Part shown: positions 1-57,213 of the stretch, piece after piece
How positions within the stretch are numbered: position 1 is the first letter of the stretch
Layout: every line of letters begins with the position of its first letter
NCBI GenBank assembly: GCA_028718965.1
Contig: JAQUKS010000001.1
Location: 1 to 57,213 of the forward strand
From: Minisyncoccota bacterium
GTDB taxonomy: Bacteria > Patescibacteriota > Minisyncoccia > Minisyncoccales > CG1-02-41-26
DNA: 57,213 bases
Reading direction: 5' to 3'
Position numbers and translations under genes: made by a program
The notes under the pieces: model-generated
Databases searched by the model: none
Told to the model about the DNA's origin: nothing
What the model saw: only the letters and a program-made list of their open reading frames with translations

Positions 1-119
1 CCCAATCGAGGATTGGGCGGAAAAATCAAAGGCAAATTCTCCGGCTCAAGATTAAAAGCCTTTTCAATGGCCTGGCTTAGCGAGCTTTCAATTTTATTTT
101 TCAGTTCCAAAACAGTCAT
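1..119 (-). CDS. 5' end of an arginyl-tRNA synthetase-like gene (partial, runs off the window)
   Basis: ATG at 119-117 overlaps the proS stop (ATGA at 116-119). The translation MTVLELKNKIESSLSQAIEKAFNLEPENLPLIFPPNPRLG resembles the ArgRS N-terminal additional domain. Only 39 codons are visible. Confidence 0.4.
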   Translation of the reverse strand, partial: MTVLELKNKIESSLSQAIEKAFNLEPENLPLIFPPNPRL

Positions 120-1360
120 TTTAAATCGCTTATTTCGGTTATTTTCGCCAGAGGCAGAAGAACCGCTTTTGACGAATTCCGTTTTTTGATTTCCGCTGAC
201 TTTTTTGCCAGGGTTTTTTCCGAGATAACTATTCTCAATGGTATGCCGATCAGGTCAGCGTCAGCGAACTTTTCGCCCGAAGAAGCTTCGGTCCGGTCGT
301 CGTACAAAACATCAATCCCCTTTTCAGAGAGCTGTCGGTAAACTTTTTCCGCTTCTTTGTAAATATTTTTTTCCCGGCCGATAGCCAATAAATGTGCCCC
401 GAAAGGCGACGCTGCTTGGGGCCAGATGATGCCTTTTTCATCGTGGCACATCTCAACAATCACGCCCATAACCCGGCTCGGCCCGATGCCATAGCAGCCC
501 ATTTCCACCAATTCGTCTTTTCCTTCCGGTGTTTTGTAGGTAAGGCCGAAAGCCCTAGAAAACTTACTACCAAGCATGAAGATGTTGCCCACTTCCACTG
601 CTTTCTCGGGACGTAAGTTCTGATTGCCGCACCGCTGACAGACATTTAGTTCTATGATAACCTCCTGGTTTATTCCTTCGCGGCATTTTTCGCATAAATA
701 AATTGTGTCCTCCCCTACCTCGGAAATAGTCTGAAACTCATGCGAATACTTGCTAAAGCTGCCGCCCGATGCAAGAGTAAGAATTGTTTGCTTACCTATA
801 CCCAGCCGTTGAAAAATTCGCGAATAGGCTCTCATTACTTTATTGTAATATTTGATCAAGTCTTTTTTGTCGGCATGGAACGAATACAAATCTTTCATTA
901 TGAACTCCCTTGTTCTTAAAAGCCCTGATTTGGCTCTTGGTTCGTCCCGAAATTTATCCTGAAACTGAAAAGCCGCGAACGGCAGATCGCGGTAAGAAGC
1001 GACGTATTGAGCGGCCAAGGGAGTGATCACCTCTTCGTGAGTGGGATTTAAAACAAATTTCGCTCCTTCCCTGCCCTGCAAATGATAAAGTATGTCCAAT
1101 TTGCCCCGGCCGCTTTTTTCCCAGGATTCTTCCTGGGTGAGCGCGGGCATCAAAATCTCCAGGGCGCCCAGTTTTTCCATTTCTTCTCTTATAACGTCCT
1201 GGATTTTGTTCAGCACCATAAGACCCAAGGGAAGGAAAGCGTAAACACCGGCCATTTGTTTGTGTATGAATCCGGCGCGAATCAAAAGCCGGGCGTTGAT
1301 GCTGTCAGCGTCCGAGGGAGCGGTTTTGGCTGTTTTTGAAAATAGTTTTGAGTAAAGCAT
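116..1360 (-). CDS. proS: Prolyl-tRNA synthetase, bacterial type but short (414 aa, no large INS editing domain)
   Basis: Class II aaRS motifs are present (FRDEPRAKSGLLRTREFIMKD; GCYGIGPSRV), plus a C-terminal anticodon-binding domain. A CxxC..CxxC mini-insert (CEKCREG...CQRCG) sits where INS normally lies. Confidence 0.9.
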   Translation of the reverse strand: MLYSKLFSKTAKTAPSDADSINARLLIRAGFIHKQMAGVYAFLPLGLMVLNKIQDVIREEMEKLGALEILMPALTQEESWEKSGRGKLDILYHLQGREGAKFVLNPTHEEVITPLAAQYVASYRDLPFAAFQFQDKFRDEPRAKSGLLRTREFIMKDLYSFHADKKDLIKYYNKVMRAYSRIFQRLGIGKQTILTLASGGSFSKYSHEFQTISEVGEDTIYLCEKCREGINQEVIIELNVCQRCGNQNLRPEKAVEVGNIFMLGSKFSRAFGLTYKTPEGKDELVEMGCYGIGPSRVMGVIVEMCHDEKGIIWPQAASPFGAHLLAIGREKNIYKEAEKVYRQLSEKGIDVLYDDRTEASSGEKFADADLIGIPLRIVISEKTLAKKSAEIKKRNSSKAVLLPLAKITEISDLK

Positions 1361-1371
1361 ATTTCTAAATA

Positions 1372-2067
1372 TTAGGCGTTTTTTATCATTGTTCCTTTGA
1401 AGGCTTTGCCCTCCAATATTTTTTTAAAATTATCCAAATTCCTGCCGTCAGCCACGATCACGCTGATGCCGTGCTTTTGGGCAAGGCGGCTGGCTATCGG
1501 GTCAAAGGGCGTGCTCATGCCCGGGGTCCATTTGGTGGGAATGATCTTGAAATATTCCCGCCAGGCGAGGTCTTTTAAAGGTTTGGCGGCCGGGTCTTTG
1601 TCGGGATTGGCGGTGTAAACGTAATGGGGCTTACCCAGATTCACTACTGTGTGCGCCTTAAAATCAACTGCCGCTTGCACTGCGGCAAAATCGCTGGAGT
1701 GCCCGGGCTCGCCGCAGCGCAAAATAGTGACTGGAAATTTTTTTGAGGCAGAAACCTTATTCTTATCGGCCAAAGCGGTAAGATAAGCCTTTTCTCGTAA
1801 AATTGTTTTTAACAAAAGCGCGTTTAGCTCAATAACCTTAATGCCTATCCAATCTCTTTCCGTATCAGTGGCTTTCCCGATCTTAAGGGCCGCTTCCTGA
1901 TAAACGCGGCATATTTTTCCCCCGCCTACTATAATAATGAATCTATAACCCCTTTTGACGAATCTTAAAATGAAATCATGAAAATCCTTCAGATATTTTT
2001 CATCCAAGTCTTGCGGATACATGACCGACCCGCCCAAAGAAATCACGAATGTTTTGCTTTTTGCCAT
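1372..2067 (-). CDS. pyrH: UMP kinase, amino-acid-kinase fold (archaeal-like short form)
   Basis: 231 aa. It has an N-terminal ISLGGS glycine loop, a VGGG motif and the overall amino-acid-kinase family pattern. Confidence 0.75.
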   Translation of the reverse strand: MAKSKTFVISLGGSVMYPQDLDEKYLKDFHDFILRFVKRGYRFIIIVGGGKICRVYQEAALKIGKATDTERDWIGIKVIELNALLLKTILREKAYLTALADKNKVSASKKFPVTILRCGEPGHSSDFAAVQAAVDFKAHTVVNLGKPHYVYTANPDKDPAAKPLKDLAWREYFKIIPTKWTPGMSTPFDPIASRLAQKHGISVIVADGRNLDNFKKILEGKAFKGTMIKNA

Positions 2068-2146
2068 ATTGCCGCGCGTTATTTTTGTATTTTAGCAGTT
2101 TTCAAGCAAAAAAACACCTGGGCTTCGGGTCTGATTCGCTTTGATT

Positions 2147-2866
2147 TCATTGTATGGGTATCACCTTGCCCAGAAATTGGGGCCTTGCCCCCGAGTTTAT
2201 GTCCATCCATGCTTTGACGTTCGCCAGCTTTTCCCGCAGAATGTTCAGCCAAACATTGCGGTAAATGTGTTTGTCAGCGCCAAAGCCGTAAACCTCCATG
2301 CCCAGCTGGCGCCCCAGATAAACGGCCCTTGGCAGATGAAAATCTTGGGTTGTGATGATAAGGCTTTCAGCCTTGAATATGTCCCTGGCACGGTAAAGAC
2401 TGTCGTAGGTGTCAAAGCCCGCGTAATCAAGGAATATCTTATCCTGCTCTATCCCCTGCTCCAGCAGGTATTTCTGAATGGCCGACGTTTCATTGTAATT
2501 CTTGACGCGGTTATCCCCTGAAACTAAAAAGTTCCGCGCTTTGCCCGCTCTGTAAAGCTCAATGGCCGTATCAGCCCTGTCTTTGAGCATATCACTCAAT
2601 GTCTGATCGCTGTGAACGCTTGCCCCAAGTATGAGAACGGTTTGCGAAGAGGGCAGTTCCTCAATGTTAGTGAAGATGTATGACTGGCTGATGGAGCTTA
2701 CGTTAAGATTGATCAGAATAATGACAGCGAGAAGAGCTGTTGCCATGATATAAAAAAACAAAACGTTCTTTTGCCAAAAATTCATTTTTGCGAAAAAATT
2801 CTTCGCCATAGCAATGAATACGGAAATTATGCCGCGGGCTTGGCCGTCGTTTTTTTTAAACAACAA
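2147..2866 (-). CDS. SanA/YdcF (DUF218) family membrane-anchored protein
   Basis: An N-terminal TM helix is followed by a DUF218-type pattern (LILGASV...VSGDN...DYAGFDTYDS). The longest ORF starts at TTG 2866; an ATG at 2809 is an alternative start. Confidence 0.7.
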   Translation of the reverse strand: MLFKKNDGQARGIISVFIAMAKNFFAKMNFWQKNVLFFYIMATALLAVIILINLNVSSISQSYIFTNIEELPSSQTVLILGASVHSDQTLSDMLKDRADTAIELYRAGKARNFLVSGDNRVKNYNETSAIQKYLLEQGIEQDKIFLDYAGFDTYDSLYRARDIFKAESLIITTQDFHLPRAVYLGRQLGMEVYGFGADKHIYRNVWLNILREKLANVKAWMDINSGARPQFLGKVIPIQ

Positions 2867-3120
2867 ACATCGGACAGCGGCACTATCCTTGTTCTAGAAA
2901 AATCGTCGTCATATCGCACGCCTATCCATTGGTAAGGATAGGGATTTTTGGCGTGGCAATCGCTTTTGTCCGCTATCTTTACCGGCACTGGCCCGGCTTC
3001 GCCTTTTACGCGCAAAAGCACCATGTCGCCTTTGCGCATTCCCCTCAAGGTCTCTTCGGGGCTTGGCTCCTTGTCAATATTATTATTGCGTTCAAATGTT
3101 AATCTTTCCGGCATGGCCAT
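2827..3120 (-). CDS. Hypothetical protein (97 aa)
   Basis: ATG-initiated ORF overlapping the valS 3' end by 22 nt and the longest SanA ORF by 40 nt. No recognisable motif. Confidence 0.35.
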   Translation of the reverse strand: MAMPERLTFERNNNIDKEPSPEETLRGMRKGDMVLLRVKGEAGPVPVKIADKSDCHAKNPYPYQWIGVRYDDDFSRTRIVPLSDVCCLKKTTAKPAA

Positions 3121-5168
3121 TTTTCAATGATAAGCGCCTTGGCTTCTTTGTTGGGTAGCATTTGATAAATTTCCTCGGTGATGAAAGGCATAAAAGGATG
3201 GAGAAGCTTAAGGGATTCGCGCAAAACGTAAAGCAGTATTTGTTCTGTGTTTCCCTGCTCTCGCGCCATCTGCTTCTTGCTTTCTTCAATGTAAACATCA
3301 CAGAAGGTGTGCCAAAAGAATTGATATATTTTCTGCGCCGCTTCATGGAATTGAAAATTATCAATGTCCTTGGCCATTTCCTTGGCTATTTTCTCCAGTG
3401 TTTCAAGAATATCCTTGTCAGCTTGCGTTCTCGCTTGCGGATTTTTATTTGGTTCGGTCTTCTCCGTAGCTGATAACACAAAACGGGCCGCGTTCCATAT
3501 CTTGTTGGCGAATCTCCTTTGCGCGGTGATCTTTTCTTCCGAAAAAGCAATGTCAGCCCCGGGAGAATTGGCAAAGACCAAGGCCATTCTCAAAGCGTCA
3601 GCCCCGTGCAGCTCGACAACTCCCAGAGGGTCAACAACATTGCCTTTTGATTTTGACATTTTTTGCTTGTCCTTGTCGCGAACCAGTCCGTGCAAATAGA
3701 CGTATTTGAAAGGCGCCTGGCCAGTTACATAAATGCCGAGCATTACCATGCGGGCCACCCAGAAAAATATGATGTCCGCTCCTGTTTCCATTACCGTGGT
3801 CGGGTAAAAATACTCAAAATCGCCCTTTTTGGCGCCTTTCAGAGCGGCAAAAGGCCATTGGCCCGATGAAAACCAGGTGTCAAAGACCTGCTTTTTGTCC
3901 CCGGGTATGGGAATACCCCAGGGAATCTGGCGCGAAATGTTCCAGTCGCGCAGATTTTCCATCCATTGCAGGAATATCTTTTCGAATCGCTCCGGAATGA
4001 ATTTGATATTCTCTTCCTTTACCGCCTTTACCGCCAGATCGCGCAAAGAAAGCCCGCCCGATTTTGGTTTTTCGGTCATTTTAACGAACCACTGATTGTC
4101 CATGAGGGCCGGCTCGATCACCGAACCGCACTTGAAACAAACAGCCACGTTGTGTTTGTAGTTATGCTCGATTTCTTTTTCATCCAAAAGGCCCTTTTTG
4201 ATCATATCAGCCACGATTTTCTCCCTGGCTTCCCCTATCTTCATACCAGCGTAAGGCCCGGCCATCTCGTTCATGCGGCCGTATCTGTCGATGACTATTT
4301 TTGGGCCCGGGATCTCGTCTTTGTGCCTTTGCCAGGTCTCGTAGTCGGCGAAATCATGGGCCGGGGTAACTTTGACAGCGCCCGTGCCAAAATCCATGTC
4401 CACTGATTCGTCCTCAATCACCTTTATCCTGGCTTTGCCCAGCACAGTTTCAACTTCAACGTCCTGCCCCACGTATTTTTTGTAGCGCTCGTCTTTAGGG
4501 TTAACGGCAATGGCCGTGTCCCCGAATTTTGTCTCGGGTCTGACGGTGGCCAGCTTGAAAGGCCCGTATTTTATGTAATAAAGGGGGTCTGTTCTTTCCT
4601 CGTATTTTATTTCCAGGTCAGACAGAGATGTCTGATGTTTGACGCACCAGTTGATAAGGCGGCTGCCTTTGTAAATCAGCCCGTCCTTTTCCAATTTTTC
4701 AAAAGTGGAATAAACAGTATCAATAATGTCCTTATCAAGGGTGAATTTCGCTCTGCTCCAGTCGCACGAAGCTCCCAGGCGCCTTAGCTGGCTCTCCATG
4801 GTTGCTTTGTTTGACAGAGTGAAATCCATCATCTCCTTCAGCAACTCCTCCTTTGGTATTTCGTGTCTTCTTCTGCCCTCTTTTTCCAGCTTTTTGTCAA
4901 AAACCACCTGCGTTTCAAATCCGGCGTGATCGGCTCCGGGTAGCCAAAGAGAAGAGTCCCCTTTCATGCGGTGATACCTTGTCATGATGTCCTGCAGCGT
5001 GGCGAACAAAGCGTGTCCGGCGTGCAAAGCGCCGTTGGCGTTGGGAGGGGGCATCATAATGGTAAAAGGCTTTTTCTTTTCATCAACCTCCGGCGTGAAA
5101 TATCCTCCCTCCTCCCAAAAAGAATAGGTTTTTTGCTCGCTGTCTTTTGGATTATAATTTTTTTCCAT
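3099..5168 (-). CDS. valS: Valyl-tRNA synthetase, compact (about 689 aa, no C-terminal coiled coil)
   Basis: Class I motifs are present: PPPNANGALHAGH (HIGH-type) and KMSKSKGN (KMSKS). Editing-domain residues (TKFGDTAIAV, GTGAVKVTPAHD) are also seen. The start was chosen at MEKNYNPKD; the longest ORF extends to 5201. Confidence 0.9.
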   Translation of the reverse strand: MEKNYNPKDSEQKTYSFWEEGGYFTPEVDEKKKPFTIMMPPPNANGALHAGHALFATLQDIMTRYHRMKGDSSLWLPGADHAGFETQVVFDKKLEKEGRRRHEIPKEELLKEMMDFTLSNKATMESQLRRLGASCDWSRAKFTLDKDIIDTVYSTFEKLEKDGLIYKGSRLINWCVKHQTSLSDLEIKYEERTDPLYYIKYGPFKLATVRPETKFGDTAIAVNPKDERYKKYVGQDVEVETVLGKARIKVIEDESVDMDFGTGAVKVTPAHDFADYETWQRHKDEIPGPKIVIDRYGRMNEMAGPYAGMKIGEAREKIVADMIKKGLLDEKEIEHNYKHNVAVCFKCGSVIEPALMDNQWFVKMTEKPKSGGLSLRDLAVKAVKEENIKFIPERFEKIFLQWMENLRDWNISRQIPWGIPIPGDKKQVFDTWFSSGQWPFAALKGAKKGDFEYFYPTTVMETGADIIFFWVARMVMLGIYVTGQAPFKYVYLHGLVRDKDKQKMSKSKGNVVDPLGVVELHGADALRMALVFANSPGADIAFSEEKITAQRRFANKIWNAARFVLSATEKTEPNKNPQARTQADKDILETLEKIAKEMAKDIDNFQFHEAAQKIYQFFWHTFCDVYIEESKKQMAREQGNTEQILLYVLRESLKLLHPFMPFITEEIYQMLPNKEAKALIIEKWPCRKD

Positions 5169-5210
5169 TTGCTGTACCATAAAAAATTGATGTTCAATCA
5201 AATCAAGGGG

Positions 5211-5963
5211 CTATGCTTGAGTACGATCTTTAAACTTTTCATCCAGCAAAGCGTAATATTTTGGTTTGCTGCTTTTGTCTATGCAGGTTTCGACAAAGCA
5301 ACCCAGGGCCCTTCCAATGTAATAAAGGTTTATTTCTGCGATGCGGCTTTCTTTATTTTGAAAAACTTTCCTGTCTGAATTGCCATCAAAACCTTCTTGA
5401 TTCGGGTAAGTTATTGTATCCAGATCGCCTATTATAAAATCCATGCTTTTCGTATCCTGATCAGCGGTATCAGAAACGGAGAAAAAATAAGCATCGTTGG
5501 GTATGATTATTTTTTTATCAGCTGCCAATTTGGCGTGCTCCCCCATGCTGTCAATAAATTCACCAAAGCCGGCAATTTCCTTTATCGGGTGATTTTCCAA
5601 ATACTTTAGGTTCTCGCTTCTGTTGAAAGATACTAATAGAGAACCGGGTTTATCGCCGTAGGTCATTAAAATACTTTTTCCATCCTCGGCAAGCCGGTAA
5701 GTAGTAAAAACTTTCAATCCGCTTTCCTTTAATTTTTTAAAATTATTCAATGCTTTCAGGGCTCTTTCCTCGCTCTTAAAAAGTTTTACGGCGAAATTCT
5801 TATTTTTTACCTTGTCATTGTTGACGATTTCCGTTTCAGAAAAAGAAACCTCGCCAAAAATACCTCGGCCGATCTTTTTCTTTGAAACAATTTTAACCGG
5901 CAATGACTCTTTGCCGGTATGCTTCAGATATTTTTGTCCGCCGGATGGTTCGCCTTCTCTCAT
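5211..5963 (-). CDS. Protein-kinase-like fold protein (atypical, no HRD motif)
   Basis: It has a Gly-rich loop IGRGIFGEV, a FAVKLF lysine and a DLD in the DFG-equivalent position. The catalytic-loop position reads IIIPNDAYF. Confidence 0.45.
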   Translation of the reverse strand: MREGEPSGGQKYLKHTGKESLPVKIVSKKKIGRGIFGEVSFSETEIVNNDKVKNKNFAVKLFKSEERALKALNNFKKLKESGLKVFTTYRLAEDGKSILMTYGDKPGSLLVSFNRSENLKYLENHPIKEIAGFGEFIDSMGEHAKLAADKKIIIPNDAYFFSVSDTADQDTKSMDFIIGDLDTITYPNQEGFDGNSDRKVFQNKESRIAEINLYYIGRALGCFVETCIDKSSKPKYYALLDEKFKDRTQA

Positions 5964-6090
5964 ATGTTATTTCATCTTAAGCCATTTTAAGCCTTTATTC
6001 AAGCAGAAATTGCTGTTTATCGCGTAAACGGCATCTGTTTTTGTCTCAAAGATCACCGATCTTACCGCGGATAATCACTTTCATAAACAA

Positions 6091-6113
6091 AAAAAGGGCA
6101 AAAGCCCTTTTTT
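6091..6113. terminator. Hairpin with flanking A and T runs (bidirectional-looking intrinsic terminator)
   Basis: The sequence aaaaaGGGCaaaaGCCCttttt lies directly downstream of the small minus-strand ORF. Confidence 0.5.
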
Positions 6114-6133
6114 CGCGAATTTACGTCAATAAA

Positions 6134-6271
6134 TTACATTTGGCCGCCCTGGCTTGGATTCTCCGGCTTGGCCATAACTGCTTTGCCGCCTTTTTTCTTG
6201 GATTTGACTATAAGCAACACGACGACCACTACGACCAAGACGGCGATAAGCGCTATTAAAAGTGTATTCAT
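6134..6271 (-). CDS. Small single-pass membrane protein (45 aa)
   Basis: Hand translation gives MNTLLIALIAVLVVVVVVLLIVKSKKKGGKAVMAKPENPSQGGQM: a hydrophobic helix followed by a basic tail. It is below the ORF-track size cutoff. Confidence 0.4.
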   Translation of the reverse strand: MNTLLIALIAVLVVVVVVLLIVKSKKKGGKAVMAKPENPSQGGQM

Positions 6272-6319
6272 AGATTAAATTACTGTTCTAATGCGGACCT
6301 TTTTCTTTAATTTTGAAAA

Positions 6320-7693
6320 TTATTCCATTTTACCTTTTCGTTCGCTTTTAGTCAATTTTTTCTGTGGAAAACCCGTCCGGGCTGTTTGGCGCGCCTGCAG
6401 ATTGTCAGATAATTTATAGATGCTACCCGCGCCCATTATCACGACAATCTCTTTGGTTTTCAGATTGGTTTTCAAATAATCCGTAATTTCGTTTCGAGGC
6501 AGATAAAGAGCCCAGGCTTTGGCGATGGCTTCTACCAGCCTTTGGCTACTTATCTTGTTTTTGATGGCCTGGCTTTCGCGGCCCTCAACAGTGTAAATGT
6601 CGGTAATAATCAGCTTCTCGATACCGAATTTGCTCTGGGCCTGGCGAAAGACTTTGACAAATTTGTCGAACAGATAAAAAGTCCTTTGATACTGGTGGGG
6701 CTGAAAAACAATCCATTTTTTACGTTCAGGGTATTTTTCGGCCAAAGCCTGCAGAGTGGCTGCTATTTCCGTGGGATGGTGGGCGTAGTCGGAAATAATC
6801 GTAAACGACAAGTTACCGATTGCCGCCCTGCCTTCCTCAAACCTTCGCCAGACTCCCTTGTATACGCCAAGGGCTTCCAGGGCGATCTTATCGCTTACGC
6901 CCAGGAGCCGGGCCGCGTTCAAGGCAGCCAAAGCATTGGAAACATTATGCTCGCCCGGTACCCGCAGGATATTTTTCAGAAGATTGACGTCTTTTTTCTG
7001 CGTTAAAGAGAAAAAGACTGTTTTCTTGTCGTTTTTGAGGAGCTTTACGATGTTCGCGTTGTCTTTGTTGGCAATGATCCTTCCTTTCACCTGCGAGACG
7101 TATTGCCTGAAAATCTTCATTATATTATTCAAATCCTTCAAACAATCGAGGTGCTCTTCGTCAATGTTGGTAAGGATAAGAATGTCTGGATGATAATGCA
7201 AAAACTTGGCCTGATAATCATCAGCCTCGATAACCAGATATTTGCTTTTGCCCACCCGCCAGCCGGGCTTGGTGCCGATTACAAAAGTGGGGTCAAGGCC
7301 AGCCTCGATCAGTATTCCGGCTATCATCGAGGCAGTGGTGCTTTTGCCGTGCATGCCCGAAACCGCGATGGTGAAGTGATCGCGGCTTAATTCAGCCAAT
7401 GCCTCAGCTCCTGACAAACAGCGAATTTTCAGTTGCCTTGCCTCTTTCAGCTCCGGATTGCTTCGCGGCACTGCTTCCGAGTAAACGACCAGATCAATGT
7501 TCTTGGCGATGTTCGAGGCTTTGTGGCCGATAAACACCCTAATCCCCTGCTTTTTCAATTCAGCGGTGATCTCCGACGACTCGGCGTCCGAGCCCTGCAC
7601 CTTATGCCCTTTTTGCTGATAGATATTGGCTAAAGCCGAAATGGCAATGCCCCCAATCCCGATACAATGGATTTTCATATGTTTACTGACCAT
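6320..7693 (-). CDS. murC: UDP-N-acetylmuramate--L-alanine ligase
   Basis: IHCIGIGGIAISALA Rossmann N-terminus, the GMHGKSTT P-loop and the Mur ligase central/C-terminal pattern are present. The start was chosen at ATG 7693; the longest ORF starts at TTG 7720. Confidence 0.9.
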   Translation of the reverse strand: MVSKHMKIHCIGIGGIAISALANIYQQKGHKVQGSDAESSEITAELKKQGIRVFIGHKASNIAKNIDLVVYSEAVPRSNPELKEARQLKIRCLSGAEALAELSRDHFTIAVSGMHGKSTTASMIAGILIEAGLDPTFVIGTKPGWRVGKSKYLVIEADDYQAKFLHYHPDILILTNIDEEHLDCLKDLNNIMKIFRQYVSQVKGRIIANKDNANIVKLLKNDKKTVFFSLTQKKDVNLLKNILRVPGEHNVSNALAALNAARLLGVSDKIALEALGVYKGVWRRFEEGRAAIGNLSFTIISDYAHHPTEIAATLQALAEKYPERKKWIVFQPHQYQRTFYLFDKFVKVFRQAQSKFGIEKLIITDIYTVEGRESQAIKNKISSQRLVEAIAKAWALYLPRNEITDYLKTNLKTKEIVVIMGAGSIYKLSDNLQARQTARTGFPQKKLTKSERKGKME

Positions 7694-7747
7694 TTTACAT
7701 TTTCCGGCGGTCAAGGGCAAGCAAAACCGCGCTCCATGGAGCGCGGT

Positions 7748-8224
7748 TCAAAGTCTGGCTATCATTATCACCTCATCCCCCCGAAAGAAATCCTTGATCA
7801 CGGCTTCGGGGCGGGCGTTAAGCGTTTTTTGATAAAGCCGCTGGGCCTGATTTTCCGTGCCCGTGGTTACCTCGATTGTCTTCAGTTTCGAGCCTCGTTC
7901 TTTAAGATAACTCAAAATCTTTTTCAATGATTGCTCAATCAAAAAAGTAGCCACTCCCCTGCCCCGGGCTGTTTCCTTAATGGCTATCTGCTCCAACTCC
8001 CAAACCGCTTCTTTTCTGAAGCCGCCTTTCTCCAGCCATAGAATATAGCCCAGAATTTCATCTTTTTCCTTGGCTAAAAAATACTGCATTCTGGGGTAAG
8101 CGCCAAAATTACAGCTTAGCCACTTTTTAGCTCCGCTGAAACTGCCATAACCCCTAAAGCACTGATTGGCGATCTTGGCTACGGCTGATATGTCTTTCTT
8201 TGTTAACGATTGGATTTTGAGCAT
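7748..8224 (-). CDS. GNAT family N-acetyltransferase
   Basis: 158 aa with an acetyl-CoA binding-type motif (ARGRGVATFLIEQ). Confidence 0.75.
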   Translation of the reverse strand: MLKIQSLTKKDISAVAKIANQCFRGYGSFSGAKKWLSCNFGAYPRMQYFLAKEKDEILGYILWLEKGGFRKEAVWELEQIAIKETARGRGVATFLIEQSLKKILSYLKERGSKLKTIEVTTGTENQAQRLYQKTLNARPEAVIKDFFRGDEVIMIARL

Positions 8225-8227
8225 AAA

Positions 8228-10030
8228 TTATTCTACGGTGACTGACTTGGCCAGGTTGCGCGGCTTGTCAACGTCGATTCCTTTGGCGTCAGCCACGTAA
8301 TAAGCAAGAAGCTGGAGCGGCACGACGTTGACCATCGGGGAAAGGCACTCCATGACAACCGGCGTTTCTATGATCCAGTCAGCCAGGTTTGAAGCCTCTT
8401 TGTCCCGCGGATTCACTATGGCCAGTATCCTGCCTCCTCTCGCCTTTATCTCCTGCATGTTGCTTAATATCTTTTCGTATGTCTGATCCTTGGTGGCTAT
8501 AAAAACGGCCGGCATATTCTCGTCAATCAAAGCAATGGGCCCGTGCTTCATTTCGGCCGCCGGATAACCTTCGGCGTGTATATAAGATGTCTCTTTGAGT
8601 TTCAAAGCCCCCTCCAGAGCCAGCGGATAATTAAAACCCCTTCCCAAATAAAGCGCGTTTCGCGTTTTCCGGAAAACCTCGGCTATTTTGCTTATCTCTT
8701 GGGGATGATCAAGAATATCCTGGATCTTCTCCGGCAAACCGGCCAGCTCTCTAAGAAACTCCGGGTCGGCCCGGCCGGTTCTTTGTTCCTGCAAAAAAGC
8801 GGTAAGCAAAGCCAGGGCGGCTATCTGGCACGTGAAAGCCTTGGTCGCGGCAACGCTTATTTCCGGCCCGGCGTGAAGATAAATGCCGCAGTCCACTTCC
8901 CTGGCAATAGTCGAGCCCACCACATTGACGATGCCAAGGGTTTTGGCGCCCCTTTCTTTGGCTTCTTTGAGAGCCGCCAGGGTGTCGGCCGTTTCGCCTG
9001 ACTGCGATATGACGACAGCCAGATCGTCTTTGTCAACAATGGGATCGCGATACCTGAACTCGGAAGCGTATTCCACGTCCACTCGCACCCGACAGAATTT
9101 CTCGATAAGCTGCTTGCCTATCAAGCCGGAATAAAAGCTGGTGCCGCAAGCCATAATAACGATCCTGTTCACGGCCTTCGCGTCAATGTCAACGGACAGT
9201 TTGACGGTATCGCTGGCAAGCCGGCCGCGCAGAGTGTTGGCCACTGCCTGGGGCTGTTCGAATATCTCTTTGAGCATAAAATGCTTGAACCCGCCCTTTT
9301 CGATTTGCTCGGCGTTCCATTTCAGCTCGCACACTTCTTTTTCGCTCACCTCTCCGTTAAGTTTTCTCGTCAAAAACCCGTCTTTTCCTATTGTCACCAT
9401 CTCGCCGTCATCCAGATAAACAACCTTTTTGGTGTATTTGAGTATGGCAGAGGCGTCCGATGCCAGGAACATCTCGCCATCTCCCAGGCCCAGGATGAAC
9501 GGAGAGCCTTTTCTCGCGCCGATTATCTTGTCTTCGCCCGCCTTGACCACGGCCAAGCCGAAGGTTCCCTGCAGTATCTTCAGGGTTTTTAAAACAGCTC
9601 CTTCGAAACTTGCTCCCTCGCTGAATTTCTCGATAAGATGGCTAATAACCTCGCTGTCGGTTTCGGAAACGAAACAATGGCCTTCCTTTTCCAGTATTTT
9701 TTTCAAAGCCTGGTAATTCTCGATAATGCCGTTGTGCACCACCGCGATATCTCCCTGGCAATCCAGATGCGGATGGGCGTTCTTCTCCGACGGCGCTCCG
9801 TGTGTCGCCCAGCGGGTATGGGCAATGCCGATGGTCGAGGCAAGGTCTTGGTTGGCGGCTTTTTTCACCAGCTCACCCACCCTGCCCTTGGCCTTGACGG
9901 CTTTCAAACCATTTTTTTCCGACAAACACACGCCCGCGCTGTCATAGCCGCGGTATTCCATTTGCCGCAAGCCCTCGATAAGCAAAGGAGTTGCTTTGCG
10001 AAACCCGATATAACCGAATATTCCGCACAT
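8228..10030 (-). CDS. glmS: Glutamine--fructose-6-phosphate aminotransferase
   Basis: MCGIFGY N-terminal nucleophile Cys, two SIS domains and the C-terminal KSVTVE. Confidence 0.95.
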   Translation of the reverse strand: MCGIFGYIGFRKATPLLIEGLRQMEYRGYDSAGVCLSEKNGLKAVKAKGRVGELVKKAANQDLASTIGIAHTRWATHGAPSEKNAHPHLDCQGDIAVVHNGIIENYQALKKILEKEGHCFVSETDSEVISHLIEKFSEGASFEGAVLKTLKILQGTFGLAVVKAGEDKIIGARKGSPFILGLGDGEMFLASDASAILKYTKKVVYLDDGEMVTIGKDGFLTRKLNGEVSEKEVCELKWNAEQIEKGGFKHFMLKEIFEQPQAVANTLRGRLASDTVKLSVDIDAKAVNRIVIMACGTSFYSGLIGKQLIEKFCRVRVDVEYASEFRYRDPIVDKDDLAVVISQSGETADTLAALKEAKERGAKTLGIVNVVGSTIAREVDCGIYLHAGPEISVAATKAFTCQIAALALLTAFLQEQRTGRADPEFLRELAGLPEKIQDILDHPQEISKIAEVFRKTRNALYLGRGFNYPLALEGALKLKETSYIHAEGYPAAEMKHGPIALIDENMPAVFIATKDQTYEKILSNMQEIKARGGRILAIVNPRDKEASNLADWIIETPVVMECLSPMVNVVPLQLLAYYVADAKGIDVDKPRNLAKSVTVE

Positions 10031-10047
10031 AATTGAATTTGTAATTT

Positions 10048-10098
10048 ACGAGCGGTAAAACATATTCATTAGAACAATTAAAATATTTTACCGCTCGT
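10048..10098 (-). promoter_or_regulatory. 13-bp perfect-stem hairpin between the small upstream ORF and the glmS start
   Basis: ACGAGCGGTAAAA (10048-10060) pairs with TTTTACCGCTCGT (10086-10098) around a 25-nt loop. No U-run follows on the minus strand, and glmS has no recognisable SD. Confidence 0.5.
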
Positions 10099-10104
10099 TG
10101 AGCC

Positions 10105-10200
10105 TCATTTGTCCGAAAACAGGCCGAGGCATGGCCTTACTTTTATCCCCAGCTGGCGAAGCCAGCTAAGGATTTTCCGTTCCTCCTTGGTGAGCCGCAT
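10105..10200 (-). CDS. Small ORF (31 aa) with a very strong SD in the glmS leader
   Basis: AAAGGAAAGGAGGTGAgtcaaATG leads into MRLTKEERKILSWLRQLGIKVRPCLGLFSDK. The coding region itself contains stem-loops (AGCTGGC-ttc-GCCAGCT on the minus-strand RNA). Confidence 0.35.
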   Translation of the reverse strand: MRLTKEERKILSWLRQLGIKVRPCLGLFSDK

Positions 10201-10392
10201 TTGACTCACCTCCTTTCCTTTTTAATTGAAGAGGGGGAGATCAAAAGAATTGATATCCCCCTTTGAGAAAAATATGTAAAGATTGCTTGTTTTCGGTGTT
10301 CCGCGAACGGAATCCCGGAAACTTGCAATCTTTTTTAGCTATTTATAAGAGCCAGCTTCATTGTGCGTCCGAAACTATGTTTTAACAATGGA

Positions 10393-10425
10393 CAAAAAAA
10401 AGACAAAATCCCGCTTTCGCGGGAT
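10393..10425 (-). terminator. Intrinsic terminator after the GHMP-kinase-like gene
   Basis: On the minus strand, ATCCCGC-GAAA-GCGGGAT is followed by TTTTGTCTTTTTTTTG. Confidence 0.7.
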
Positions 10426-10488
10426 AAAATAAAGCAAAACAAAAAGTGTTGCATTATTTAAGCAATCGCTTATATTTTGCAACACTTT

Positions 10489-12279
10489 CTATTTCACCAG
10501 CCAGATTGTAAGATTGTCGGGATCGAGCTTGAGATAAAAATCGCTTATGCCGCCCCTGATTGCCAGAGCAAGCTTTTTTTTGGTTTTTCGGGCTATGATC
10601 TTGATAAGAGGCGAAATGATTTTTCCCTGCAATTCGTAGCGGTCGTTGGCGTAAGAAGACGGAGGCAATTCGCTGCTGGAAACCTCCTGATTGGTTTTCG
10701 CGAGGAGAATCTTTAAAATCTTTATCGCGGTTTTCTGCGAATGAAGCTGGGCCGAGGTAAGGCTTTCGCCTTTGATCAGGATCCGTCCGGATTTTTCCAT
10801 TATCAAAATGTCGGCTTTTTGTTTTTGCGCGGCGAACTGTTCGGGAGAGAGCGGCCGAATAACAGAGCGGCCGCTGGCGAATTCTTGAACGACCACCGTA
10901 TTTTTGGAAACGAATTCCGAATATATTTTTTGCCCCAGAAACTGCTCCACCACCGCTCCCCTTTCTTCTATGCCGTCTATCCATGAGCCATAGCCTAATT
11001 GCACCTCCAGGCCGAATTCCTTTCTTAAGGTGGCTGTGATATCGGGCAGAATTTCCTGCTTTTGGCCCGCCGGAAAAACGAAAAGAACAATGTCCTTTTT
11101 GGTGGTGGAAACGGCCTTGACGCCCGCCCCAAGATCATCGGCCTTGCTGGCCTGGTGGTGAATAATCGAATTTACCGCGCCGGTCGTGTCTGACAAAAGC
11201 CCCAAAAGCAAGAATAGCGCCTGGTGGCGGTCGACGGCCCGCAAAAATTCCCTAAGATTATCCGTGCGATGCCCGCCTTTCAAAAGCGTTCCGAATTTCA
11301 GAAGCACGTCCCCGCTCAAAAAATTCATCACTTCAAGACAGCTGTTGTTCCAGAGTTTTTTGTCCTGCCCGAAAACCGACCGGGGAAAATTCTGGCGGAA
11401 AAAATCAGCGACGTTCTTAGTGGTTTCCTCCAAGGGCAAAGTGGAAAAGGGCGTATTGCCTCTCGGCTCGCCCAAATAAAGCAGGCCGAAATCAATCGGC
11501 CAGGAACGACGCCCGCTGATCTTGAATAATTCGTCGAGCCGGCCGCCGTCAAACTTTGCCTCATCAATGAGATCATAATTATCATTGATATTAAAAGGCA
11601 ATATCAGATTTTTCGTTTCTTTGATTAAGTAATAAAGCGGATAAACCGACGGCAAAAGGGTGGCAAAAAGAGTGGCTCCGCTGGTTTCGGCTCCCCGGTG
11701 GGCCGCCAGCATTTTCCAGGCCGAGCGAAAAACCGGATCGAAACGATATTTCTTGTTTCTTATCAGCTCGCTTGAATCTTGTTTCGTCCATTCCTTGAGG
11801 TCTTGCGGATAAACCTCCCTGGCCTGCAAATGAAAGGCCAAAGCTAAAGCCGAGCATAGGGCTCCCGAAGACCCGCTGCCCCCGAAAGGCATTTCCGAAA
11901 GCAGATGTATCCTGAAGGCCTGTTTTCGCAGTTTGCGGCCCCATATTTTATTGATAAATTCCGCCAAACGGTTTTGCGACAAATGGTCGTATTGGTCGGG
12001 CTGAAATTCTTGTTTGCGAAGAGAATACGACTGGCTGGCCGCGTCGAAATCAATGGCGGAGCCGCTGTTTTTGGGCAAAAACTCCAAGCCGACGTAAAGG
12101 CGCAGAGGCAGCTTCTGCAGCAGCATCAAGCCGCCCCAGTAGCCCACGTATTCACCAGCCCATGTAAAGAAATGGGGAGCCGAAACCACTATCTGGCACT
12201 TAGAAAAAAATTCCCGATAAACTTCAGGGAATCTTTTTTTGAGCGCTGCACTATTGAGTGAATCCCGAATTTTATCCAT
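10489..12279 (-). CDS. GHMP-kinase-fold protein fused to a C-terminal OmpR/PhoB-like winged-helix domain
   Basis: GHMP motif I-like SAPHFFTWAGEYVGYWGG and motif II MPFGGSGSSGALCSALALA are present. The last ~100 aa (GESLTSAQLHSQKTAIKILKILL...ISPLIKIIARKTKKKL...GGISDFYLKL) follow the Trans_reg_C pattern. Confidence 0.6.
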   Translation of the reverse strand: MDKIRDSLNSAALKKRFPEVYREFFSKCQIVVSAPHFFTWAGEYVGYWGGLMLLQKLPLRLYVGLEFLPKNSGSAIDFDAASQSYSLRKQEFQPDQYDHLSQNRLAEFINKIWGRKLRKQAFRIHLLSEMPFGGSGSSGALCSALALAFHLQAREVYPQDLKEWTKQDSSELIRNKKYRFDPVFRSAWKMLAAHRGAETSGATLFATLLPSVYPLYYLIKETKNLILPFNINDNYDLIDEAKFDGGRLDELFKISGRRSWPIDFGLLYLGEPRGNTPFSTLPLEETTKNVADFFRQNFPRSVFGQDKKLWNNSCLEVMNFLSGDVLLKFGTLLKGGHRTDNLREFLRAVDRHQALFLLLGLLSDTTGAVNSIIHHQASKADDLGAGVKAVSTTKKDIVLFVFPAGQKQEILPDITATLRKEFGLEVQLGYGSWIDGIEERGAVVEQFLGQKIYSEFVSKNTVVVQEFASGRSVIRPLSPEQFAAQKQKADILIMEKSGRILIKGESLTSAQLHSQKTAIKILKILLAKTNQEVSSSELPPSSYANDRYELQGKIISPLIKIIARKTKKKLALAIRGGISDFYLKLDPDNLTIWLVK

Positions 12280-12315
12280 ACGTTTGAGGTCTTAATCCGG
12301 CTGTTTCACATTATG

Positions 12316-14097
12316 TTAATACAGTTTCTTGAGCAATTCAAGATAGAAAGCGCTGCTCCATGCCTGGCACAAACAGCCCTCGCTCCGCAATTCAGCGGCC
12401 GAGCTTAGCTCGGAATGATGGCCGATAATCCCCTGCCATAAAATATCATGGGCGCTGGCTTTGGCTATTTTTTCGATATAAGGCAGAAATGTTTTTTTAT
12501 CGGTCGCGGCCATCATCAAGCCCGCCAGGTTGTTGATGAAAAACCAGCTGTCGCCCTGATGATAGCTCGCGGCGTTTTCGCCGGTATGCTCGCTTTGAAA
12601 ATCGCTGTTTTGCCTGTCCAGGGTGGCCAATCCCCCCCACTCCAGCCAAAGCCGGCCCAGGGCATTCTCAAAGCATTTTTGCCACTCGGCCCTAGTAAGC
12701 AGTTTGGGATAAGCCAGGGCTGCCAAAAAGATATTGGGCCGGACGGTTTTGTCAGGCGTTTGATTATCGAAAAGCCCGTCCGCTAAAATTTCGCCATCCC
12801 ATAATTTTTCTTTGAAGTATCTCCGGCCTTCCTTTTCCTGTCTGCGGTAGAAAAACTTTTTCCGCCAGAATTCGTAATTGAGCGCGCCCAAACGATAAGC
12901 GTTCAGCAACAGCGCCTGCATTTCCAGGCAGTAAGGAGCGCGGCCGATGCTGTCCATCCAGGTTGACTTGGGATAATGCAGGAAAAAGCTTTTAGGAGAG
13001 CTCACGCGGCCGTTTTTAAAGAACTCTTCGATGGCCGCGAGTAGAAATTTTCTCCGGAAAGAAAAGTTTTCCGAACGCTTGAAGAGCCAGCCCCATCCGT
13101 CCACTGCCGAATCGTTTTTTTCGCCCTTGATGATGGAAACGAGCGTTTTCTCGAAAATCGTCTTAGCGGCGGCCGGCTTGACATAAGAAAGGGCTTTTAA
13201 GGAAAGAGCCGTATCCCTCTGCCACGACTGGAAGAACCATGGCAAGCCCGCGTAAAGCATTTCCGGCTTTTTCTTTTTGCTGTCGCAAACCAGAAGCCCC
13301 TGCAAAGAATTTTTGGCGCAAAGATAAGCCATTTTCAGCTCCGGATTGCCAATGGAAGGCTCGTTGAAAAAAGGCAGCAGTTTTTTTGCTTCTTTTTGCC
13401 GCTTGTTTTTCAAAATTTTCAGGTTGTCCGCCCCGGCCGCGGCTTGCGTGATGGCTTCTTCTTTGTTTAGCGCGACCGCGAAAATTATTCTTTGGGCGCC
13501 AATCAGCTTCAAGGCGACAAAAACATGACGTTCGAAGGGCGGCGAGCTTCGTTTCCTGTCGTAGGAATATTCTTTAAGCCGCCATTTTTTGATGAGTTCG
13601 GTTTCGCGGTTGTCGCTTTTTATGGCTAGCCAAATTTCCGGAACTCCCAAATCTGGCTGGGTATATTTGACCAAAGTAAGGCCGCTCTCGTAAAAAATCT
13701 CATAAGAGCGGCTGTCATTTCGGTTGTCGAACGATTCTTTGACGTCCAAGACCACGCTAAGATTTTTTTTCTCGCTCACCTCGTAGGAGAAAACATCCGA
13801 AGACGCCGGCAAAAAGAAAGTTTCCATCAGTTCGCCTCTTTTTTGCTGGCAGTTCCAAAAATTATTCCTTACTTCTTCGACCGCGGGCGCGTTCTCGATT
13901 TCGATGCTTTCCACAAGCCGGAACATTTTTACGCCTGCCAATCCGGCGGGCGTAAAAAACCAGCCCTGGTAGCGACTCTTCGTTTCGCCGCCCCACCATA
14001 AATAGCCCCCTGTTTTATTGGTAAGCAAAAACGAGCCATCGCCGTCCGTAAGCTTGGCTAGACGGTTTTTTTCGTTGAAATAGTGGACTACTTTCAT
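12316..14097 (-). CDS. Amylo-alpha-1,6-glucosidase / glycogen debranching enzyme (GDE_C-type)
   Basis: 593 aa with GLPWFFQSWQRDTALSL and a C-terminal (alpha/alpha)6-type pattern (HQGDSWFF, CQAWSSA). The start overlaps the upstream stop (ATGA). Confidence 0.75.
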   Translation of the reverse strand: MKVVHYFNEKNRLAKLTDGDGSFLLTNKTGGYLWWGGETKSRYQGWFFTPAGLAGVKMFRLVESIEIENAPAVEEVRNNFWNCQQKRGELMETFFLPASSDVFSYEVSEKKNLSVVLDVKESFDNRNDSRSYEIFYESGLTLVKYTQPDLGVPEIWLAIKSDNRETELIKKWRLKEYSYDRKRSSPPFERHVFVALKLIGAQRIIFAVALNKEEAITQAAAGADNLKILKNKRQKEAKKLLPFFNEPSIGNPELKMAYLCAKNSLQGLLVCDSKKKKPEMLYAGLPWFFQSWQRDTALSLKALSYVKPAAAKTIFEKTLVSIIKGEKNDSAVDGWGWLFKRSENFSFRRKFLLAAIEEFFKNGRVSSPKSFFLHYPKSTWMDSIGRAPYCLEMQALLLNAYRLGALNYEFWRKKFFYRRQEKEGRRYFKEKLWDGEILADGLFDNQTPDKTVRPNIFLAALAYPKLLTRAEWQKCFENALGRLWLEWGGLATLDRQNSDFQSEHTGENAASYHQGDSWFFINNLAGLMMAATDKKTFLPYIEKIAKASAHDILWQGIIGHHSELSSAAELRSEGCLCQAWSSAFYLELLKKLY

Positions 14098-15908
14098 TTG
14101 TTTTTTATGGCTATCTGGTGGGCTTTAAAGTAGTTTTTAACAAGTTTTTTCCAACCGAAAAGCACTGAAAGGTCTTTGGCGTGAATTTTATTTTCAACCC
14201 TTTCTTTGGCCTGGTATTGGCTGAAAGTGAATAAAATATCAGCCAGCGATTCCACTGCCTCTTCGTCTTTCGTGTCGGTTCTTTTGAGAAGAAAAACCCC
14301 AGGATACTTTTTGTCCGCGATGTATTTTTGGCACGCCCTGCCAAAACCGGTAAGGTCGCTTGTCAAAGCAGGCACGCCATAGCCGGCGGTTTCCAGGGTC
14401 GTGTAGCCCCAGGGTTCGTAAAATGAAGGAAAAACGCCCAGATGTGAACCTTTCAAGAATTCTTCATAGGTAAGATTGGCAAGGCCATCATGGCCGGAAA
14501 GATAAATCGGATAAAAAACAACTTTTACTTTGTCGTCGGGCTTGTTGTCTAGGCCGCTCTCCTGAAGAAGATTCAGAATAGGGTCGTGTTCATTCAACAA
14601 ATCATGGGTGGACAAAGGAGGCGTGCCCTTTCTTTTTAATTTTAAAAACTTTTTTTCGATGTTGAATAGAAAGTCCTTGTTGAAAAGCGTTTCCTCGGAA
14701 ATTTCCTTGTCCTCGGCTAAAGCGTAAAGCACTTTTTCCTGAGTTTCGTGGGAAATCTCTTCCAAAGAATTCTTGATGTCTTCCAGAAATTCGCGGCTTT
14801 CCAAAATATCGGTTTTAATGCCCCTTACGCCCGAAGGCACCAAAAAGAAGGCAACAACGGTTTTTTTGGCATGGCTTTCCCGCATTTTTTCGTTAAGAAG
14901 CGCCAGGGATTTTATAAAAATATCCAGACCTTTGGCGCGGAATTCATAACGGCAGGCGGTGAAGAAAAACAATGTTTGCTCCAAATCAAAAGCGTAATAA
15001 GGAAAAAAATAAAAAAGCAAAAAATTTCTTAAACGGTTGCGGTACGCTCTGTGCTGAATGGTTATTTCTTCAAAGCTGGGAAACTGGCTTTCACTCAATC
15101 CGTTAGGCAAAAGCAAATCGGCCTTCCTCCCAAGAAAGTGCTCGGCCTCCCAGGCGGTTATGGCGCTCACCGTGGTGAAAACCGTTGCCTGGTGCGTGAC
15201 AGCTTTTTCCAGCTGGTGCTTTGCCTTGATATTGAAGCGGTTGATTTCTTCTTCGGGATTGATACTGTCTATGAAACCGTAAAAATCAACGTTGTTGTAG
15301 GCCAGCGTCCTTCCCAATGTAGTGGCGTGCGTGGTGAATACGGTGCCGATTCGAGGCTGTTTTTTGCCCAGATACAAAAGCCCGGTGCCCGAAAGCCATT
15401 CGTGAAAATGCGCCACTGCCTTTTTACCTGGGAATAATTCGGCCAGCTTTTCAATCAGCAGGCCGCAGGCAGTCGCCCAGACAACCGGTTCGGTAAAATC
15501 ATTGCCGGCTGTAATGGAATCGATTTGGTCATCGCTCCAAAGGTCGGTTTTTATCTGATTGGCTCTGGGCCAGAAGTCCTTAAAATCGATAAGAATGATT
15601 CTCGGCTCGCCCTTTATCAGCCATTTGCCCCAATGAAACCGCAGGCCCTGCTCTTGCTCAAGGGCTTTGAATACATCTTTGATGTTTTCTTCGGGCGGCT
15701 CTTCTTCGAATTCGCCCTTTAGCTTTTCGGCGAAATAAGGCCCAAGCAGAAAATAGTTTTCCGGATAATGCTTTATCATTTGCTCTACCTTAGATACCAA
15801 AACAGTCCAAATGCCTCCCACCTTGTTACCTACTTCCCAGGCCACCTCGAAAACCACGTCGGGGCTTTCCGGTGTTTTAGTTTTGGAAATAATCGTTTTC
15901 GCGTTCAT
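14094..15908 (-). CDS. Glycogen synthase, GT3 (eukaryote/archaeal-like) type
   Basis: The N-terminus VFEVAWEVGNKVGGIWTV is typical of GT3 glycogen synthases. 604 aa. YEPWGYTTLE sits in the C-terminal GT-B half. Confidence 0.75.
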   Translation of the reverse strand: MNAKTIISKTKTPESPDVVFEVAWEVGNKVGGIWTVLVSKVEQMIKHYPENYFLLGPYFAEKLKGEFEEEPPEENIKDVFKALEQEQGLRFHWGKWLIKGEPRIILIDFKDFWPRANQIKTDLWSDDQIDSITAGNDFTEPVVWATACGLLIEKLAELFPGKKAVAHFHEWLSGTGLLYLGKKQPRIGTVFTTHATTLGRTLAYNNVDFYGFIDSINPEEEINRFNIKAKHQLEKAVTHQATVFTTVSAITAWEAEHFLGRKADLLLPNGLSESQFPSFEEITIQHRAYRNRLRNFLLFYFFPYYAFDLEQTLFFFTACRYEFRAKGLDIFIKSLALLNEKMRESHAKKTVVAFFLVPSGVRGIKTDILESREFLEDIKNSLEEISHETQEKVLYALAEDKEISEETLFNKDFLFNIEKKFLKLKRKGTPPLSTHDLLNEHDPILNLLQESGLDNKPDDKVKVVFYPIYLSGHDGLANLTYEEFLKGSHLGVFPSFYEPWGYTTLETAGYGVPALTSDLTGFGRACQKYIADKKYPGVFLLKRTDTKDEEAVESLADILFTFSQYQAKERVENKIHAKDLSVLFGWKKLVKNYFKAHQIAIKNK

Positions 15909-15924
15909 GAAGTTTTACCTGACT

Positions 15925-16227
15925 TCAGAGTTTCGCTTTTATTTTTTCAGCCGTCGCCTTAGCTGATTTGATTTTCTGAATACTCCGGGCCAAACCAGCC
16001 TCCCCGAAAACATCGACAATCCATCGGCTGAAATCGTTTTTACCCGCGTTGGCGTGATACTCGAAAACATTCTGCGGGATTTTTCCAAGGATGTCGACCA
16101 GTTCTTTGAGATTTCTGGCAACCTGGCCATCGCAGAACCAAAAGGCCTTTTCAGGGGCGACGCTTCCTGTAGGTTTCTTTTTGCCGGTTTTAGCGGCAGA
16201 TGTTTTTTTATATATGGGTTTTTTCAT
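15925..16227 (-). CDS. Small lysine-rich protein associated with the glucan cluster
   Basis: 100 aa in-operon ORF between the GH57 and GT3 genes (FWFCDGQVARNLKELVDIL...NDFSRWI). Function unknown. Confidence 0.5.
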   Translation of the reverse strand: MKKPIYKKTSAAKTGKKKPTGSVAPEKAFWFCDGQVARNLKELVDILGKIPQNVFEYHANAGKNDFSRWIVDVFGEAGLARSIQKIKSAKATAEKIKAKL

Positions 16228-16265
16228 TTTATTTTATGATTGATTAAACGACCTTTGTTCGCTAA

Positions 16266-17444
16266 TCAGGCGAGCCGCAGTTTCAAGTCGTTGAAAATAT
16301 TCATAAAAACGATAAAGGCATCGTAAGGCGAATCATAGGGGCTGAAATACTTATGCACATCCCCGTCAGCGAACCATTTCACGCACATATAGTAAAAATG
16401 GTCCGATGTCTGCAGTTTTCGCCATTGTTCCAGGATTCGTTCGTTTTTGTTTTTTTTAATCTGGGTTTCCAGCGAGTAAATTTTGTTCAGGGCTTCCTGC
16501 TGCATCTTGTTGCCCAGCCAGGCCGATAAGTCGCGTTCGGTGTCGGCCCAGGTTACGATATGAGGAAAATCAAGTTCACCCGCTGGCTTATATAATTTTA
16601 TCACGTCGGAAGGATTTTGGAAATTATTTTCCGGGTATTTCAGAATTTCACCGGGAAGATTTTTCAGAAACTCAAAGATGCCTGTTTCTTCCCATTGGTG
16701 CTCGCCGAACGTTTCGTAATCCATAAAAAGATTGATGAGGTCGCCGTGGCCGTGAATGCCCCGCACCCAGGCCGCGAACTTCTCGGCGGTAAGGGGCCAT
16801 TCGCTCCAGTCGCGGGTGGAAAAACGAAAAGAAATATCATCGCTTAATTTATAGTTGCGCAGGAGAGCTTTAATCTTCGGGGCGCCGTTGATTTTATAAA
16901 CATAATTAGGGCTTCTCCAGCCAAGAATATAATCGGCGCCCTCTCCCAGAATGGTTTTATAGCCCATTTCTTCGACTGCCCTGGCCATTTCATTGCTCAG
17001 CATCAGCTCGGTATTGCGAAAAGCCTTCGGGGAATAGCCGAACAAGCTTTTTATTTTTCGGCGGTGCAAGGCAATCTGGGCTTTGAATTCTTCGGGCGAG
17101 TAAAGATAGGCCAGCGAATGGTGATAGGTTTCAGCAAGAATTTCGCAGCAGCCGGTTTTTACCAGCTCCTGGAAGCCGCCGATTACTTCGGGAAAATGCT
17201 TTTCCAGCTGTTCCAGCAGCACGCCCGATAAACCGAAAGCGATTTTAAAATGGCCTTGGTGCTGCCTGATTAAATCCAAAAGGATTTTATTGGTCCGCAG
17301 GTAGCTTTTTCGCGTGATCCGCGCCAGGTAGTCGTAATTACGCTGCTGGTCAAAATAATCATCGTCTCCGCCGATGTCAAAAACCGAATAATTCTTCAGG
17401 CGAAAAGGCTGATGGGTTTGCAGATATAAACAAACTGATGGCAT
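16266..17444 (-). CDS. Glycoside hydrolase family 57 (alpha-amylase/branching-enzyme-like)
   Basis: CLYLQTHQPFRL N-terminus and the WEETGIFEF / DYETFGEH pattern. The start was chosen at ATG 17444, 1 nt after the upstream stop; the longest ORF extends to 17483. Confidence 0.75.
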   Translation of the reverse strand: MPSVCLYLQTHQPFRLKNYSVFDIGGDDDYFDQQRNYDYLARITRKSYLRTNKILLDLIRQHQGHFKIAFGLSGVLLEQLEKHFPEVIGGFQELVKTGCCEILAETYHHSLAYLYSPEEFKAQIALHRRKIKSLFGYSPKAFRNTELMLSNEMARAVEEMGYKTILGEGADYILGWRSPNYVYKINGAPKIKALLRNYKLSDDISFRFSTRDWSEWPLTAEKFAAWVRGIHGHGDLINLFMDYETFGEHQWEETGIFEFLKNLPGEILKYPENNFQNPSDVIKLYKPAGELDFPHIVTWADTERDLSAWLGNKMQQEALNKIYSLETQIKKNKNERILEQWRKLQTSDHFYYMCVKWFADGDVHKYFSPYDSPYDAFIVFMNIFNDLKLRLA

Positions 17445-17445
17445 A

Positions 17446-18648
17446 TCAAGATAAAATTTCGTTATAAATATTAAGGCAGGCAACGGCGGAATTGTCCCAG
17501 GTGATTTTTTCCACCTCCCCTGCCCCGTTTTCTTTCAGGGTGTTTTTCAAAACCGGATAATTCAAGACCGCCAATATTTTGCCGGCCATTTGGTTGATAT
17601 CCCAGAAATCCACCCGCAAACAATTTTTAATAACCTCCGAAACTCCTGATTGTTTGGAAATAATAACCGGCGTGCCGTGCCCCAGAGCCTCCAGGGCGGT
17701 AAGGCCGAACGGTTCGGACACCGAAGGCATTACGTATAAATCAGCCATTTGATAAACCCTGGCCAGGTTTTGGTCTCTTAAAAATCCGGTAAAAATTACC
17801 CTGTCCGCTATCCCCAAATCAATTGACTGGTTGATGAGCTGGGCTTCCATATCACCCGAGCCGGCCATTATGAAATAAACATCAGGAGATTTTTCCAGCA
17901 CCTTGGCCGCGGCGCGCAGAAAATAATCCGGGCCTTTTTGCAGAGTTAAGCGGCCCAGGAATAAAACGATTTTAAACTTTTCCTTCAGGCCGCTAAGATT
18001 CAATATTGTTTCGAAATTTTGAACGCTGCGTTCGCGCTCCAGGGCGTTATGTACCACTTTTACCTTCGCGGGATTGATGCCATAATACTCCACTACTTTT
18101 TGTCTGGTAAAATCGCTCACAGCAGTTATTCTGTCAGCTGTCTCAAAACCCTGCTTTTCAATGGCGTAAACCTGCTGATTGACGCCTGTGCCGCCGGTTC
18201 GATCGAATTCCGTGGCGTGAATGTGCGCCACCAGGGGCTTTCCGGAAACCTCTTTGGCCGCGATTCCCGCGGGATAACAAAGCCAGTCGTGGGAATGGAT
18301 AATGTCGAAATCCTCTCTTTCGGCTATTTGGCGCGCCAGCAGGCCGTATCTTACAACTTCATCAACCAACCCTCTCGCGCCCATGAAAAGCTGGCGGGTA
18401 ACCTTGCCGTATTGATCAGGAGTAAGGTAGGCGGCTGAAATGATTTTTTCCGCGTCAACCGGATTCTCGTCGGCAAAAATGATGCGGCAAAAGTCAGCGG
18501 AACAATTTATTTTTTTGGGCAAAACGAAAATCACTTCAACGCCCTGTTTAGCCAGAGCCTTTGTCAAACCATAGCAAGCCACCCCCAATCCGCCGGAATT
18601 AAAGGGTGGAAATTCCCATCCGAACATTAGAACCTTTAACTTTTTCAT
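17446..18648 (-). CDS. GT-B glycosyltransferase, glycogen/starch synthase-like (GT4/GT5)
   Basis: KVLMFGWEFPPFNSGGLGVA N-terminus and the EPFGLTALEA motif (E-x7-E type). Confidence 0.7.
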   Translation of the reverse strand: MKKLKVLMFGWEFPPFNSGGLGVACYGLTKALAKQGVEVIFVLPKKINCSADFCRIIFADENPVDAEKIISAAYLTPDQYGKVTRQLFMGARGLVDEVVRYGLLARQIAEREDFDIIHSHDWLCYPAGIAAKEVSGKPLVAHIHATEFDRTGGTGVNQQVYAIEKQGFETADRITAVSDFTRQKVVEYYGINPAKVKVVHNALERERSVQNFETILNLSGLKEKFKIVLFLGRLTLQKGPDYFLRAAAKVLEKSPDVYFIMAGSGDMEAQLINQSIDLGIADRVIFTGFLRDQNLARVYQMADLYVMPSVSEPFGLTALEALGHGTPVIISKQSGVSEVIKNCLRVDFWDINQMAGKILAVLNYPVLKNTLKENGAGEVEKITWDNSAVACLNIYNEILS

Positions 18649-18690
18649 TTTTTATTGCCCGATTGTGGAATTTACTCTTTGGCTGTTTTC

Positions 18691-18718
18691 ATTATAGCCC
18701 TTCATCGCGCAAGAACAA
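18691..18718 (-). promoter_or_regulatory. Candidate sigma70-type promoter for the glucan operon
   Basis: Minus strand reads TTGTTC-16 nt-TATAAT, about 40 nt upstream of the GT4/5 start. Confidence 0.35.
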
Positions 18719-18730
18719 AAGTGGATAAAA

Positions 18731-19453
18731 TCAGCTTTGTTCGAAAAGCAGAGCGGCCCCGATGGCATTGGCGTTGGAGCCCGGCTTGAGCAAAAATATC
18801 TTGGGCATTTGTTTTTGGGGCGCGAGAAGGAATCCGGCTATTATTTGTTTCTTGGGCGCTTTGACTCCCCCGCCCCCGATAACGATCATCTCCGGATTGA
18901 TGATGTTCATAAGATTGGCAAGACCGATGGCGTTTATTCTTTCCTGTTCTTTGGGATTGTTTTTGCTTTTTTGATAGAGCTTTTCCCAGGATCTTCCTTT
19001 GTCAATTATCATGTGGCCCACTTCACCGGCCGGGCTTTCAAGTATTCTGCCGTTTATCATCAATCCCCCGCCTATTCCGGTGCCAAAAGCGACTGCCAGA
19101 ACGTTTTTATGCCCTTTGGCCGCTCCCAAAGATGATTCGGCCCTTAAAAGGCAGTGAACGTCATTGTCGATCCTCACTGTTTTTTCCGGCCAAAGTTTTT
19201 TCAAATTAAGACCATCCAGATGGGGCGCGTTCGGGCATTTGATGATTTGCCCTTTGTAAGCGTCAAAAACACCAGGCACGCCGACCCCTATTTTACGCAA
19301 ACCATACTCCAGCCCTATCGCTTTGAGAACGCTTTGTTTCGGACTACCGTTGACGCGCTTTTGCTCAACGACCCCGCGGCCGTCCCAAACAACAACGTTT
19401 ATCTTCGACCCCCCGATGTCTATGCCCAAAACATTTTCTTTTTGCTTTGCCAT
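18731..19453 (-). CDS. ROK family sugar kinase (glucokinase-like)
   Basis: LGIDIGGSKINV ATP-binding N-terminus and GTGIGGG. It is short (240 aa) and has no Zn motif. Confidence 0.75.
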   Translation of the reverse strand: MAKQKENVLGIDIGGSKINVVVWDGRGVVEQKRVNGSPKQSVLKAIGLEYGLRKIGVGVPGVFDAYKGQIIKCPNAPHLDGLNLKKLWPEKTVRIDNDVHCLLRAESSLGAAKGHKNVLAVAFGTGIGGGLMINGRILESPAGEVGHMIIDKGRSWEKLYQKSKNNPKEQERINAIGLANLMNIINPEMIVIGGGGVKAPKKQIIAGFLLAPQKQMPKIFLLKPGSNANAIGAALLFEQS

Positions 19454-19630
19454 TGTTTGATTATATCACAAGGGGGAAATATGAAAAATCGTGTAATGTA
19501 AAATGCCTGATCATTTGAACTTTAGAAATATGCCGCGCGACACATTGTAAAAATTCCAACTTATGGTAGGCTTGCTTCAATAAGCTTTTTCAAGTTAATT
19601 GAGTACCTTTAAAAAGAAAGGAGGACGAAA

Positions 19631-20149
19631 ATGCCACTGGGCCGCGCAAAATGCAAAGCCTGCGGGATAGAAGTCACAGCGGAGATGGAGACGGATATCA
19701 AGTGTTCGAAATGCGGAAGAATTTTCCAAATTCCCAATGAGCCACGATATTTTCTTAAATCGCGGTTGGCTAACCACTCAATTTCTACTCTTGCGCCAAG
19801 GATTAATATTGAGATGCACTCCTTGTTCTTGTCGCAAGAAGCCGAGGAAGAGGCAATTAAGCCTTATGCCCGGCAGGGTAAACGAGTTCCAAAACCTTTT
19901 ACTTTTATTTCTCTGTCCTCTGAACAAGAGCCAGAGATCATAGAGGAGCAGGCTGGTGCCTGGGTGCTGATAGATATGCCTGGGCATGAAAGCCTGAGAG
20001 ATGTTGAATACGTGTTCGATGGAATCTCACTGTCAATCGGAAGTATGAAATTTTCTTTTAAGAGAGAATTTCATATCCTCGACGGAAAAGCTGAAAATGT
20101 CAATCTTAAAAACGGTATATTTTCTTTTTTTATTAGAAAGGAGCAGTAA
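19631..20149 (+). CDS. Zinc-ribbon protein with a C-terminal Hsp20/alpha-crystallin-like domain
   Basis: Strong SD (AAAGGAGG). CKACG..CSKCG is followed by AWVLIDMPGHESLRDVEYVFDGISLSI...NLKNGIFSFFIRK, which resembles an ACD. Confidence 0.55.
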   Translation: MPLGRAKCKACGIEVTAEMETDIKCSKCGRIFQIPNEPRYFLKSRLANHSISTLAPRINIEMHSLFLSQEAEEEAIKPYARQGKRVPKPFTFISLSSEQEPEIIEEQAGAWVLIDMPGHESLRDVEYVFDGISLSIGSMKFSFKREFHILDGKAENVNLKNGIFSFFIRKEQ

Positions 20150-20716
20150 ATGAAAGAAGTATATGTTGTTCCAATGGTGCACACTGTTCAGGAGCTCGGC
20201 AGCCTGGAAAAAAGAATAATGGAAACTCGGCTAAGGCTTTTCGGAGCCGAGCAGACCGAAAAGTTTTTCGACCAAGTCGAGCAGTATTGGCAAGAAGCTG
20301 AAAGAAAGATCGAAGGGGCTGGATTATTCCAGCCCGAAATCGCTGCCGGGGCGCAGATATTCATTGACAGCCTGCCAAATGTCAATGAATATATTGTTCA
20401 GAAGGTCCTCCAAGATTTAATCAGACAAGGCAGTCCTGCCTACAAAATAATTGACCGGCTTCAAAAAGCCGGGGCTAAGGTGTGGGGGACCGAAGATACC
20501 AACTTGCTATTAGAGGAATACCGATACTGGCAGGATGTCGCAAGCGGCAAAAAAATTATTGATATCTTGGAAATCGAAAAGTTATTGAGGGCCCGAGATA
20601 GGGCCATAACCCGACGGATTAACCTAGTCATGTCAGAAAACGGCGAAATCGGAATCGTTTTTATTGGCGCTAAACATAATTTAATGTTTAAAACCGTAAA
20701 AATTATAAACCTTTAA
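20150..20716 (+). CDS. Hypothetical protein, weak TraB/GumN-like pattern
   Basis: The start abuts the upstream stop (TAAATG). VPMVHT near the N-terminus and ARDRAI...IVFIGAKHNL at the C-terminus resemble the TraB/GumN family. Confidence 0.4.
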   Translation: MKEVYVVPMVHTVQELGSLEKRIMETRLRLFGAEQTEKFFDQVEQYWQEAERKIEGAGLFQPEIAAGAQIFIDSLPNVNEYIVQKVLQDLIRQGSPAYKIIDRLQKAGAKVWGTEDTNLLLEEYRYWQDVASGKKIIDILEIEKLLRARDRAITRRINLVMSENGEIGIVFIGAKHNLMFKTVKIINL

Positions 20717-20723
20717 CCTAAAA

Positions 20724-20772
20724 CACGGCGAAGCTTGTGTCGTAAAACGCACAAGCAAGCCGTGATTTTTTT
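20724..20772 (+). terminator. Intrinsic terminator
   Basis: CACGGC..GCTTGTG..CACAAGC..GCCGTG compound hairpin followed by TTTTTTT. Confidence 0.75.
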
Positions 20773-20924
20773 ATATATCGCGAGAGACCATATAGGTCAA
20801 AACATGAAAAAGCAGCCACGTCTGTCAGCCCTGATTTTTCCAAGAATAATAAGGCGGATTGTAAAATCTCGCCTCATTGCCTATCTTTATTACTGGCCCA
20901 TTACGATTTTATTAGCAAAATAAA

Positions 20925-21185
20925 TCATTTTATTATTTCAAAGTGAACATTGCCTTTATTTTTCCATTCTTCAAAATATTCTTTTGGTATACCAGAGTGT
21001 CTTACCGCGAGTTTCATCGTTTTATCATTCTCTCTATTGCTGTGTATCGCTTGCACTACTCTATATTCCCCTCCTATCCTTCCATTATAAAAATAATGCG
21101 AACCATCGATATGTCCGCATTAAAAACCATACGCTTCTAAAAATTTAACCAAACACCTGAAAGACCAATTCTTTAGTCTTGCCAT
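20925..21185 (-). pseudogene. HicA-like mRNA interferase toxin interrupted by an in-frame TAA
   Basis: Hand translation gives MARLKNWSFRCLVKFLEAYGF*CGHIDGSHYFYNGRIGGEYRVVQAIHSNRENDKTMKLAVRHSGIPKEYFEEWKNK... The stop lies at 21120-21122. The GF..GSH..H pattern is HicA-like. Confidence 0.6.
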
Positions 21186-21195
21186 AATCACCAGC

Positions 21196-21579
21196 TTAAT
21201 AGTTATTCATACATAGATCTCTGCTCCCCATGAAATCACTTATTGGAAGAGAAAACAATGAAGAAGATTTAATTTCTGGAGTTATCTTTCTCACCCCTTC
21301 CTCATTTTTTGCTGTTATAAACCTACTATACTCTTCATAAATCTTCCAATATTTTTCCGGAGCGGGCCGATTTAATAAGCTATCGTCTAATTTATTTTTC
21401 CATACATTTATAATGTATCCTCTCGTTGCCTCTTTAATTTGGTTAATAGCTCCTTCTTTGCTTTCTGTCTCCTCAATAATGTCAAAATCTAAACAAACCC
21501 CAATATATTTCTTTTTTTCTGGGTATATTAAAATCCTTGCTATGCCCTGCTCTCTCTTATTGTTTAGATTCTTTTTCAT
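21196..21579 (-). CDS. HicB-like antitoxin-family protein
   Basis: RILIYPEKKKYIGVCLDFDIIEETESKEGAINQIKEATRGYI fits the HicB N-terminal domain. It lies 10 nt upstream of the hicA-like remnant. Confidence 0.5.
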   Translation of the reverse strand: MKKNLNNKREQGIARILIYPEKKKYIGVCLDFDIIEETESKEGAINQIKEATRGYIINVWKNKLDDSLLNRPAPEKYWKIYEEYSRFITAKNEEGVRKITPEIKSSSLFSLPISDFMGSRDLCMNNY

Positions 21580-21649
21580 ATTTTATCTTTATGTATTCTT
21601 AGTATAGCACCAAAAATTTGTGTCAACAATAATTCCTAATATAATATTG

Positions 21650-21722
21650 TGCCCCCGTCGCGACTCGAACGCGAAACCAATTGCTTAAAAGGCAACTGCT
21701 CTGCCAATTGAGCTACGGGGGC
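21650..21722 (-). tRNA. tRNA-Lys (anticodon UUU)
   Basis: Folded by hand into a cloverleaf: acceptor GCCCCCG/CGGGGGC, D-arm GCTC/GAGC, anticodon loop CTTTTAA, T-arm TCGCG-TTCGAGT-CGCGA, discriminator A. No CCA is encoded. Confidence 0.9.
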
Positions 21723-21765
21723 CAGTGTCGCGCGAAATTTCCCGCGCGATGAACCGTTTTTGTTT

Positions 21766-22866
21766 TTACAATCCCTCTTTTTTTAGTTCCTCCAGTATCT
21801 TTTTTTGTTCTTTGGTAAGCTTCTTGGGCGTTATAACCTGCAATTCAACATACAAATCGCCCTTTCCCCAGCTTGCGAAATGGGGAATGCCTTTGCCCGC
21901 CAGCCGGAAAATTTTTCCCGACTCCACTCCCGCGGGGATTTTCAGAGAAAGTTTTTTGTTCTCCAGAGAATCCAAATCAGTTTCGCCCCCCAGCGTTGCC
22001 AGAGAAAAAGGAATGTTGGCCACGGCAAACAGGTCGTCGCCCTTTCTTTCAAAAATCGGATGGGGCTTGATTACTATTTTAACGTATAAATCGCCCGCGG
22101 CTCCGCCCCGCTTGCCCGCTCCGCCCGCTCCTTCCACTCGTAGCGCCTGGCCGCTGTCAACGCCCGCGGGAATTACAACTTCAATTTCTTCTTGCTGCTT
22201 AATGCGGCCTTCGCCTCCGCACACGTTACAAGGCCTTTCGGGTATTTTCCCTTCGCCCTTGCATTCGGGGCAGACAGCTTCTTGGGAAAAAGTAAGAGGG
22301 CCCATCTTTTTCATCTGCTGCACCCAACCGGTGCTCCGGCAGGAAAAACATTCTTTTATTTTGCTGCCTGCTTCCGCTCCGGTGCCGTCGCACCGGATGC
22401 ATTTGACCATTTTACTCAAATTTATCTTTTTGGCAACGTCTTTCAGGGTATCCTTGAGGTCTATGGCAATGTCAACCTGCAAGTCTTGGCCTTTGTTTTT
22501 CGGTTTTCTTTTCTGCGGCCTGGCTCCGAAGCCGAGATTGCTGAAAATATCTCCGAGATCGAAATCGCCGAAGTCGAAATTGCCTCCCTGGCCGTTCGCG
22601 AACGAGCTGAAATCAAAGCCGCCAAAGCCGTTGCTCGCGCCACCGGGGCCCGCGGCGCCCTCAAATACGCGGCCATATTGGTCGTACTGGGCTCTTTTTT
22701 CCTTGTTGCCAAGCACCTGGTAAGCCTCGTTAATCTCTTTGAACTTTTTTTCATCACCGCCTTTTTTGTCAGGGTGATACTGATGAGCGAGCTTGCGGTA
22801 AGCCTGCTTTACTTCTTCTTGCGAAGCAGTTTTATTGACACCGAGTGTTTGATAATAATCGGACAT
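21766..22866 (-). CDS. dnaJ: Chaperone DnaJ
   Basis: J domain (YYQTLGV...HPDK), a G/F-rich region and four CxxCxGxG zinc repeats. Confidence 0.95.
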   Translation of the reverse strand: MSDYYQTLGVNKTASQEEVKQAYRKLAHQYHPDKKGGDEKKFKEINEAYQVLGNKEKRAQYDQYGRVFEGAAGPGGASNGFGGFDFSSFANGQGGNFDFGDFDLGDIFSNLGFGARPQKRKPKNKGQDLQVDIAIDLKDTLKDVAKKINLSKMVKCIRCDGTGAEAGSKIKECFSCRSTGWVQQMKKMGPLTFSQEAVCPECKGEGKIPERPCNVCGGEGRIKQQEEIEVVIPAGVDSGQALRVEGAGGAGKRGGAAGDLYVKIVIKPHPIFERKGDDLFAVANIPFSLATLGGETDLDSLENKKLSLKIPAGVESGKIFRLAGKGIPHFASWGKGDLYVELQVITPKKLTKEQKKILEELKKEGL

Positions 22867-22904
22867 AAAAAATAACTAATAACAAATACCAAACGCCTGC
22901 TAAA

Positions 22905-22969
22905 ATGCCCGACGCCGGAAATTAATCATCGGACATTCGTATTTTGGTATCTTATCCGGCGTCGGGCAT
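22905..22969 (-). repeat. 15-bp perfect inverted repeat between dnaK and dnaJ
   Basis: ATGCCCGACGCCGGA (22905-22919) pairs with TCCGGCGTCGGGCAT (22955-22969). On the minus strand the hairpin is followed by TTTTAG, so it may act as an attenuator or processing site. Confidence 0.6.
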
Positions 22970-22978
22970 CATTAAATC

Positions 22979-24874
22979 TTAAACATTCTTTTCCTTGAAC
23001 TCCCCTTCTTCGGGAGTTTTTTTGTCATCGGGATTTCCCTGCGGCGGTTGTTGCTGCTCGCCGGCCGTTTGCTGCTGCTTATACATTGTCTCGCCGATTT
23101 TCTGGGCCGCTTTTGACAATTCTTCGGTTTTGCTTTTAATCTCTTCCATATTATCATTATCTTTTACTTTCTTCAAATCGTCAATTTTCTGCTCGGCGTC
23201 TTTTTTTTGCTCTTCAGGCACTTTATCCCCGCCGTCTTTGATGGCTTTTTCGGTAGCGTAAATCAGGTTGTCAGCCAGATTACGGGCTTCAATCAGTTCG
23301 CGCTTCTTTTTGTCCTGGTCGGCGTGCAATTCGGCGTCTTTTCTCATTTTTTCGATTTCCTCTTTGGATAATCCGGAAGCCCCTTCGATTCTGATAGATT
23401 GGCTTTTGCCCGAAGCTTTGTCTTTGGCTGAAACATTCAAAATTCCGTTGGCGTCAATGTCAAAGCTCACCTCAACCTGGGGCACGCCCCTGGGAGCGGG
23501 CGGAATGCCGTCCAAGATAAAATGCCCTAAGGTTTTGTTGTCGTCAGCCATGGGCCGCTCACCCTGCAAAACCCTGATTTCCACTGACGGCTGGTTGTCC
23601 GCGGCCGTGGAAAACACTTGCGATTTGGCCGTGGGCACGGTAGTGTTTTTGGCTATCAACACCGTGTTTACCTTGCCCAGCGTCTCGATGCCCAGGCTCA
23701 ACGGAGTGACATCCAAGAGTAAGACATCTTTGATATCGCCCTGCAAAATACCTCCCTGAATGGCCGCTCCCACAGCCACCACTTCGTCAGGATTGATTTC
23801 TTTGTTAGGCTCTTTGTTGAACAGTTTTTTGATTTCCTCCTGGATGCGGGGCATACGGGTCTGGCCACCCACCAAAACCACTTCTTCGATGTCCGAGGGC
23901 GAGAGCTTTATTTCGTTCAGGGTTTGCTTTACCAGCTCAATGGAGCGTTTGATGTCGTCTTCCACCATTGATTCCAGTTTGGCGCGGCCCAGTTTCAAAA
24001 GCAGATGCTTGGGCCCGGAAGCGTCCGAAGTGATAAACGGCAGGTTGATTTCGGTTTCCATGCTCGTTGAGAGCTCTATCTTGGCTTTCTCGGCCGCCTC
24101 CTTGATTCTTTGCAGGGCCAGGGTGTCTTTTGACAGATCAACCCCTTGCTCTTTTTTGAATTCGGCCACCACCCAGTCCATTATTTTCTGGTCAAAGTCG
24201 TCTCCGCCCAGGTGGGTGTCCCCGCCGGTTGCTTTTACCTCAACAGTGTCCTGTGAAACGTCAAGCACCGAGATATCGAAAGTGCCTCCGCCGAAATCAT
24301 AAACCACGATCTGCTGGTTTTTCTTTTTATCCAAGCCGTAAGCCAGGGCCGCCGCGGTCGGCTCGTTGATTACCCGCAAGACCTCCAGGCCGGCGATTTC
24401 ACCCGCCACCTTGGTGGCCTTTCTTTGCGAATCGTCGAAATAAGCCGGGCAGGTAATAATGGCCTGGGTTATTTTTTCGCCTGTTTTGTCTTCGGCGTCC
24501 TGTTTCAGCTTCTGCAGAATCATCGCGGAAATTTCCTGGGGCGTGTGCCACTTGTCGCCCATTTTCACTTCAACTCCCCCGTCTGATTTTTCCCTGATCT
24601 CGTAAGGCAAAAGGGTTTTGTCTTTTTGCGTTTCTTTATCGGAAAAATTGCGCCCGATAAGCCGCTTGATGGAAAAAATAGTATTCTGCGGATTGGTAAT
24701 GGCCTGGCGTTTGGCGATAACGCCCACCAGCCGTTCGTTGTTTTTCGTCAAAGACACGATTGAAGGCGTAGTGCGCCCGCCCTCTTTGTTTTCGATTATT
24801 TTTGAAGTCCCGCCTTCGACTATCGCCATAGCCGAGTTAGTGGTACCCAGATCAATGCCTAATATTTTGCTCAT
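22979..24874 (-). CDS. dnaK: Chaperone DnaK (Hsp70)
   Basis: [17 protein letters not shown] and the full Hsp70 architecture. Confidence 0.97.
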
Positions 24875-24898
24875 ATGTTTTTTGTTTTATTTTTTATT

Positions 24899-25384
24899 TT
24901 ACTTTATTATTTTTACTTTTGCCGGCCTTAATAGTTCGCGGTTTAGCAAATATCCTTTTTGCACCACTTCGGCCACCGTGCCCGGCTCCCTTTCCTTGCT
25001 GTCTGTTTCGCCTATGGCCTCATGAAACTCCGGATTGAAGTCTTCGCCCAGGGCCTTGATTTCTTCAAGGCCGTCTTTTTTCAGCTCTTCCAAAAATTTT
25101 GCGTAAATCATGAAATTGGCTTTTATCCATTCGTTATCCTGCAAGTTATCGGGTAAATGGTTCTGCGCCAGTTCCAAATCGTCGTAAAAAGCCAGGATTT
25201 TCAGCAGCCAGTCCCTGTCCAGGCGCTTTTTCAGCCAGGCCGTGCGTTCGGCTTCGTCTTTCTGAAAATTGATAAAATCAGCCTTGCACCTTTGCCAGCC
25301 CGCCAGATATTCGTCGCGGAGCTTCGCGTATTCTTCCAGTTTTATTTGGATGCCTTCCTGTTCTTTTGGGTTGTCATTGTTCAT
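24899..25384 (-). CDS. grpE: Nucleotide exchange factor GrpE
   Basis: Coiled-coil N-terminus and a C-terminal beta domain (FNPEFHEAI...VVQKGY). The start was chosen at ATG 25384 to avoid overlap; the longest ORF extends to 25426. Confidence 0.85.
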   Translation of the reverse strand: MNNDNPKEQEGIQIKLEEYAKLRDEYLAGWQRCKADFINFQKDEAERTAWLKKRLDRDWLLKILAFYDDLELAQNHLPDNLQDNEWIKANFMIYAKFLEELKKDGLEEIKALGEDFNPEFHEAIGETDSKEREPGTVAEVVQKGYLLNRELLRPAKVKIIK

Positions 25385-25398
25385 AATATTTTTTGTTT

Positions 25399-25860
25399 TT
25401 ATCCCCTGCCGAATCTTTTTTTGCAATACGGGCAGCAGATTGAATCATATTCCGGCTCGCCCAGAACGACAAGCTCCAGATTTTCCAGGCGGTTGTCGTC
25501 TTTGCGTTTATTTTTATGACACACGGTTTCGTTGGATTTCAATCCCCTGCCCAGAAAACGCTCCATAACCAGTCTGTGCTCGGGCAGATAGCCTTTTTTG
25601 TTGGCATTGGGATGCTCGGGCAGATAAACCATAACATAGCCGCTTTGGCTGTCTTTGTATTTTCCGCCTTTCCAAAAAGGATTGTTCGGGCCGCTCCTGT
25701 CCGCTTCATATGGCCTGATATCCCTTATTTCGAATCTGGCGGCCCAGCGCGAAATCGTAGTGATGTTCACTCCGCACACTTCGGCAATCTCTGAAATCGT
25801 AAGCTCTTCGGTGATATATTTTTTGCAAAGCCAGACTTTATCCTGGTATCTTTTTTCCAT
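25399..25860 (-). CDS. HTH plus HNH endonuclease-family protein, first gene of the chaperone operon
   Basis: An N-terminal HTH (LTISEIAEVCGVNITTISRW) is followed by GYVMVYLPEHPNANKKGYLPEHRLVME...VCHKNKRKDDNRLENLEL (HNH_3-type pattern with the usual HH changed to CH) and a terminal CCPYC. Confidence 0.7.
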   Translation of the reverse strand: MEKRYQDKVWLCKKYITEELTISEIAEVCGVNITTISRWAARFEIRDIRPYEADRSGPNNPFWKGGKYKDSQSGYVMVYLPEHPNANKKGYLPEHRLVMERFLGRGLKSNETVCHKNKRKDDNRLENLELVVLGEPEYDSICCPYCKKRFGRG

Positions 25861-25870
25861 AGATATTTCT

Positions 25871-25907
25871 ATTATAGATAATCAGCACCCGATGTCAAGG
25901 GTGCTAA
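25871..25907 (-). promoter_or_regulatory. Consensus promoter overlapped by a CIRCE-like inverted repeat
   Basis: Minus strand reads TTAGCACCC-TTGACATC-GGGTGCTGA (compare CIRCE TTAGCACTC-N9-GAGTGCTAA). TTGACA-16 nt-TATAAT is embedded in it. Only 10 nt separate the -10 box from the ATG. Confidence 0.6.
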
Positions 25908-25996
25908 TTTCGCGGCATTGGGTAAAAGATATTCACAGCTTTGCAGGACATAGTTGTTGTATAATGAACGAATAGATTTTATCAACTGTCTTTAAT

Positions 25997-26911
25997 ATGC
26001 TAAACGTAATACGCGCCAAGCACACCACCTGGGTTGACATCAAAGGCCCCACTGAAAAAGACCTTGAATGGCTGGAGGGTAACTTTACCTTCCATCCTTT
26101 GGTGTTAAAGGAGTTGATGCCCCAGCTTGATTACCCCAAAATCGAACAATTCGGGAGATATTTGTTCTTGGTGCTTTTTTATCCTTTCTACGACGCGCGT
26201 AATTTCCGCACCGTGCCCTTGGAATTGGACATTATCGTGGCCAAAAACTATATCATCACCAATCACTACAAAGACATCGTTCCTCTGAAGGCCATCTTCG
26301 ACAAATGCAATTTATACGAAGACATCAGGGAGGAATACACCAAAAAAGGCACGCACGATTTGCTTTACCGCATCGTTAACGAGGTATTGCAGGCCAGCTT
26401 TCCCAAATTAAGCCACATCAAACAAAACCTTGATGAGCTTGAAAGCGCCATTTACTCGGAGCAATACAAGGAAAGCGTTCAGCGTATCTCTTTAATCAGG
26501 CGCGATATCATCGGCTTTCAGCGGATCATAGAACCCCAGGGCCTGGTTCTCAACAGCCTCATAGAAAAGGCAGACTCGTTTTTTGACATCGAAATAACGC
26601 CCTATCTCCACTCTTTGCTCAACAGCCACAATCAGATAAACACCATTCTAAAAACCCAGACCAAAACCCTTGATGCCCTGGACGCCACCAACCAGTCGCT
26701 TATCGACACCCGCACCAATACCATAATGAAAGCTCTTACTATTTTTCTGGTGTTGCTTTATCCGTTTTCGTTTTTCTCGGACATATTCAGCATGACCGGC
26801 CAGTTCTTGAAATTTACGCTTCAGCCGCGCTATTTTTGGCTTGTTTATGGCGTGATGTTCGCCGGATTCTTCACCATACTCGCGGTCCTGAAAAAGAAAA
26901 AGTGGCTTTAG
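25997..26911 (+). CDS. CorA-family divalent cation transporter-like protein with a degenerate GMN motif
   Basis: CorA-like N-domain and two C-terminal TM helices. The position of YGMNF reads FSMTGQF. Confidence 0.65.
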   Translation: MLNVIRAKHTTWVDIKGPTEKDLEWLEGNFTFHPLVLKELMPQLDYPKIEQFGRYLFLVLFYPFYDARNFRTVPLELDIIVAKNYIITNHYKDIVPLKAIFDKCNLYEDIREEYTKKGTHDLLYRIVNEVLQASFPKLSHIKQNLDELESAIYSEQYKESVQRISLIRRDIIGFQRIIEPQGLVLNSLIEKADSFFDIEITPYLHSLLNSHNQINTILKTQTKTLDALDATNQSLIDTRTNTIMKALTIFLVLLYPFSFFSDIFSMTGQFLKFTLQPRYFWLVYGVMFAGFFTILAVLKKKKWL

Positions 26912-26922
26912 AAACAATAAAT

Positions 26923-26950
26923 AAAAAATCCCGACATTCGGGATTTTTAT
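26923..26950. terminator. Bidirectional intrinsic terminator between convergent genes
   Basis: aaaaaATCCCGAcatTCGGGATtttta. Confidence 0.75.
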
Positions 26951-26992
26951 TGCCATATCAGAAGTCCGATTCCCCCAAGACGTGCTTCGGCT

Positions 26993-27805
26993 TTATTTGT
27001 AGTAAGCCTTGGAAAACCTCAAATCAATATATTGAAGATTCTGCCTTTTGTCCTGGGGCAGATTTTTTTCTATTAAAAGTCCTAATTTCGTAAGGGTGGT
27101 CGCGATATCTCCGTCCAGGGAAAAATACGCTTCCCAACCCTCTTGGGTTTTCAAAACAAGCTTTTCTCTGGTGTCGGCTGCGGCGTATTGAACGTTGATT
27201 TTCAGATATTCGCTGAAAAAAGTGAAAATTTCCAGAATTTGCGCCATTTCATCCCGGCCTATTGCTTCAAAAGGCATTTGGCCGGGCGGCGCAGTATCGG
27301 TTAAAATTACCGGAAAGTTTTTGTCAATGGTTTCCTCGAAAACAACTCCTTTTCCGTCAATCAGATAACAGGCGTTATTCTGGCTACAGCACCAAACCGC
27401 CCGGGGAGTGTGCTCTTTCAACTCTATGGAGATAGTATGGGAGAGCGTTTTTTTTACAAGCGCAGTTTCGATAGCCGGATCCATCGCCATTATTTTTTTG
27501 GCAATGCTGTTCGTATTGAGCAAGAAAAACGATTTTCCCACGGGAATGGCCGCAACGCGCCTTTTAAGCTCGGCCCGCACCAGATTATCAACCGCGGGAG
27601 AGATATCGTTCAGGGCGGACGGGCTTGTTATTTTTATTTCTCTGATGGCCAGCAAAGGCGAGAATAGCAGCAAATAAGCCAGTGACAGGCCTAATATCAC
27701 GGATAAAACCACCATCCGAAAAACAGGGCTTTTCCGAATTGATTGTTTTTTCCTGTATTTCGTCCTTGTTTTGCGTGATTTCTTTTTGATTCGATATTGG
27801 CTCAT
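26993..27805 (-). CDS. ftsQ: FtsQ/DivIB-like cell division protein
   Basis: Basic N-terminus, a single TM helix and a POTRA-like region (IREIKITS...). Confidence 0.65.
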   Translation of the reverse strand: MSQYRIKKKSRKTRTKYRKKQSIRKSPVFRMVVLSVILGLSLAYLLLFSPLLAIREIKITSPSALNDISPAVDNLVRAELKRRVAAIPVGKSFFLLNTNSIAKKIMAMDPAIETALVKKTLSHTISIELKEHTPRAVWCCSQNNACYLIDGKGVVFEETIDKNFPVILTDTAPPGQMPFEAIGRDEMAQILEIFTFFSEYLKINVQYAAADTREKLVLKTQEGWEAYFSLDGDIATTLTKLGLLIEKNLPQDKRQNLQYIDLRFSKAYYK

Positions 27806-27822
27806 ATCCAGGCTAAGATTTA

Positions 27823-28851
27823 TTAAAATCCCCTTTTGCGCTTTCTCAAAAATTCAAACCATCTGATAAAGGTGTATCTTGCGCTAAGCGGCAGGTCCTG
27901 CGTTTTAACGTAAGGAGTGCTCTGGCCCCCGAAACCTTGCTTGAAAAGCGTAAGCCCGGCCCAGGGGTGGCCCTTCAGTTTTTTCGGGGCAACATCGGCC
28001 ACGCCCCAAAAATTATAGAGAGAGCAGCCCCTTGATCTGGCTTCTTTGATGGCTTCCCATTGCATCAGATAGGCAGCGGGTATTTTCGAGGTTATCGAGG
28101 CTCCCTGATGATAGAATCCTGTCCCCTGCCAGTAAATGACAATGGCCGAAGCCAGGCAGACCCCTTTGTGTTTTGCCAGAAAGATCACCGCCTGATCGTC
28201 TTTTGAAAAAGCCGAAAATTCGTTTTGCAGGTATTTCAAAGAAAAAGGATGAAAATTATGTTTTTTCACTGTTTCCATATAGAGCCGGTTGAACTGTTCG
28301 ACGTCTTTTATGTCGCGCGATCTGATTATCTCAAGATTGGGCGTTTTCTGGCCCTGTTTGATAAGGTAGCGGGTGGTTTTTCGCATGGCTGACAAAAGCT
28401 CTTCTTCGGAAGGAGTTATGTCGAGCAGCCATGAGAGCTCCGGGTGAACGTGCATTGGCGCTTGTTTGAATTTGAGCTCTTTGAAAAGTTGCTCGTTCGC
28501 TTCGCTCCTCTCCCATATTGGAGCTATTCTTGCGTAATGAACGTTCTCTTTGGTTCTCTTGAGCTCCTTGACCAGCGATGACAATATCTCAAGCCTCTCT
28601 TCTCCGCTTGAATCAGGCTTTACGGCCGGGCCGTGCGGCACCAGCAAAAAATCGCCTTTTTTTGATTTTACTTTTATTACCAGGCACGCGGCCGTAAGAT
28701 TTTGTCCTTTAAAAAAACCAAGGCGCTGAACGGTTTCACCGAGCGTTTTCTGAAACTCCCCCCAGTTCCAGCTTTGCAGAAAAGTTTTCTCGCGGCAATC
28801 AAGCAGGAAGTTCTCCCAGGCGTCTTTGCTTGTTATTTCTTTTATTTCCAT
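27823..28851 (-). CDS. FemAB-family peptidoglycan peptide-bridge aminoacyltransferase
   Basis: FLQSWNWGEFQ N-terminus, LYNFWGV and 342 aa of typical FemX/MurM length. Confidence 0.75.
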   Translation of the reverse strand: MEIKEITSKDAWENFLLDCREKTFLQSWNWGEFQKTLGETVQRLGFFKGQNLTAACLVIKVKSKKGDFLLVPHGPAVKPDSSGEERLEILSSLVKELKRTKENVHYARIAPIWERSEANEQLFKELKFKQAPMHVHPELSWLLDITPSEEELLSAMRKTTRYLIKQGQKTPNLEIIRSRDIKDVEQFNRLYMETVKKHNFHPFSLKYLQNEFSAFSKDDQAVIFLAKHKGVCLASAIVIYWQGTGFYHQGASITSKIPAAYLMQWEAIKEARSRGCSLYNFWGVADVAPKKLKGHPWAGLTLFKQGFGGQSTPYVKTQDLPLSARYTFIRWFEFLRKRKRGF

Positions 28852-28857
28852 AACGGA

Positions 28858-30108
28858 TTAAAACATCTTTAAAAGACTGACGATTTTTTGCGCTTCCTCT
28901 AGGCCGATGCCGATGTGGGTAGGCAGATTTATCAGTGTTTGGGCCGCCTTCTCGGCCCTGGGGCAGGAGCCCCTTTCATAGCCGATTTTTCGCAGGTCGG
29001 TGTCTTGTGGCACCACGGCCGTCTTACGCCAGCCGTCGCCCAGCAAAATATTCATATTGCGGGCTTTTCGCAGGATTTTTTCAGGGTCGGCGCCTTGGGA
29101 CAAAACAGGAAACTTCATAAAAACCGGCTCCCTGGAATCTTGAGGCCCGCTGAAAGGCATGACAAACGAGGTGTTTTTCAGCTGCTGCAGATAAAAATCA
29201 GCTGTTTGTTTTCTGTGTTCGTTGAATCTGTCCAGTTTCTTGAACTGATAAACGGCCAGGCTGGCCAACCCCGCGGGCATTTTTTTGATAAGCCAGTCAG
29301 GCATTATCCCCTGCTTTTCGCTTCGTGAAACCGGCCGTAAAAGCATTTTTGTTTTTTGCAAAAAATTAAGGGCCAGCCCTCCCCCCGAAGACCAAAAAGG
29401 CAAAATAAACTCGCTTATAAGCAAAGGATTGAAAAGCTGGCGGGACGTCCACCAGCGCGAAGGATAGCCAAGCCCTTCCTGAAATTTTCTTATACCATCG
29501 GCGATCACCGGATTTACCGAAGAAGCGACTCCCCCGCAAACCGATGAGATGATTTTGTCGCGGCCCAGGCTGAAAAAGCTCGCGTCTCCGAATTTACCGC
29601 AGTATTCTCCCTGGTATTTGGCGCCCAGAGAATGGGCGCAATCCTCGATAAAGAAAAGATTGTTTTGCTCGGCTATCTTTTTCAGCTCTTCCACTTCGGC
29701 CGGCCAGCCGAAAGTATGCTGAATCACCACTGCCTTGCTCTTTGGCGTGATTTTTCTTTTCAAGTCTTCGGGGTCGATGTTAAGCGTCTGGTCTATGTCA
29801 ACGAAAACCGGCCTGGCTTTCAGCTTGAGTATCGGAGCCACCATAACCGCGCACGTAAGCCCCTGCACCAGCACCTCATCACCCTCCTTGATGCCCAGGG
29901 CCTCCAAGATGGCCAAAAAGGCCACCCTGCCCCCGTTAAAAGCGAAACACGGCCTGTCCAAAAGGCCGCTAAAAGCCTTTTCCAGGGATTGATAAGCGTC
30001 TTTGCCCTTTCCCTCTTGTTTGAAAAGAATGTCTTTTATCAGCTTAACGTCGTCCGGCTCGGTGTTGGGGCAAAGGGCCGAAGATATTGTTTTTATTTTC
30101 TTTGGCAT
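28858..30108 (-). CDS. DegT/DnrJ/EryC1/StrS family PLP-dependent aminotransferase
   Basis: EDCAHSLGA...FFSLGRDKIIS (PLP lysine region). Confidence 0.8.
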   Translation of the reverse strand: MPKKIKTISSALCPNTEPDDVKLIKDILFKQEGKGKDAYQSLEKAFSGLLDRPCFAFNGGRVAFLAILEALGIKEGDEVLVQGLTCAVMVAPILKLKARPVFVDIDQTLNIDPEDLKRKITPKSKAVVIQHTFGWPAEVEELKKIAEQNNLFFIEDCAHSLGAKYQGEYCGKFGDASFFSLGRDKIISSVCGGVASSVNPVIADGIRKFQEGLGYPSRWWTSRQLFNPLLISEFILPFWSSGGGLALNFLQKTKMLLRPVSRSEKQGIMPDWLIKKMPAGLASLAVYQFKKLDRFNEHRKQTADFYLQQLKNTSFVMPFSGPQDSREPVFMKFPVLSQGADPEKILRKARNMNILLGDGWRKTAVVPQDTDLRKIGYERGSCPRAEKAAQTLINLPTHIGIGLEEAQKIVSLLKMF

Positions 30109-30143
30109 GGCTTTTATTGATCTTATTCCTGTGTCCGCAGGAA

Positions 30144-30761
30144 TTAGACCTTCTTCGCTATAATAATTTGATGCTTTTCCCCTCCGCTCGTATCAATCTC
30201 ATCAAAAATTATTTCAAATCCCGCTCTTTCAATAATTTTTTTATTTTTCTCTGCTCCGAAATGGCTCCAGTACATATCCACACCATGAAAGTCTTCTTCG
30301 CCTTCCCATTCTGATGAACCCATTGTCGCTAAAATCAACCCACCCGAAGGAAGAAATGAATTAAGTTTTACAAAAAGTTCTTGATGGGATTCTCTCGGGA
30401 TATGAAAAATTGCATAAAACGAAATAATTGCGTCAACCTGATATTCGCCAGCTTTCAATTCCGACATATCTTTAACTTCATATTTCCCTTGAGGTACGTT
30501 CTTCTTTGCCAGTTCAATCTGTTTTTCTGAAATATCTATCCCAACGATAGAATGTCCTTGCTCTACGAAATATCTATCAATTGGCACCCCCGCACCACAA
30601 CCAATGTCTAATATCAGAGAACTCTTGGATAAAAGTTTCTCAAATTTTTCCAAGAAAGAAATATTCTTAAATTCATCGCGTTGGACCGAATATTCCTCTG
30701 CAATCTTGTTATATCCCTTTTTAACAATTTTCTGTTTCATGCGTTTATTTCTACTTACCAT
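30144..30761 (-). CDS. Class I SAM-dependent methyltransferase
   Basis: Motif I ILDIGCGAGVP. 205 aa. Confidence 0.8.
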   Translation of the reverse strand: MVSRNKRMKQKIVKKGYNKIAEEYSVQRDEFKNISFLEKFEKLLSKSSLILDIGCGAGVPIDRYFVEQGHSIVGIDISEKQIELAKKNVPQGKYEVKDMSELKAGEYQVDAIISFYAIFHIPRESHQELFVKLNSFLPSGGLILATMGSSEWEGEEDFHGVDMYWSHFGAEKNKKIIERAGFEIIFDEIDTSGGEKHQIIIAKKV

Positions 30762-30900
30762 GGCACTTTTTACATTTGCTCCCTCACCCGCAGGAAGCTG
30801 GATGTTGAAATACGCAATCTCATATATAAATCTCGATTTACCCGCCTGCGAAGAAACGCGGCCAGAGTTTTCCCCGGCTGTACTCTATGGCAAGCGAGCT

Positions 30901-32049
30901 TTATTCGTTGGCAGTAAATAAATCCAAATATTTTTTGTAAACATATGACTGCCCATATGTTACGTTTTTGTCTTTTGGCATCAAAATACCAATTTCAATG
31001 AATCTATCAATCACTCTTTGCGCTCCCGCACGCGTAAAACCGGTCCATTTTCGCACAATGGCATTATTAACGATCGGTTGAGCATACAATTTTGGCATTA
31101 CCATCATGGCGCTTTCGGATGCTCTTTTTCCTAAAGCATGCATTTTTTCCATATCTTTTTGGCGCAACTCGGTGATTTTGCCGACAATGTCAATAGCCTC
31201 ATTCGCAATTTCAATGACTCCGTCAAGAAAAAAATCTATCCAATCCGCGATATTTCCATTGTGGTATCCAAAAAGCTTTTCATAATATATTTTCTGGTGT
31301 TTTTTGAAATATGCGGATAAAAACAAAACTGGTTTTTCTAAAAAACCTTCTTTCCACAGATAAAAAGTCATGAGCATTCTTCCGGTTCTGCCATTGCCAT
31401 CCAAGAATGGGTGGATTGTTTCAAATTGAGCATGAATTAATCCGGCTTTTATCGCAACCGGCACCGTGTCCTCGACATTTATAAACTTTTCTAAATCGGA
31501 AATAGCCCTGTTCATGTCTTCAACCGGAGGGGGCACAAAGCGTGCGTTGTCTGGCCTCGTTCCACCAATCCAATTTTGGCTTTTTCTAAATTCGCCGGGG
31601 TCGGAAAAATGTGTCGACCTCGCTTTGTCTAAAAGTTCTTTATGCAATTCTTTAATAAAGCGCGAAGCCAATGGGAAGTTGCCGCCTTTCATTTTCCTTA
31701 TTCCATAATTTAGTGCCTTTATATAATGCAAAATATCATCAACATCTTCTGGGATATTTTCTACAATTTTTGCCTCGGCTTCTATGGCGTCAATCATGGT
31801 TGCCATCGTCCCCTCAATCTGACTGGAAGAAGCGGCGTCTTTCCTTAAATACATTAAAAGGAAAAAATCGGCATCTGGTAAAAGTTTTGTAATACCATCC
31901 AGTTTTCCCAACAATCTTGTTGCTTCATTGTTCTTTTTTAAAATCTTTGGATTAAACTCAAAATCCCCTTTTGGCGGAAAAGGATTTGGTATAAAAGCCT
32001 TAAAACCTTGCGGCTGGCTTACAAATTTTCCTAATTCTATAACTTTCAC
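30901..32049 (-). CDS. Fic/DOC family protein with a C-terminal winged-helix-like region
   Basis: Canonical Fic motif HPFLDGNGRTGR. Confidence 0.9.
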   Translation of the reverse strand: MKVIELGKFVSQPQGFKAFIPNPFPPKGDFEFNPKILKKNNEATRLLGKLDGITKLLPDADFFLLMYLRKDAASSSQIEGTMATMIDAIEAEAKIVENIPEDVDDILHYIKALNYGIRKMKGGNFPLASRFIKELHKELLDKARSTHFSDPGEFRKSQNWIGGTRPDNARFVPPPVEDMNRAISDLEKFINVEDTVPVAIKAGLIHAQFETIHPFLDGNGRTGRMLMTFYLWKEGFLEKPVLFLSAYFKKHQKIYYEKLFGYHNGNIADWIDFFLDGVIEIANEAIDIVGKITELRQKDMEKMHALGKRASESAMMVMPKLYAQPIVNNAIVRKWTGFTRAGAQRVIDRFIEIGILMPKDKNVTYGQSYVYKKYLDLFTANE

Positions 32050-32138
32050 AAGTTTGTTTCCATCTTTTTTATGATATATACAAAGTATATGTATTTGTAT
32101 CTATCGTGTCAATACTTTTTGAACATAATCGCATACGA

Positions 32139-32795
32139 TCAAATGTGGTTAAATTTATCCTTCAAAAGCATTAAAAAATCTTTTGATTTTATGGTCTTTC
32201 CGTACATTACCGGAAAAGTGTATTCTTTTAAATATTTTTGCAATTCTTGACGTTTTTTCACATCGGTTGTCTCGATCAAATCTTTCAGAAAGATAAAGTT
32301 GTATCCTTTTGAAAATCCTCCGCAAGTTGTCGCCAAAACGCAACCATCTGTAAACACCCCCGTAACAATCAAATATTGAATTCCATTTTGTTTCAAAACT
32401 TTATCTAATTCAGGACTTGTAAATGCGTCGTAGTGATTTTTAGTAATAACAATATCCCCTTCTTGCGGAGAAACAATATAAAATTCGTTCGGAAAATCAG
32501 AATTATCATTTGAATAATAAACAACTTTAGGATCGGTATAAAGCTCGTTTATGTTTTCAGTCAAATATTCTTTTTTCCAAGAAACATTATTTGTAAAAAT
32601 AATTAGTCCTCCGATCGCTTTCCGATAGTCCTCAATGAACTTATTCAACTTTGGGACCATTTTCCTTATTTTAGAAAAACTAATACCCCATCCCGGCTTT
32701 TCACATTTTTTATGGCAGCAGCCATTAACCATATCAATTATCAATAGAGCCGTATTTTTTGAATTCATTTTTGGATAAAGTTCCATATTAACCAT
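32139..32795 (-). CDS. Isochorismatase-family cysteine hydrolase
   Basis: ALLIIDMVNG (Asp) and VTGVFTDGCVLATT (nucleophile Cys). Confidence 0.75.
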   Translation of the reverse strand: MVNMELYPKMNSKNTALLIIDMVNGCCHKKCEKPGWGISFSKIRKMVPKLNKFIEDYRKAIGGLIIFTNNVSWKKEYLTENINELYTDPKVVYYSNDNSDFPNEFYIVSPQEGDIVITKNHYDAFTSPELDKVLKQNGIQYLIVTGVFTDGCVLATTCGGFSKGYNFIFLKDLIETTDVKKRQELQKYLKEYTFPVMYGKTIKSKDFLMLLKDKFNHI

Positions 32796-32849
32796 TATTT
32801 TTTATTTGCTATCGATCTCTTACGTTCCTCGGTCATGAGCATGCCGCAT

Positions 32850-34337
32850 TTATTTGATTTCAAGCATGTCCATCAGGGCTTTGGGCACCCGGCTCTCAAG
32901 CAATATGACATTGCCTTCTCGGGCGAGATCCTTTATCTGATCCCATATCTCCCGCGGGTTCTCAAGCATAAGCATTCTGTGGCCGGTTTTAGCTTCGTTG
33001 GCCCCCCTATTTAGCTCCCTGAACCTGTCTTTGGTGGTGATAACGGACAGATCGCATATTCGGGCGATTTCTTTTCCCAGATCATGATGGATTCTTTTCG
33101 AGGCTGAACCAAGCTCGATAAGGCATGGCATTATCATAACGATCTTCGTGTTGGGATCTTTGTCTTTGTATGCGGTTTTAAGATATTCCAAATGAGCCCA
33201 AACGCTGGCCGGATTGGCCGAATAAGTATAATCAAGTATCTCGACTCCGTTGATGCCCTTTTTCAGATTGTTCTGTTTGAAAACAGCGCAAGCCTTGGCG
33301 ACCTCGGCCAAACTCATGCCAAGCTTTTTGCAGCAGGCCGCGGCCATCAAAAGATTGACCGCGTTCTGGCGGCCGATCAGATCGGCCCGAAACAGAGCTT
33401 CGTCCCCATCCTTTGATCTGGCGACAAAGGATATGCTGTTCTTTTCCACTGTCACGTTTTCGGCCCAAAGATCGGCCGTTGTTTCGCTTGAGCAGAATAT
33501 CTTTGTTTTAACGACAAGCTTCGATATCTCTTGAGCGCTTTCTCTAATCATTTCGCTGTCGTTGTTCAATATGGCAGTCCCCTCTTGCCCAAGAGCCCGG
33601 AGTATCTCGAACTTGGCCCTGATGATGTTTTTTCGCGAGCCGAAAGTCGCCAAATGCTGTTCGTTGATGCCCGTTAAAATGCCTATTTTCGGCTTTACCA
33701 TATCGCAGACCTGCTTTATCTTGCCTTTCTGATAAGCTCCGATCTCGGCCACGAAAACCTGATGCTCGTTGTTGATCTCGCGCAAAATTGTCTGGGCTAT
33801 GCCGACCTCGGCGTTTATATGCTCGCTTGTCTTCAAAACATTGTATTTCTCTTTCAAAACAGCGGCCAGAAATTCTTTGGTTGATGTCTTGCCAAAGGAG
33901 CCGCTCACCCCTATTACAATAAGGTTGTCAAAGCCTTTTATCTTGTTTTTGGCTTTGCGCATTATGCCGGCCTGCCAGATAAGAGTAGGAATCTGAAAAA
34001 GTAGAATAAAAACAGAGGCAATCAGCGGCAAAAACAAAACGAAAAGCACCATCAGCAAGCGGAAGTTATCGTCTGTCTGCCTGCCCGCGAAAACGAAAAA
34101 ACCAGCCAAAGCCAAAAACCAGGCACACTCAATGGCAAGTATTTTTTTAGTCTGGTTGGGAATTTTCAGGCGGTATAAAGACGCCATGGCCTTTTTGAGC
34201 TTTTGCGCTTCGAAATGCGCCCTGAAACGGCCCAGATGATAATTTTTGAGCTGCCAAAGCCAAAGCCAGAACAAGAACAGCTTGCCGAAAACAACGAACC
34301 AGATGGCTATGAAAAAGATTTTGATTAAAAGCTCCAT
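32850..34337 (-). CDS. murF: UDP-MurNAc-tripeptide--D-Ala-D-Ala ligase with an N-terminal multi-TM extension
   Basis: GVSGSFGKTSTKE P-loop and Mur ligase domains, preceded by about 120 aa of hydrophobic helices. Confidence 0.8.
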   Translation of the reverse strand: MELLIKIFFIAIWFVVFGKLFLFWLWLWQLKNYHLGRFRAHFEAQKLKKAMASLYRLKIPNQTKKILAIECAWFLALAGFFVFAGRQTDDNFRLLMVLFVLFLPLIASVFILLFQIPTLIWQAGIMRKAKNKIKGFDNLIVIGVSGSFGKTSTKEFLAAVLKEKYNVLKTSEHINAEVGIAQTILREINNEHQVFVAEIGAYQKGKIKQVCDMVKPKIGILTGINEQHLATFGSRKNIIRAKFEILRALGQEGTAILNNDSEMIRESAQEISKLVVKTKIFCSSETTADLWAENVTVEKNSISFVARSKDGDEALFRADLIGRQNAVNLLMAAACCKKLGMSLAEVAKACAVFKQNNLKKGINGVEILDYTYSANPASVWAHLEYLKTAYKDKDPNTKIVMIMPCLIELGSASKRIHHDLGKEIARICDLSVITTKDRFRELNRGANEAKTGHRMLMLENPREIWDQIKDLAREGNVILLESRVPKALMDMLEIK

Positions 34338-34339
34338 TG

Positions 34340-35059
34340 TTATTTCAAGAATCCGATTATTTTTTCAACCAGTTTTTCCGGACATTCCAGATGCAGAGAA
34401 TGGCCGTATCCGGGAAAAACCTCAATGCGCGAATTTTTTATCATTTCATTCATCAAACGCCCGTCTTTCACGGGAGTGAAAGCGTCTTTCTCTCCCCAAA
34501 CGATCAAAGTGGGTGTTTTTATGCCAGACAAAAGGGGTTTTAAGTCTTCTTCAAGGGCTTTTTTCATTATTTCTTTTTGCAAGGGATTGGCTTTATAATA
34601 ATCGGTTCGCTTCAGAACGTATCGGTAAAAAATCTTTTTGCATATCTGGCAGAGGCCATTTGTCTGGGAAGTTCCCTCACTAACGCCGAGTTTCCTGGCA
34701 AGTTTTATGGCTTTCAACAAGATCCGGTCGCGCAGGGTCTTCTCTTTCTTGATTCCGGCCGCAGCCACCAAAACAAGGCCTTTGAGCTTTTCGGGATTTT
34801 TGGCCGCGAATTTGATGGCAATTCTGCCCCCGAACGAATGGCCCAAAAGATAAACCTTTTCTTTGCCCTCTCCCAACACATTTTCAAGCCATTTTACGTA
34901 ATCATCAAGCCCCCAGGCCCTCTCGGGCTGGTTCTTGGGCTTGAACCCGGGCAGATCCAAAGCAAAAGCATCAACGCCTTTTTCTTCCAGCAGATCCTTT
35001 ACCGTTTCCCATTTTTCCTTTGAGCTTTGCCAGCCGTGCAAAATGATTAATTTAGCCAT
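34340..35059 (-). CDS. Alpha/beta hydrolase
   Basis: GHSFGG nucleophile elbow and a C-terminal GHSLH. Confidence 0.8.
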   Translation of the reverse strand: MAKLIILHGWQSSKEKWETVKDLLEEKGVDAFALDLPGFKPKNQPERAWGLDDYVKWLENVLGEGKEKVYLLGHSFGGRIAIKFAAKNPEKLKGLVLVAAAGIKKEKTLRDRILLKAIKLARKLGVSEGTSQTNGLCQICKKIFYRYVLKRTDYYKANPLQKEIMKKALEEDLKPLLSGIKTPTLIVWGEKDAFTPVKDGRLMNEMIKNSRIEVFPGYGHSLHLECPEKLVEKIIGFLK

Positions 35060-35070
35060 TGCTTTTTATG

Positions 35071-35100
35071 GTTATAGAGGATAGTATCATAGCAGGTCAA
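35071..35100 (-). promoter_or_regulatory. Candidate promoter for the hydrolase-murF unit (near-leaderless)
   Basis: Minus strand reads TTGACC-18 nt-TATAAC. Only 11 nt separate the -10 box from the ATG at 35059. Confidence 0.35.
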
Positions 35101-35123
35101 GACAGAATTAAAATCCTGGTGTG

Positions 35124-35171
35124 CGGCTGGTTTTTCTAATATGCGTTAGACAAACCAGCCGTTATTTTTTT
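35124..35171 (+). terminator. Plus-strand-oriented hairpin plus T-run with no plus-strand gene upstream
   Basis: CGGCTGGTTT-18 nt-AAACCAGCCG is followed by TTATTTTTTT. It shares the 13-nt tail GTTATTTTTTTAC with the terminator at 35300-35338. Confidence 0.45.
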
Positions 35172-35180
35172 ACACAAAAA

Positions 35181-35336
35181 TTGATTCTTATTCTATCCTC
35201 TGCTATATTCAATACGAATGCACTTTACCCATCCGGAGTTTTAGAAAGGAGGTAAAAAAGCTCCGGAAACATCATACATACACATATACCCCATATCTGC
35301 CCCAAGGTGTCACTACACCTTGGGGTTATTTTTTTA
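35181..35336 (+). ncRNA. Candidate small RNA: promoter, hairpin displaying an SD-like loop, and terminator
   Basis: TTGATT-17 nt-TATATT (35181-35209). The hairpin TCCGGAG/CTCCGGA (35232-35267) has a loop containing TTAGAAAGGAGGT. The terminator CCCCAAGGTG/CACCTTGGGG is followed by TTATTTTTTT. No ORF longer than 8 codons. Confidence 0.45.
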
Positions 35337-35346
35337 CGTCAAGCGC

Positions 35347-36603
35347 TTAAGGCGCTTTGATCTCTTTCAGGCCGAAATAGCCCTGCAATGCCTCGGGCAC
35401 TTTTACTGATCCGTCCTTTTGCTGGAAATTCTCAAGTATGGCGATGATGGGCCGCATTGAAAAAGCAGTGCCGTTCAAAGTATGGACAAACTCCGGCTTG
35501 TTGGTTTTGCTGTCTTTGTATCTTACGTTAAGCCGCCTGGCCTGAAAATCAGTGCAGTTCGAGGTGGAATGGGTTTCACGGTATTTGTCCTGCCCGGGCA
35601 TCCAGGTTTCGATGTCGTATTTTTTGGCCGCCGGCACGCCCAAATCGCCCGTGCAAATGTCGATTACCTGGTAATGCAAACCCAGATCATCCATCAGTTC
35701 CTGTTCAGCGGCGCGCAGCGCCTCGTGCTCCTTGGCCGAGTCTTCGGGCTTGCAAAAAACAAACATCTCTATTTTATCAAACTGGTGCACCCTTAACATA
35801 CCTTTGGTGTCTTTGCCGAAGCTGCCCGCCTCGCGCCTGAAACAAGTAGAAAACCCCACGTAACGCAAAGGCAAATCCGCTTCATTGAAAGTTTCGCCGG
35901 CGTGCATCGCCCCGAGGGTTTGCTCTGAAGTGGCGGTAAGATACAGATTGTCTTTTTCCAGATGATAAGCCTCTTCGTCGTCGGTTTGCTGCAGATAGCC
36001 CATGGCCCAGGCCATTTCCGGCTTAATCATTACCGGCGGAATTATCGGAATAAAGCCTTTTTTAACCAGTTTTTCAAAAGCGAAATTTATCAAAGCGAAC
36101 TCCAGCAAAACCCCCTGGCGTTTTAAATAATAAAAGCGGCTGCCCGTCACCTTGCCCGCCCGCTCGGTATCAAGAATATCCAAAGCCTCCCCTATCTCCC
36201 AGTGCTCTTTGGGCTTGAAATCAAACTTCGGCTTTTCTTTTACCTTGCCAAATCCCTTTACTTTGTTTTCCGAATCGTCTTTGCCCACAGGCACTTCGTC
36301 AAAAGCCGGATTGGGGATTTGACGCATTAAAGCGTCGAAATCCTGTTCGATTTCTTCCAAAGCCGCCTCCTGAACCTGAAACTCTTCTTTCAAGGCCTTG
36401 GCTTTTTCAATGGTTTCCCGGCTCGGCACGCCCTTGCCGCTTATTTTCTTTTGTTCGGCTTTTATCTGCTCGCTTCGAGCCATAATCTCGCGGCGCTTTT
36501 TATCCAGTTCCAGCAGTTTATCAATGTCAACGTCAACGCCTTTGTTCCTGGCGCCCTCTTTGACCTTTTCCGGATTCTCCCTGATGTATTTTATATCTAA
36601 CAT
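35347..36603 (-). CDS. serS: Seryl-tRNA synthetase
   Basis: N-terminal coiled coil and class II motifs (FRREAGSFGKDTKGMLRVHQF; TLNGTAFS). Confidence 0.95.
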   Translation of the reverse strand: MLDIKYIRENPEKVKEGARNKGVDVDIDKLLELDKKRREIMARSEQIKAEQKKISGKGVPSRETIEKAKALKEEFQVQEAALEEIEQDFDALMRQIPNPAFDEVPVGKDDSENKVKGFGKVKEKPKFDFKPKEHWEIGEALDILDTERAGKVTGSRFYYLKRQGVLLEFALINFAFEKLVKKGFIPIIPPVMIKPEMAWAMGYLQQTDDEEAYHLEKDNLYLTATSEQTLGAMHAGETFNEADLPLRYVGFSTCFRREAGSFGKDTKGMLRVHQFDKIEMFVFCKPEDSAKEHEALRAAEQELMDDLGLHYQVIDICTGDLGVPAAKKYDIETWMPGQDKYRETHSTSNCTDFQARRLNVRYKDSKTNKPEFVHTLNGTAFSMRPIIAILENFQQKDGSVKVPEALQGYFGLKEIKAP

Positions 36604-36661
36604 GTGTTTTTATTTTACACTGGTCTGGTTAGTTTGCACTGGTCAGATCGGTGCAATATTA

Positions 36662-36880
36662 TTATAAAATAAAACGCCCTTTTATACTACTCAAGGACGA
36701 AATTCTCGTGGTGCCACCTTGTTTTATTGACTCGTTGCCAAGCCAATCTCTTTGAGTTTGCGAATCCCGGGACTCGCAAACTCCGGCTGTAACGGGCTTA
36801 CCCGAAGCAGGTTATTGGTTTGGACCCTTTCCCCTGCCCAGCTCCAAGGGTGGAACACCCCTTCTCATCGCTTTTTTATT
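36662..36880 (-). promoter_or_regulatory. T-box-like tRNA-sensing leader of serS
   Basis: On the minus strand, in order:
- GA/K-turn-type start AGCGATGAGAAGG.
- Short hairpin with loop GUGUUCCA (UCC-A, a Ser codon plus purine).
- F-box-like CCCGTTACA.
- 13-bp hairpin (36754-36783) containing a G.U pair that exists only on the minus strand.
- T-box core AAGGTGGCACCACGAG (UGGC).
- Terminator CGTCCTT/AAGGGCG followed by TTTTATTTTAT. Confidence 0.6.
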
Positions 36881-36886
36881 GGTTTT

Positions 36887-36914
36887 ATTATAATCACAAA
36901 ACAGATTAAGTCAA
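36887..36914 (-). promoter_or_regulatory. Near-consensus sigma70-type promoter for the serS leader
   Basis: Minus strand reads TTGACT-16 nt-TATAAT. Confidence 0.6.
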
Positions 36915-36980
36915 CAAACTACTACGGACGCTTCCAAAGTATGTGAATACCCTGATTTTTGGCGGCCGCAGAAAATATTC

Positions 36981-37115
36981 TTGACAATGATTGAAAAATG
37001 AATATACTTAAAACAATGGATTATCGGTAAAGGCCTGCCCTTTAGGCAGAGATTGGCTCGGGCAACCGAGATAGCCGAAAAATTCCATTCCCCCCTTAGA
37101 GGGGTTTTATTTTAC
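36981..37115 (+). ncRNA. Candidate structured small RNA of about 100 nt, class unknown
   Basis: TTGACA-16 nt-TATACT (36981-37008). A closing helix GGATTATCGG/CCGAAAAATTCC encloses two hairpins: CTGCC-cttta-GGCAG, and CTCGG-GCAA-CCGAG with a GNRA loop. Then CCCCT-tag-AGGGG is followed by TTTTATTTT. No downstream plus-strand gene. Confidence 0.4.
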
Positions 37116-37520
37116 AACGGAAATTAAAAATTTTTTTCTTAATGCTTTTTCAAAAATATCTTTTGCTTCTTCTCTCCCAAGAAATGATGCCCTTATGCAA
37201 CCAGCCCACCTGTCAGCCAAACGGATGACTGGCTCGCTTTCATCTCTCGCGCTTCTTATAAAATCAATTCTGATACCTTCCAATCTTAAAGCGTTAGTTA
37301 GCTCCCTGGCCTTTTTCTTATCTATGCCGTCAATATAAACAATGGCCTTATATTTATCTTTTGCCTTACTGCGAAACGTTAATCTAAAATGAAAAACTCG
37401 TCCTTAAAGACCATTAATGTTCGGGCCGAATATGTCAACAAGCCAGGCAAAACCCTTAAAACAAACAAAACCAAAACATCTTCTGGCTTCCAGCTCTGCT
37501 TTTTGCGCCCACTACCGAAT
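37107..37520 (-). pseudogene. Decayed gene remnant, DUF3800-like C-terminal part (no start codon, frameshifted)
   Basis: An open frame without ATG reads ...KYKAIVYIDGIDKKKARELTNALRLEGIRIDFIRSARDESEPVIRLADRWAGCIRASF... (D-S-x-x-x-P-x-x-x-LAD-x-x-AG pattern). The upstream part continues in another frame. Confidence 0.4.
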
Positions 37521-37522
37521 AT

Positions 37523-37690
37523 TATTTGATTTTACGCACGCCTTTGAAGGTTCGGGTGTTGGCCTTTTGGTCCATGAATTGCTTTCCCTCGTCCCGCTTT
37601 GTCCAGCGGTTGTTCCTGGGATTATGGACCTGATCCCTGTCCTTAACCGCGCCAACTCTCCCCGGGCCTTTTGGCGGATTTGTCGCCATA
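37523..37690 (-). CDS. Small basic protein (55 aa)
   Basis: ATG ORF reading MATNPPKGPGRVGAVKDRDQVHNPRNNRWTKRDEGKQFMDQKANTRTFKGVRKIK. It resembles small conserved hypothetical proteins I recall seeing in many bacteria. It is below the ORF-track cutoff. Confidence 0.45.
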
Positions 37691-38022
37691 TTTGAAAAAT
37701 GACCTTATACTGAAATTGTAAAATTCCCTGAACAGCCCGTCAAATCAGGTTTTGCACAGACCCGCGCGCGTGATTCTGCTATTGATCACCAAAATGTAAA
37801 TTAAAAGCCCTGCTGAATTTAATCAAAGGGCCATTGTTACTGCTACATTGATGGGAGCAGACGCCCAAGGTTTCTGTTTTACGCGTCCGGTTCGCAAACC
37901 ATAAACACCGGCTCATACTTTGCCAAGGCGATTTTCCTGGCCGCACCCTGCTCGTTCGGGGCAAGGATCCCTACAAGAGTTGTTTCTGTTGCCAAGCGGA
38001 CTCTTACCGCTCCGTGGGGAGA

Positions 38023-38256
38023 TTACCTCCTGGTTATCCTCGTCCAGATCAGGGCGCCTGCGAGCGCAGCCCAAAGAGCTGGCGTTAGGACAATCACTCT
38101 CCAAAGGTCTCCGTGCGCCCAAAGAGATAGCTCATATGCTATCCATGGGGCCGGTGAGTTGGAGAGCGACGCTAACCGAGTTAACGCCCATAGGACTGCC
38201 AAAAACAGCCCTATGCCCACCGATAATATAGTGGCGAACCACCATATTATTCTCAT
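38023..38256 (-). CDS. Small membrane protein (77 aa)
   Basis: Strong SD (AAAGGAGGTGAcaaaATG) at the internal Met of the 96-aa ORF, and 2-3 hydrophobic helices. It lies in a locally GC-rich patch. Confidence 0.45.
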   Translation of the reverse strand: MRIIWWFATILSVGIGLFLAVLWALTRLASLSNSPAPWIAYELSLWAHGDLWRVIVLTPALWAALAGALIWTRITRR

Positions 38257-38379
38257 TTTGTCACCTCCTTTTGTTGAGAAAAACGAGCCTAAAGAACGAA
38301 CGTTTAAACGCACCGAAATACAATACCATATTTTTTGATTTCGTCAAGCCTTTTGCCCCGCGCAGCAACCAAAGATAAC

Positions 38380-38802
38380 TCATTTTCTGCTTTTTAACTT
38401 TCTGCTGCCCAAATTTTCAAAGAATCTTAACAAGTAGCCGTCAGGGTCTTTTACCAAAAACTCTTTGTTGCCAAGCAAGCGATCGCCCTGCCTGTACCAG
38501 TTATCTTGCGGCTCGATAAAAACAGGATAATCATTCGCTTTCAGCAAGCTCAATAATGGCTTTATGCTTTTTACTTCGATTTGAAAATTGACTCCCCTGC
38601 CGAAAGGATAGCCCAACTCGCCCGTAAGCCAGCCGCTTTTGGTTTGCTCGATCATAATTTGGCTGCCGTTGAAAGAAAGAAACGCGAATTTTGATTCTTC
38701 GCGGCTGTACTCAACCCTGAACCCCAATAATTCTTTGTAAAACCTTAAACTTTTCTCAAAATCCGAAACGCTCAATTCCGGAATAAGCTTGTTGAATTTC
38801 AT
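38380..38802 (-). CDS. VOC (glyoxalase/bleomycin-resistance) family protein
   Basis: LSVSDFEKSLRFYKELLGF and DPDGYLLRF, the paired beta-alpha-beta-beta-beta pattern. Confidence 0.75.
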   Translation of the reverse strand: MKFNKLIPELSVSDFEKSLRFYKELLGFRVEYSREESKFAFLSFNGSQIMIEQTKSGWLTGELGYPFGRGVNFQIEVKSIKPLLSLLKANDYPVFIEPQDNWYRQGDRLLGNKEFLVKDPDGYLLRFFENLGSRKLKSRK

Positions 38803-38889
38803 AAATTGTTTTTTGAATCTCTTTCAAATTTTGTCATTAAATAATGGTGGCTGACCAGCTGACTCCATTTTTCCGGACGATCTTGATTT

Positions 38890-39270
38890 TCAGGCGTCTT
38901 CGGGCAATCTACCCTTATAAATAATGTCCGATATTTTGTCTATCAATTCTTTCAAACTTTCTTTCGTATATGTTTTGTTGTTTATCTGGCTAGCCATTTC
39001 ACCGACCAATTTATCCAAAACAGGCAAAAGAGGATTGTTAAAATGCTCCTTTTTGGCCCACGGATAACGTTTTCTATATGATCTTGGCGCGGGCAATTCG
39101 TCCTCTTCCAATTCATCCAAATGATTCAAGCTTAACTGGATCGGAAAAAGCTCATTGTAGTAATCCGCTGAAAGCCCGGACTCTTTACATATCTGCGGAA
39201 TGTCTTTTCCGCCGCTTTCGCTTATTTCGCTGTTGCTAAATTTTTCTTTTACCTCCATATTTTTATACAA
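38890..39270 (-). CDS. Hypothetical protein (126 aa)
   Basis: ATG ORF co-directional with its neighbours. No recognisable motif. Confidence 0.4.
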   Translation of the reverse strand: MYKNMEVKEKFSNSEISESGGKDIPQICKESGLSADYYNELFPIQLSLNHLDELEEDELPAPRSYRKRYPWAKKEHFNNPLLPVLDKLVGEMASQINNKTYTKESLKELIDKISDIIYKGRLPEDA

Positions 39271-39323
39271 TGATTATTTTCAATTTTTCGCAAAAAGCAA
39301 AGCCAGCCTTTCATGGCCATCTT

Positions 39324-39851
39324 TCAGGCATGGCTCAAATATTTTTTTTCTTTGGGTGGCTGGACCGTCTTGTAAAACAAATAGTCATCCGCGCCGTAGT
39401 AATTCTGCGGTATCTTGCCGACATACACAAATCCCCTGCTTTTGTAAAACCGCAGATTTCTTTTATCAGTCCAGAGGTGCAGCTTATGAAAGCCGTCTTG
39501 CCTGGCTTCTTTTTCCCACATCCGCAAAAGCCGGCTGGCTATTCCCCTGCCCTGAAAATCTTTGTCAACCGCGAGCCAAACCGCCAATGTCACCCCGCCG
39601 GTGATCGGCCTTACCATCAAATAGCCGACCGCGCCCCCGGAAGCCAAAGCCAGATAGATCGCTATTTCTTTTGCTTTCAGCTGGGCCCTAACAGCAAGCG
39701 GGCTGTATTCTTTGGCCAAAAAATATTTTCTTGTTTTTGCCGGATATTCCGGAAAATAATCCTGGATCGTCTTCGAAAACAAAGCGAAAAACCCGGGCAA
39801 ATCCCCCACTCCCGCCCTCCTGAAAACAATTTTTTGATTTTGGCTAGTCAT
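39324..39851 (-). CDS. GNAT family N-acetyltransferase
   Basis: FQGRGIASRLL acetyl-CoA motif. Confidence 0.75.
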   Translation of the reverse strand: MTSQNQKIVFRRAGVGDLPGFFALFSKTIQDYFPEYPAKTRKYFLAKEYSPLAVRAQLKAKEIAIYLALASGGAVGYLMVRPITGGVTLAVWLAVDKDFQGRGIASRLLRMWEKEARQDGFHKLHLWTDKRNLRFYKSRGFVYVGKIPQNYYGADDYLFYKTVQPPKEKKYLSHA

Positions 39852-39890
39852 ATTATTTTGATAACTTATTTTTCAAAATAGGTTGTATTA

Positions 39891-40358
39891 TTATTTTTGA
39901 GACTTTTTTAGGTCCTGCCAAGAATATTGTTTAACTTTTCCATCGCCGTCAACAGAAAAAACATAAAGTAAGAGCTTTTTAGCAACCTGCCAGGGTAATC
40001 TTCGTAGGGCTATTTTTGCAGCGGAAATCGGCAAACCCAGCCCATAATAATAACGCGTTTTGCCACTTGTTTTCATCCTAGTTATAATCTGGCCCAAAGA
40101 ATAAACAAACGAGGTTTCGCTTACCGATTTAGCTGATTTTGCTTTTGATTCACCTTTCGTTTCGACCAAAAAGTAGCGCACATATTTATTATGCCGCACC
40201 CTGATATCGACACCCTTATCCCGCAACTCCCCCACCTCCAAATTTCTGCCCCAGCCGTTTCTGAACAACCACTTAATAATTGCTTGTTTAACAAACTTTT
40301 CCGTGATTGGCTTTTGCATAACTAATTTTTTGAAATTTTTTGAAGAATTCTCTACCAT
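39891..40358 (-). CDS. PD-(D/E)xK nuclease-fold-like small protein
   Basis: GVDIRV...YFLVETKGE gives a D...E-x-K arrangement. It is the last gene of the co-directional island. Confidence 0.4.
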   Translation of the reverse strand: MVENSSKNFKKLVMQKPITEKFVKQAIIKWLFRNGWGRNLEVGELRDKGVDIRVRHNKYVRYFLVETKGESKAKSAKSVSETSFVYSLGQIITRMKTSGKTRYYYGLGLPISAAKIALRRLPWQVAKKLLLYVFSVDGDGKVKQYSWQDLKKSQK

Positions 40359-40488
40359 TCATAAATTTTATTTTTTGAATAAAATGAAATAATTTGTCTA
40401 CGGCCCTAGCTTTATTCGCTTTTGATGATGCGCAGATTTTATCAATTTGTTTTTATGGTCAAGCTATTCCAATACCGTAAACCGTTTT

Positions 40489-43020
40489 TTATTCAACTGG
40501 ATTATTTACAAATATTTTTTCAGACTCTTTACGATGTTCTTCTTCAGAGATTACGGTATCGTAAAGACCTATTCTTTCGCCCTCATGTTTATTTATTCCA
40601 GTATATGTAATACTAGCATCTTCATATCGTTTGAACTTATACACTGCATCGTTCATTAAAGCACTGCTGAAAACCCCGAGACTCACAAGCATCTCAAAAT
40701 CTTTTTGAGTTAGGCCAGTAACTTTTTTGAATAACCCAGGCTCCAATTTAGTAATTACATCTCTCAGCGTTCTTTCCCGATAATCTGTAAGATACATAAA
40801 TACAGGAATGCGGGTGGCAAATTTAATTAACTTCTCCTGCACTTGTTTACGAAGATTTTTATATTCTTTTTCCTCTTCAGTAAGTTCTTTTTGCTTTTTC
40901 TTGGCCAATTTTTTGTCATTTGCCTCTTTTCTTATTTTCTCAACAGATTCGGATTTGTTGATAATAGTCTCAATATCCTGATTCAAATTTCTAAAACCCT
41001 CGATGCTCATAAGAGCATCCATCGCCGCCTTATTATCCATCAATCGCTTGAGCGTATTGTTGTCTACATTAACTAGCAAAGCGCTTTCCCAACGACGAGC
41101 AAGTAATGTGGCGGTGGTGCCGCTCATTGCCATATCCAAAATTCCTGCTGCGTCAATCTGCTTCATAGCGCTGCCGTCATAGGCAAGAACCGGAAGGAAG
41201 CTTATAAAATCCGCCACTTTAGCCTCTGGGTTGGATTCATTTACATTTAACCGACAGCTATATTCAGCAATCTGTCTTAACGCGCGATTCGGCGCAAAGT
41301 CAAAAACATAACACTCGTTTTTAATAATTTCTTCTTTATTGGGTGATTTGTCGTCCGGATTTTTAATGCTCCACGGCGACTGCACACGAAAAGCGGCTTG
41401 AAAATATGTCTCTGGCGTAGAACAACTGCGAAGCATAAAAATGCCCGTCCACGGCTTTACCGTTACGCCAACCAAAAGTTTTCCGCAGGTTAAGGTAATA
41501 GTTTTAGACGCCAACGGATCATCCATAGCTTCTAGGACTGGTGGCAACGCTTTTATCCCTATACCAGCGCCTTGGCCTGCCGCCACGACTATCGTATAAT
41601 CATGATAAAAAGTATTTTGCCTTTTCTTTAGCAAATTACGCATCGCATAACACGATGCAACCGAAGGCAAAAACCACAGCGTATGGTTAAGAACATTTAA
41701 TAGCTCGGCGTGTGAATAAGGCATTGGCGGCTTCTTTGCCCCAAGCTTTAAATTATCAATAGTGGTTTCCGCAAAAGATCCGCGTATCAAATCAAGCCAT
41801 TTTTGCACTTCATCTTCGTATTTAAATTTCGCTTTTTTATCCTTGCCCTCGGCAGCGAAAAATTCGTTTAAATCAAATTCGTTGAATTCTCCTTGTTGAA
41901 CTATGTCAATTATTGAATCAGGAAGCTGATAAGTCATCATCACCATGCGCGGGAGAGGGGCGTAGGGATTAAATTTACCTTTATCGCTCCACGATTCCTT
42001 TGCTCGTTGCTCATCCGAATAAGTCCAGTTGTATATTTGTTCTTCAATAAATTCTCCAGAAGCGATTGCCCTAAAAGGTGTACCGGAAAGATATAAATAC
42101 GCCTGCGTTTTTATGGGCAATATTTTCTCATTAAAGTCTTCTAACCCCTTACCTTCAGCAAACTCTTTTTCTTTTTTCTCTTCCGCCTCAAAAAGTTCTT
42201 TGGCATTTTCGCGCCAAGCACCGTAATGATACTCATCAAACACAACACAATCCCATTTGGTTTTATGAACCCATTCATTTTTTGTTTTTATCCCACCGGT
42301 GCTTTTATTTTTACCCAAATAATCTTGAAATGATCCAAAACAAACAAACGGCTTTTTTTCATCAATGTCTTTATGCCAAAGCGTATTTTGAGCAGCAGAA
42401 ACAAACTGCCAACCCCGAAAATCAATATGTTCTTTTAAGTCATCGTCCCACGCGCTCTCAACCGCCGGCTTAAAAGTCATTACCAAAATCTTTGTCCATC
42501 CCATCTTTTTCGCCAATTGATATGTCGCGAATGTTTTGCCAAAGCGCATTTTTGCGTTCCATAAAAAATGTGGGGTTTTGTCGGGATTTTCTTTTCTATG
42601 ACTATCAAAATAATCTGCTGTTTTTTCTACCGCCGCTTTCTGCTCTGGACGCATTTTGAAATTCAGTCCGCGCGTCTCAATGTTAAATTTTCGTTCCCTG
42701 ATATCATCAATCGCAGACCTAACATCTTTTAAGCCACACTTAAACCACTCGCCGTCTTTTCTTTTGATACTTTTCTTCTTCAGATGTTGGTGAACCTCGT
42801 GATCGGTAAAAGTAGTGCCGTCGTTCCTAATGGCATCTTCAATAAGCACTATCCGGTATGATATTTGCGCTGTCCCGAGTTGTTCCTTGACCCTCTCTTC
42901 CGCACTACGCACCGTATAGCCAACTTTCAACAAACCTTTATGTGAAACAACGCCTATAAGTTCATAGGCGTATATTGTCGGTTTAATATCCGGTTTTTGT
43001 GGGAAAAAATCTTTACTCAT
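40489..43020 (-). CDS. GIY-YIG-like (T5orf172-type) N-terminal domain fused to an SF2 DEAD/DEAH-type helicase (restriction Res-like)
   Basis: The N-terminus IYAYEL...LLKVGYT...EWFKC fits the T5orf172/GIY-YIG-like pattern. Walker A AKMRFGKT and VVFDEYHYG (DExH) follow. The start lies 2 nt after the methyltransferase stop. Confidence 0.65.
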   Translation of the reverse strand: MSKDFFPQKPDIKPTIYAYELIGVVSHKGLLKVGYTVRSAEERVKEQLGTAQISYRIVLIEDAIRNDGTTFTDHEVHQHLKKKSIKRKDGEWFKCGLKDVRSAIDDIRERKFNIETRGLNFKMRPEQKAAVEKTADYFDSHRKENPDKTPHFLWNAKMRFGKTFATYQLAKKMGWTKILVMTFKPAVESAWDDDLKEHIDFRGWQFVSAAQNTLWHKDIDEKKPFVCFGSFQDYLGKNKSTGGIKTKNEWVHKTKWDCVVFDEYHYGAWRENAKELFEAEEKKEKEFAEGKGLEDFNEKILPIKTQAYLYLSGTPFRAIASGEFIEEQIYNWTYSDEQRAKESWSDKGKFNPYAPLPRMVMMTYQLPDSIIDIVQQGEFNEFDLNEFFAAEGKDKKAKFKYEDEVQKWLDLIRGSFAETTIDNLKLGAKKPPMPYSHAELLNVLNHTLWFLPSVASCYAMRNLLKKRQNTFYHDYTIVVAAGQGAGIGIKALPPVLEAMDDPLASKTITLTCGKLLVGVTVKPWTGIFMLRSCSTPETYFQAAFRVQSPWSIKNPDDKSPNKEEIIKNECYVFDFAPNRALRQIAEYSCRLNVNESNPEAKVADFISFLPVLAYDGSAMKQIDAAGILDMAMSGTTATLLARRWESALLVNVDNNTLKRLMDNKAAMDALMSIEGFRNLNQDIETIINKSESVEKIRKEANDKKLAKKKQKELTEEEKEYKNLRKQVQEKLIKFATRIPVFMYLTDYRERTLRDVITKLEPGLFKKVTGLTQKDFEMLVSLGVFSSALMNDAVYKFKRYEDASITYTGINKHEGERIGLYDTVISEEEHRKESEKIFVNNPVE

Positions 43021-43021
43021 A

Positions 43022-44539
43022 TTAATTCATTGGGCGGATCATAGATTCAATAAAAGCAATTTCTTTTTTAGTTAATTTATATTTTTTATATAATTTCTCA
43101 TCAGTCCATGACTCAGAAAAATTTTGAATTGGAACAAAGGTGTAAACGCCCCTAGAAGCATGTTGTGTATTTTTCCTTAGCATGACTAAAAACCTAAAAA
43201 ATCTAGTCCTCATGTAAGAAATAACATTTTCGGCAATTTTTTTAGATTCAAAAGGTCCAATTACAAGATAAGTTTCGGTGCAACATGTTCCAGGCTCACC
43301 ATAAAATGGTTTGTTGATGATTTGATGGGGGAAATCCTCTCCAGCACCATATGCCATTGATATATAAACCTTGTGCTCGTCAATCCAGTCTAAGTTTTGA
43401 GTAATATCTCTATTTTTTACAAAACCACAGCCCTTATTGGTATAAATTTTGAAAGAATCTTTTGTTTCTCTTTTTTCACCCTCAAAAAAGGTTCTCAAAC
43501 CGAACGGCTTCTGATTACTTACAAAATTACTAAATGATTGTTCTTTTTTTAGTAAAACTTTCTTTAATATCTCTATTGATTCATTAAATCTCACAAAGAT
43601 ATCGCTTCCTTTTTCTATCAATGTACGCCTTAATATAGAAACGTTATTTCCACGAACAGTCTTAACTTCACAATCGCCTAAGTGATCCCTTTCCCACAAA
43701 AAATAGCTCACACCGCCTTTTATCTCTACACCGGGGAAACATTCCCCAGATACAGGATAGTCAACTAAATGGCTTATCCTGCCATCTTGTAACATTTCCT
43801 GTCGGTACACGTCTAGGCCTCTTCCGCCAGAAAACCACCGAGACGGCGTAATCATTACAAGAAAACGCGGCTGCATTTTCCTTGCCTGTTGCACAAATAA
43901 ATGATACACGGGGATAGCGCCGCCTCTCTGTCTCGCTCCATCTTTTGAATCGCCCTGATCACTTAATTGATAAGGCGGGTTGCCTATAATTACATCAAAT
44001 TTCATATTATTTATTACATTAGGTTTTTTATTATGTATAAATTTGTATGCGTGAGTCTCGAGCCCCTCCTCACGCTGATACTCTGACTGACTAGCTCCAC
44101 AAAAAGAGCACCTTCCATTTTTCCAATCGTGATCTGTTTTCTCAAAGAAAATATTACCTTGATCGTTGTTGAAAGAACCAGATACAGAGTATTTTCCATT
44201 GGCAATTTTTGAGCAGTACAAACTACGCCTAGAAAGTAGCGAAGTCAATTCCGTGATTCCAATCCCAAAAATTTGTTTGCTGTAAATATGGTCAATCCTT
44301 TTTTGAAGATCCGGAATTTCATTCTTCAATCCTTCCAGCAATCTTTTGGCAATTTCTCGCAGGAATACTCCTGACTTACAAACCGGATCCAAGAAAGTCG
44401 CAGTTTTGTCTTTCCAAATCTCTTTTGGTAATAAATCTAAAATTTCGTTCGCTAATTTTGGCGGAGTAAAAACTTCATCACTACTTAAATTAGCAAGACA
44501 AGAAAGTACATCAGGGTTGTAATTATTTTGCATCTTCAT
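43022..44539 (-). CDS. N6-adenine DNA methyltransferase (gamma class, Eco57I-family-like) with a C-terminal recognition domain
   Basis: EVFTPPKLANEIL, motif I FLDPVCKSGVFL and motif IV IIGNPPYQ. The start was chosen at ATG 44539 or 44533, overlapping the upstream stop; the longest ORF (to 44656) is an overlap artefact. Confidence 0.8.
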   Translation of the reverse strand: MKMQNNYNPDVLSCLANLSSDEVFTPPKLANEILDLLPKEIWKDKTATFLDPVCKSGVFLREIAKRLLEGLKNEIPDLQKRIDHIYSKQIFGIGITELTSLLSRRSLYCSKIANGKYSVSGSFNNDQGNIFFEKTDHDWKNGRCSFCGASQSEYQREEGLETHAYKFIHNKKPNVINNMKFDVIIGNPPYQLSDQGDSKDGARQRGGAIPVYHLFVQQARKMQPRFLVMITPSRWFSGGRGLDVYRQEMLQDGRISHLVDYPVSGECFPGVEIKGGVSYFLWERDHLGDCEVKTVRGNNVSILRRTLIEKGSDIFVRFNESIEILKKVLLKKEQSFSNFVSNQKPFGLRTFFEGEKRETKDSFKIYTNKGCGFVKNRDITQNLDWIDEHKVYISMAYGAGEDFPHQIINKPFYGEPGTCCTETYLVIGPFESKKIAENVISYMRTRFFRFLVMLRKNTQHASRGVYTFVPIQNFSESWTDEKLYKKYKLTKKEIAFIESMIRPMN

Positions 44540-45182
44540 AATTGAGTGATAGATAGTGGACCAGTGGAAATTCTTTGACTGGCATAGGAGAAAAGACCGC
44601 TTCGCCCGTATCAGCGACTTCTCGCAGGGAAAACAAAGTCGGGCGTTTTGGATCAAAATCCGCCAGTTCGGCGTATTGAAAATCTCTTCGTTTTACCATT
44701 CCGCCATCTACTAAAGACCATTCAGAAAATATTATGTATTCTTTGCCATTAGCTTTTTTTAAAGTTAGCGCGTCTCCTTGCAAAATGTTTCGCTTCAGCA
44801 CAAAATAAATACTCTTTTTAAACTCATCTTTACACTTGTCTTTATATAATTTGGTATACATTTCATTGAAAATATTATAAAGACGCTCAATGCACGCTTC
44901 AATATTATCCTGCAATAATTCAACTCCATATATACTGCTTACCGCCTGAAACGTCATTCGCTCAAATTCTGTTTGAATAGACCCGTATTTTTTCTTTACC
45001 ACCTCAAGCTTTCTTTCAAGTATTGGAGCTAAAAAATTTCCGTTGCCGCACGCAGGTTCTAAAAAACGGGATTCAATTCTTTCTGTCTCGTTTTTGACAA
45101 GATTAAGCATGGCGCTCACCTCTTTTTCTTGCGTGAATACTTCGCCATGATCCTTAACTCTCTGTTTAGATTTTATTTGCAT
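44523..45182 (-). CDS. Methyltransferase-like protein with SAM-binding motifs but no NPPY-type catalytic motif
   Basis: GEVFTQEKEV, motif I LEPACGNGNFL, IYGVELL and NILQGDAL are present, but no (N/D)PP(Y/F/W) follows. The start was chosen at ATG 45182; the longest ORF starts at TTG 45245. Confidence 0.6.
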   Translation of the reverse strand: MQIKSKQRVKDHGEVFTQEKEVSAMLNLVKNETERIESRFLEPACGNGNFLAPILERKLEVVKKKYGSIQTEFERMTFQAVSSIYGVELLQDNIEACIERLYNIFNEMYTKLYKDKCKDEFKKSIYFVLKRNILQGDALTLKKANGKEYIIFSEWSLVDGGMVKRRDFQYAELADFDPKRPTLFSLREVADTGEAVFSPMPVKEFPLVHYLSLNYEDAK

Positions 45183-45283
45183 AAATAATCTTATTCCTCT
45201 TTTAAGATACCCCCATTTTTTAATAATTTCAATAACTAAAAACAAGCTGTTTTAAGCTTGCTTCTCGGGTGTTCTCCTTTTCC

Positions 45284-45796
45284 CTACCTGAGTCTTTTCT
45301 GTATTTCTTCTGGTGTAGCAAAGGGTATGTTATATGACTGCAAAAAACCTATAAATGTTGTCTGGCTGTCAGTGTCCGAAACTGCAATGATTACATAATT
45401 CCTCCTGTTTTGGCAATGAATTGCCAAAGTTATTGCAGATTTCTGAATGCCTGTTAAAGTGTTTGATTCTATAATATCACGTGGCGCATTAGACATATTA
45501 ACCCCGTAAGTATTCTGCGGGAAAGAACTATCATTAAAAAGCGCCAAATCGCCTAAAACTTTTTTTTCAAAATCTACGAAAGACCTACTGCTAAATGTTG
45601 CAAAGTTGAAAGACGATGAAGCATCAGCCAAAATAATCTCAGCCGTTAATTCCCCAACTGTTAATGGATAGCTGGCAACATTTATCGCGACCCAAACAGT
45701 TTGCGACAAGCCAGAAGTTGACAAATTTGCCATATCTGAAGCTGTATCTGAAGTTGTAATAATAAATTTTTGATCCATAGGCATATTATAACCCAT
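45284..45796 (-). CDS. Hypothetical protein (170 aa)
   Basis: ATG ORF, the last gene of the protease cassette. No recognisable motif. Confidence 0.5.
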   Translation of the reverse strand: MGYNMPMDQKFIITTSDTASDMANLSTSGLSQTVWVAINVASYPLTVGELTAEIILADASSSFNFATFSSRSFVDFEKKVLGDLALFNDSSFPQNTYGVNMSNAPRDIIESNTLTGIQKSAITLAIHCQNRRNYVIIAVSDTDSQTTFIGFLQSYNIPFATPEEIQKRLR

Positions 45797-45901
45797 AGAA
45801 ATTTTATGTCAAATTTTTGCTTTCACTTCCCACCAAAAAGCCACATCCTTATCATAATCAACTATTTTTTCTTTTCCTATCCAACTTAATAATGGCATAA
45901 A

Positions 45902-46561
45902 TTAGTTATTTGGCGCATCAGGCAAGTTGAGATACTGTTGATTTTTGATTGTTGCTTCTGGCCTAATTTTATTAATATCAATATTTAAAAAATATAAAAG
46001 CATACCGACAATAATTAATACCGCTAGTATTATATTTGGAATTAAAAATGATCTCCTAGTAAATTTTACTTTTTCTACTGGAGCGAAAAACAAATGAATC
46101 AAAACAGCAAAAATAGCTACCGAACAAGTAAGCGCAACAATTAACAATATCGCAGACAAAAAAGAATTTGCAGACTTTATGATATTTACATCTACTAGGA
46201 CTAAAGCGATTATTGCGGAAAATAAACCCACTATTTCTGGAATTCTATTTTTTTGATTCTCTATGTCGTTTTTTAAAGTTTCTATTTTTCCAGCCTGTGA
46301 GCTGAAATTGTCAGCCTGTTTTTTTATTTTGTCCTCTTGGTTCTTAAACTTTATATTATGCTCTTCAACATCTTTCTTAATTGTTCTGAATTGATTAGTT
46401 AGTTTATTAGCCTCATTGTTCAGGTTAATAATAGCTTCTCTTATGGGATGGAGATCATCAGAGGTGATTTCTCTCGGCTCTTCAGAAGTAGTCGGTTCTG
46501 TGTCGCTAGATCTAAACCCTTTAGGCAGATCTTTATTTGTTTTATCTCCCAGTGTAGACAT
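45902..46561 (-). CDS. Coiled-coil protein with a C-terminal multi-TM region
   Basis: N-terminal heptad-rich segment (NNEANKLTNQFRTIKKDVEEHNIKFKNQEDKIKKQ...) followed by 3-4 hydrophobic helices. Confidence 0.55.
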   Translation of the reverse strand: MSTLGDKTNKDLPKGFRSSDTEPTTSEEPREITSDDLHPIREAIINLNNEANKLTNQFRTIKKDVEEHNIKFKNQEDKIKKQADNFSSQAGKIETLKNDIENQKNRIPEIVGLFSAIIALVLVDVNIIKSANSFLSAILLIVALTCSVAIFAVLIHLFFAPVEKVKFTRRSFLIPNIILAVLIIVGMLLYFLNIDINKIRPEATIKNQQYLNLPDAPNN

Positions 46562-46567
46562 ATAATT

Positions 46568-47215
46568 TTACAATAATCCATGAATAAAACTGAAAAAGTC
46601 TTTTATATTGTCCACCTTGCTCTTTATTTCGGCTATCACATCACTTAATTGTTCAACCCTTTTTTCTTCAACCTGATAAATATTATTTACGTCAAAATTT
46701 ATCTTTAATGATTTTGCTTCTTGCCCATGGCTATATTCCATCACGATATTATAATTAAATTTATTATCGGCCGATTTAAAATTAAAATTTCTAATCTCTT
46801 TCTTTGTTTTTTTAAAGTTAAAGATTTTATCAACCATTTCCGCTTCTTTTATATCTATCCCTTCTATATCATATGTTAATGCGATAATTGCTCCACAAAA
46901 TTTTATATTGTTAGAAATTGAGCTACTTAGTATCGTCTTTCGTGCCTTGTCGAGAGATAAGATAACATTTATAATATCTGCGCTTTTTTCTAAAATATAA
47001 TTTTTCTCCTGAAATTGTATTCTATTTAAAGAAACAAATACCTCCGCAGGCCTCTTTTCATTCAACTTCTTTATTTGTGGGTCCAATAATCCTAAAGTAA
47101 GCTGCTTATCTTTCAACACCTGATTCTCATCTAAGGCATTTTGCAGTTTGTTAATAGAATCGTCAAATTCAACTGCGGCTAGGACTGAATCGTATTTTTG
47201 AATATCATTACTCAT
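46568..47215 (-). CDS. Hypothetical protein (about 215 aa)
   Basis: ORF 6 nt upstream of the TM protein. The ATG at 47215 is preferred over the GTG at 47230. No recognisable motif. Confidence 0.5.
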   Translation of the reverse strand: MSNDIQKYDSVLAAVEFDDSINKLQNALDENQVLKDKQLTLGLLDPQIKKLNEKRPAEVFVSLNRIQFQEKNYILEKSADIINVILSLDKARKTILSSSISNNIKFCGAIIALTYDIEGIDIKEAEMVDKIFNFKKTKKEIRNFNFKSADNKFNYNIVMEYSHGQEAKSLKINFDVNNIYQVEEKRVEQLSDVIAEIKSKVDNIKDFFSFIHGLL

Positions 47216-47244
47216 AATATTAATAAGCACTTATAATAACTTAT

Positions 47245-48279
47245 CTACTTCCATCCCTGGGCGATGGGCCTAAAAGCTACTTGCTCTTGGGGTATTTGGA
47301 CGGGGCCTTGGGGGGTTTGCTGGGTTATATTTACCTGTTGCTTTTTGAAATCAAGCGTGAGTTCAAAATAATTGGCAATTTCCGCGCTTTCAATAAAGGC
47401 GATTTTGTAGCCCTTTCTGTTTTGCATAGAATTTTGGCCAAGCTCGTTTTCGGGGTTCCACAAAACGCCAAGCTCCATTTCTCGGGCGTATTCCTCGTAT
47501 AAGTCGGTCATCACTTTGGACAACTCGTCGCTTGCTGAAACAACTGTTTTTAGGCCCAAATCCTCTTTGGCTTCTTTCCGGCCGATGAAATATTGGTGCG
47601 AGTAAAGTTTTTCGGTGAAGTAATCAACAATTTTTTCAATTTCCTCCTCTTTCATCGGCGATTTGTGGCTTTTGAGCAGGCGTTTGGCTAAAATTCTGAT
47701 TAGGTTATGGGTGCGGTTGACATTGCCCAAAGCCAAGGGGTGAATTTGCGGGTTGGCTTCAACGAATTTGCTGAAAATTCTAGCTAACTCTGCATCGTCT
47801 TTTATACCGAATTTGTTTTTGGCCAAGTCAAAATAAGCCATAACGTCTTCAACGGAAATCGGAATTTTGTTTTGGGGATTATGCGGGTCTTGGGGATTAA
47901 AAACATTGGCAGTCGAGGGGTCAATCGGTGAAAGCTCGGAAAGATCGCTCATTACGATTTCATCGGCTCCCAATGAAATCATCGTGGCCGATGAGTGGGC
48001 TTTATACGGGATTAAAACCGAAAACTTGTCGCAGTATTCGCGAATCATTGAAACCAACCGCCAAGGCACCATCGTGTCTCCGCCCGCCGAATGTAAAAGT
48101 AAATCAATATTCTCGGTTTTACCAATGGCTCGCAGGTGCTTACTGATTATCGGCACGATATCCATGGCGATTCTGGCTGATGGGGTGCCTGGGGCGCCTT
48201 GCCGATCGCTGGTTAGATATGTAATAACTCGCGAATTTCGCAATTTTTCAATTTGTTGAATAAGTTGTTTTTTATCCAT
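47245..48279 (-). CDS. ClpP/crotonase-fold serine protease (SDH / S49-like family)
   Basis: LLLHSAGGD (oxyanion region) and YKAHSSATMISLGADEIVM (nucleophile Ser region) fit the serine dehydrogenase proteinase-type pattern. Confidence 0.6.
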   Translation of the reverse strand: MDKKQLIQQIEKLRNSRVITYLTSDRQGAPGTPSARIAMDIVPIISKHLRAIGKTENIDLLLHSAGGDTMVPWRLVSMIREYCDKFSVLIPYKAHSSATMISLGADEIVMSDLSELSPIDPSTANVFNPQDPHNPQNKIPISVEDVMAYFDLAKNKFGIKDDAELARIFSKFVEANPQIHPLALGNVNRTHNLIRILAKRLLKSHKSPMKEEEIEKIVDYFTEKLYSHQYFIGRKEAKEDLGLKTVVSASDELSKVMTDLYEEYAREMELGVLWNPENELGQNSMQNRKGYKIAFIESAEIANYFELTLDFKKQQVNITQQTPQGPVQIPQEQVAFRPIAQGWK

Positions 48280-48326
48280 AATTTTGTTTTTAACTACCCT
48301 AATCCTACCTTTATTTTACGTGGATT

Positions 48327-48683
48327 TCAACCTCCCAGTTGCCCGTGCTTTTTATAATTACCTTTAGCTTTTTCCACAGGATAACGTTTGGCGTTTTTGG
48401 CCATTTTATCTTTTAGGGCCTGGGCCAGGTCGATGTCGAGGTCGCGGCTTATGGTTAAAAGGTAAACGAAAACATCGGCCAGTTCGTCGGCTACCTCTTC
48501 TTTGTGGGTTTTAATATATTGGGCGATCTCTTTTTCGCTCTTCCATTGGAAGTGTTCCAAGACTTCGCTGGCTTCCAGGCATATGGAAATGGCCAGGTCT
48601 TTGGGGTTGTGGAATTGTTTCCAGCCCCGGGCCAGGCAGAATTTGTGGATATGCTCGCTCAATTCTTCAAGTTGTGATGGCAT
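48327..48683 (-). CDS. MazG-like nucleoside triphosphate pyrophosphohydrolase (small all-alpha NTP-PPase)
   Basis: EASEVLEHFQW...EVADELADVFVYL shows the EExxE..D metal-binding pattern. Confidence 0.75.
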   Translation of the reverse strand: MPSQLEELSEHIHKFCLARGWKQFHNPKDLAISICLEASEVLEHFQWKSEKEIAQYIKTHKEEVADELADVFVYLLTISRDLDIDLAQALKDKMAKNAKRYPVEKAKGNYKKHGQLGG

Positions 48684-48688
48684 ATGGG

Positions 48689-48711
48689 TAAGTGATTAGT
48701 GAGTGGTGGTT
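48689..48711. repeat. G/T-rich heptad-like repeat, copy A (partner at 49528-49550)
   Basis: TAAGTGATTAGTGAGTGGTGGTT versus TAAGTGGTTAGTGATTGGTGGTT is 21/23 identical. It lies in the 5' region of the MazG-like gene. Confidence 0.6.
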
Positions 48712-48738
48712 GAGTGAGGAGGGCTGTGCATACAAGGG

Positions 48739-48820
48739 TTGACAAGTGGGTTTAAGGGTGTATAATTAAGACACTAAACGTGGGGCGGATTCTATACGAG
48801 TCCGTCTCATTTATTTTATT
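48739..48820 (+). ncRNA. Candidate very short plus-strand transcript (consensus promoter plus terminator)
   Basis: TTGACA-16 nt-TATAAT (48739-48766). The 9-bp hairpin at 48784-48806 contains two G.U pairs that would be C.A mismatches on the minus strand. A T-rich tail follows. Confidence 0.35.
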
Positions 48821-49460
48821 CTTCCTCCATTTGCAAAAGGTATTTCAAATACTCAAAATCTCTGAAATTTCCACCTGCAAGTTGGCGGATTTCCCGGGCT
48901 GTTCTTGGCCCTCGGGCTAAGATTATCACTTCTTTGCCTTGCTCCTTTAGATGCTTCAAAACCGGCAGGAAGTCGCCGTCGCCCGATAGAATAATGGCTC
49001 GGTCGAAATTGTCTTTTTCTTTCATTAGATAAAAAGCCATATCAACGTCGCAGTTGGCTTTTCTTTTGGTGACGCCATCCTCTTGTTCGTATAATTTCAC
49101 CGGTTTGAGAAATAACTCATAACCAAACTTCTGTAATCTTAAGTAAAACCTTACTCTCTGCAAATGTCGAGCTAAAAGTAGGATATACGCCTCATTCATT
49201 CGCTCCCCTTTTTGTTCAATCATTTGAATCAGATGTCTCTCTAACTCATCAATAGGGACGGTAGAATTGGTTAAATAATCAAAAGAAAATTTATGGGTCT
49301 CCACCCCACCAAAATACAGAGCCCTGGTAATGTTGTATTTTTTCTTTAGATAGATCAAGAGCTTAGCATAGTCAATTTTCCAGCCCAAACTTTTCTCGCC
49401 TCCGTAAAAAAGATTGGAAGCATCAATAAAAGCATACGTTTTAAGTTGTTCGTTGTTCAT
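48816..49460 (-). CDS. NYN-domain (LabA-like) ribonuclease-family protein
   Basis: AFIDASNLFY, CDVDMAF and ILSGDGDFLPV acidic motifs. Confidence 0.8.
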   Translation of the reverse strand: MNNEQLKTYAFIDASNLFYGGEKSLGWKIDYAKLLIYLKKKYNITRALYFGGVETHKFSFDYLTNSTVPIDELERHLIQMIEQKGERMNEAYILLLARHLQRVRFYLRLQKFGYELFLKPVKLYEQEDGVTKRKANCDVDMAFYLMKEKDNFDRAIILSGDGDFLPVLKHLKEQGKEVIILARGPRTAREIRQLAGGNFRDFEYLKYLLQMEEE

Positions 49461-49527
49461 ATTCCTTTAATTTACTCTCATTTTTGAGGATTTCCAACGA
49501 CTATAATAGATAGCAGTGACTAGTGAT

Positions 49528-49550
49528 TAAGTGGTTAGTGATTGGTGGTT
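49528..49550. repeat. G/T-rich heptad-like repeat, copy B
   Basis: See copy A. The local tandem AGTGATT-A-AGTGGTT-AGTGATT-GGTGGTT lies between the CYTH stop and the NYN start. Confidence 0.6.
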
Positions 49551-50094
49551 AGAAAACAATGTCACCTTGGGTGGGGTTTTGGGGGTTGGTGATTTCTCGC
49601 CAGAGGCCCCAATAGGAATGGGTAATTTTGTCGTTGAAATCAAGGCCCAGTTTGGCGGCAATTTCGCGGATTCGGGCTTCGGCGGCCTCGATTTCCAAAT
49701 AGTCGCCGAAAGGAAGCTCGTCAAGAGTGATCTCGGCCTCGCCCAAGCTCCACTTTTTCCGCCGCTTCTCCATTATTCGGGCCTTGCTAAAGCCCAGGGC
49801 CCGCAGGATGATTTCCATCTTCGGCAAGTCGGATATTTCCAGCTCTATTTCTTCTCTTTCCTTGAAATCAGGGTTGGCTATTTTGGTCTTGAGCGTAATC
49901 ACATTCTTGAAGCCGCTTCTTACGCGCAAAAACCTCCCCTGCTCTCTTAAAGCGTCCTCTGGCGTGTCGAAAAGAACCGTTCGTTCAAAGGCTTGGCCCT
50001 CATAAACAGTCCCCAGGCCGTTTATTTTCTCTTGCATTTGCTGACGGCTTTCTACTTTGAATTTTACCTCGATCTCACGGTTGTTTTCTGCCAT
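49549..50094 (-). CDS. CYTH-domain protein (class IV adenylate cyclase / triphosphate tunnel metalloenzyme)
   Basis: N-terminal EIEVKF (ExExK signature). 181 aa. The pattern RVR...TLKTK...EEIELE is also present. Confidence 0.75.
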   Translation of the reverse strand: MAENNREIEVKFKVESRQQMQEKINGLGTVYEGQAFERTVLFDTPEDALREQGRFLRVRSGFKNVITLKTKIANPDFKEREEIELEISDLPKMEIILRALGFSKARIMEKRRKKWSLGEAEITLDELPFGDYLEIEAAEARIREIAAKLGLDFNDKITHSYWGLWREITNPQNPTQGDIVF

Positions 50095-50131
50095 ACTTGC
50101 TTTGTTTCATCTTATACTAAAGCCGGCATAC

Positions 50132-50422
50132 CTACTTTGTAGCAAAGGTTTTGCCGGTAGTTTGTTCCAGTATCTCCAAGGTGGCCTGCACTGAAGGGTT
50201 GCCGGTGTTTTTTAAAATCATTTTTCCTCCGTAGGCATTCAGCAGGGGCGTTAGAAATTCGTCTCCCCAAGACGGGGAAAAAGTCAAAACGCCGTCAAAA
50301 TCTACTTCGATTATTTCATCTTCTTGAACGTCTTGCAAAAGGGGCCGCAGAGCCGAAAACGCTTCCCTGCCTGTTTGGCGGGAAATCAATGTTGTGCCGA
50401 ATTTTTTTAGTTCAATAATCAT
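50132..50422 (-). CDS. STAS-like small protein (DUF4325-type)
   Basis: 96 aa; ISRQTGREAF...IIEVDFDGVLTFSPSWGDEFL fits the pattern. The start lies 2 nt after the upstream stop. Confidence 0.55.
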   Translation of the reverse strand: MIIELKKFGTTLISRQTGREAFSALRPLLQDVQEDEIIEVDFDGVLTFSPSWGDEFLTPLLNAYGGKMILKNTGNPSVQATLEILEQTTGKTFATK

Positions 50423-50423
50423 A

Positions 50424-51149
50424 TTAATAAGTAATCAGGGCAAGGCAGCCAGGGATATTTTCTTTTACTTTTTCAATATCCAAGACAGCCGTGCCGCCGT
50501 TTAATGTTAATTTCGCGTCGCCTGTTTGAAAGATCAAATTTATCGGATTCTTCGCGATGACATTCCTTACATATTTCAATCCATTGCCCCTGGCCTCCGG
50601 TTTTCTGCCGGAAATCATCTCGGTAAACGCGACTTTCAGCGCCTCTTCGTGATTCTCAAGCTCGGGCTTCACTCTTTTCAGGGTTTTTAATATCCCCAAT
50701 CCCCTGTCCGCCAAAACAATTTGTTTTTTATTCAGATCATACCCGAAAAAGATGCCGGGGGTATCCGGCCATTGGCCCAAATTATGATCATACGAATTAT
50801 TGCCTATTTCACCGGCAATGGACACAAGCAAAGAAAACATGGCCTTGGCATCTTTGTTTTCCATCATCAAGCTGCCCATTTTTGTAACGCGCGCCTGGAA
50901 TATTCCGCTATTTTGGCAATAGAACTGATCAGGGAATTCTTTGTGTGAAAGCGCCCAGTCCTTGGCAAGCTTGAATAAATTACTCAAGAAAGTTTCTATG
51001 TCCCCGACATCTTTTTTGAATATAACAAAATTACGGCCCATTTTTTGAGCCTTGATATCGCCTTTTTTAATTCTGTTAAAAACAGCTATCCGGCTGACTC
51101 CCAACAACTCGGCTAATTCTTTTGTGGTATAAAATTCTTTTAAATTCAT
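50424..51149 (-). CDS. Excisionase/MerR-type HTH fused to a GHKL (RsbW/SpoIIAB-like) ATPase fold
   Basis: HTH YTTKELAELLGVSRIAVFNRIKKGDI, N-box-like EIGNNSYDH, G1 DRGLGI and G2-like ARGNGL. Confidence 0.6.
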   Translation of the reverse strand: MNLKEFYTTKELAELLGVSRIAVFNRIKKGDIKAQKMGRNFVIFKKDVGDIETFLSNLFKLAKDWALSHKEFPDQFYCQNSGIFQARVTKMGSLMMENKDAKAMFSLLVSIAGEIGNNSYDHNLGQWPDTPGIFFGYDLNKKQIVLADRGLGILKTLKRVKPELENHEEALKVAFTEMISGRKPEARGNGLKYVRNVIAKNPINLIFQTGDAKLTLNGGTAVLDIEKVKENIPGCLALITY

Positions 51150-51167
51150 ATGTTGTTAATGTCTTTT

Positions 51168-51200
51168 ACCCATATTAACATATGTTAATATGGGTGTCAA
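51168..51200 (-). promoter_or_regulatory. 28-bp perfect palindrome overlapping a TTGACA-17-TAATAT promoter (probable operator)
   Basis: ACCCATATTAACAT|ATGTTAATATGGGT (51168-51195). -35 box at 51195-51200 and -10 box at 51172-51177 on the minus strand. It lies 19 nt upstream of the HTH-GHKL start. Confidence 0.65.
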
Positions 51201-51313
51201 TACTTAACAACGGCGCTTTTCCTTTGTTTCATCTTAATTTTATTCTACGCTTTCGAGATGGCTTTGCAATAAAAAACAGCCCATGAGGACTAAGGACGTT
51301 TGTAAGCAGCTCT

Positions 51314-51400
51314 TGTTTGACAAAAATTTTTGTGCTATACTGCAGACATCCACACGAGAAAGCACTTCTTTGGGTTTCGTCCCTTGGCGGTGCTTTTTCA
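51314..51400 (+). ncRNA. Candidate short plus-strand transcript (extended -10 promoter plus terminator)
   Basis: TTGTTT-16 nt-(TGC)TATACT (51314-51341). The hairpin AGCACT...GGTGCT (51361-51394) has G.U pairs only on the plus strand and is followed by TTTTTCATTT. Confidence 0.35.
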
Positions 51401-51401
51401 T

Positions 51402-51911
51402 TTATATTCTATATTCAAGCTTTTTTCGTAAGTTATCCATAAATACAATTTTTTCTTTGGCCTCTTTTTTCAACAGCGTTGAGCAAGTCTTAGTGTAAGG
51501 GCTCATCACAAACCGTAATTTATTGTTTCCATAAAGGTGTTTGACAAGCGAATAAAAATCACCATCACTAGAAACGATTATTGCCTGATTATAGCTTAAA
51601 AAATCAATCATTGCCTATAAGACAAGATCGGCATCTATGTTGCCTTTTACATTCCCATCGCTATCTGGAATAGTTGGTTTGAAAACCAAGACATAACCAG
51701 CTTTTTGCAAATCAGAATAAAGCGGTTGATTGCCAGGCATATAACCAACAAAGTAGTATGCCGTGGCTATCGAATATTTTTCAGCGAGATATTTCCTGAA
51801 ACGCCAATAATCCAACTTCCAGCCCAAACTCTGGATACCGAGATTTAAGTTTTGGCCGTCTATAAAAGCGTAGTTATTCTCCATATTCCCATAATGTTTC
51901 CTTGAATTCAA
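51402..51911 (-). pseudogene. NYN-domain gene split by an in-frame TAG
   Basis: The two ORFs are in the same frame: ...GNIDADLVL-TAG(51615-51617)-A-MIDFLSYNQAIIVSSDGDF... Together they reconstitute one LabA-like NYN domain. Confidence 0.7.
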
Positions 51912-51929
51912 TCAAGGAAGCCGTTTATT

Positions 51930-52286
51930 TTATTCTCCTTTGAGTAATTCGTAGACCCTTTCGGCCGCCTTGCCCATGATGTGAAATTCGGTGTCGCCAA
52001 CATTGAAATGAAAACCGCGGATGTCTTTTTTATCGGTGGGAGAAATGCGAAAATTTCTGATTTCGTAATCGCCCGATTGCCAGGCCTTCATATCGTTCGG
52101 CCTGGGGTTGCTAACGTCAAAATCAGAAAAATAATCCGCCGGCCTTTCGCCTTTATTCCGTTTTTCGTTAAGGGTAGCGGGAGTTTGTTCGGCGAGAAAA
52201 GCCCGGATGGCCTTCTCGAATTTGCCCAGATCGTTTTCTTTACCCTCGTTTTTATTTTCAGGCTTTGTTTCAAAATTTTCCGGCAT
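51930..52286 (-). CDS. Hypothetical protein (118 aa)
   Basis: ATG ORF downstream of lysS. No recognisable motif. Confidence 0.45.
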   Translation of the reverse strand: MPENFETKPENKNEGKENDLGKFEKAIRAFLAEQTPATLNEKRNKGERPADYFSDFDVSNPRPNDMKAWQSGDYEIRNFRISPTDKKDIRGFHFNVGDTEFHIMGKAAERVYELLKGE

Positions 52287-52323
52287 ATTTTTTGCTGATT
52301 AAAGCTTAACTAACTAAATTGTT

Positions 52324-53805
52324 TTATCTCGGCCGCATTAGCGGGAATATTTGACATTCTCTGATGGGTTTGTCCATCAAAAAACTGAACAAGCGCTCTG
52401 ATGTGCCGAATCCGCAGGTTGGGGGCATGCCATATTCCAGGGCTTCGACAAAGTCCTGGTCGTTCATCTGGGCTTCCTCGTCGCCGGCTTCTCTGAGTTT
52501 CTGCTGTTCTTTGAATCTTTCGGCCTGATCAATAGGGTCGTTGAGCTCCGAATACCCTTTACCCATCTCGCTGCCAGCCAGCAATACTTGGAATTGCTGG
52601 GTAAACCGGGGGTTCTTTTCGCTCCTTTTGGCCAAGGGCGAGATCACCACCGGTTGGTTTATCAAAAAGCCAGGGCCGGATATTTTTTTGCGGCAATATT
52701 TCCAGAGATTATCAATGGCTCTGGTCTTGTTGAAACCATGCTTGTCGTAATCAATGCCGAGCCTGTTAAGCGCTTTCACTATTTCGTCCATGCCGGCTTC
52801 GGTAATGTCAACGCCGGTGTATTTCTGCACCGTGGACTTGTAATCGTATTTTTCCCATTTCTTGCCCAGATCGACTTCATGCTCCCCTATTTTGAACTTA
52901 AGGGTTGAAAATGTTTTCTTGGCAACGTGTTTATACATCTCTTCGACCAGCTTCATCCCCTGTTCGTAATCAGCGTAAGCCCAGTAAAATTCCATCTGGG
53001 CGTAATCCTGCAAGTGCTCGGGCGACATGCCTTCGTTGCGAAACTGGCGGCCTATTTCAAAGGTTTTTTCAAAACCGGCCACCATCAAACGCTTCTGCCA
53101 GAGCTCGCCCATTGAAATGCGCAAATAGACGTCTATGTCCAAAGCATTGTGGTGCGTCACGAAAGGCTGGGCGTCAGCCCCTCCGGTGGTTGTCTCAAGA
53201 ACAGGCGTTTCCACCTCCATAAAGCCCTTTTTTACGAGGAATTCCCTGATGGAGCTCCAAAATACAGCCCGTTTTTGGACCATTTCTTTTACTTCCGGAT
53301 TGAACAGAATATCCAGGTATCTTTTGCGCAATCTCTCCTCGATATCCTGGAGGCCGTGCCATTTTTCGGGCAAAGGCAAAAGCGATTTGGCCAGTATTCT
53401 GAAGTCAACGGCCTCCAGCGTTTTCTCGCCGGTCTTGCTTTCAATCAAAACGCCTTTCACTTCCACAAAATCGCCGATGTCCATTGTTTCTGTAAAAAAT
53501 TCAAAGCTCTTCTCCCCTATTTTGTCCTGCCTTAAAATAATCTGAATGTTGCCGGGGCCGTTTACGGCGGAGGGCGAGCCATCCTGAATGTTCAAAAACA
53601 GCAAGGCGCCGTGGCCTCTTTGAGCCATTATCCGGCCGGCCAGAACGACTTGCTCGGCCGATCTCTTGAGCTTGGCGAAATCAGCCAGGGCCTGCCCGAC
53701 AGTGTGCGTTCTTTTGCTCGCGGCCGGATAAGGGTCAATCCCGGCCGCTTTAATCTTGCGCAGTTTTTCCAATCTCGCTTTTCTTATTTCATCAATGGCG
53801 CTCAT
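52324..53805 (-). CDS. lysS: Lysyl-tRNA synthetase, class II
   Basis: OB-fold N-domain and class II motifs (FRNEGMSPEHLQDYAQMEFY; GFGTSERL). Confidence 0.95.
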   Translation of the reverse strand: MSAIDEIRKARLEKLRKIKAAGIDPYPAASKRTHTVGQALADFAKLKRSAEQVVLAGRIMAQRGHGALLFLNIQDGSPSAVNGPGNIQIILRQDKIGEKSFEFFTETMDIGDFVEVKGVLIESKTGEKTLEAVDFRILAKSLLPLPEKWHGLQDIEERLRKRYLDILFNPEVKEMVQKRAVFWSSIREFLVKKGFMEVETPVLETTTGGADAQPFVTHHNALDIDVYLRISMGELWQKRLMVAGFEKTFEIGRQFRNEGMSPEHLQDYAQMEFYWAYADYEQGMKLVEEMYKHVAKKTFSTLKFKIGEHEVDLGKKWEKYDYKSTVQKYTGVDITEAGMDEIVKALNRLGIDYDKHGFNKTRAIDNLWKYCRKKISGPGFLINQPVVISPLAKRSEKNPRFTQQFQVLLAGSEMGKGYSELNDPIDQAERFKEQQKLREAGDEEAQMNDQDFVEALEYGMPPTCGFGTSERLFSFLMDKPIRECQIFPLMRPR

Positions 53806-53904
53806 ACTTTTTTGTTTGTTTCAAGTTATTTTCTAATTTTATCAGGTTGGCTGGAAATTTTCAATCACTGATGTTAAAATCAAAACAAATTCAACATAAA
53901 AAAT

Positions 53905-55662
53905 ATGAATCCAGAAAATTTTTGCCTGCGCCCGAATCCGGAAAATCCGAAAGAAAAAACAGAGCAAGAAAAGCCTTTGTTGGAGCCCAGGCGCCTCAAT
54001 TATATTTCAAGCTCGCTGAAACTGCTCAAGCCTGAACGAACGGAGAAAGAAAACGGCCAGGTAGAGGAGGAAAGATGGCAGGATTTGCATGAACGCGTTG
54101 GCGGGTTTGAAAACTCGATCGACTTGTCCGATCAAATAAGGAAAATCGCCGTCGAATGGGTCGGCAAAAAGATACCCGAGCTCAAAAAAGAAGCGCCGAC
54201 GCTCAAAAATCTGCCTGACGAAAAGCTTTCTTTTGCCTTAGCGAACAACTGGTTCAGCGAATTGCCCGAGGTTGAAGGCCAGAGAAGAGAGGTTCTGCTT
54301 GCGGTGATGGCCAGCGTGGCCAAAAGAATAGAAGCAAGGATGTGGTATAAAACGCTGGAACGCATGGACGAGAACGATCTGAACAAAATGGGCATTGACT
54401 CGTCCGAAAGGGATCTGCTGGCGGATCTGCTGAAAACCGGTTCGAAAGCCAACCCTTTGTTCGTGAGATTTCTCGCATACAGCCAGCTCTCCCCCGAGGC
54501 CTCCAAAAAAGCCGGCCTTCAAATGTTCGACGTTCCCGGACAAAAGGAACTGTTTTCCTTGAGCCGGATGTTTCCCAAAGAAACCGGCTTTCTGTCGGCT
54601 AAATTCAAAAAACTTTTTGAGGATTCCAAAGACAAAGCATGGTCAAACAAGCCCGGGGGGCAAGAAATGGCCAGGCTCCTTGAGCTGATGTCCAAAATTT
54701 ACGCGAAAGACACCTCGGCCCCCGAAGCTCAAAGCCTGCAAGAGCAGATCGACCAGGCCAGCGACGAATTGATAAAATCGGCCTTTCCTATCGCAATCAT
54801 TCCTTCGATGGAAGGCATGTATAAAGAAAAGCATGTTGATCCGGAAATAAAGATTTGCGTGAAAAGCAGGGATTGCCTGGAGCAGGACAAAAAGTTTGAA
54901 AAAGCGAAAAACGTCATGGCCGATTGTTTGGAAAAGAGCGGGCTGAAAAAATTCGCCGAAAGCCTGAGCGAGAAAAAAACCCAATCTTTGATAGACATCG
55001 GCGAATTCGGGGTAAACGTGGCTTTTAAGGCAGTGGCCCAGGAGTCAAAAGGCACGAACGTCATTTTCGTGAACGAGCAAAGAAGGAGCTATGACGCTAA
55101 TTTCTCAAAGTATCTTGATTTGATAAGCAACGCCAAAGAGGCTTTCGCGGGAATCAGCGAAGAACAAAAACAAGCCATGGCCAGGATGCTCTCGATGTTC
55201 CACGAGTATTCACATCTGCATCCGGAAGAATCAACCGGCGCCAAACGTTTGGGAGAGAAAGCCGAGGCTGTTATATGCGAAGCCGAAGCAGATTCGGTTT
55301 ACAGGGCTTTTCTGCCCGAAATCATTGAACAAGGAGGAATAGAGGGCACGAAAGAACAATGGGCCTGCGCTATGCTGGCTTCATCGCTCCAAGAGCTCAA
55401 AGACCCGGAGTCTTACGCCAAGTCAGGCGCCTACACCCTGAAAGCGGCTCTTCAGGAGGGAGCAATCAGCTGGAACGCGAACCATCTTACGATCAACGAC
55501 TACGACAAGCTTTTCGCGATTCAGAGAAAATCCGCTCAAGAGATCTTAAGCCTTTACAAGGATACTGCTATGACCGAAAGCAAGGCAAACGCGTGGGTAA
55601 ACAAAAACTGCCTCGATAAAACCGTGAATGAGATAATCGAGTTCATGGCCGAACAGCCGTAA
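53905..55662 (+). CDS. Large hypothetical protein with HExxH and a downstream E-x-E-A-D motif (possible M49/DPP-III-like metallopeptidase)
   Basis: FHEYSHL followed 24 residues later by CEAEAD (compare HExxGH...EECRAE of the M49 family). The rest is unassignable. Confidence 0.4.
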   Translation: MNPENFCLRPNPENPKEKTEQEKPLLEPRRLNYISSSLKLLKPERTEKENGQVEEERWQDLHERVGGFENSIDLSDQIRKIAVEWVGKKIPELKKEAPTLKNLPDEKLSFALANNWFSELPEVEGQRREVLLAVMASVAKRIEARMWYKTLERMDENDLNKMGIDSSERDLLADLLKTGSKANPLFVRFLAYSQLSPEASKKAGLQMFDVPGQKELFSLSRMFPKETGFLSAKFKKLFEDSKDKAWSNKPGGQEMARLLELMSKIYAKDTSAPEAQSLQEQIDQASDELIKSAFPIAIIPSMEGMYKEKHVDPEIKICVKSRDCLEQDKKFEKAKNVMADCLEKSGLKKFAESLSEKKTQSLIDIGEFGVNVAFKAVAQESKGTNVIFVNEQRRSYDANFSKYLDLISNAKEAFAGISEEQKQAMARMLSMFHEYSHLHPEESTGAKRLGEKAEAVICEAEADSVYRAFLPEIIEQGGIEGTKEQWACAMLASSLQELKDPESYAKSGAYTLKAALQEGAISWNANHLTINDYDKLFAIQRKSAQEILSLYKDTAMTESKANAWVNKNCLDKTVNEIIEFMAEQP

Positions 55663-55684
55663 TGCCGGATCGGGAAAAATAATC

Positions 55685-57058
55685 ATGAATGAAAAAGACA
55701 GGATAAAAATAAAAAGCAAAGTCACAGCGAACGGATTGGCCGTAGGGCTTTTCAAAAAAGAATATTGCCTCGCGTATCCGAAAGGCATTTTTGGGTGTCT
55801 GAACGAAAAAGAGCGAAGAATTCTGGCGGAAAACTTTCTCTTTTGCCGCTTGGGAGCGCTGGGGCTGTCCGGCCAAAAGCATAAGATCGAATGGGATTTC
55901 AAAAAGCCCTTTTTTTACGATTTCGTCGATTACGGCCTGAAAAAAGACCTGGCGCGTATCTGCCAGGAAAACAAGATTGATCAGGCGCGTTTGGAAGAAT
56001 CCTGGAAAGCGGGAAAAAAGAATTTCCTTTTTATAAAAACTGGCGGAAAAGAAATTCTGGGCAAACGAAGCGTCAATGATAAAAAAATAATCCTGGCGAT
56101 GTCTTTTGGCAAAGACAGCCTTCTTTCTTACGCTTTGGCCAAAGAGCTGGGGTTCGATGTTTTGCCTGTTTTCGTGCGCGAAATGGAAAACGTCAATCCG
56201 AGGGAGCTCAAACGCAAAGAAAGCATTATGAAAGCCTTCCAAAAGAACGAAGGCCGAAAAACAAAAGTTCTCCTCGATAACATGGACGAGGCTCTTTACC
56301 GCCGAGAATACCAAAAAGAGATGAGATCGGCCGACAACGCCAATGCCATGCTGGCTTTCGCCATGGAGCTTCTGCCTTTCGCTTATTCGGCCAGGGCCCG
56401 CTATATCGTCATGGGCAACGAGCAGAATTTCAACGACAGCTTCGTCAACCGCTGCGGCCGTAAAGCCTATCCCTCTTTTGATCAAAGCGCGGCCTATCTG
56501 GCCAAAATGAACCAGCGCCTGGACGAATTCACCGACAACACTTTGAGGTGTTTGAGCCTGGTCGAGCCGCTTTACAACATAGCCGAATACAAAATATTTT
56601 TTAATCGTTATCCGGATTTGCTACAATACAATATGTCGTGCGATCTGGAAAAAGCGGGTGGAGCGGGCAAGTGGTGCCTGGGGTGCACGATGTGCGCGAG
56701 CTCCTTTCTCTCGTCATGGGCTGTCGGGGGCCGGCCCGAGCAAATGGGCATCAAAGAAGATATGTTCAAGCCGCGATATCGGGATCTCTACATCATATTC
56801 GGCGGCCGGCAGAGCAGTTATGACATGCCCCCGGCCATCATGGAAGAGCAAATGCTGGAGTTCTTGCTGGCCATGAAAAACGGAGCCAAAGGCCATCTGA
56901 TGGAGCTTTTCAAAAAAAAGTTCCTAAGGCAAGCCCTGGCCAAAGAAGCCTGTTTCAGAAAAAAATACTTCGGAATCCACTCCTCTGACAACATTCCCCG
57001 AACCATCAGAACGTCTTTGCTCAAAATTTTCAAACAAGAATTAAAATCATTGCAATAA
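55685..57058 (+). CDS. PP-loop (adenine nucleotide alpha-hydrolase) superfamily protein
   Basis: ILAMSFGKDSLLS matches the SxGxDS PP-loop. A C-terminal Cys cluster (CDLEKAGGAGKWCLGCTMC) is present. Confidence 0.55.
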   Translation: MNEKDRIKIKSKVTANGLAVGLFKKEYCLAYPKGIFGCLNEKERRILAENFLFCRLGALGLSGQKHKIEWDFKKPFFYDFVDYGLKKDLARICQENKIDQARLEESWKAGKKNFLFIKTGGKEILGKRSVNDKKIILAMSFGKDSLLSYALAKELGFDVLPVFVREMENVNPRELKRKESIMKAFQKNEGRKTKVLLDNMDEALYRREYQKEMRSADNANAMLAFAMELLPFAYSARARYIVMGNEQNFNDSFVNRCGRKAYPSFDQSAAYLAKMNQRLDEFTDNTLRCLSLVEPLYNIAEYKIFFNRYPDLLQYNMSCDLEKAGGAGKWCLGCTMCASSFLSSWAVGGRPEQMGIKEDMFKPRYRDLYIIFGGRQSSYDMPPAIMEEQMLEFLLAMKNGAKGHLMELFKKKFLRQALAKEACFRKKYFGIHSSDNIPRTIRTSLLKIFKQELKSLQ

Positions 57059-57094
57059 ACCCCGGGCATTCCGGAGCGCGTTGAAAATAAAAAT

Positions 57095-57213
57095 ATGAAA
57101 AATGAAAACAGCTTTGTCGGCAAAACTATACTTTTGGTGAACACCGGGTCGGCCAAAAAACGTTTTATTCTGCGCCAGCTGAAAAAAATGGGGTTGGTGG
57201 TCGTTTGCCTGGA
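57095..57213 (+). CDS. 5' end of a gene, possibly ATP-grasp family (partial)
   Basis: MKNENSFVGKTILLVNTGSAKKRFILRQLKKMGLVVVCL resembles pre-ATP-grasp N-termini. Only 39 codons are visible. Confidence 0.3.
   Translation, partial: MKNENSFVGKTILLVNTGSAKKRFILRQLKKMGLVVVCL

Follow-up and report, generated by a model that had tools for sequence, protein, structure and literature searches.

Gene and protein layout

The gene is located on the minus strand of a 57,213-nucleotide stretch of DNA from a Minisyncoccota bacterium (contig JAQUKS010000001.1), here called the window. Its open reading frame, which starts with ATG, agrees exactly with that given in an earlier note made from the sequence alone (Table 1). 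The encoded protein contains an N-terminal GHMP fold of the mevalonate kinase and galactokinase type, a linker, and a basic C-terminal domain with an OmpR/PhoB-like winged-helix topology. The earlier note had described such a fusion, and it is real and kept throughout the family. A structure prediction had been suggested as a check, and in the full-length AlphaFold model (pLDDT 88.7, pTM 0.88) both domains are seen, the winged helix at the fold level only. The expanded middle of the protein was also recovered, in that the GHMP region covers about 413 amino acids compared to about 373 in mevalonate kinase, and the insertions fall near residues 155-180 and 220-245. The best-conserved motif in the family, Y-x-S-W-x-D-G-x-E (residues 430-438), precedes the linker.

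Searches of Pfam, NCBIfam and PDB with the single sequence were near-empty, and family profiles were required. Neither a Response_reg receiver domain nor a ROK domain was identified by Pfam in the window protein, the N-terminal region of which is the GHMP fold, and the PADLOC and PHROGs libraries gave zero matches for it. A separate ROK gene is present in the window at 18731-19453.

Table 1. Positions of the gene, its domains, the elements on its 3' side and its downstream neighbours in the window
Feature	Position	Strand	Remarks
GNAT acetyltransferase gene	7748..8224	-	always paired with glmS in the clade
glmS (glutamine-fructose-6-phosphate aminotransferase)	8228..10030	-	conserved downstream partner, presumed regulated gene
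Predicted -10 hexamer, CACAAT	10360..10365	-	17 nt past the -35 hexamer
Predicted -35 hexamer, TTGTTA	10383..10388	-	directly abuts the proximal repeat
Predicted operator, two TTGTC direct repeats 11 bp apart, TTGTCTTTTTTTTGTC	10391..10406	-	sole copy in the 865-kb genome
Intrinsic terminator 2, hairpin ATCCCGCGAAAGCGGGAT	10408..10425	-	T-tract extends into the repeat element
Intrinsic terminator 1, 9-bp stem AGTGTTGCA/TGCAACACT followed by a T-run	10434..10486	-	kept in a relative of 78% identity
Whole open reading frame, 596 aa, GHMP-like predicted pseudokinase and OmpR-like winged helix	10489..12279	-	ATG start
C-terminal basic winged helix, OmpR/PhoB-like topology, residues 489-596	10492..10815	-	separate domain model, Foldseek
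Predicted recognition helix RYELQGKIISPLIKIIARKT, residues 547-566	10582..10641	-	family alignment, AlphaFold model
Linker, residues 442-488, β-hairpin and helix	10816..10956	-	family alignment, AlphaFold model
GHMP (mevalonate/galactokinase-like) fold, residues 29-441	10957..12195	-	profile, Foldseek, hhalign
Motif II (P-loop remnant) SEMPFGGSGSSGALCSALALA, residues 128-148	11836..11898	-	degenerate in the family; only E129 invariant

Size and distribution of the family

The protein belongs to a large but patchy Patescibacteria family, which comprises about 500 clusters when grouped at 50% identity. The search for the same fusion in other genomes, which the earlier note had called for, revealed a uniform architecture throughout this family, and of the top 150 among the about 500 representatives (E <= 1e-30), nearly all can be aligned over their full length of about 600 amino acids. 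The gene is present in 14 of 301 genomes from the phylum and in 3 of 25 genomes from its own taxonomic family. Since the gene is thus rare, and variable even between members of the same genus, a housekeeping or core function in the Patescibacteria was rejected.

The GHMP fold is retained and the catalytic residues are lost

The Pfam domain GHMP_kinases_N matches the window protein alone below the threshold (E 0.04, 14.6 bits compared to a cut-off of 22.3), and it matches 20 of 33 relatives at E <= 1, with a best value of 1.3e-7. A profile built from 33 family members matches mevalonate kinase structures in PDB at E 9e-9, spanning both the N- and C-terminal GHMP domains, and with hhalign, the region aligns to residues 6-378 of the rat mevalonate kinase (probability 96%, E 4.6e-9). 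A Foldseek search with the AlphaFold model identified galactokinase and mevalonate kinase structures at E 6.5e-15.

In the hhalign alignment, K13, E193 and D204 of the rat mevalonate kinase correspond to F37, L191 and T203 in the window protein, and every member of the family has non-catalytic residues in place of the catalytic Lys/Arg, the Mg-binding Glu and the catalytic Asp. An acidic residue within ten positions past the conserved Ser-Gly, which is part of PSGVD in mevalonate kinase, was found in no member of the family alignment. The P-loop (PxGSGLGSSAA) reads PFGGSGSSGA in the window protein; it is variable in the family, deleted in one member and contains no invariant residue. The glycine-rich motif III (TGAGGGG) reads STTKKD in the window protein and TG.G..G[DE] in other members, and neither this motif nor the P-loop serine is conserved in the family alignment. 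The earlier note had considered motifs I and II to be clear, which is an overstatement for motif I because the catalytic Lys/Arg is missing, while motif II is present but degenerate.

The similarity to mevalonate kinase and galactokinase consists of an end-to-end match in fold, the motif II remnant, a SELP-like Glu129, Lys388 before motif III and a C-terminal W-x-x-x-G strand motif. The family differs from these enzymes by the absence of the catalytic residues, by insertions of about 40 amino acids and by the extra C-terminal module of 155 amino acids. As judged from these alignments, the GHMP-like domain is a pseudokinase, and an active small-molecule kinase, as the earlier note had envisaged, is unlikely since the catalytic residues have been lost throughout the family.

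The C-terminal domain resembles the OmpR/PhoB winged helix in fold

The Trans_reg_C winged-helix pattern that had been noted at the C-terminal end holds at the level of the fold but not as a significant sequence similarity. In a separate model of residues 485-596 (pLDDT 93.9), an N-terminal β-sheet, three helices and a C-terminal β-hairpin wing are placed in the order that is typical of OmpR. The best meaningful matches to this model in PDB, as identified with Foldseek, were the DNA-binding domains of BaeR, AdeR, PhoP, ToxR, KdpE and RegX3, with probabilities of up to 0.98 (0.82-0.98 for BaeR, AdeR, PhoP and ToxR, and 0.41 for KdpE), TM-scores of 0.49-0.61 and E-values of 0.011-0.15. The Pfam domain Trans_reg_C (PF00486) had no match in the window protein and matched three of the 33 family members at E 0.018. 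The best PDB profile match of the C-terminal region was to DrrD (E 0.14), and an hhalign comparison of the C-terminal profile with the PhoB DNA-binding domain, for which an approximate sequence was used, was not significant (E 0.26). The C-terminal domain is thus modelled as an OmpR/PhoB-like winged helix, supported at the fold level only.

The domain is basic throughout the family, with a net charge of +10 and a pI of 10.0 for residues 485-596 of the window protein and means of +7.9 and 9.6 for the 33 members. All 33 aligned members share K553, P557 and L558 in the predicted recognition helix, and almost all share R547, Q551 and I554. The winged-helix topology of the model is common to the OmpR/PhoB family, including the receiver-less ToxR, CadC and SARP/AfsR-type proteins. 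However, the protein described here lacks a receiver, a BTAD domain and a membrane anchor, and its Trans_reg_C similarity is below Pfam significance. It also has small insertions ahead of helix 1 and within the recognition helix when aligned to PhoB and DrrD, and differs from the OmpR/PhoB family by the invariant proline in the middle of the recognition helix.

The conserved neighbours are amino-sugar genes

Family members of at least 47% identity are here called the clade, which is represented by eight loci. In seven of these, amino-sugar genes are located directly downstream on the same strand, and the conserved downstream partners are glmS-GNAT, nagA-nagB or a gene for an APH-type kinase. 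In the sister loci, the gene order past the promoter described below is nagA-nagB-glmS-GNAT. The earlier note had placed the gene at the end of an α-glucan operon, which does not hold in a functional sense: α-glucan genes are found upstream only in the window and in one near relative. Furthermore, one genome (G310) contains the gene and glmS without glycogen synthase, and in another species of the same genus (G301), glmS comes straight after GDE, the gene being cleanly missing. A functional link with the α-glucan operon was therefore rejected on the basis of synteny and co-occurrence. Outside the clade, no neighbour is common to the whole family, apart from a large unannotated protein in the Gracilibacteria loci, and the variable downstream genes there give no basis for naming a shared regulon or ligand.

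The gene heads nagA-nagB-glmS-GNAT operons that contain no kinase, and the GHMP fold is complete in a high-confidence model, which would fit an active GHMP small-molecule kinase, such as an N-acetylhexosamine or hexosamine kinase that feeds nagA/nagB or UDP-GlcNAc salvage and uses its C-terminal domain for oligomerisation or localisation. Homoserine kinase is a GHMP enzyme that is able to work without a catalytic base. We nevertheless consider an active kinase improbable, given that the equivalents of K13, E193 and D204 are non-catalytic in every member and that the P-loop serine and motif III are not conserved. In addition, one family member adjoins a bona fide galactokinase, to which the family aligns with hhalign in its N-terminal third only, and an active kinase would leave both the basic winged helix and the direct repeats linked to the gene unexplained.

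Direct repeats abut a predicted promoter on the 3' side of the gene

The terminator that had been expected after the gene is present in the form of two intrinsic terminators. Past these, directly 3' of the gene, is a cis element that is new here, consisting of TTGTC direct repeats that abut a predicted promoter, from which the transcript would start near position 10353. The predicted site at 10391-10406 is located within the 10.2-10.45 kb region that had been singled out in the earlier note. The supposed glmS leader contains no ribozyme or riboswitch known to Rfam. The covariance model of the glmS ribozyme (RF00234) matched nothing in 9900-10600, either at its gathering threshold or with the limit set to E <= 1, and seven related loci were likewise without a match.

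The pattern TGTC-N7-TGTC[C/A]ATTG, followed by a spacer of 17 or 18 nt and a -10-like hexamer, is found within 110 nt of the stop codon in all eight clade loci. The repeats abut the promoter pattern TTGnnn-17/18-TAnnnT, and the -10 hexamer in the seven clade loci other than the window is TAnnnT after a 17-18 nt spacer. The element occurs in one copy each in exactly two of nine related genomes, which are the same two that carry the gene, and it was not found in the spacer between GDE and glmS in the gene-less genome G301. A scan of the whole genome gave not a single PF00486 match, so that no other protein of this type could be a rival owner of the site. Across the family, 22 of 44 loci contain TT[T/G]TC-N5-6-TT[T/G]TC in the first 200 nt downstream, read on the strand of the gene, compared to 2/44 upstream, 1/44 on the opposite strand and 14/335 control genes (Fisher p = 1e-14). 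Distant members contain TTTTC(C/G) repeats in the equivalent position, and about 30% of the family loci have no recognisable repeat element. Residue 548 in the recognition helix is a Tyr in all eight TTGTC loci and mostly an Asn in the TTTTC-type loci, which otherwise have Thr, Ser, Gly or, in one case (L037), Tyr; the match between Tyr548 and TTGTC represents a single phylogenetic event.

The repeats in the window are T-rich, partially overlap with the T-tract of the terminator and are located at about -38 to -58, where UP elements are placed. They could thus be a generic UP element or terminator tail unrelated to the protein, which would then be a pseudoenzyme or scaffold that does not bind DNA, and the modest statistics for the winged-helix assignment are in line with this. 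Such a coincidence is very unlikely, however, in view of an element that is unique in the genome, gained and lost along with the gene, strongly enriched 3' of the family genes relative to the 335 control genes, and variable in its half-site between clades in step with residue 548.

A palindrome over the -10 hexamer followed by a T-run, present in six clade loci, may indicate an RNA hairpin or attenuator and is not explained by a DNA-binding regulator. The protein might instead be an attenuation or antitermination protein that binds U-rich UUGUC repeats in read-through RNA and controls a weak hairpin-plus-U-run terminator placed between the repeats and the amino-sugar genes, 20-25 nt past the repeats. 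The short hairpin (e.g. ACTATCTTGGAGATAGTT) shows one compensatory change (CTACC/GGTAG) and G-U-type pairs, and in several loci the repeats begin 4-11 nt past the stop codon and are therefore probably transcribed with the gene. On the other hand, the phasing of 10-11 nt fits the helical repeat of DNA and the DNA-binding mode of the OmpR family, a strong terminator separates the gene from the repeats in the window and in several distant loci, and the hairpin overlaps the -10 hexamer, which is placed at a fixed distance of 17/18 nt from the TTG. RNAalifold identified no consensus structure for the palindrome past the repeats in the eight loci, Rfam contains no family for the repeat element, and we know of no OmpR-type winged helix that binds RNA. 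We thus regard a role at the RNA level as unlikely.

A putative one-component regulator with a GHMP-type sensor

We propose that the protein is a ligand-sensing one-component transcription regulator, with a probability of roughly 0.6. The earlier note had suggested a one-component regulator or an enzyme, of which the regulator is now best supported because the catalytic residues required for an enzyme are missing and because the gene is linked to a promoter element with direct repeats. A predicted sensor and a predicted output domain are combined in one polypeptide, and the predicted cognate site is located beside the gene. The N-terminal 440 amino acids, with a GHMP fold that lacks the residues for phosphotransfer, would presumably serve as the ligand-binding sensor, and the ligand may be a sugar or a sugar phosphate, possibly together with a nucleotide. 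The most likely target of the C-terminal winged helix is a set of two or three TTGTC direct repeats placed one helical turn apart, immediately 3' of the gene and abutting the -35 hexamer of a weak σ70-type promoter. Since the repeats abut the -35 hexamer, the adjacent downstream promoter is probably activated, with repression as a possible alternative. The regulated genes would be glmS-GNAT in the window and nagA-nagB-glmS-GNAT in the sister loci, and because the promoter faces amino-sugar genes, members of the clade probably tune the supply of GlcN-6-P and UDP-GlcNAc precursors. We see about an even chance that the proteins form a Patescibacteria-specific family of one-component activators, the first with a GHMP pseudokinase as ligand sensor, in which an OmpR-like winged helix acts on phased TTGTC/TTTTC repeats, the target promoter travels together with the regulator gene, and the module of the clade controls glmS and the nag genes.

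In the ROK-family repressors NagC, Mlc and XylR, the ligand is sensed by a sugar-kinase fold that has lost catalysis, and a winged helix-turn-helix is fused to it. One of them, NagC, acts on the pathway concerned here, as it regulates the nag genes and glmUS in response to GlcNAc-6-P. However, these repressors have the ROK/actin-ATPase fold rather than the GHMP fold, and their DNA-binding domain is N-terminal, not of the OmpR type and directed to palindromic operators, whereas it is C-terminal here and predicted to bind direct repeats. The GHMP fold has been reused as a regulatory ligand sensor with reduced or lost catalysis in Gal3p/Gal1p from yeast and XOL-1 from C. elegans, and the best structural matches of the present domain are galactokinases. 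Gal3p keeps most active-site residues and sequesters Gal80, and none of these proteins contains a DNA-binding domain, while here the catalytic Lys/Arg and Asp are gone and the winged helix is part of the same chain. The pho boxes (CTGTCAT repeats) and the heptamer repeats of SARP are direct repeats about 11 bp apart that abut or overlap the -35 hexamer, and the predicted site resembles them in its spacing, its location at the -35 hexamer and its TGTC core. A literature search for combinations of GHMP with winged helix, one-component or Patescibacteria revealed nothing relevant, and a gene switch composed of a GHMP pseudokinase and a winged helix is most likely previously undescribed.

The Patescibacteria (CPR) have tiny genomes in which very few transcription factors can be recognised, and next to nothing about their regulation has an experimental basis. 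With the present results, the family, with its about 500 clusters at 50% identity, gains a predicted sensor, DNA-binding domain, operator and promoter geometry, and one clade gains a predicted regulon of glmS-GNAT with or without nagA-nagB. If correct, the GHMP fold would join the sensor domains of the bacterial one-component regulators, as a convergent counterpart of the ROK repressors and the yeast Gal3p, and the compact module of regulator and operator could become a portable inducible system, given its ligand. These findings suggest a way in which some CPR bacteria that have no glmS ribozyme may regulate the committed step towards amino-sugar and peptidoglycan precursors, in which case the module of the clade would fill the role that NagC, NagR, the glmS ribozyme or GlmY/Z have in other bacteria.

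The GHMP domain and its catalytic residues

Searches with the 596-aa protein by itself recovered little: the Pfam match to GHMP_kinases_N was sub-threshold (E 0.04), and NCBIfam and a single-sequence PDB search gave no match. A homology search retrieved 38 relatives, nearly all unnamed and metagenomic, the few organism labels being Patescibacteria or Kerfeldbacteria. The family alignment and profile were built on 33 of these, all of which (33/33) are co-linear over their full length. The profile matched mevalonate kinase structures in the PDB across both GHMP domains (E 9e-9), and hhalign aligned residues 29-441 to residues 6-378 of rat mevalonate kinase with a probability of 96%. The length of the rat reference sequence and its residues K13, E19, S146, E193 and D204 are consistent with the literature numbering, and three stretches match the PDB alignment from the profile search. 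An AlphaFold model based on the family alignment (pLDDT 88.7, pTM 0.88) has galactokinases and mevalonate kinases as its closest PDB structures (Foldseek, E 6.5e-15). The GHMP fold proposed in the earlier note is thus borne out.

The same note left room for an enzyme and proposed a screen of kinase substrates; the residues speak against a working kinase. In the hhalign register, the catalytic lysine K13, the magnesium ligand E193 and the catalytic base D204 of mevalonate kinase correspond to F37, L191 and T203 in the window protein. In all 33 members, the position equivalent to K13 is F, S, N, A, Q, H or V, and the position equivalent to D204 is T, S, G or A. None of the 33 has an Asp or Glu within 10 residues past the conserved Ser-Gly that corresponds to the PSGVD motif of mevalonate kinase. 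The P-loop contains zero invariant residues among the 33 members and is deleted in one of them, and motif III (TGAGGGG) reads STTKKD in the window protein. A working kinase is unlikely in view of these replacements and the degeneration of the P-loop and motif III. Strong conservation is seen in the N-terminal 60 residues, a Y-x-S-W-x-D-G-x-E motif (430-438) and the winged helix of the 33 members, and this pattern, combined with the loss of the catalytic residues, fits a pseudoenzyme that may have been retained as a binding or sensor module.

The C-terminal winged helix

Residues 485-596, modelled on their own (pLDDT 93.9), form two to three N-terminal strands, a helix, a strand, a short helix, a long helix, a beta-hairpin and a final strand. 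In Foldseek, this model specifically matched DNA-binding domains of the OmpR/PhoB family, namely those of BaeR (probability 0.98), AdeR, PhoP, ToxR, KdpE and RegX3, with TM scores of 0.49-0.61 and modest E-values of 0.011-0.15. The top PDB profile match was the DrrD effector domain (E 0.14), Trans_reg_C was matched in 3 of the 33 members (E 0.018), and the hhalign comparison with the DNA-binding domain of PhoB was not significant, the alignment register nonetheless being as expected. The domain is the best-conserved part of the protein (mean column identity 56% vs 46%) and is basic throughout the family, with a mean net charge of +7.9 and a mean pI of 9.6 (+10 and 10.0 in the window protein). 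On the strength of the model, the winged helix noticed earlier is accepted at the fold level as OmpR-like, whereas the Trans_reg_C pattern read from its sequence is weak, and we do not class the domain as a member of that Pfam family.

Distribution of the family

An exhaustive profile search identified 1265 representatives (50% identity) at E <= 1e-3 and 497 at E <= 1e-30, and no model in Pfam, NCBIfam, PADLOC or PHROGs covers the family. The named records are from Saccharibacteria, Kerfeld-, Berkel-, Curtiss-, Microgenomates, Parcu-, Magasanik-, Falkow-, Gracili- and Peribacteria. Almost every one of the top 150 representatives aligns end to end at about 600 aa, and the fusion, which had been proposed as something to look for in other genomes, is thus the ancestral state of the family. 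Of 301 genomes sampled evenly across the phylum, 14 have the gene; so do 3 of the 25 from the window's own family and two of the four species in its genus. It is mostly a single copy, and given this patchy presence, it is an accessory rather than a core gene. Two loci with a family gene (L012 and L016) are labelled "uncultured Gammaproteobacteria" in the public record, which is probably a mistake, judged by their gene content and relatives.

Genomic neighbors

The regulator gene in the window is preceded by genes for ROK, a GT4/GT5 synthase, GH57, a GT3 glycogen synthase and a GDE-type debrancher, and followed by glmS, GNAT and a Mur ligase. We compared it with the other loci of its clade, eight independent loci, window included, that encode proteins at least 47% identical to the window protein. 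Downstream, glmS and GNAT directly adjoin the regulator gene in the window, are separated from it by PGK and FBPase in the 78%-identical relative (L006), and follow an FMN reductase in L007. The order is nagA, nagB, glmS and GNAT in L001 and L041, with intergenic gaps of a few bases in L001, and L042 has one extra gene between nagB and glmS. L043 has an APH-type kinase downstream, and L044 has MltG upstream and rplJL downstream. Glucan genes lie upstream in the window and L006 only. Genome G310 contains the regulator gene and glmS and lacks glycogen synthase, and in G301, a species of the window's genus, GDE is followed after 68 bp by glmS, the regulator gene being cleanly absent. A functional tie to the alpha-glucan genes, and with it the earlier placement at the end of an alpha-glucan operon, was therefore rejected; the functional link is to amino-sugar metabolism.

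In the window, L001, L041, L042 and L007, glmS is always followed after 1-82 bp by GNAT (about 160 aa), and the pair is often preceded by nagA-nagB. This pairing suggests a GNA1-like step, the N-acetylation of GlcN-6-P, and a eukaryote-type route to UDP-GlcNAc in these bacteria.

Beyond the clade the neighbors are variable, with recurring sugar-related genes that include a ROK kinase, a true galactokinase, a HAD hydrolase, an IMPase with a nagA-like gene, and polysaccharide export genes. The L031 locus has a distant family member whose immediate downstream neighbor is a bona fide galactokinase (GalKase_gal_bdg, GHMP_N and GHMP_C), a pair of pseudokinase regulator and active kinase reminiscent of yeast GAL3 and GAL1.

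A predicted operator downstream of the gene

When the intergenic regions on both sides of the gene were compared by k-mers, six of the eight clade loci had 10-mers in common, compared with at most three for shuffled sequences. All eight contain TGTC-N7-TGTC[C/A]ATTG on the same strand within 110 nt past the stop codon, and six share a near-identical 23-mer, TTGTCTTTTTTTTGTCCATTGTT, although the proteins they encode have only 47-55% identity to the window protein. A third TGTC is present in four loci, placed 10-11 bp further on or further upstream (L044). The conserved ATTG supplies a TTGnnn hexamer, and in all eight loci TAnnnT (CACAAT in the window) comes after it at a distance of exactly 17 or 18 nt. 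Together they make up a predicted weak promoter of the sigma-70 type, and the two phased repeats lie at about -38 to -58.

The 865-kb genome has a single copy of the element, even with 4 mismatches allowed in the 23-mer. In a set of nine related genomes, eight of them with glmS, only the two with the regulator gene have the pattern, each a single time and directly 3' of that gene. No canonical Trans_reg_C protein that could be an alternative owner of the site was found in the genome. The regulator and its putative operator seem to be gained and lost as one unit.

The first terminator past the gene is near base-for-base conserved between the window and L006, and its loop contains an internal palindrome, AAGCGAT[T/C]GCTT.

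Distant members (25-36% identity) have TTTTC(C/G) repeats with a spacing of 10-11 bp at the same place, separated from the stop codon by a strong terminator in several loci. The strict pattern TT[T/G]TC-N5-6-TT[T/G]TC was found on the same strand, between 20 nt ahead of the stop codon and 200 nt past it, in 22 of 44 loci, as compared to 2/44 upstream of the family gene, 1/44 downstream on the opposite strand, and 14/335 downstream of other genes of at least 200 aa in the same loci (Fisher's exact p = 1.3e-14 for the downstream enrichment). With a position-weight matrix, the best site of the locus falls in the downstream window, about 1% of the search space, in 20/44 loci, a partly circular count as the matrix was trained on those hits. 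About 30% of the family loci lack a recognisable element. The predicted recognition helix has Tyr at residue 548 in 8/8 TTGTC loci, and in the TTTTC-type loci mostly Asn, else Thr, Ser or Gly, with one Tyr (L037). It is suggestive that this residue may track the half-site type, one clade counting as one evolutionary event.

L009 and L021 encode, directly 3' of the repeat element, two homologous proteins (88 and 94 aa) that are Cys-rich and zinc-ribbon-like, and unrelated small Cys-rich ORFs are found there in other loci. In five Gracilibacteria loci (L026, L027, L032, L033 and L038; code 25), most of which lack the element, the family gene is followed by a gene for a homologous protein of 1073-1455 aa; a Pfam scan of the L027 copy gave no match.

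Coordinates of the regulator gene, predicted cis elements and neighboring features
Feature	Locus	Position	Strand
Regulator gene	window	10489-12279	minus
First terminator	window	10434-10486	
First terminator	L006	~9557-9610	
Repeat 1	window	10406-10402	minus
Repeat 2	window	10395-10391	minus
Predicted -35	window	10388-10383	minus
Predicted -10	window	10365-10360	minus
glmS leader	window	10031-10360	minus
Leader hairpin, GC-rich	window	near 10310-10295	
Leader hairpin, GC-rich	window	near 10250-10232	
Leader ORF, 31 codons	window	10200-10105	
Leader hairpin, 13-bp stem	window	10098-10048	
glmS-GNAT	window	7748-10030	
Palindrome at predicted -10	L001	~11870-11895	
Palindrome at predicted -10	L041	~2805-2830	
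Palindrome at predicted -10	L042	~2970-2995	
Palindrome at predicted -10	L043	~5585-5605	
Palindrome at predicted -10	L006	~9650-9670	
Palindrome at predicted -10	L007	~6590-6615	
GDE-glmS spacer	L048 (G301:C69)	2441-2508	
Family member-galactokinase pair	L031	11730-13013	
Cys-rich protein, 88 aa	L009	2589-2855	
Cys-rich protein, 94 aa	L021	12149-12433	

The palindrome and the glmS leader

In six clade loci the predicted -10 is overlapped by a palindrome (e.g. ACTATCTTGGAGATAGTT) with a T-run after it. One compensatory change is seen in the palindrome (CTACC/GGTAG in L043), and L001 has G-U-type (G-T) pairs; RNAalifold found no consensus structure in this region of the clade loci. The palindrome may act as an attenuator in the RNA, as a second operator, or as the terminator of the regulator gene itself.

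In the window, glmS is separated from the predicted promoter by a leader of some 320 nt, with GC-rich hairpins and a short ORF (MRLTKEERKILSWLRQLGIKVRPCLGLFSDK) behind a strong ribosome-binding site, AGGAGGTGA. The leader has no match in Rfam and is not conserved in the 78%-identical relative. Its last hairpin ends 17 nt short of the glmS ATG, which lacks a Shine-Dalgarno sequence. The GDE-glmS spacer in G301 is almost wholly taken up by a single perfect hairpin, its stem about 22 bp long, which also ends 17 nt short of the ATG, again without a Shine-Dalgarno sequence. Thus, a long hairpin just 5' of glmS recurs, with a different sequence.

A candidate one-component regulator

The earlier note left the choice between a one-component regulator and an enzyme; the former is the most economical reading, and the latter is made unlikely by the replaced catalytic residues. 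The GHMP pseudokinase domain would bind a metabolite, plausibly an amino sugar or its phosphate, and the winged helix would sit, as a tandem oligomer, on the phased direct repeats. The regulator would thereby govern the promoter immediately 3' of its own gene, and its targets in the clade would be glmS-GNAT, in some loci together with nagA-nagB. Activation seems somewhat more probable than repression because the site abuts a weak -35, as is typical of OmpR/PhoB- and SARP-type activators.

The closest functional analogs include NagC and Mlc, repressors of the ROK type in which a dead sugar kinase is fused to a winged HTH, NagC having the nag and glmS genes under its control, as well as ToxR, CadC and the SARPs, OmpR-type regulators that lack a receiver. 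Yeast Gal3p, another of these analogs, uses the GHMP fold as a sensor, but has no DNA-binding domain. In the searchable literature we came across no account of a GHMP fold joined to a DNA-binding domain. Among one-component regulators, the novelty would thus lie in the sensor fold and in the divergence of the output domain, and the operator prediction is unusually concrete and testable in a lineage in which regulation is essentially uncharted.

What the first reader, a model, noticed from the sequence alone, without database searches (positions are those of the whole stretch)
36662..36914. T-box-like riboswitch on serS with a very short Stem I, UCC specifier candidate and UGGC discriminator match
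Downstream of a TTGACT-16-TATAAT promoter, the serS leader carries these elements in the canonical order:
1. A GA/K-turn-type AGCGAUGAGAAGG.
2. A short hairpin whose loop GUGUUCCA presents UCC (Ser) followed by the usual purine.
3. An F-box-like CCCGUUACA.
4. A 13-bp Stem III-like hairpin.
5. The T-box core AAGGUGGCACCACGAG.
6. A terminator (CGUCCUU/AAGGGCG) followed by a U-run.

The bulge UGGC would pair with a G73 discriminator, as in bacterial tRNA-Ser. Stem I lacks the long distal platform and resembles the ultrashort Stem I class described for actinobacterial ileS T-boxes. Here, however, it is coupled to an apparent transcription terminator. T-boxes are mostly known from Firmicutes and a few other phyla, so one in this type of reduced genome is notable.
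Basis: partly seen in the sequence, partly recalled or inferred. Interest (0 to 1): 0.65.

Follow-up and report, generated by a model that had tools for sequence, protein, structure and literature searches.

The report
Miniature serine T-box leader on serS
The leader of the seryl-tRNA synthetase gene in this candidate-phyla-radiation (Patescibacteria) bacterium looks like a real tRNA-sensing T-box riboswitch whose tRNA-reading arm is reduced to a 5-bp hairpin showing the serine codon UCC and which is coupled to a transcription terminator, a combination the papers I could read describe only as isoleucine-specific, translational switches of Actinobacteria.

Summary
On the minus strand, 36914..36664 holds a promoter, a full-length T-box match, a terminator and a U-run, 60 nt upstream of serS (35347..36603).

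- **Rfam:** RF00230 matches end to end (model 1-219) at 71.6 bits, E about 1e-13 to 1e-15. This is below the gathering score of 93, because 76 consensus positions inside Stem I are replaced by 10 nt.
- **Organism:** a Patescibacteria/Paceibacteria MAG.
- **Relatives:** twelve further serS-linked leaders of the same miniature type were found in other Patescibacteria-type MAGs. The T-box structure is supported by compensatory changes: 99-100% of cells pair in close relatives, and 31 of 35 pairs covary across nine leaders.
- **Specificity:** the Stem I end loop contains UCC in 13 of 13 leaders. The antiterminator bulge is UGGC in 11 and UGGU in 2, both able to pair with a G73 discriminator. Two distant leaders head operons with a serine-pathway-like or phosphatase gene followed by serS.
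- **Switch:** the antiterminator (-3.3 kcal/mol) and terminator (-8.3 kcal/mol) share CGUCCUU.
- **Best reading:** a Ser-specific T-box with an ultrashort Stem I, acting by transcription attenuation.
- **Novelty:** a new variant of a known kind. The ultrashort class is described as ileS-only and translational.
- **Not tested:** the cognate tRNA gene and any biochemistry.

The parts
36887..36914 (-). Sigma-70-type promoter TTGACT-16-TATAAT for the serS leader
   Evidence: 11 of 12 consensus matches. By eye, promoter-like hexamers sit at the same position in L001 and L002 (TTAGAA-18-TATAAT and TTAGAA-18-TACAAT; sequences).
36840..36872 (-). Ultrashort Stem I. It consists of the closing helix AGC/GCU, a K-turn motif (GAU bulge, GA...GA), the 5-bp helix AAGGG/CCCUU and the 8-nt end loop GUGUUCCA.
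   Evidence: In the Rfam alignment, 76 consensus positions inside Stem I are replaced by 10 nt. The stem pairs AAGGG/CCCUU in the window and AGAGG/CCUCU in five relatives, giving two compensatory pairs.
36851..36854 (-). Specifier candidate UCC (36854..36852) followed by the purine A (36851)
   Evidence: UCC is present in the Stem I end loop of 13 of 13 related leaders. It is followed by A or G in all six close relatives. The downstream gene is serS.
36806..36838 (-). Stem II: outer helix GGCAGG/CCUGCU, purine-rich internal loops and inner helix GG/CC
   Evidence: Aligned to Rfam Stem II. Four of the 6 outer pairs and 1 of the 2 inner pairs show compensatory changes, and 100% of cells pair.
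36786..36804 (-). Stem IIA hairpin plus F-box: CGGGUAAGCCCGUUACAGC
   Evidence: Aligned to Rfam Stem IIA and the CCGUUA box. CGGNUAAGCCCGUNANAGC is invariant in six diverse leaders.
36754..36783 (-). Extra 13-bp hairpin, a lineage-variable insertion between the F-box and Stem III
   Evidence: Treated as an insertion by the Rfam model. It folds as a 13-bp hairpin. L001 and L002 have unrelated sequences at this position that also fold into hairpins.
36726..36747 (-). Stem III: AUUGGCU / AGUCAAU with loop UGGCAACG
   Evidence: Aligned to Rfam Stem III. It has 7 pairs, with compensatory changes at 2 of them in the three-sequence alignment.
36692..36721 (-). T-box sequence and antiterminator: helix A1 CAAGG/CCUUG, 7-nt bulge UGGCACC (36716..36710) and helix A2 ACGA/UCGU
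   Evidence: Aligned to the Rfam antiterminator. The named structure evaluates to -3.3 kcal/mol. The first pair of A2 is A-U in 3 close relatives and G-C in 3. The bulge is invariant.
36664..36699 (-). Intrinsic terminator: CGUCCUU - 11-nt loop - AAGGGCG, then UUUUAUUUU
   Evidence: The named hairpin evaluates to -8.3 kcal/mol, and its 5' arm is the 3' strand of the antiterminator. A hairpin followed by a U-run comes after the T-box in all 10 leaders folded. The same is seen by eye in the three found later.
35347..36603 (-). serS, seryl-tRNA synthetase (418 aa), the regulated gene
   Evidence: Pfam Seryl_tRNA_N plus tRNA-synt_2b. It is 100% identical to an NCBI protein named serine--tRNA ligase from a 'Candidatus Pacebacteria' MAG.

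Best explanation
This is a serine-specific T-box riboswitch with an ultrashort Stem I that most likely controls serS by transcription attenuation.

Proposed steps, each marked shown or inferred:
1. Transcription starts about 10 nt upstream of the K-turn, from the TTGACT/TATAAT promoter (inferred).
2. The first roughly 90 nt fold into a compact decoding module: a K-turn-bearing Stem I whose end loop shows UCC followed by a purine, Stem II, and Stem IIA with the F-box (fold supported by covariation).
3. The anticodon GGA of tRNA-Ser pairs with UCC (inferred). There is no distal Stem I platform to hold the tRNA elbow (shown). By analogy with the mycobacterial ileS T-box, Stem II would therefore have to reinforce the codon-anticodon helix (inferred).
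4. If the tRNA is uncharged, its 3' end G73-C-C-A pairs with UGGC in the 7-nt bulge (inferred). This would stabilise the otherwise weak antiterminator (-3.3 kcal/mol), and RNA polymerase would read through into serS.
5. If the tRNA is charged or absent, the segment CGUCCUU instead pairs with AAGGGCG, forming the more stable terminator (-8.3 kcal/mol) before the U-run, and transcription stops (energies and shared segment shown; outcome inferred).
For: **Family match.** RF00230 matches over the full model at 71.6 bits, E=1.2e-15 regionally and 1.4e-13 window-wide. It is the only such hit in the window.

**Regulated gene.** The downstream gene is serS.

**Close relatives.** Five close homologous leaders were found: L001, L002, L086, L088 and L091, scoring 96-152 bits with my own model.
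- On the six sequences, 99% of cells pair and 10 pairs have compensatory changes. None of 500 shuffles reached either value. Slid controls pair only 29-48%.

**Distant relatives.** With more distant leaders (nine sequences), 96.7% of cells pair and 31 of 35 pairs covary. Slid controls pair 29-44%.

**Specificity.**
- UCC is in 13 of 13 Stem I end loops, although loop length (6-9 nt) and the other bases vary.
- The bulge is UGGC in 11 and UGGU in 2. Both C and U can pair with G73.
- The L056 leader heads an operon of an unknown gene, a 2-hydroxyacid-dehydrogenase+HAD fusion (SerA/SerB-like) and serS. The L059 leader heads a histidine-phosphatase gene and serS.

**Switch.**
- The terminator and antiterminator share CGUCCUU, at -8.3 versus -3.3 kcal/mol.
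- A hairpin plus U-run follows the T-box in all leaders folded.

**Precedent from papers.** Ser T-boxes with specifier UCC (Clostridia) and a Ser T-box with bulge UGGU are reported (PMC8002221). The ileS ultrashort decoding module (K-turn Stem I, S-turn Stem II, IIA/B pseudoknot) is described in PMC10651847.
Against: - **Rfam threshold.** The RF00230 score is below Rfam's gathering score (71.6 versus 93).
- **Weak terminator.** It has 7 bp, an 11-nt loop and -8.3 kcal/mol. The simple terminator scan did not list it.
- **Alternative Stem I register.** Folded alone, the window's Stem I prefers a register-shifted 7-bp hairpin with a UUC triloop. That fold would bury the last C of UCC and the following A. 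Its z-score is only -1.1. The relatives' sequences do not allow this register.
- **Stem II S-turn.** The window has AAUA and most close relatives AUAA where the Rfam consensus has AGUA, so an S-turn is not established.
- **tRNA not seen.** No tRNA-Ser gene could be examined for this genome or any Patescibacteria locus.
- **Patchy distribution.** Seven of the 10 nearest SerS relatives fetched from assemblies lack the leader. Only 10 of 80 genome loci have one.
- **Codon rule not cross-checked.** No member with another amino-acid specificity was found.
- **Alignment bias.** The covariation counts on A4 and A6 come from alignments fitted to my model, which I derived by eye from three of the sequences.
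- **No experiments.**
Confidence: 0.8

Rival explanations
1. It is a T-box with an ultrashort Stem I that acts on translation, like the actinobacterial ileS class. The 3' hairpin would act as a sequestrator rather than a terminator.
For: All ultrashort T-boxes described so far are translational (bioRxiv 10.1101/2023.02.28.530422; PMC7583486). The terminator here is weak. In the distant relative L059, the 3' arm of the hairpin contains GGAGG only 8 nt before the AUG, so that leader could act on both levels.
Against: - In the window, the hairpin is followed by UUUUAUUUU, and the start codon lies 60 nt beyond the U-run.
- No Shine-Dalgarno-like sequence lies before the AUG, and none is in either alternative helix.
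- In L002 a whole 214-aa ORF lies between the leader and serS.
- A U-run follows the hairpin in all leaders folded.
Confidence: 0.08
2. It is a decaying relic of a canonical T-box that has lost the distal part of Stem I and no longer regulates.
For: The leader is absent from most near relatives, and L090 shows a clean deletion of it. In L002, Stem IIA and the F-box region have diverged (UGUAAAAGCAACGUUA).
Against: - The short Stem I keeps its pairing through compensatory changes.
- The UCC-purine, the K-turn motif, the bulge UGGCACC and helix A1 are invariant in six relatives whose SerS is about 83-87% identical to the window's.
- The same miniature architecture recurs in distant lineages.
- A relic would not maintain 99% pairing.
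Confidence: 0.06
3. The T-box is real, but the specifier is a different triplet of the loop, for example UUC (Phe) or CCA/CCG (Pro).
For: UUC is present in 12 of 13 loops, because most loops read UUCC.
Against: - UCC is in 13 of 13 loops, while L065 (AAUCCAA) has no UUC.
- From general knowledge, bacterial tRNA-Phe and tRNA-Pro have A73, which would pair with UGGU but not with UGGC. Eleven of 13 bulges are UGGC.
- The regulated genes are serS and serine-pathway-like genes.
- In the six close relatives, UCC sits directly before a purine and the closing pair, which is the expected specifier position.
Confidence: 0.03
4. It is a chance resemblance in an AT-rich intergenic region.
For: The hit is below Rfam's gathering score.
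Against: E=1.4e-13 for the whole window. The match covers the full model in the right order and on the right strand, directly upstream of an aminoacyl-tRNA synthetase gene. Homologous leaders with covariation exist.
Confidence: 0.01

Closest known systems
Ultrashort (US) Stem I T-box class of actinobacterial ileS genes (Mycobacterium smegmatis and M. tuberculosis ileS; Sherwood, Grundy and Henkin 2015, as described in PMC7583486, PMC10651847 and bioRxiv 10.1101/2023.02.28.530422)
   Same: - Stem I is cut down to a K-turn plus a short helix, with the specifier in the end loop.
- There is no elbow-binding distal platform.
[quoted passage not shown]
- Stem III and a bulged discriminator helix follow.
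   Different: - Specificity is Ser (UCC, bulge UGGC) rather than Ile.
- The regulated gene is serS rather than ileS.
- The expression platform is a terminator hairpin with a U-run rather than a Shine-Dalgarno sequestrator.
- The host is Patescibacteria rather than Actinobacteria.
- An extra variable hairpin lies between the F-box and Stem III.
- The Stem II S-turn consensus is not clearly kept.
Canonical transcriptional T-box leaders (Rfam RF00230), including Ser T-boxes of Firmicutes (serS, serA and serC; specifier UCC in Clostridia, AGC in Bacillus and Paenibacillus; PMC8002221)
   Same: - The order of elements is the same: K-turn, specifier followed by a purine, Stem II, IIA with the F-box, Stem III, and the T-box sequence with a 7-nt bulge.
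- The terminator shares a strand with the antiterminator.
- The UCC specifier and a C or U opposite G73 are as in known Ser T-boxes.
- Autoregulation of an aminoacyl-tRNA synthetase gene is typical.
   Different: - About 66 nt of Stem I are missing, namely the specifier internal loop, AG bulge and distal loop that bind the tRNA elbow.
- The review PMC7583486 says this platform is generally required by transcriptional T-boxes.
- As a result the score falls below Rfam's gathering threshold.
glyQS T-box (the minimal transcriptional T-box of Bacillus and Geobacillus)
   Same: Both are reduced T-boxes that act by transcription attenuation.
   Different: The reduction is the opposite one. [quoted passage not shown] It captures and decodes tRNA with a long Stem I (PMC10651847). 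This leader keeps Stem II and IIA and has lost the long Stem I.

Membership tests
T-box leader (Rfam RF00230) | Covariance-model score at or above Rfam's gathering score (93 bits) | tested here: not met
   71.6 bits, so not listed at the gathering threshold. The match is nonetheless full-length, with E=1.2e-15 and 1.4e-13. The deficit comes from the deletion inside Stem I. All related leaders that Rfam detected also score below 93, at 49-65 bits.
T-box leader (Rfam RF00230) | Conserved T-box sequence forming an antiterminator with a 7-nt bulge that starts UGGN | tested here: met
   CAAGG-UGGCACC-ACGA...UCGU-CCUUG at 36721..36692. The bulge is invariant in six relatives, and helix A2 covaries between A-U and G-C.
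T-box leader (Rfam RF00230) | A mutually exclusive, more stable terminator (or sequestrator) that shares the 3' strand of the antiterminator | tested here: met
   CGUCCUU is in both helices. The terminator is -8.3 and the antiterminator -3.3 kcal/mol, and a U-run follows. A hairpin plus U-run is present in the relatives.
T-box leader (Rfam RF00230) | Specifier codon in Stem I that matches the amino acid of the regulated gene, followed by a purine | tested here: met
   UCC-A lies in the Stem I loop upstream of serS. UCC is in 13 of 13 related loops, followed by a purine in 11 of 13 and by C in L056 and L059.
T-box leader (Rfam RF00230) | K-turn (GA motif) at the base of Stem I | tested here: met
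   The sequence fits the K-turn pattern: helix AGC/GCU, 3-nt bulge GAU, and tandem GA...GA. It is aligned to the Rfam GA-motif columns. This is a sequence-level test only.
T-box leader (Rfam RF00230) | Distal Stem I platform (AG bulge plus distal loop) that stacks on the tRNA elbow | tested here: not met
   Seventy-six consensus positions are replaced by 10 nt, and Stem I ends in an 8-nt loop. The same is true in all relatives, with 7-10 nt in place of 74-76.
T-box leader (Rfam RF00230) | Stem II, Stem IIA/B and F-box (CCGUUA) | tested here: met
   These are aligned by Rfam. Stem II and IIA are supported by compensatory changes. The F-box CCCGUUA is present. The IIB pseudoknot pairing was not resolved.
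T-box leader (Rfam RF00230) | S-turn motif in Stem II (consensus AGUA opposite GAA) | tested here: inconclusive
   The window has AAUA opposite GGAAA. Four close relatives have AUAA, L088 has ACAA and L091 has AAAA. The internal loop is purine-rich, but the consensus G is missing.
T-box leader (Rfam RF00230) | The genome encodes a cognate tRNA whose anticodon pairs with the specifier and whose discriminator pairs with the bulge N | not testable with these tools
   The window holds only tRNA-Lys(UUU). No tRNA-Ser is present in any Patescibacteria locus fetched. The tRNA-Ser(GGA) seen in an Acidimicrobiia locus has G73. That bacterial tRNA-Ser generally has G73 is general knowledge.
T-box leader (Rfam RF00230) | Read-through that depends on uncharged tRNA | not testable with these tools
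   This needs in vitro transcription or a reporter assay.
Ultrashort (US) Stem I T-box class (actinobacterial ileS) | Short Stem I with the specifier in its end loop and no elbow-binding platform | tested here: met
   The class definition is quoted from bioRxiv 10.1101/2023.02.28.530422.
Ultrashort (US) Stem I T-box class (actinobacterial ileS) | [quoted passage not shown] | tested here: not met
   The gene is serS. The loop triplet is UCC, and the bulge UGGC does not fit A73.
Ultrashort (US) Stem I T-box class (actinobacterial ileS) | Translational control through a Shine-Dalgarno sequestrator and antisequestrator | tested here: not met
   The platform is a terminator hairpin plus U-run, 60 nt before the AUG. 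No Shine-Dalgarno sequence lies in either helix.
Ultrashort (US) Stem I T-box class (actinobacterial ileS) | Found in Actinobacteria | tested here: not met
   The window's SerS is 100% identical to a protein of a 'Candidatus Pacebacteria' MAG. Its nearest relatives are Paceibacterota, Gribaldobacteria and Patescibacteria MAGs.

The most novel reading that the evidence does not exclude
Patescibacteria (CPR) carry a previously undescribed sub-family of T-boxes that are serine-specific, have an ultrashort Stem I and act by transcription attenuation. If so, contact with the tRNA elbow is not needed for a co-transcriptional T-box decision, contrary to the current generalisation. This sub-family is missed by Rfam-threshold annotation. 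The lineage-variable hairpin inserted before Stem III may compensate, by buying time or by touching the tRNA, for example the long variable arm of tRNA-Ser.
Probability: 0.55. Interest if true: 0.7.

Novelty: new variant of a known kind. Interest (0 to 1): 0.6.

Why it matters
**For T-box mechanism.**
- Current reviews state that transcriptional T-boxes generally need a long Stem I, whose distal platform speeds tRNA capture before RNA polymerase reaches the terminator.
- They also state that ultrashort Stem I elements belong to translational, ileS-only switches of Actinobacteria (PMC7583486; bioRxiv 10.1101/2023.02.28.530422).
- A conserved terminator-coupled ultrashort T-box for serine, in a different phylum, would be a natural counter-example. 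The kinetic argument could then be tested directly by in vitro transcription with tRNA-Ser.

**For annotation and CPR biology.**
- Every leader found here scores below Rfam's gathering threshold, so these T-boxes would probably be missed by pipelines that apply the Rfam cut-off.
- It is one of the few cis-regulatory RNAs that can be assigned in these reduced, uncultivated bacteria.
- A miniature module that reads tRNA-Ser may also be useful for engineering.

Tried and rejected
1. **Metagenome pattern scan.** I scanned metagenome contigs for AAGCGATGA-N-TGGAGC-N-AAGCNNCGTTA. The only match (L081) lies in sequence with no T-box features, so it is a chance hit.
2. **Cognate tRNA.** I looked for tRNA-Ser in the window and in 84 loci. 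None was found in any Patescibacteria locus, so the cognate tRNA could not be checked.
3. **Other specificities.** I looked for ultrashort T-boxes of other amino acids. My model R1, run over 85 sources (643 kb), found only serS-linked leaders. The loci are all centred on serS, so this says little about other genes.
4. **Weak second hit.** An R1 hit at window 28798..28989(-) (21.7 bits) spans the junction of two ORFs and has no T-box sequence, so it was rejected as chance.
5. **Regex false positives.** Motif hits in L013 and L054 showed no T-box features when read, and neither Rfam nor R1 reported a T-box there.
7. **Stem IIA/B pseudoknot.** I tried to define it from covariation by eye, and no convincing IIB pairing emerged.
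8. **Literature.**
   - Three searches that required T-box together with a CPR or Patescibacteria term returned no paper.
   - In a looser search, no listed paper contained 'T-box'.
   - A fourth search on metagenomes and phyla found nothing relevant.
   - The two original Henkin-lab PNAS papers are not held. The definition of the ultrashort class therefore rests on later open papers.

Full report
**What is in the sequence.**
- A promoter, TTGACT-16-TATAAT, lies at 36914..36887 with 11 of 12 consensus matches.
- AGCGAUGA (36872..36865) and GGAGCU (36845..36840) form a K-turn pattern: helix AGC/GCU, bulge GAU and tandem GA/GA.
- A 5-bp helix AAGGG/CCCUU closes the loop GUGUUCCA (36858..36851).
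- CGGGUAAGCCCGUUACAGC lies at 36804..36786.
- A 13-bp hairpin lies at 36783..36754.
- CAAGGUGGCACCACGAGAAUUUCGUCCUUG lies at 36721..36692.
- CGUCCUU-loop-AAGGGCG lies at 36699..36675, followed by UUUUAUUUU.
- The ORF 35347..36603(-) starts 60 nt after the U-run. It is seryl-tRNA synthetase (Pfam Seryl_tRNA_N plus tRNA-synt_2b).

**Is it more than chance?**
- At Rfam's gathering thresholds the window yields only a tRNA.
- With E-value reporting, RF00230 (T-box) matches 36877..36690(-) over the whole model (positions 1-219) at 71.6 bits. E is 1.2e-15 for the 501-nt region and 1.4e-13 for the whole window.
- The score is below the gathering score of 93 for one visible reason: 76 consensus positions in the interior of Stem I are replaced by 10 nt.
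A Stem II lies at 36838..36806. The hairpin homologous to Stem III is AUUGGCU...AGUCAAU at 36747..36726. The 13-bp hairpin is an insertion relative to the model.

**Organism.** The SerS protein is identical to an NCBI entry from a 'Candidatus Pacebacteria' MAG whose contig has the window's length. The nearest relatives in a species-level genome collection are Paceibacterota and other Patescibacteria MAGs. The guess of a reduced genome was therefore right.

**Related leaders.**
- Among the 80 species-representative serS loci closest to this SerS, ten have a T-box in front of serS or its operon: L001, L002, L056, L058, L059, L065, L068, L074, L079 and, cut at its 5' end, the Bacillota locus L028 (motif scan; Rfam; my model R1). 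L028 cannot be judged for Stem I. The other nine have the miniature Stem I.
- Among ten still closer SerS relatives (about 83-88% identity) fetched from assemblies, three have the leader (L086, L088, L091) and seven do not.
- All leaders that Rfam detects score below its gathering score, at 49-65 bits. Each has the same replacement of 74-76 Stem I positions by 7-10 nt.
- The leaders fall into three groups.
  - Group A is the window with L001, L002, L086, L088 and L091. It has a large Stem II and an extra hairpin.
  - Group B is L058, L065, L068, L074 and L079. In most of these, Stem II is only a small hairpin.
  - Group C is L056 and L059 from Gottesmanbacteria.
- Several records in group B are labelled Gammaproteobacteria or Pseudomonadales. 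L065, whose leader resembles theirs, is labelled Patescibacteria. I did not verify these labels.

**Structure support.**
- I wrote a structure of 35 pairs (Stem I, II, IIA, III and antiterminator helices A1 and A2) on three spliced sequences.
  - All cells pair and 11 pairs carry compensatory changes.
  - Sliding the partners by 1-3 columns gives 28-49% pairing.
- On the six group-A leaders aligned to the model:
  - 99% of cells pair and 10 pairs have double changes.
  - No shuffle out of 500 reached either value.
- On nine leaders from all groups:
  - 96.7% of cells pair and 31 of 35 pairs have double changes.
  - Slid controls pair 29-44%.
- The last two alignments were fitted to my model, so they lean towards it. 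The size of the effect and the slid controls still make the fold convincing.
- The inserted hairpin has unrelated sequences in the window, L001 and L002, and each folds into a hairpin.

**Specificity.**
- The Stem I end loops are GUGUUCCA, UUUUCCG, UUUUUCCG, AAUUUCCG, UUUUCCG, AUUCCG, ACUUUCCC, AAUUCCC, CUUCCAA, AAUCCAA, AUUCCA, CUUUCCA and CUUUUUCCA.
- UCC is the only triplet present in all 13. UUC is in 12.
- In group A, UCC is always followed by a purine and then the closing pair.
- The bulge begins UGGC in 11 leaders and UGGU in 2. C and U both pair with G.
  - From general knowledge, G73 is the discriminator of bacterial tRNA-Ser. The one tRNA-Ser(GGA) I could read, from an Acidimicrobiia locus, has G73.
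  - tRNA-Phe and tRNA-Pro have A73 (general knowledge).
- Gene context agrees.
  - L056's leader precedes an unknown gene, a 2-hydroxyacid-dehydrogenase+HAD fusion (SerA/SerB-like) and serS.
  - L059's leader precedes a histidine-phosphatase-family gene and serS.
- Ser T-boxes with specifier UCC, and a Ser T-box with a UGGU bulge, are reported in PMC8002221.

**Expression platform.**
- The named antiterminator evaluates to -3.3 kcal/mol and the terminator to -8.3 kcal/mol.
- They share CGUCCUU, so they exclude each other.
- A hairpin followed by a U-run comes after the T-box in every leader folded.
- There is no Shine-Dalgarno-like sequence before the serS AUG, and none within either helix.
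- In L002 a 214-aa ORF separates the leader from serS.
- Transcription attenuation is therefore the better reading. The terminator is weak, however, and in L059 its 3' arm includes GGAGG next to the AUG, so a translational component cannot be excluded for that leader.

**Mechanism.** Shown in silico:
- family homology;
- the fold;
- the invariant UCC;
- the alternative helices.

Inferred:
1. tRNA-Ser(GGA) pairs with UCC.
2. Stem II backs the codon-anticodon helix, as in the M. tuberculosis ileS T-box (PMC10651847), because the elbow-binding platform is absent.
3. The uncharged 3' end G-C-C-A pairs with UGGC and holds the antiterminator.
4. Otherwise the terminator forms and transcription stops.

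**Comparison with what is known.**
- The decoding module (K-turn Stem I with an apical specifier, Stem II, and IIA with the F-box; about 90 nt) has the architecture of the actinobacterial ultrashort ileS class.
[quoted passage not shown] - This leader differs from the ultrashort class in amino acid, gene, expression platform and phylum. It differs from canonical transcriptional T-boxes in lacking the platform.
- I therefore file it as a T-box and as a new variant, not as a member of the ileS ultrashort class.
- I found no paper in the held library linking T-boxes to CPR or Patescibacteria. The library is incomplete, so prior description elsewhere cannot be excluded.

**Caveats.**
- The isolated Stem I of the window prefers a shifted 7-bp register with a UUC triloop. 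The relatives do not permit that register.
- The S-turn consensus in Stem II is not kept.
- The IIB pseudoknot was not resolved.
- The cognate tRNA could not be checked.
- No non-Ser member was found.
- The leader is patchily distributed and can be lost cleanly (L090).

Noticed in passing
window 36981..37116 (+ strand): A promoter-like site, TTGACA-16-TATACT (36981..37008), points away from the serS leader. About 100 nt without an ORF follow, ending in a strong plus-strand terminator, CCCCCCTTAGAGGGG followed by TTTTATTTT. The stretch folds into a closed multi-helix structure (-33.3 kcal/mol, z -2.2). It contains AGAGATTGGCTCGGGCAACCGAG, which by my count matches 20 of 23 positions of the T-box Stem III segment AGAGAUUGGCUUGGCAACGAG, in inverted genomic orientation. 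It may be a small RNA or a partial inverted duplication of the leader. There is no Rfam match.
   Followed up: partly
window 37300..38380: About 1.1 kb has no credible ORF on either strand. The longest is 103 aa, the translations have odd composition, and none of the three longest ORFs tested matches Pfam. No Rfam match was found, and no similarity to any fetched locus. This may be a degraded gene or an unknown non-coding region.
   Followed up: partly
L090 2236..2503 compared with L001 2600..3003: L090, a close SerS relative, keeps the post-terminator spacer of L001 (two blocks at 89-95% identity). The whole riboswitch is missing. The junction reads AUAAAAGCG|GAUUUUGUUUUA. That is the first bases of the T-box joined to the tail of the terminator, as if deleted between the short repeats GCGAU.
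   Followed up: partly
L002 1985..3001: In this relative, the T-box and its terminator lie about 0.8 kb upstream of serS. An acidic 214-aa ORF without Pfam match lies in between. Stem IIA and the F-box have diverged (UGUAAAAGCAACGUUA). The leader may now control the inserted gene plus serS, or may be decaying.
   Followed up: partly
L056 133..4251 and L059 2163..4233 (Gottesmanbacteria): Ultrashort Ser T-boxes head small operons here. In L056 the operon is an unknown 293-aa gene, a 2-hydroxyacid-dehydrogenase+HAD fusion (SerA/SerB-like, 582 aa) and serS. In L059 it is a histidine-phosphatase-family gene and serS. In both, UCC is followed by C rather than a purine. In L059 the terminator's 3' arm carries the GGAGG of the next gene.
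   Followed up: partly
window 36604..36665 (- strand), between the terminator and the serS start: This spacer contains the direct repeat GACCAGUG twice. It folds unusually well for its composition (-11.4 kcal/mol, z -4.0). L086 has a related single hairpin (ACACUGGUCAGACCGGUGU) at the same place. Its function is unknown.
   Followed up: no
L058, L065 (Stem I region): In these group-B leaders, an additional small hairpin seems to be inserted on the 3' side of the Stem I base. This would make a three-way junction where the K-turn normally closes. It was seen by eye only.
   Followed up: no

Follow-up and report, generated by a model that had tools for sequence, protein, structure and literature searches.

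The region analyzed here is, we conclude with moderate confidence, a mosaic arranged around one conserved gene, in which a serine protease would be the constant core and the proteins encoded behind it exchangeable partners with a toxin- or abortive-infection-like role. A hypervariable, AT-rich gene slot starts exactly at the stop codon of this protease gene (g1), and the two genes that fill it in our sequence (g2 and g3) are one of the many alternative cassettes of the slot. Together, g1, g2, and g3 are a real, recurring three-gene unit, and the role of units of this type is probably conflict related.

The window, that is, the whole stretch of DNA analyzed, is one entire contig of 57,213 bp from a Candidatus Pacebacteria MAG. 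The relevant features are the following.

g1, 47245 to 48279, minus strand: 344 aa; predicted SDH-type ClpP/SppA-fold serine protease; the conserved anchor or core gene
g2, 46568 to 47230, minus strand: 220 aa if started at a GTG, 215 aa if started at the ATG at 47215 (NCBI call); soluble; middle position
g3, 45902 to 46561, minus strand: 219 aa; N-terminal coiled coil and three transmembrane (TM) helices; third gene of the unit
mod relic, 45813 to 45904, minus strand: 5'-terminal remnant of a type III mod methyltransferase gene; ATG at 45898
Promoter before g4, 45785 to 45812, minus strand: sigma-70-type consensus, TTGACA-16 nt-TATAAT
g4, 45284 to 45796, minus strand: 170 aa (166 aa in the NCBI call); soluble; adjoins the restriction-modification (R-M) block
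R-M-like block, 40489 to 45245, minus strand: three ORFs, assigned from Pfam and PADLOC matches

An earlier note on this DNA had described a cassette of four closely spaced, co-directional ORFs, g1 to g4. The description of the layout was accurate: all four lie on the minus strand, with gaps of 14 or 29 nt (depending on the g2 start) between g1 and g2, 6 nt between g2 and g3, and 105 nt between g3 and g4. The flanks are also those it had named, with MazG-like, NYN, and CYTH genes upstream and methyltransferase and helicase genes downstream. The AT richness it had seen by eye is real and begins only past the g1 stop codon, the GC content being 44.7% in g1 (44.3% in the window), 29.3% in g2, 32.0% in g3, and 37.0% in g4. 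This compositional foreignness of g2 and g3 to g1 fits recent import by recombination as well as function. The R-M-like block consists of a 240-aa methyltransferase N-terminal-like ORF (44523 to 45245), an Eco57I-family methyltransferase (43022 to 44656, 544 aa), and a T5orf172 and ResIII helicase protein (40489 to 43020, 843 aa), the last two matching successive stretches of a single 1359-aa type IIG REase-MTase model (PDLC03626). No meaningful repeats, such as the attC-type ones of an integron-like cassette array, flank the cassettes in the window.

The ClpP/S49/SDH-type motifs that had been reported for g1, HSAGGD and AHSSATMISLGADEIV, are present in its translation, and the protein belongs to Pfam SDH_protease (PF01972; 64.3 bits, cutoff 31.3, E = 1.2e-17). 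It also matches phrog_11747 (E = 7e-42). The match to NCBIfam NF047768, "SDH family Clp fold serine proteinase," aligns residues 3 to 125 only and, at 75.8 bits, lies far under the equivalog cutoff of 250; PGAP gives the name of this model to the Escherichia coli relative of g1. An AF2 model built from a shallow alignment (at least 80% identity) was poor (pLDDT 69, with weak Foldseek matches), and the model from a deep alignment (pLDDT 96.9) was used instead. With this model, Foldseek retrieved SppA and ClpP (E = 5e-5 to 4e-4, probability 1.0, TM score 0.5 to 0.65 on the target), while the closest predicted structures were giant-virus "serine dehydrogenase proteinases" (E = 5e-11). Neither CLP_protease nor Peptidase_S49 was matched in Pfam at an E value of 0.1 or below, and the likeness to ClpP (S14) and SppA (S49) is one of core fold only. 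In 118 family representatives (33 to 78% identity), G66, G67, S96, and H228 never vary, and the conservation of D120 is 90% or higher. The predicted catalytic order in the family, S96, D120, H228 with a GG oxyanion motif, is that of the SDH-type proteinases, from which g1 differs by about 200 additional C-terminal residues. They make up a helical domain plus a long beta-hairpin that ends in QGWK; they are conserved in the clade, and the QGWK end is kept everywhere, without partner-specific C-terminal tails. A PDB sequence search returned nothing.

ClpP and SppA are self-compartmentalizing serine proteases, ClpP with a Ser-His-Asp triad and SppA with a Ser-Lys dyad. In contrast, the arrangement in g1 would be Ser-Asp-His, and neither a signal peptide, a TM segment, nor an ATPase partner gene was found for it. 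We conclude that g1 encodes an intact, soluble SDH-type protease of the ClpP/SppA fold that is predicted to be catalytically competent.

The earlier note had treated the protease as a member of an orphan cassette. Instead, g1 is conserved, has relatives by the thousands, and is found with many alternative downstream partners. At 74 to 93% identity, copies occur in 80 genomes or more, spread across Patescibacteria and no fewer than five further phyla, the hosts of 80 genome loci being Patescibacteria, Omnitrophota, Nitrospirota, Smithella/Syntrophaceae, Bacteroidota, and Gammaproteobacteria. Every one of the best 120 database matches is at least 79% identical to g1. The clade amounts to a single 50%-identity representative, and the full-length neighboring representatives listed are all at most 54% identical. 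The base composition of the protease gene matches each host genome, and its GC3 follows the local background. Small CPR genomes of 1 Mb hold two diverged copies (79 to 93% identical), with a different cassette behind each, and in several Parcubacteria the gene is located within the hrcA-grpE-dnaK operon.

DNA similarity among the loci extends from about nucleotide -13 (the ribosome-binding site) to the g1 stop codon and no further. At orthologous sites, homology is lost at the protease stop and comes back after 1 to 2.5 kb (L079/L082, L025/L032, L066/L071, and L007/L008), and in four loci the last 47 to 77 nt of the protease gene are duplicated 0.15 to 1.6 kb downstream. Slot genes are swapped between otherwise syntenic genomes, and unrelated cassettes stand behind proteases that are 97 to 98% identical to each other. 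In the 80 loci, more than 25 unrelated families occupy the +1 position, and 341 of the 718 neighboring proteins are singletons. Of 54 nearest-neighbor comparisons between proteases, only 8 showed a downstream family in common. GC3 is lower than that of the protease in the +1 gene of 91% of the loci, in the +2 gene of 81%, and in the +3 gene of 69%; upstream genes show no such difference.

R-M genes of types I, II, and III abound in the neighborhoods, as do DUF262, Fic, PIN, and RhuM genes. The slot also hosts modules that need no protease (R-M, PIN-type pairs, RhuM), and in some loci the protease stands alone or is followed by housekeeping genes, such as gatC, accA, and hisG in one Omnitrophota MAG; in Smithella, GNAT and isochorismatase genes lie behind it. 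TM proteins are no commoner at +1/+2 than elsewhere (28% versus 14 to 31%), and tight coupling of the next ORF to the protease, at 86%, is not clearly above the control value of 75%. By eye, the cassette proteins share no N- or C-terminal motif (degron or cleavage site).

g2, which the earlier note could not assign, has no family match in Pfam, PHROGs, NCBIfam, or PADLOC. Its homologues form one cluster only among 5.8 billion proteins (P0122, 64%), to which L098 (54%) is to be added; in these contigs the order is protease, g2-like gene, g3-like gene. The middle position is filled by at least three unrelated proteins, of which g2 is one, and hhalign found no similarity between the g2 family and the commoner middle-gene family X_A (probability 0.2%). 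A pair made up of DUF6941 and the coiled-coil/TM protein c5 reproduces the same layout with unrelated proteins; DUF6941 had no match against plasmids. As for g3, it had been read as a long coiled coil ending in three to four TM helices: residues 25 to 120 or so do give weak coiled-coil-type matches, and three hydrophobic helices were counted between residues 105 and 197. The TM core is conserved in the family alignment.

An unbiased metagenome scan, with an alignment of four sequences as the query, recovered relatives of g3 in 27 loci. The protease lies two genes (0.7 to 0.9 kb) upstream in 18 of the 19 testable ones, and the gene in between always encodes 209 to 236 aa. Furthermore, the partners co-diverge with the protease (Spearman 0.77 for protease versus X and 0.75 for protease versus g3; Mantel p of about 0.001), and for X this holds over the range in which its identity falls to 25%. 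Both the g3 and the X families are essentially confined to the slot behind the protease. Since the g1-g2-g3 layout recurs, its members co-diverge, and the g3 family is found almost only here, we consider the three genes a real unit. Of the four-gene architecture first proposed, one part is supported, namely, that the coiled-coil/TM protein is specifically linked to the protease; g2 is swappable and g4 lies outside.

How such a unit would work can be proposed in outline, and we regard the proposal as possible but on balance unlikely to be right as a whole: the protease core would control the partners encoded just downstream. It would act as the constant catalytic core, and these downstream proteins would be its exchangeable partners. 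The soluble middle protein may be a labile substrate, a regulator, or a sensor, and the membrane protein, of the g3 type, the effector. The protease might restrain the toxic membrane protein or its regulator, or free the membrane protein by cleavage upon infection or stress, in a logic resembling toxin-antitoxin or abortive infection systems. Because near-identical proteases stand beside unrelated cassettes, any recognition would need to be generic.

A simpler form, consisting of the protease and one coupled protein of 60 to 95 aa, may exist in prophages. Relatives that are 24 to 47% identical occur on 77 viral contigs, often near provirus ends, with a coupled ORF of 60 to 95 aa behind roughly half of the ones inspected. 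In E. coli, the relative is a reverse-oriented prophage cargo gene with a Q antiterminator on one side and a holin on the other (47 of 5426 genomes), and the stop codon of this gene is overlapped by an ORF of 59 aa that lacks annotation. PADLOC-DB has no match for this relative or for the one in Gordonia. Other family members, 27 to 32% identical, were found in stress or proteostasis contexts. We tentatively suggest, with somewhat more confidence than for the mechanism, that these are widespread, previously undescribed modular conflict systems built on a fixed, ATPase-independent SDH-type protease. Its partners would be single 60- to 95-aa proteins at the simplest, as in prophages, and at the other end of the range a soluble protein paired with a membrane effector, as in CPR; recombination at the stop codon of the protease gene would exchange them.

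The most serious rival, in our judgment possible but less probable, is that the region is a hotspot and nothing else. The protease would then be a stand-alone accessory enzyme (in stress/proteostasis or in single-gene exclusion), and g2, g3, and g4 would be unrelated cargo of a defense-island-like hotspot, with no need of the protease; because the gene is so conserved, it would act as a recombination homology arm. With the protease as such an arm, adjacency arising from cassette spread alone would mimic a functional link. Much of what is described above fits this rival: homology stops exactly where the protease gene does, the protease is host-like but its cargo AT-rich and ill adapted to the host, and the slot accepts self-sufficient systems (including DUF262) and even housekeeping genes. 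Protease and cassette do not co-vary over the whole set, distant relatives sit in stress loci, and several lineages keep the protease inside hrcA-grpE-dnaK. However, the g3 and X families are tied to the position behind the protease and co-diverge with it, and 1-Mb genomes keep two diverged proteases, each with its own cassette. Additionally, the 25 commonest Pfam families of 150 downstream proteins include no integrase, no att-type machinery binding the cargo to the site was noticed, and the prophage-borne relatives, too, carry a coupled variable small ORF. The protease with exchangeable partners is our preferred reading.

It is far less probable that g2 and g3 are accessory genes of a type III R-M operon lost here, rather than partners of the protease. 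No more than about 30 nt separate the stop of g3- or c5-type genes from the start of mod in L007, L021, L090, L102, L103/L104, L106, and L112, the mod start in L090 being intact behind a g3 homologue. The window itself retains the first 21 codons of mod, encoding MPLLSWIGKEKIVDYDKDVAF, 4 nt past g3, after which the register is lost. blastn matched this relic (78 to 86% over 60 to 93 nt) to the 5' ends of mod genes that follow g3- or c5-type genes in L007, L008, L021, L029, and L077, and L028 carries a similar one. Yet mod is downstream in only about 8 of the 22 independent g3 loci, the others having DUF262, RadC, or unrelated genes, while the protease is present in 18 of the 19 testable loci; moreover, the g1-g2-g3 unit survives in the window without mod-res. 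We conclude that the mod relic is a recombination scar.

Behind this scar, a promoter with 12 of 12 consensus matches precedes g4, its -10 box ending 1 to 7 nt ahead of the ATGs at 45784 and 45778. Since the box is so close to these start codons, g4 is probably a transcription unit separate from g1-g3, perhaps a leaderless one. As the earlier note had found for g4, nothing recognizable was matched in Pfam, PHROGs, NCBIfam, or PADLOC; a Levi_coat hit was rejected as subthreshold (17 bits, cutoff 25), and a comparison with plasmids gave no match. All three g4 homologues with readable surroundings have R-M genes of differing types downstream, two directly, namely, P0124 (65%; type III mod-res) and L051 +2 (C5 methylase and R.HinP1I), and one four genes on (L030 +1; type I hsdR/hsdM). 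Judged from this sequence context, g4 belongs with the neighboring R-M block and lies outside the g1-g3 unit.

The proposal of the earlier note, one defense system of four genes with the TM protein licensed by the protease and g4 as the fourth member, is very improbable: the genes are indeed co-directional and close together, and g4 relatives lie one or two genes past the protease in L030 and L051, but the four families co-occur nowhere else, the mod relic and the promoter part g4 from g3, and homologous g2-g3 loci run on into mod, not g4. Hardly credible at all is a prophage remnant with a prohead maturation protease and decayed head genes, which that note had named as a possible refutation; in its favor are weak matches of about 70 residues to head-maturation models (phrog_1684, E = 7e-8; NF045542, 34.6 bits, cutoff 120), but the best g1 matches are SDH-type families, no capsid, scaffold, portal, or terminase is among the neighboring gene families identified in the 80 loci, the exact g1 clade has no close relative in IMG/VR, and the E. 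coli relative coexists with a separate HK97 prohead protease.

No named defense system had been recognized in this arrangement, and PADLOC-DB v2.0 bears this out, with no meaningful match for g1, g2, and g4 and only weak coiled-coil-type matches for g3. Several known systems nevertheless share features with it. NfeD/STOPP is a ClpP-fold protease encoded beside the coiled-coil membrane protein that it cleaves; in contrast, g1 is predicted to be soluble, and no NfeD or Band_7/SPFH match was found in g1-g3. Bacterial gasdermins share the idea of a protease beside a membrane-acting effector in defense-rich neighborhoods, but g3 is a predicted integral membrane protein with three TM helices and not a soluble pre-pore, g1 is of the ClpP fold and has no sensor domains, and g2, g3, and g4 have no gasdermin family match in Pfam or PADLOC. 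In vgrG/Rhs effector-immunity islands and core-gene-flanked defense hotspots, a conserved gene is followed by exchanged, AT-rich cassettes of small genes. The conserved protease, the swapped AT-rich cassettes, and the displaced 3'-end fragments may be compared with vgrG/Rhs islands, a resemblance that would be evolutionary only, as the anchor here is a protease and not a secretion-system or phage gene, and there is no homology. IetS, finally, is a subtilisin-like protease. IetAS is a precedent for a serine protease that serves as toxin in a toxin-antitoxin/anti-phage system (PMC13069673). Unlike IetAS, in which the antitoxin is an ATPase, g1-g3 include no AAA ATPase, and they have no match to it in PADLOC. 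In the literature searched, we found nothing relevant on SDH protease, PF01972, or DUF6941 in defense and nothing published on the genomic behavior seen here for an SDH-type protease.

What is unusual in this behavior is the combination of a protein conserved across phyla, a codon composition like that of the host, and a very sharp boundary for recombination. It also provides a search handle, in that the region directly after the protease gene could yield hundreds of unknown cassette families. Even if the hotspot alone were the right reading, the protease gene would still be a useful marker for variable islands in the genomes of CPR. Members of this protease family also travel as cargo of prophages, in E. 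coli and elsewhere, and there the idea is directly testable. Most Patescibacteria (CPR) are uncultured, the genomes of the group are tiny, and its defense is believed to depend for the most part on R-M. A recurrent protease-centered module with hypervariable partners, if true, would be a new layer of CPR conflict biology.

Four open reading frames (ORFs) had been taken in the earlier note for one cassette. All were found on the minus strand, with the gaps that had been described (14 or 29, 6, and 105 nt, depending on the start of the second gene):

47245-48279, minus strand: g1, 344 aa, SDH-type serine protease
46568-47230, minus strand: g2, 220 aa from a GTG start, or 215 aa from the ATG at 47215
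45902-46561, minus strand: g3, 219 aa, coiled coil and transmembrane (TM) protein
45284-45796, minus strand: g4, 170 aa

The sequence is the complete contig of a Candidatus Pacebacteria MAG, and the flanks were as reported, with MazG-like, NYN, and CYTH genes upstream and a methyltransferase/helicase block downstream. The ClpP/SDH-type motifs of g1 were present, together with a Pfam SDH_protease match above threshold, while g2 and g4, previously matched to nothing, indeed had no family in Pfam, PHROGs, NCBIfam, or PADLOC. In g3, a coiled-coil-like N-terminal half was confirmed, followed by three hydrophobic helices (residues 105 to 197) where three to four TM helices had been proposed. The claim of an AT-rich segment was correct for g2 (29.3% GC), g3 (32.0%), and g4 (37.0%) but not for g1 (44.7%; window, 44.3%), AT-richness starting only past the protease stop codon.

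Although described as part of an orphan cassette, the protease is no orphan: its 120 best database matches were all at least 79% identical. Scanning one genome per species, we recovered 80 protease loci at 74 to 93% identity, mostly in Patescibacteria but also in Omnitrophota, Nitrospirota, Smithella/Syntrophaceae, Bacteroidota, and Gammaproteobacteria MAGs; four MAGs harbored two copies. Among 1.84 billion 50%-identity representatives, 3735 matched the protease at an E value of ≤0.001; individual homologues numbered ~4600. The 74-to-93% clade corresponded to one full-length representative (78%), and the other full-length representatives among the matches listed were all at or below 54% identity. 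g1 belongs to Pfam's SDH family, scores below the NCBIfam equivalog cut-off for SDH proteinase, and cannot by sequence be assigned to ClpP, SppA, or the prohead proteases. Alignment of 118 representatives showed G66, G67, S96, and H228 to be invariant and D120 nearly so. Since the Ser-Asp-His order that names the SDH family is conserved, the enzyme is probably active. An AlphaFold2 model built on this alignment was confident (pLDDT 96.9, pTM 0.93) and combined a ClpP-like core with a helical domain and, at the C terminus, a long beta-hairpin. A Foldseek search gave PDB matches to SppA and ClpP (E ~5e-5) and, in a viral library, to giant-virus "serine dehydrogenase proteinases" (E 5e-11) instead of prohead proteases. 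The refutation that the earlier note had foreseen, a prophage remnant with a prohead maturation protease, therefore fails.

DNA similarity between the window and every other locus set in close to the start codon of the protease, no further than about 13 nt away, and stopped at the stop codon. Against the idea of a single four-gene cassette, the downstream proteins of the closest loci had no similarity to g2-g4. Across the 80 loci, 341 of 718 neighboring proteins were singletons, and more than 25 unrelated families occupied the first position after the protease (+1). Even proteases 97 to 98% identical were followed by unrelated genes (L025/L032 and L079/L080), and a downstream family was common to nearest-neighbor proteases only 8 times out of 54. 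In pairwise comparisons of syntenic loci, homology spanned the protease, broke at its stop codon, and returned 1 to 2.5 kb on, at dnaK, a mod gene (type III restriction-modification [R-M]), or other conserved genes. GC3 was below that of the protease for the +1 gene in 91% of loci (median, -0.096), for the +2 gene in 81%, and for the +3 gene in 69%, while the genes at positions -1 to -5 did not differ from the protease, whose GC3 tracked the local background. Four loci (L006, L013, L066, and L077) carried a second copy of the last 47 to 77 nt of the protease gene, 88 to 93% identical and 0.15 to 1.6 kb downstream, so placed that the duplicated ends bracket one or two cassette genes; in L042, two protease genes lay on one contig, two genes apart. 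Such duplicated 3' ends and paired genes have the look of remnants left when protease-bearing units recombined. In the main rival explanation, the protease would do no more than offer recombination a very good homology arm, and the cassettes would be cargo unrelated to it; this accounts for the sharp boundary at the stop codon, for the base composition, and for the self-sufficient systems that occur in the slot.

In several Parcubacteria (L066, L071, L076/L099, L043, and L027), the protease and a variable cassette interrupted the hrcA-grpE-dnaK heat-shock operon, lying after grpE and before dnaK; the genes separating the protease from dnaK were wholly different from species to species. The commonest recognizable family directly after the protease was DUF6941 (PF22091, ~130 aa), with 9 of 150 downstream proteins (L007, L008, L021, L023, L031, L032, L052, L070, and L033).

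Judged from the loci compared, g1-g2-g3 is a real unit. Relatives of g2 were limited to one cluster (64% identical) among 5.8 billion proteins and one metagenome contig at 54%. The gene order in these contigs was protease, g2-like, g3-like, with a protease 83% identical in L089 and, in L090, a type III mod gene starting after the g3-like gene. We then scanned metagenomes, blind to gene context, for two peptide patterns taken from the TM region of g3 and obtained 27 g3-family loci. Of the 19 loci whose upstream DNA was long enough, 18 had a protease (53 to 83% identical) 0.7 to 0.9 kb upstream of the g3 relative, in good agreement with the proposed link between protease and coiled-coil-TM protein. 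The middle gene always encoded 209 to 236 aa; 17 belonged to one family (X_A) and 3 were g2-like, without profile similarity between the two families. Across ten loci, divergence of the protease correlated with that of the middle gene and of g3 (Spearman 0.77 and 0.75, respectively; Mantel p ~0.001), the middle gene falling to 25% identity over the same range. The three genes have therefore long been kept together. A similar layout made of unrelated proteins occurred in at least five loci, namely, DUF6941 (~130 aa, soluble) followed by c5, a coiled-coil family with one TM helix, and these pairs often stood directly before type III mod-res. The confinement and codivergence of the g3 and X families are less well explained by a mere homology arm, as is the presence in 1-Mb genomes of two diverged protease copies whose cassettes differ.

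The fourth gene was different. The 105-nt g3-g4 gap encodes MPLLSWIGKEKIVDYDKDVAF, the first 21 residues of type III Mod proteins, after which the sequence goes out of frame; Mod proteins sharing this start follow g3/c5-type genes at other loci. The fragment is the scar that a mod-res pair left behind when it was lost or replaced. Its end is overlapped by a perfect TTGACA-16-TATAAT promoter immediately upstream of the g4 start codons. Rather than completing a four-gene cassette, g4 is thus set off from g3 by the mod scar and its own predicted promoter and is, by this layout, a different unit from g1-g3. All g4 relatives with readable surroundings had R-M genes downstream, directly so in two of three: P0124 was followed by type III mod-res and L051 by a C5 methylase and R.HinP1I, and type I hsdR/hsdM lay a few genes further in L030. 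In the window, g4 is upstream of a split type IIG/ISP-like methyltransferase and helicase-nuclease. That the g4 family may travel with R-M genes is, with four cases, a lead and not a rule.

The region at 40489-45245 (minus strand) encodes an 843-aa T5orf172 and ResIII helicase protein and a 544-aa Eco57I-family methyltransferase. They match consecutive parts (151 to 801 and 862 to 1359) of one 1359-aa PADLOC type IIG REase-MTase model, and the pair looks like a split single-polypeptide R-M enzyme. A 240-aa ORF upstream is similar to no more than the N terminus of a methyltransferase; as it also overlaps the long methyltransferase ORF by 134 nt, it may be a fragment.

Upstream of the protease, three further features were observed:

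50132-51149, minus strand: HTH/STAS-like gene pair, 241-aa and 96-aa proteins
51402-51911, minus strand: neighboring 98-aa and 69-aa ORFs
48684-48815: NYN/MazG-like intergenic gap

The 241-aa protein matched an excisionase/MerR-type HTH in NCBIfam, only the HTH being matched, and its C-terminal region appeared kinase/ATPase-like by eye; the 96-aa protein had no family match and appeared STAS-like by eye. In L001/L009, a homologous pair, with identities of 46% and 50%, occurs downstream of the protease, three genes away. The pair seems to be drawn from the same island gene pool as the protease loci and may be a partner-switching-type regulator. The 98-aa ORF is 52 to 53% identical to the NYN-domain proteins adjoining the protease in the window and in L001; because this NYN-type gene seems split by a frameshift, it is probably a pseudogene. 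The gap contains a perfect TTGACA-16-TATAAT promoter on the plus strand (48739-48766), antisense to the operon, and 14 nt beyond it a 13-bp stem-loop with a T-run (48780-48810), a combination that might correspond to an antisense RNA of very small size or to a terminator acting in both directions.

More distant protease relatives (24 to 47% identity) were carried by 77 IMG/VR contigs, many of them 0.3 to 3 kb from the ends of 35- to 56-kb proviral contigs. About half of the 50 relatives examined were followed by a coupled same-strand ORF of 60 to 95 aa, and one small-ORF family (v1) was common to eight viral loci. In E. coli, a 35%-identical relative was present in 47 of 5426 complete genomes, as a reverse-oriented gene between the Q antiterminator and holin of lambdoid prophages, with an unannotated 59-aa ORF overlapping its stop codon. 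Examples of the E. coli relative are WP_086714419 (strain SCEC020001) and WP_044064371 (plasmid CP081794). The coupled small ORF of prophage relatives, too, is less well explained if the protease is only a homology arm. Members at 27 to 32% identity, on plasmids of Thermus and Paracoccus, have other proteases as neighbors, in loci of a stress type. Small unannotated ORFs (~59 to 80 aa) that overlap or abut the stop codon of prophage-borne relatives were seen in L086:8960-9150 (E. coli plasmid-prophage CP081794) and in IMG/VR loci L129, L141, L152, L154, and L161-L163; one small-ORF family conserves a T-x-DA-x-x-I/V-Y/F-R-E/D-T-type motif in eight viral contigs.

Overall, the anatomy very probably comprises a conserved active protease, a hypervariable slot that begins at its stop codon, and one cassette type, soluble protein plus coiled-coil/TM protein, that is tied to the protease. 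ClpP-fold proteases without an ATPase partner accept only unfolded or loosely folded polypeptides as substrates. A variable, cotranslated partner of a conserved protease suggests a labile substrate or regulator; in the window, this would be g2, and g3 would be a membrane effector. Continuous proteolysis of g3 or of its activator might keep g3 harmless, or cleavage of its cytoplasmic coiled-coil domain might unleash it. The logic would be that of toxin-antitoxin or abortive infection, a mechanism that we infer only tentatively and rate as possible rather than probable. IetAS provides a precedent for a protease toxin (PMC13069673).

In line with the earlier note, which knew of no named defense system with this architecture, no PADLOC v2.0 model matched, and a full-text literature search returned nothing on the protease family or DUF6941 in a defense or mobile-element context. 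Gasdermin, IetAS, and NfeD-stomatin resemble it at the system level, as protease-linked effectors, and vgrG/Rhs-type variable islands resemble it in their dynamics; none has components in common with it. The protease and its cassettes may possibly represent a genuinely new class of modular protease-centered system, although we would stop short of calling this probable.
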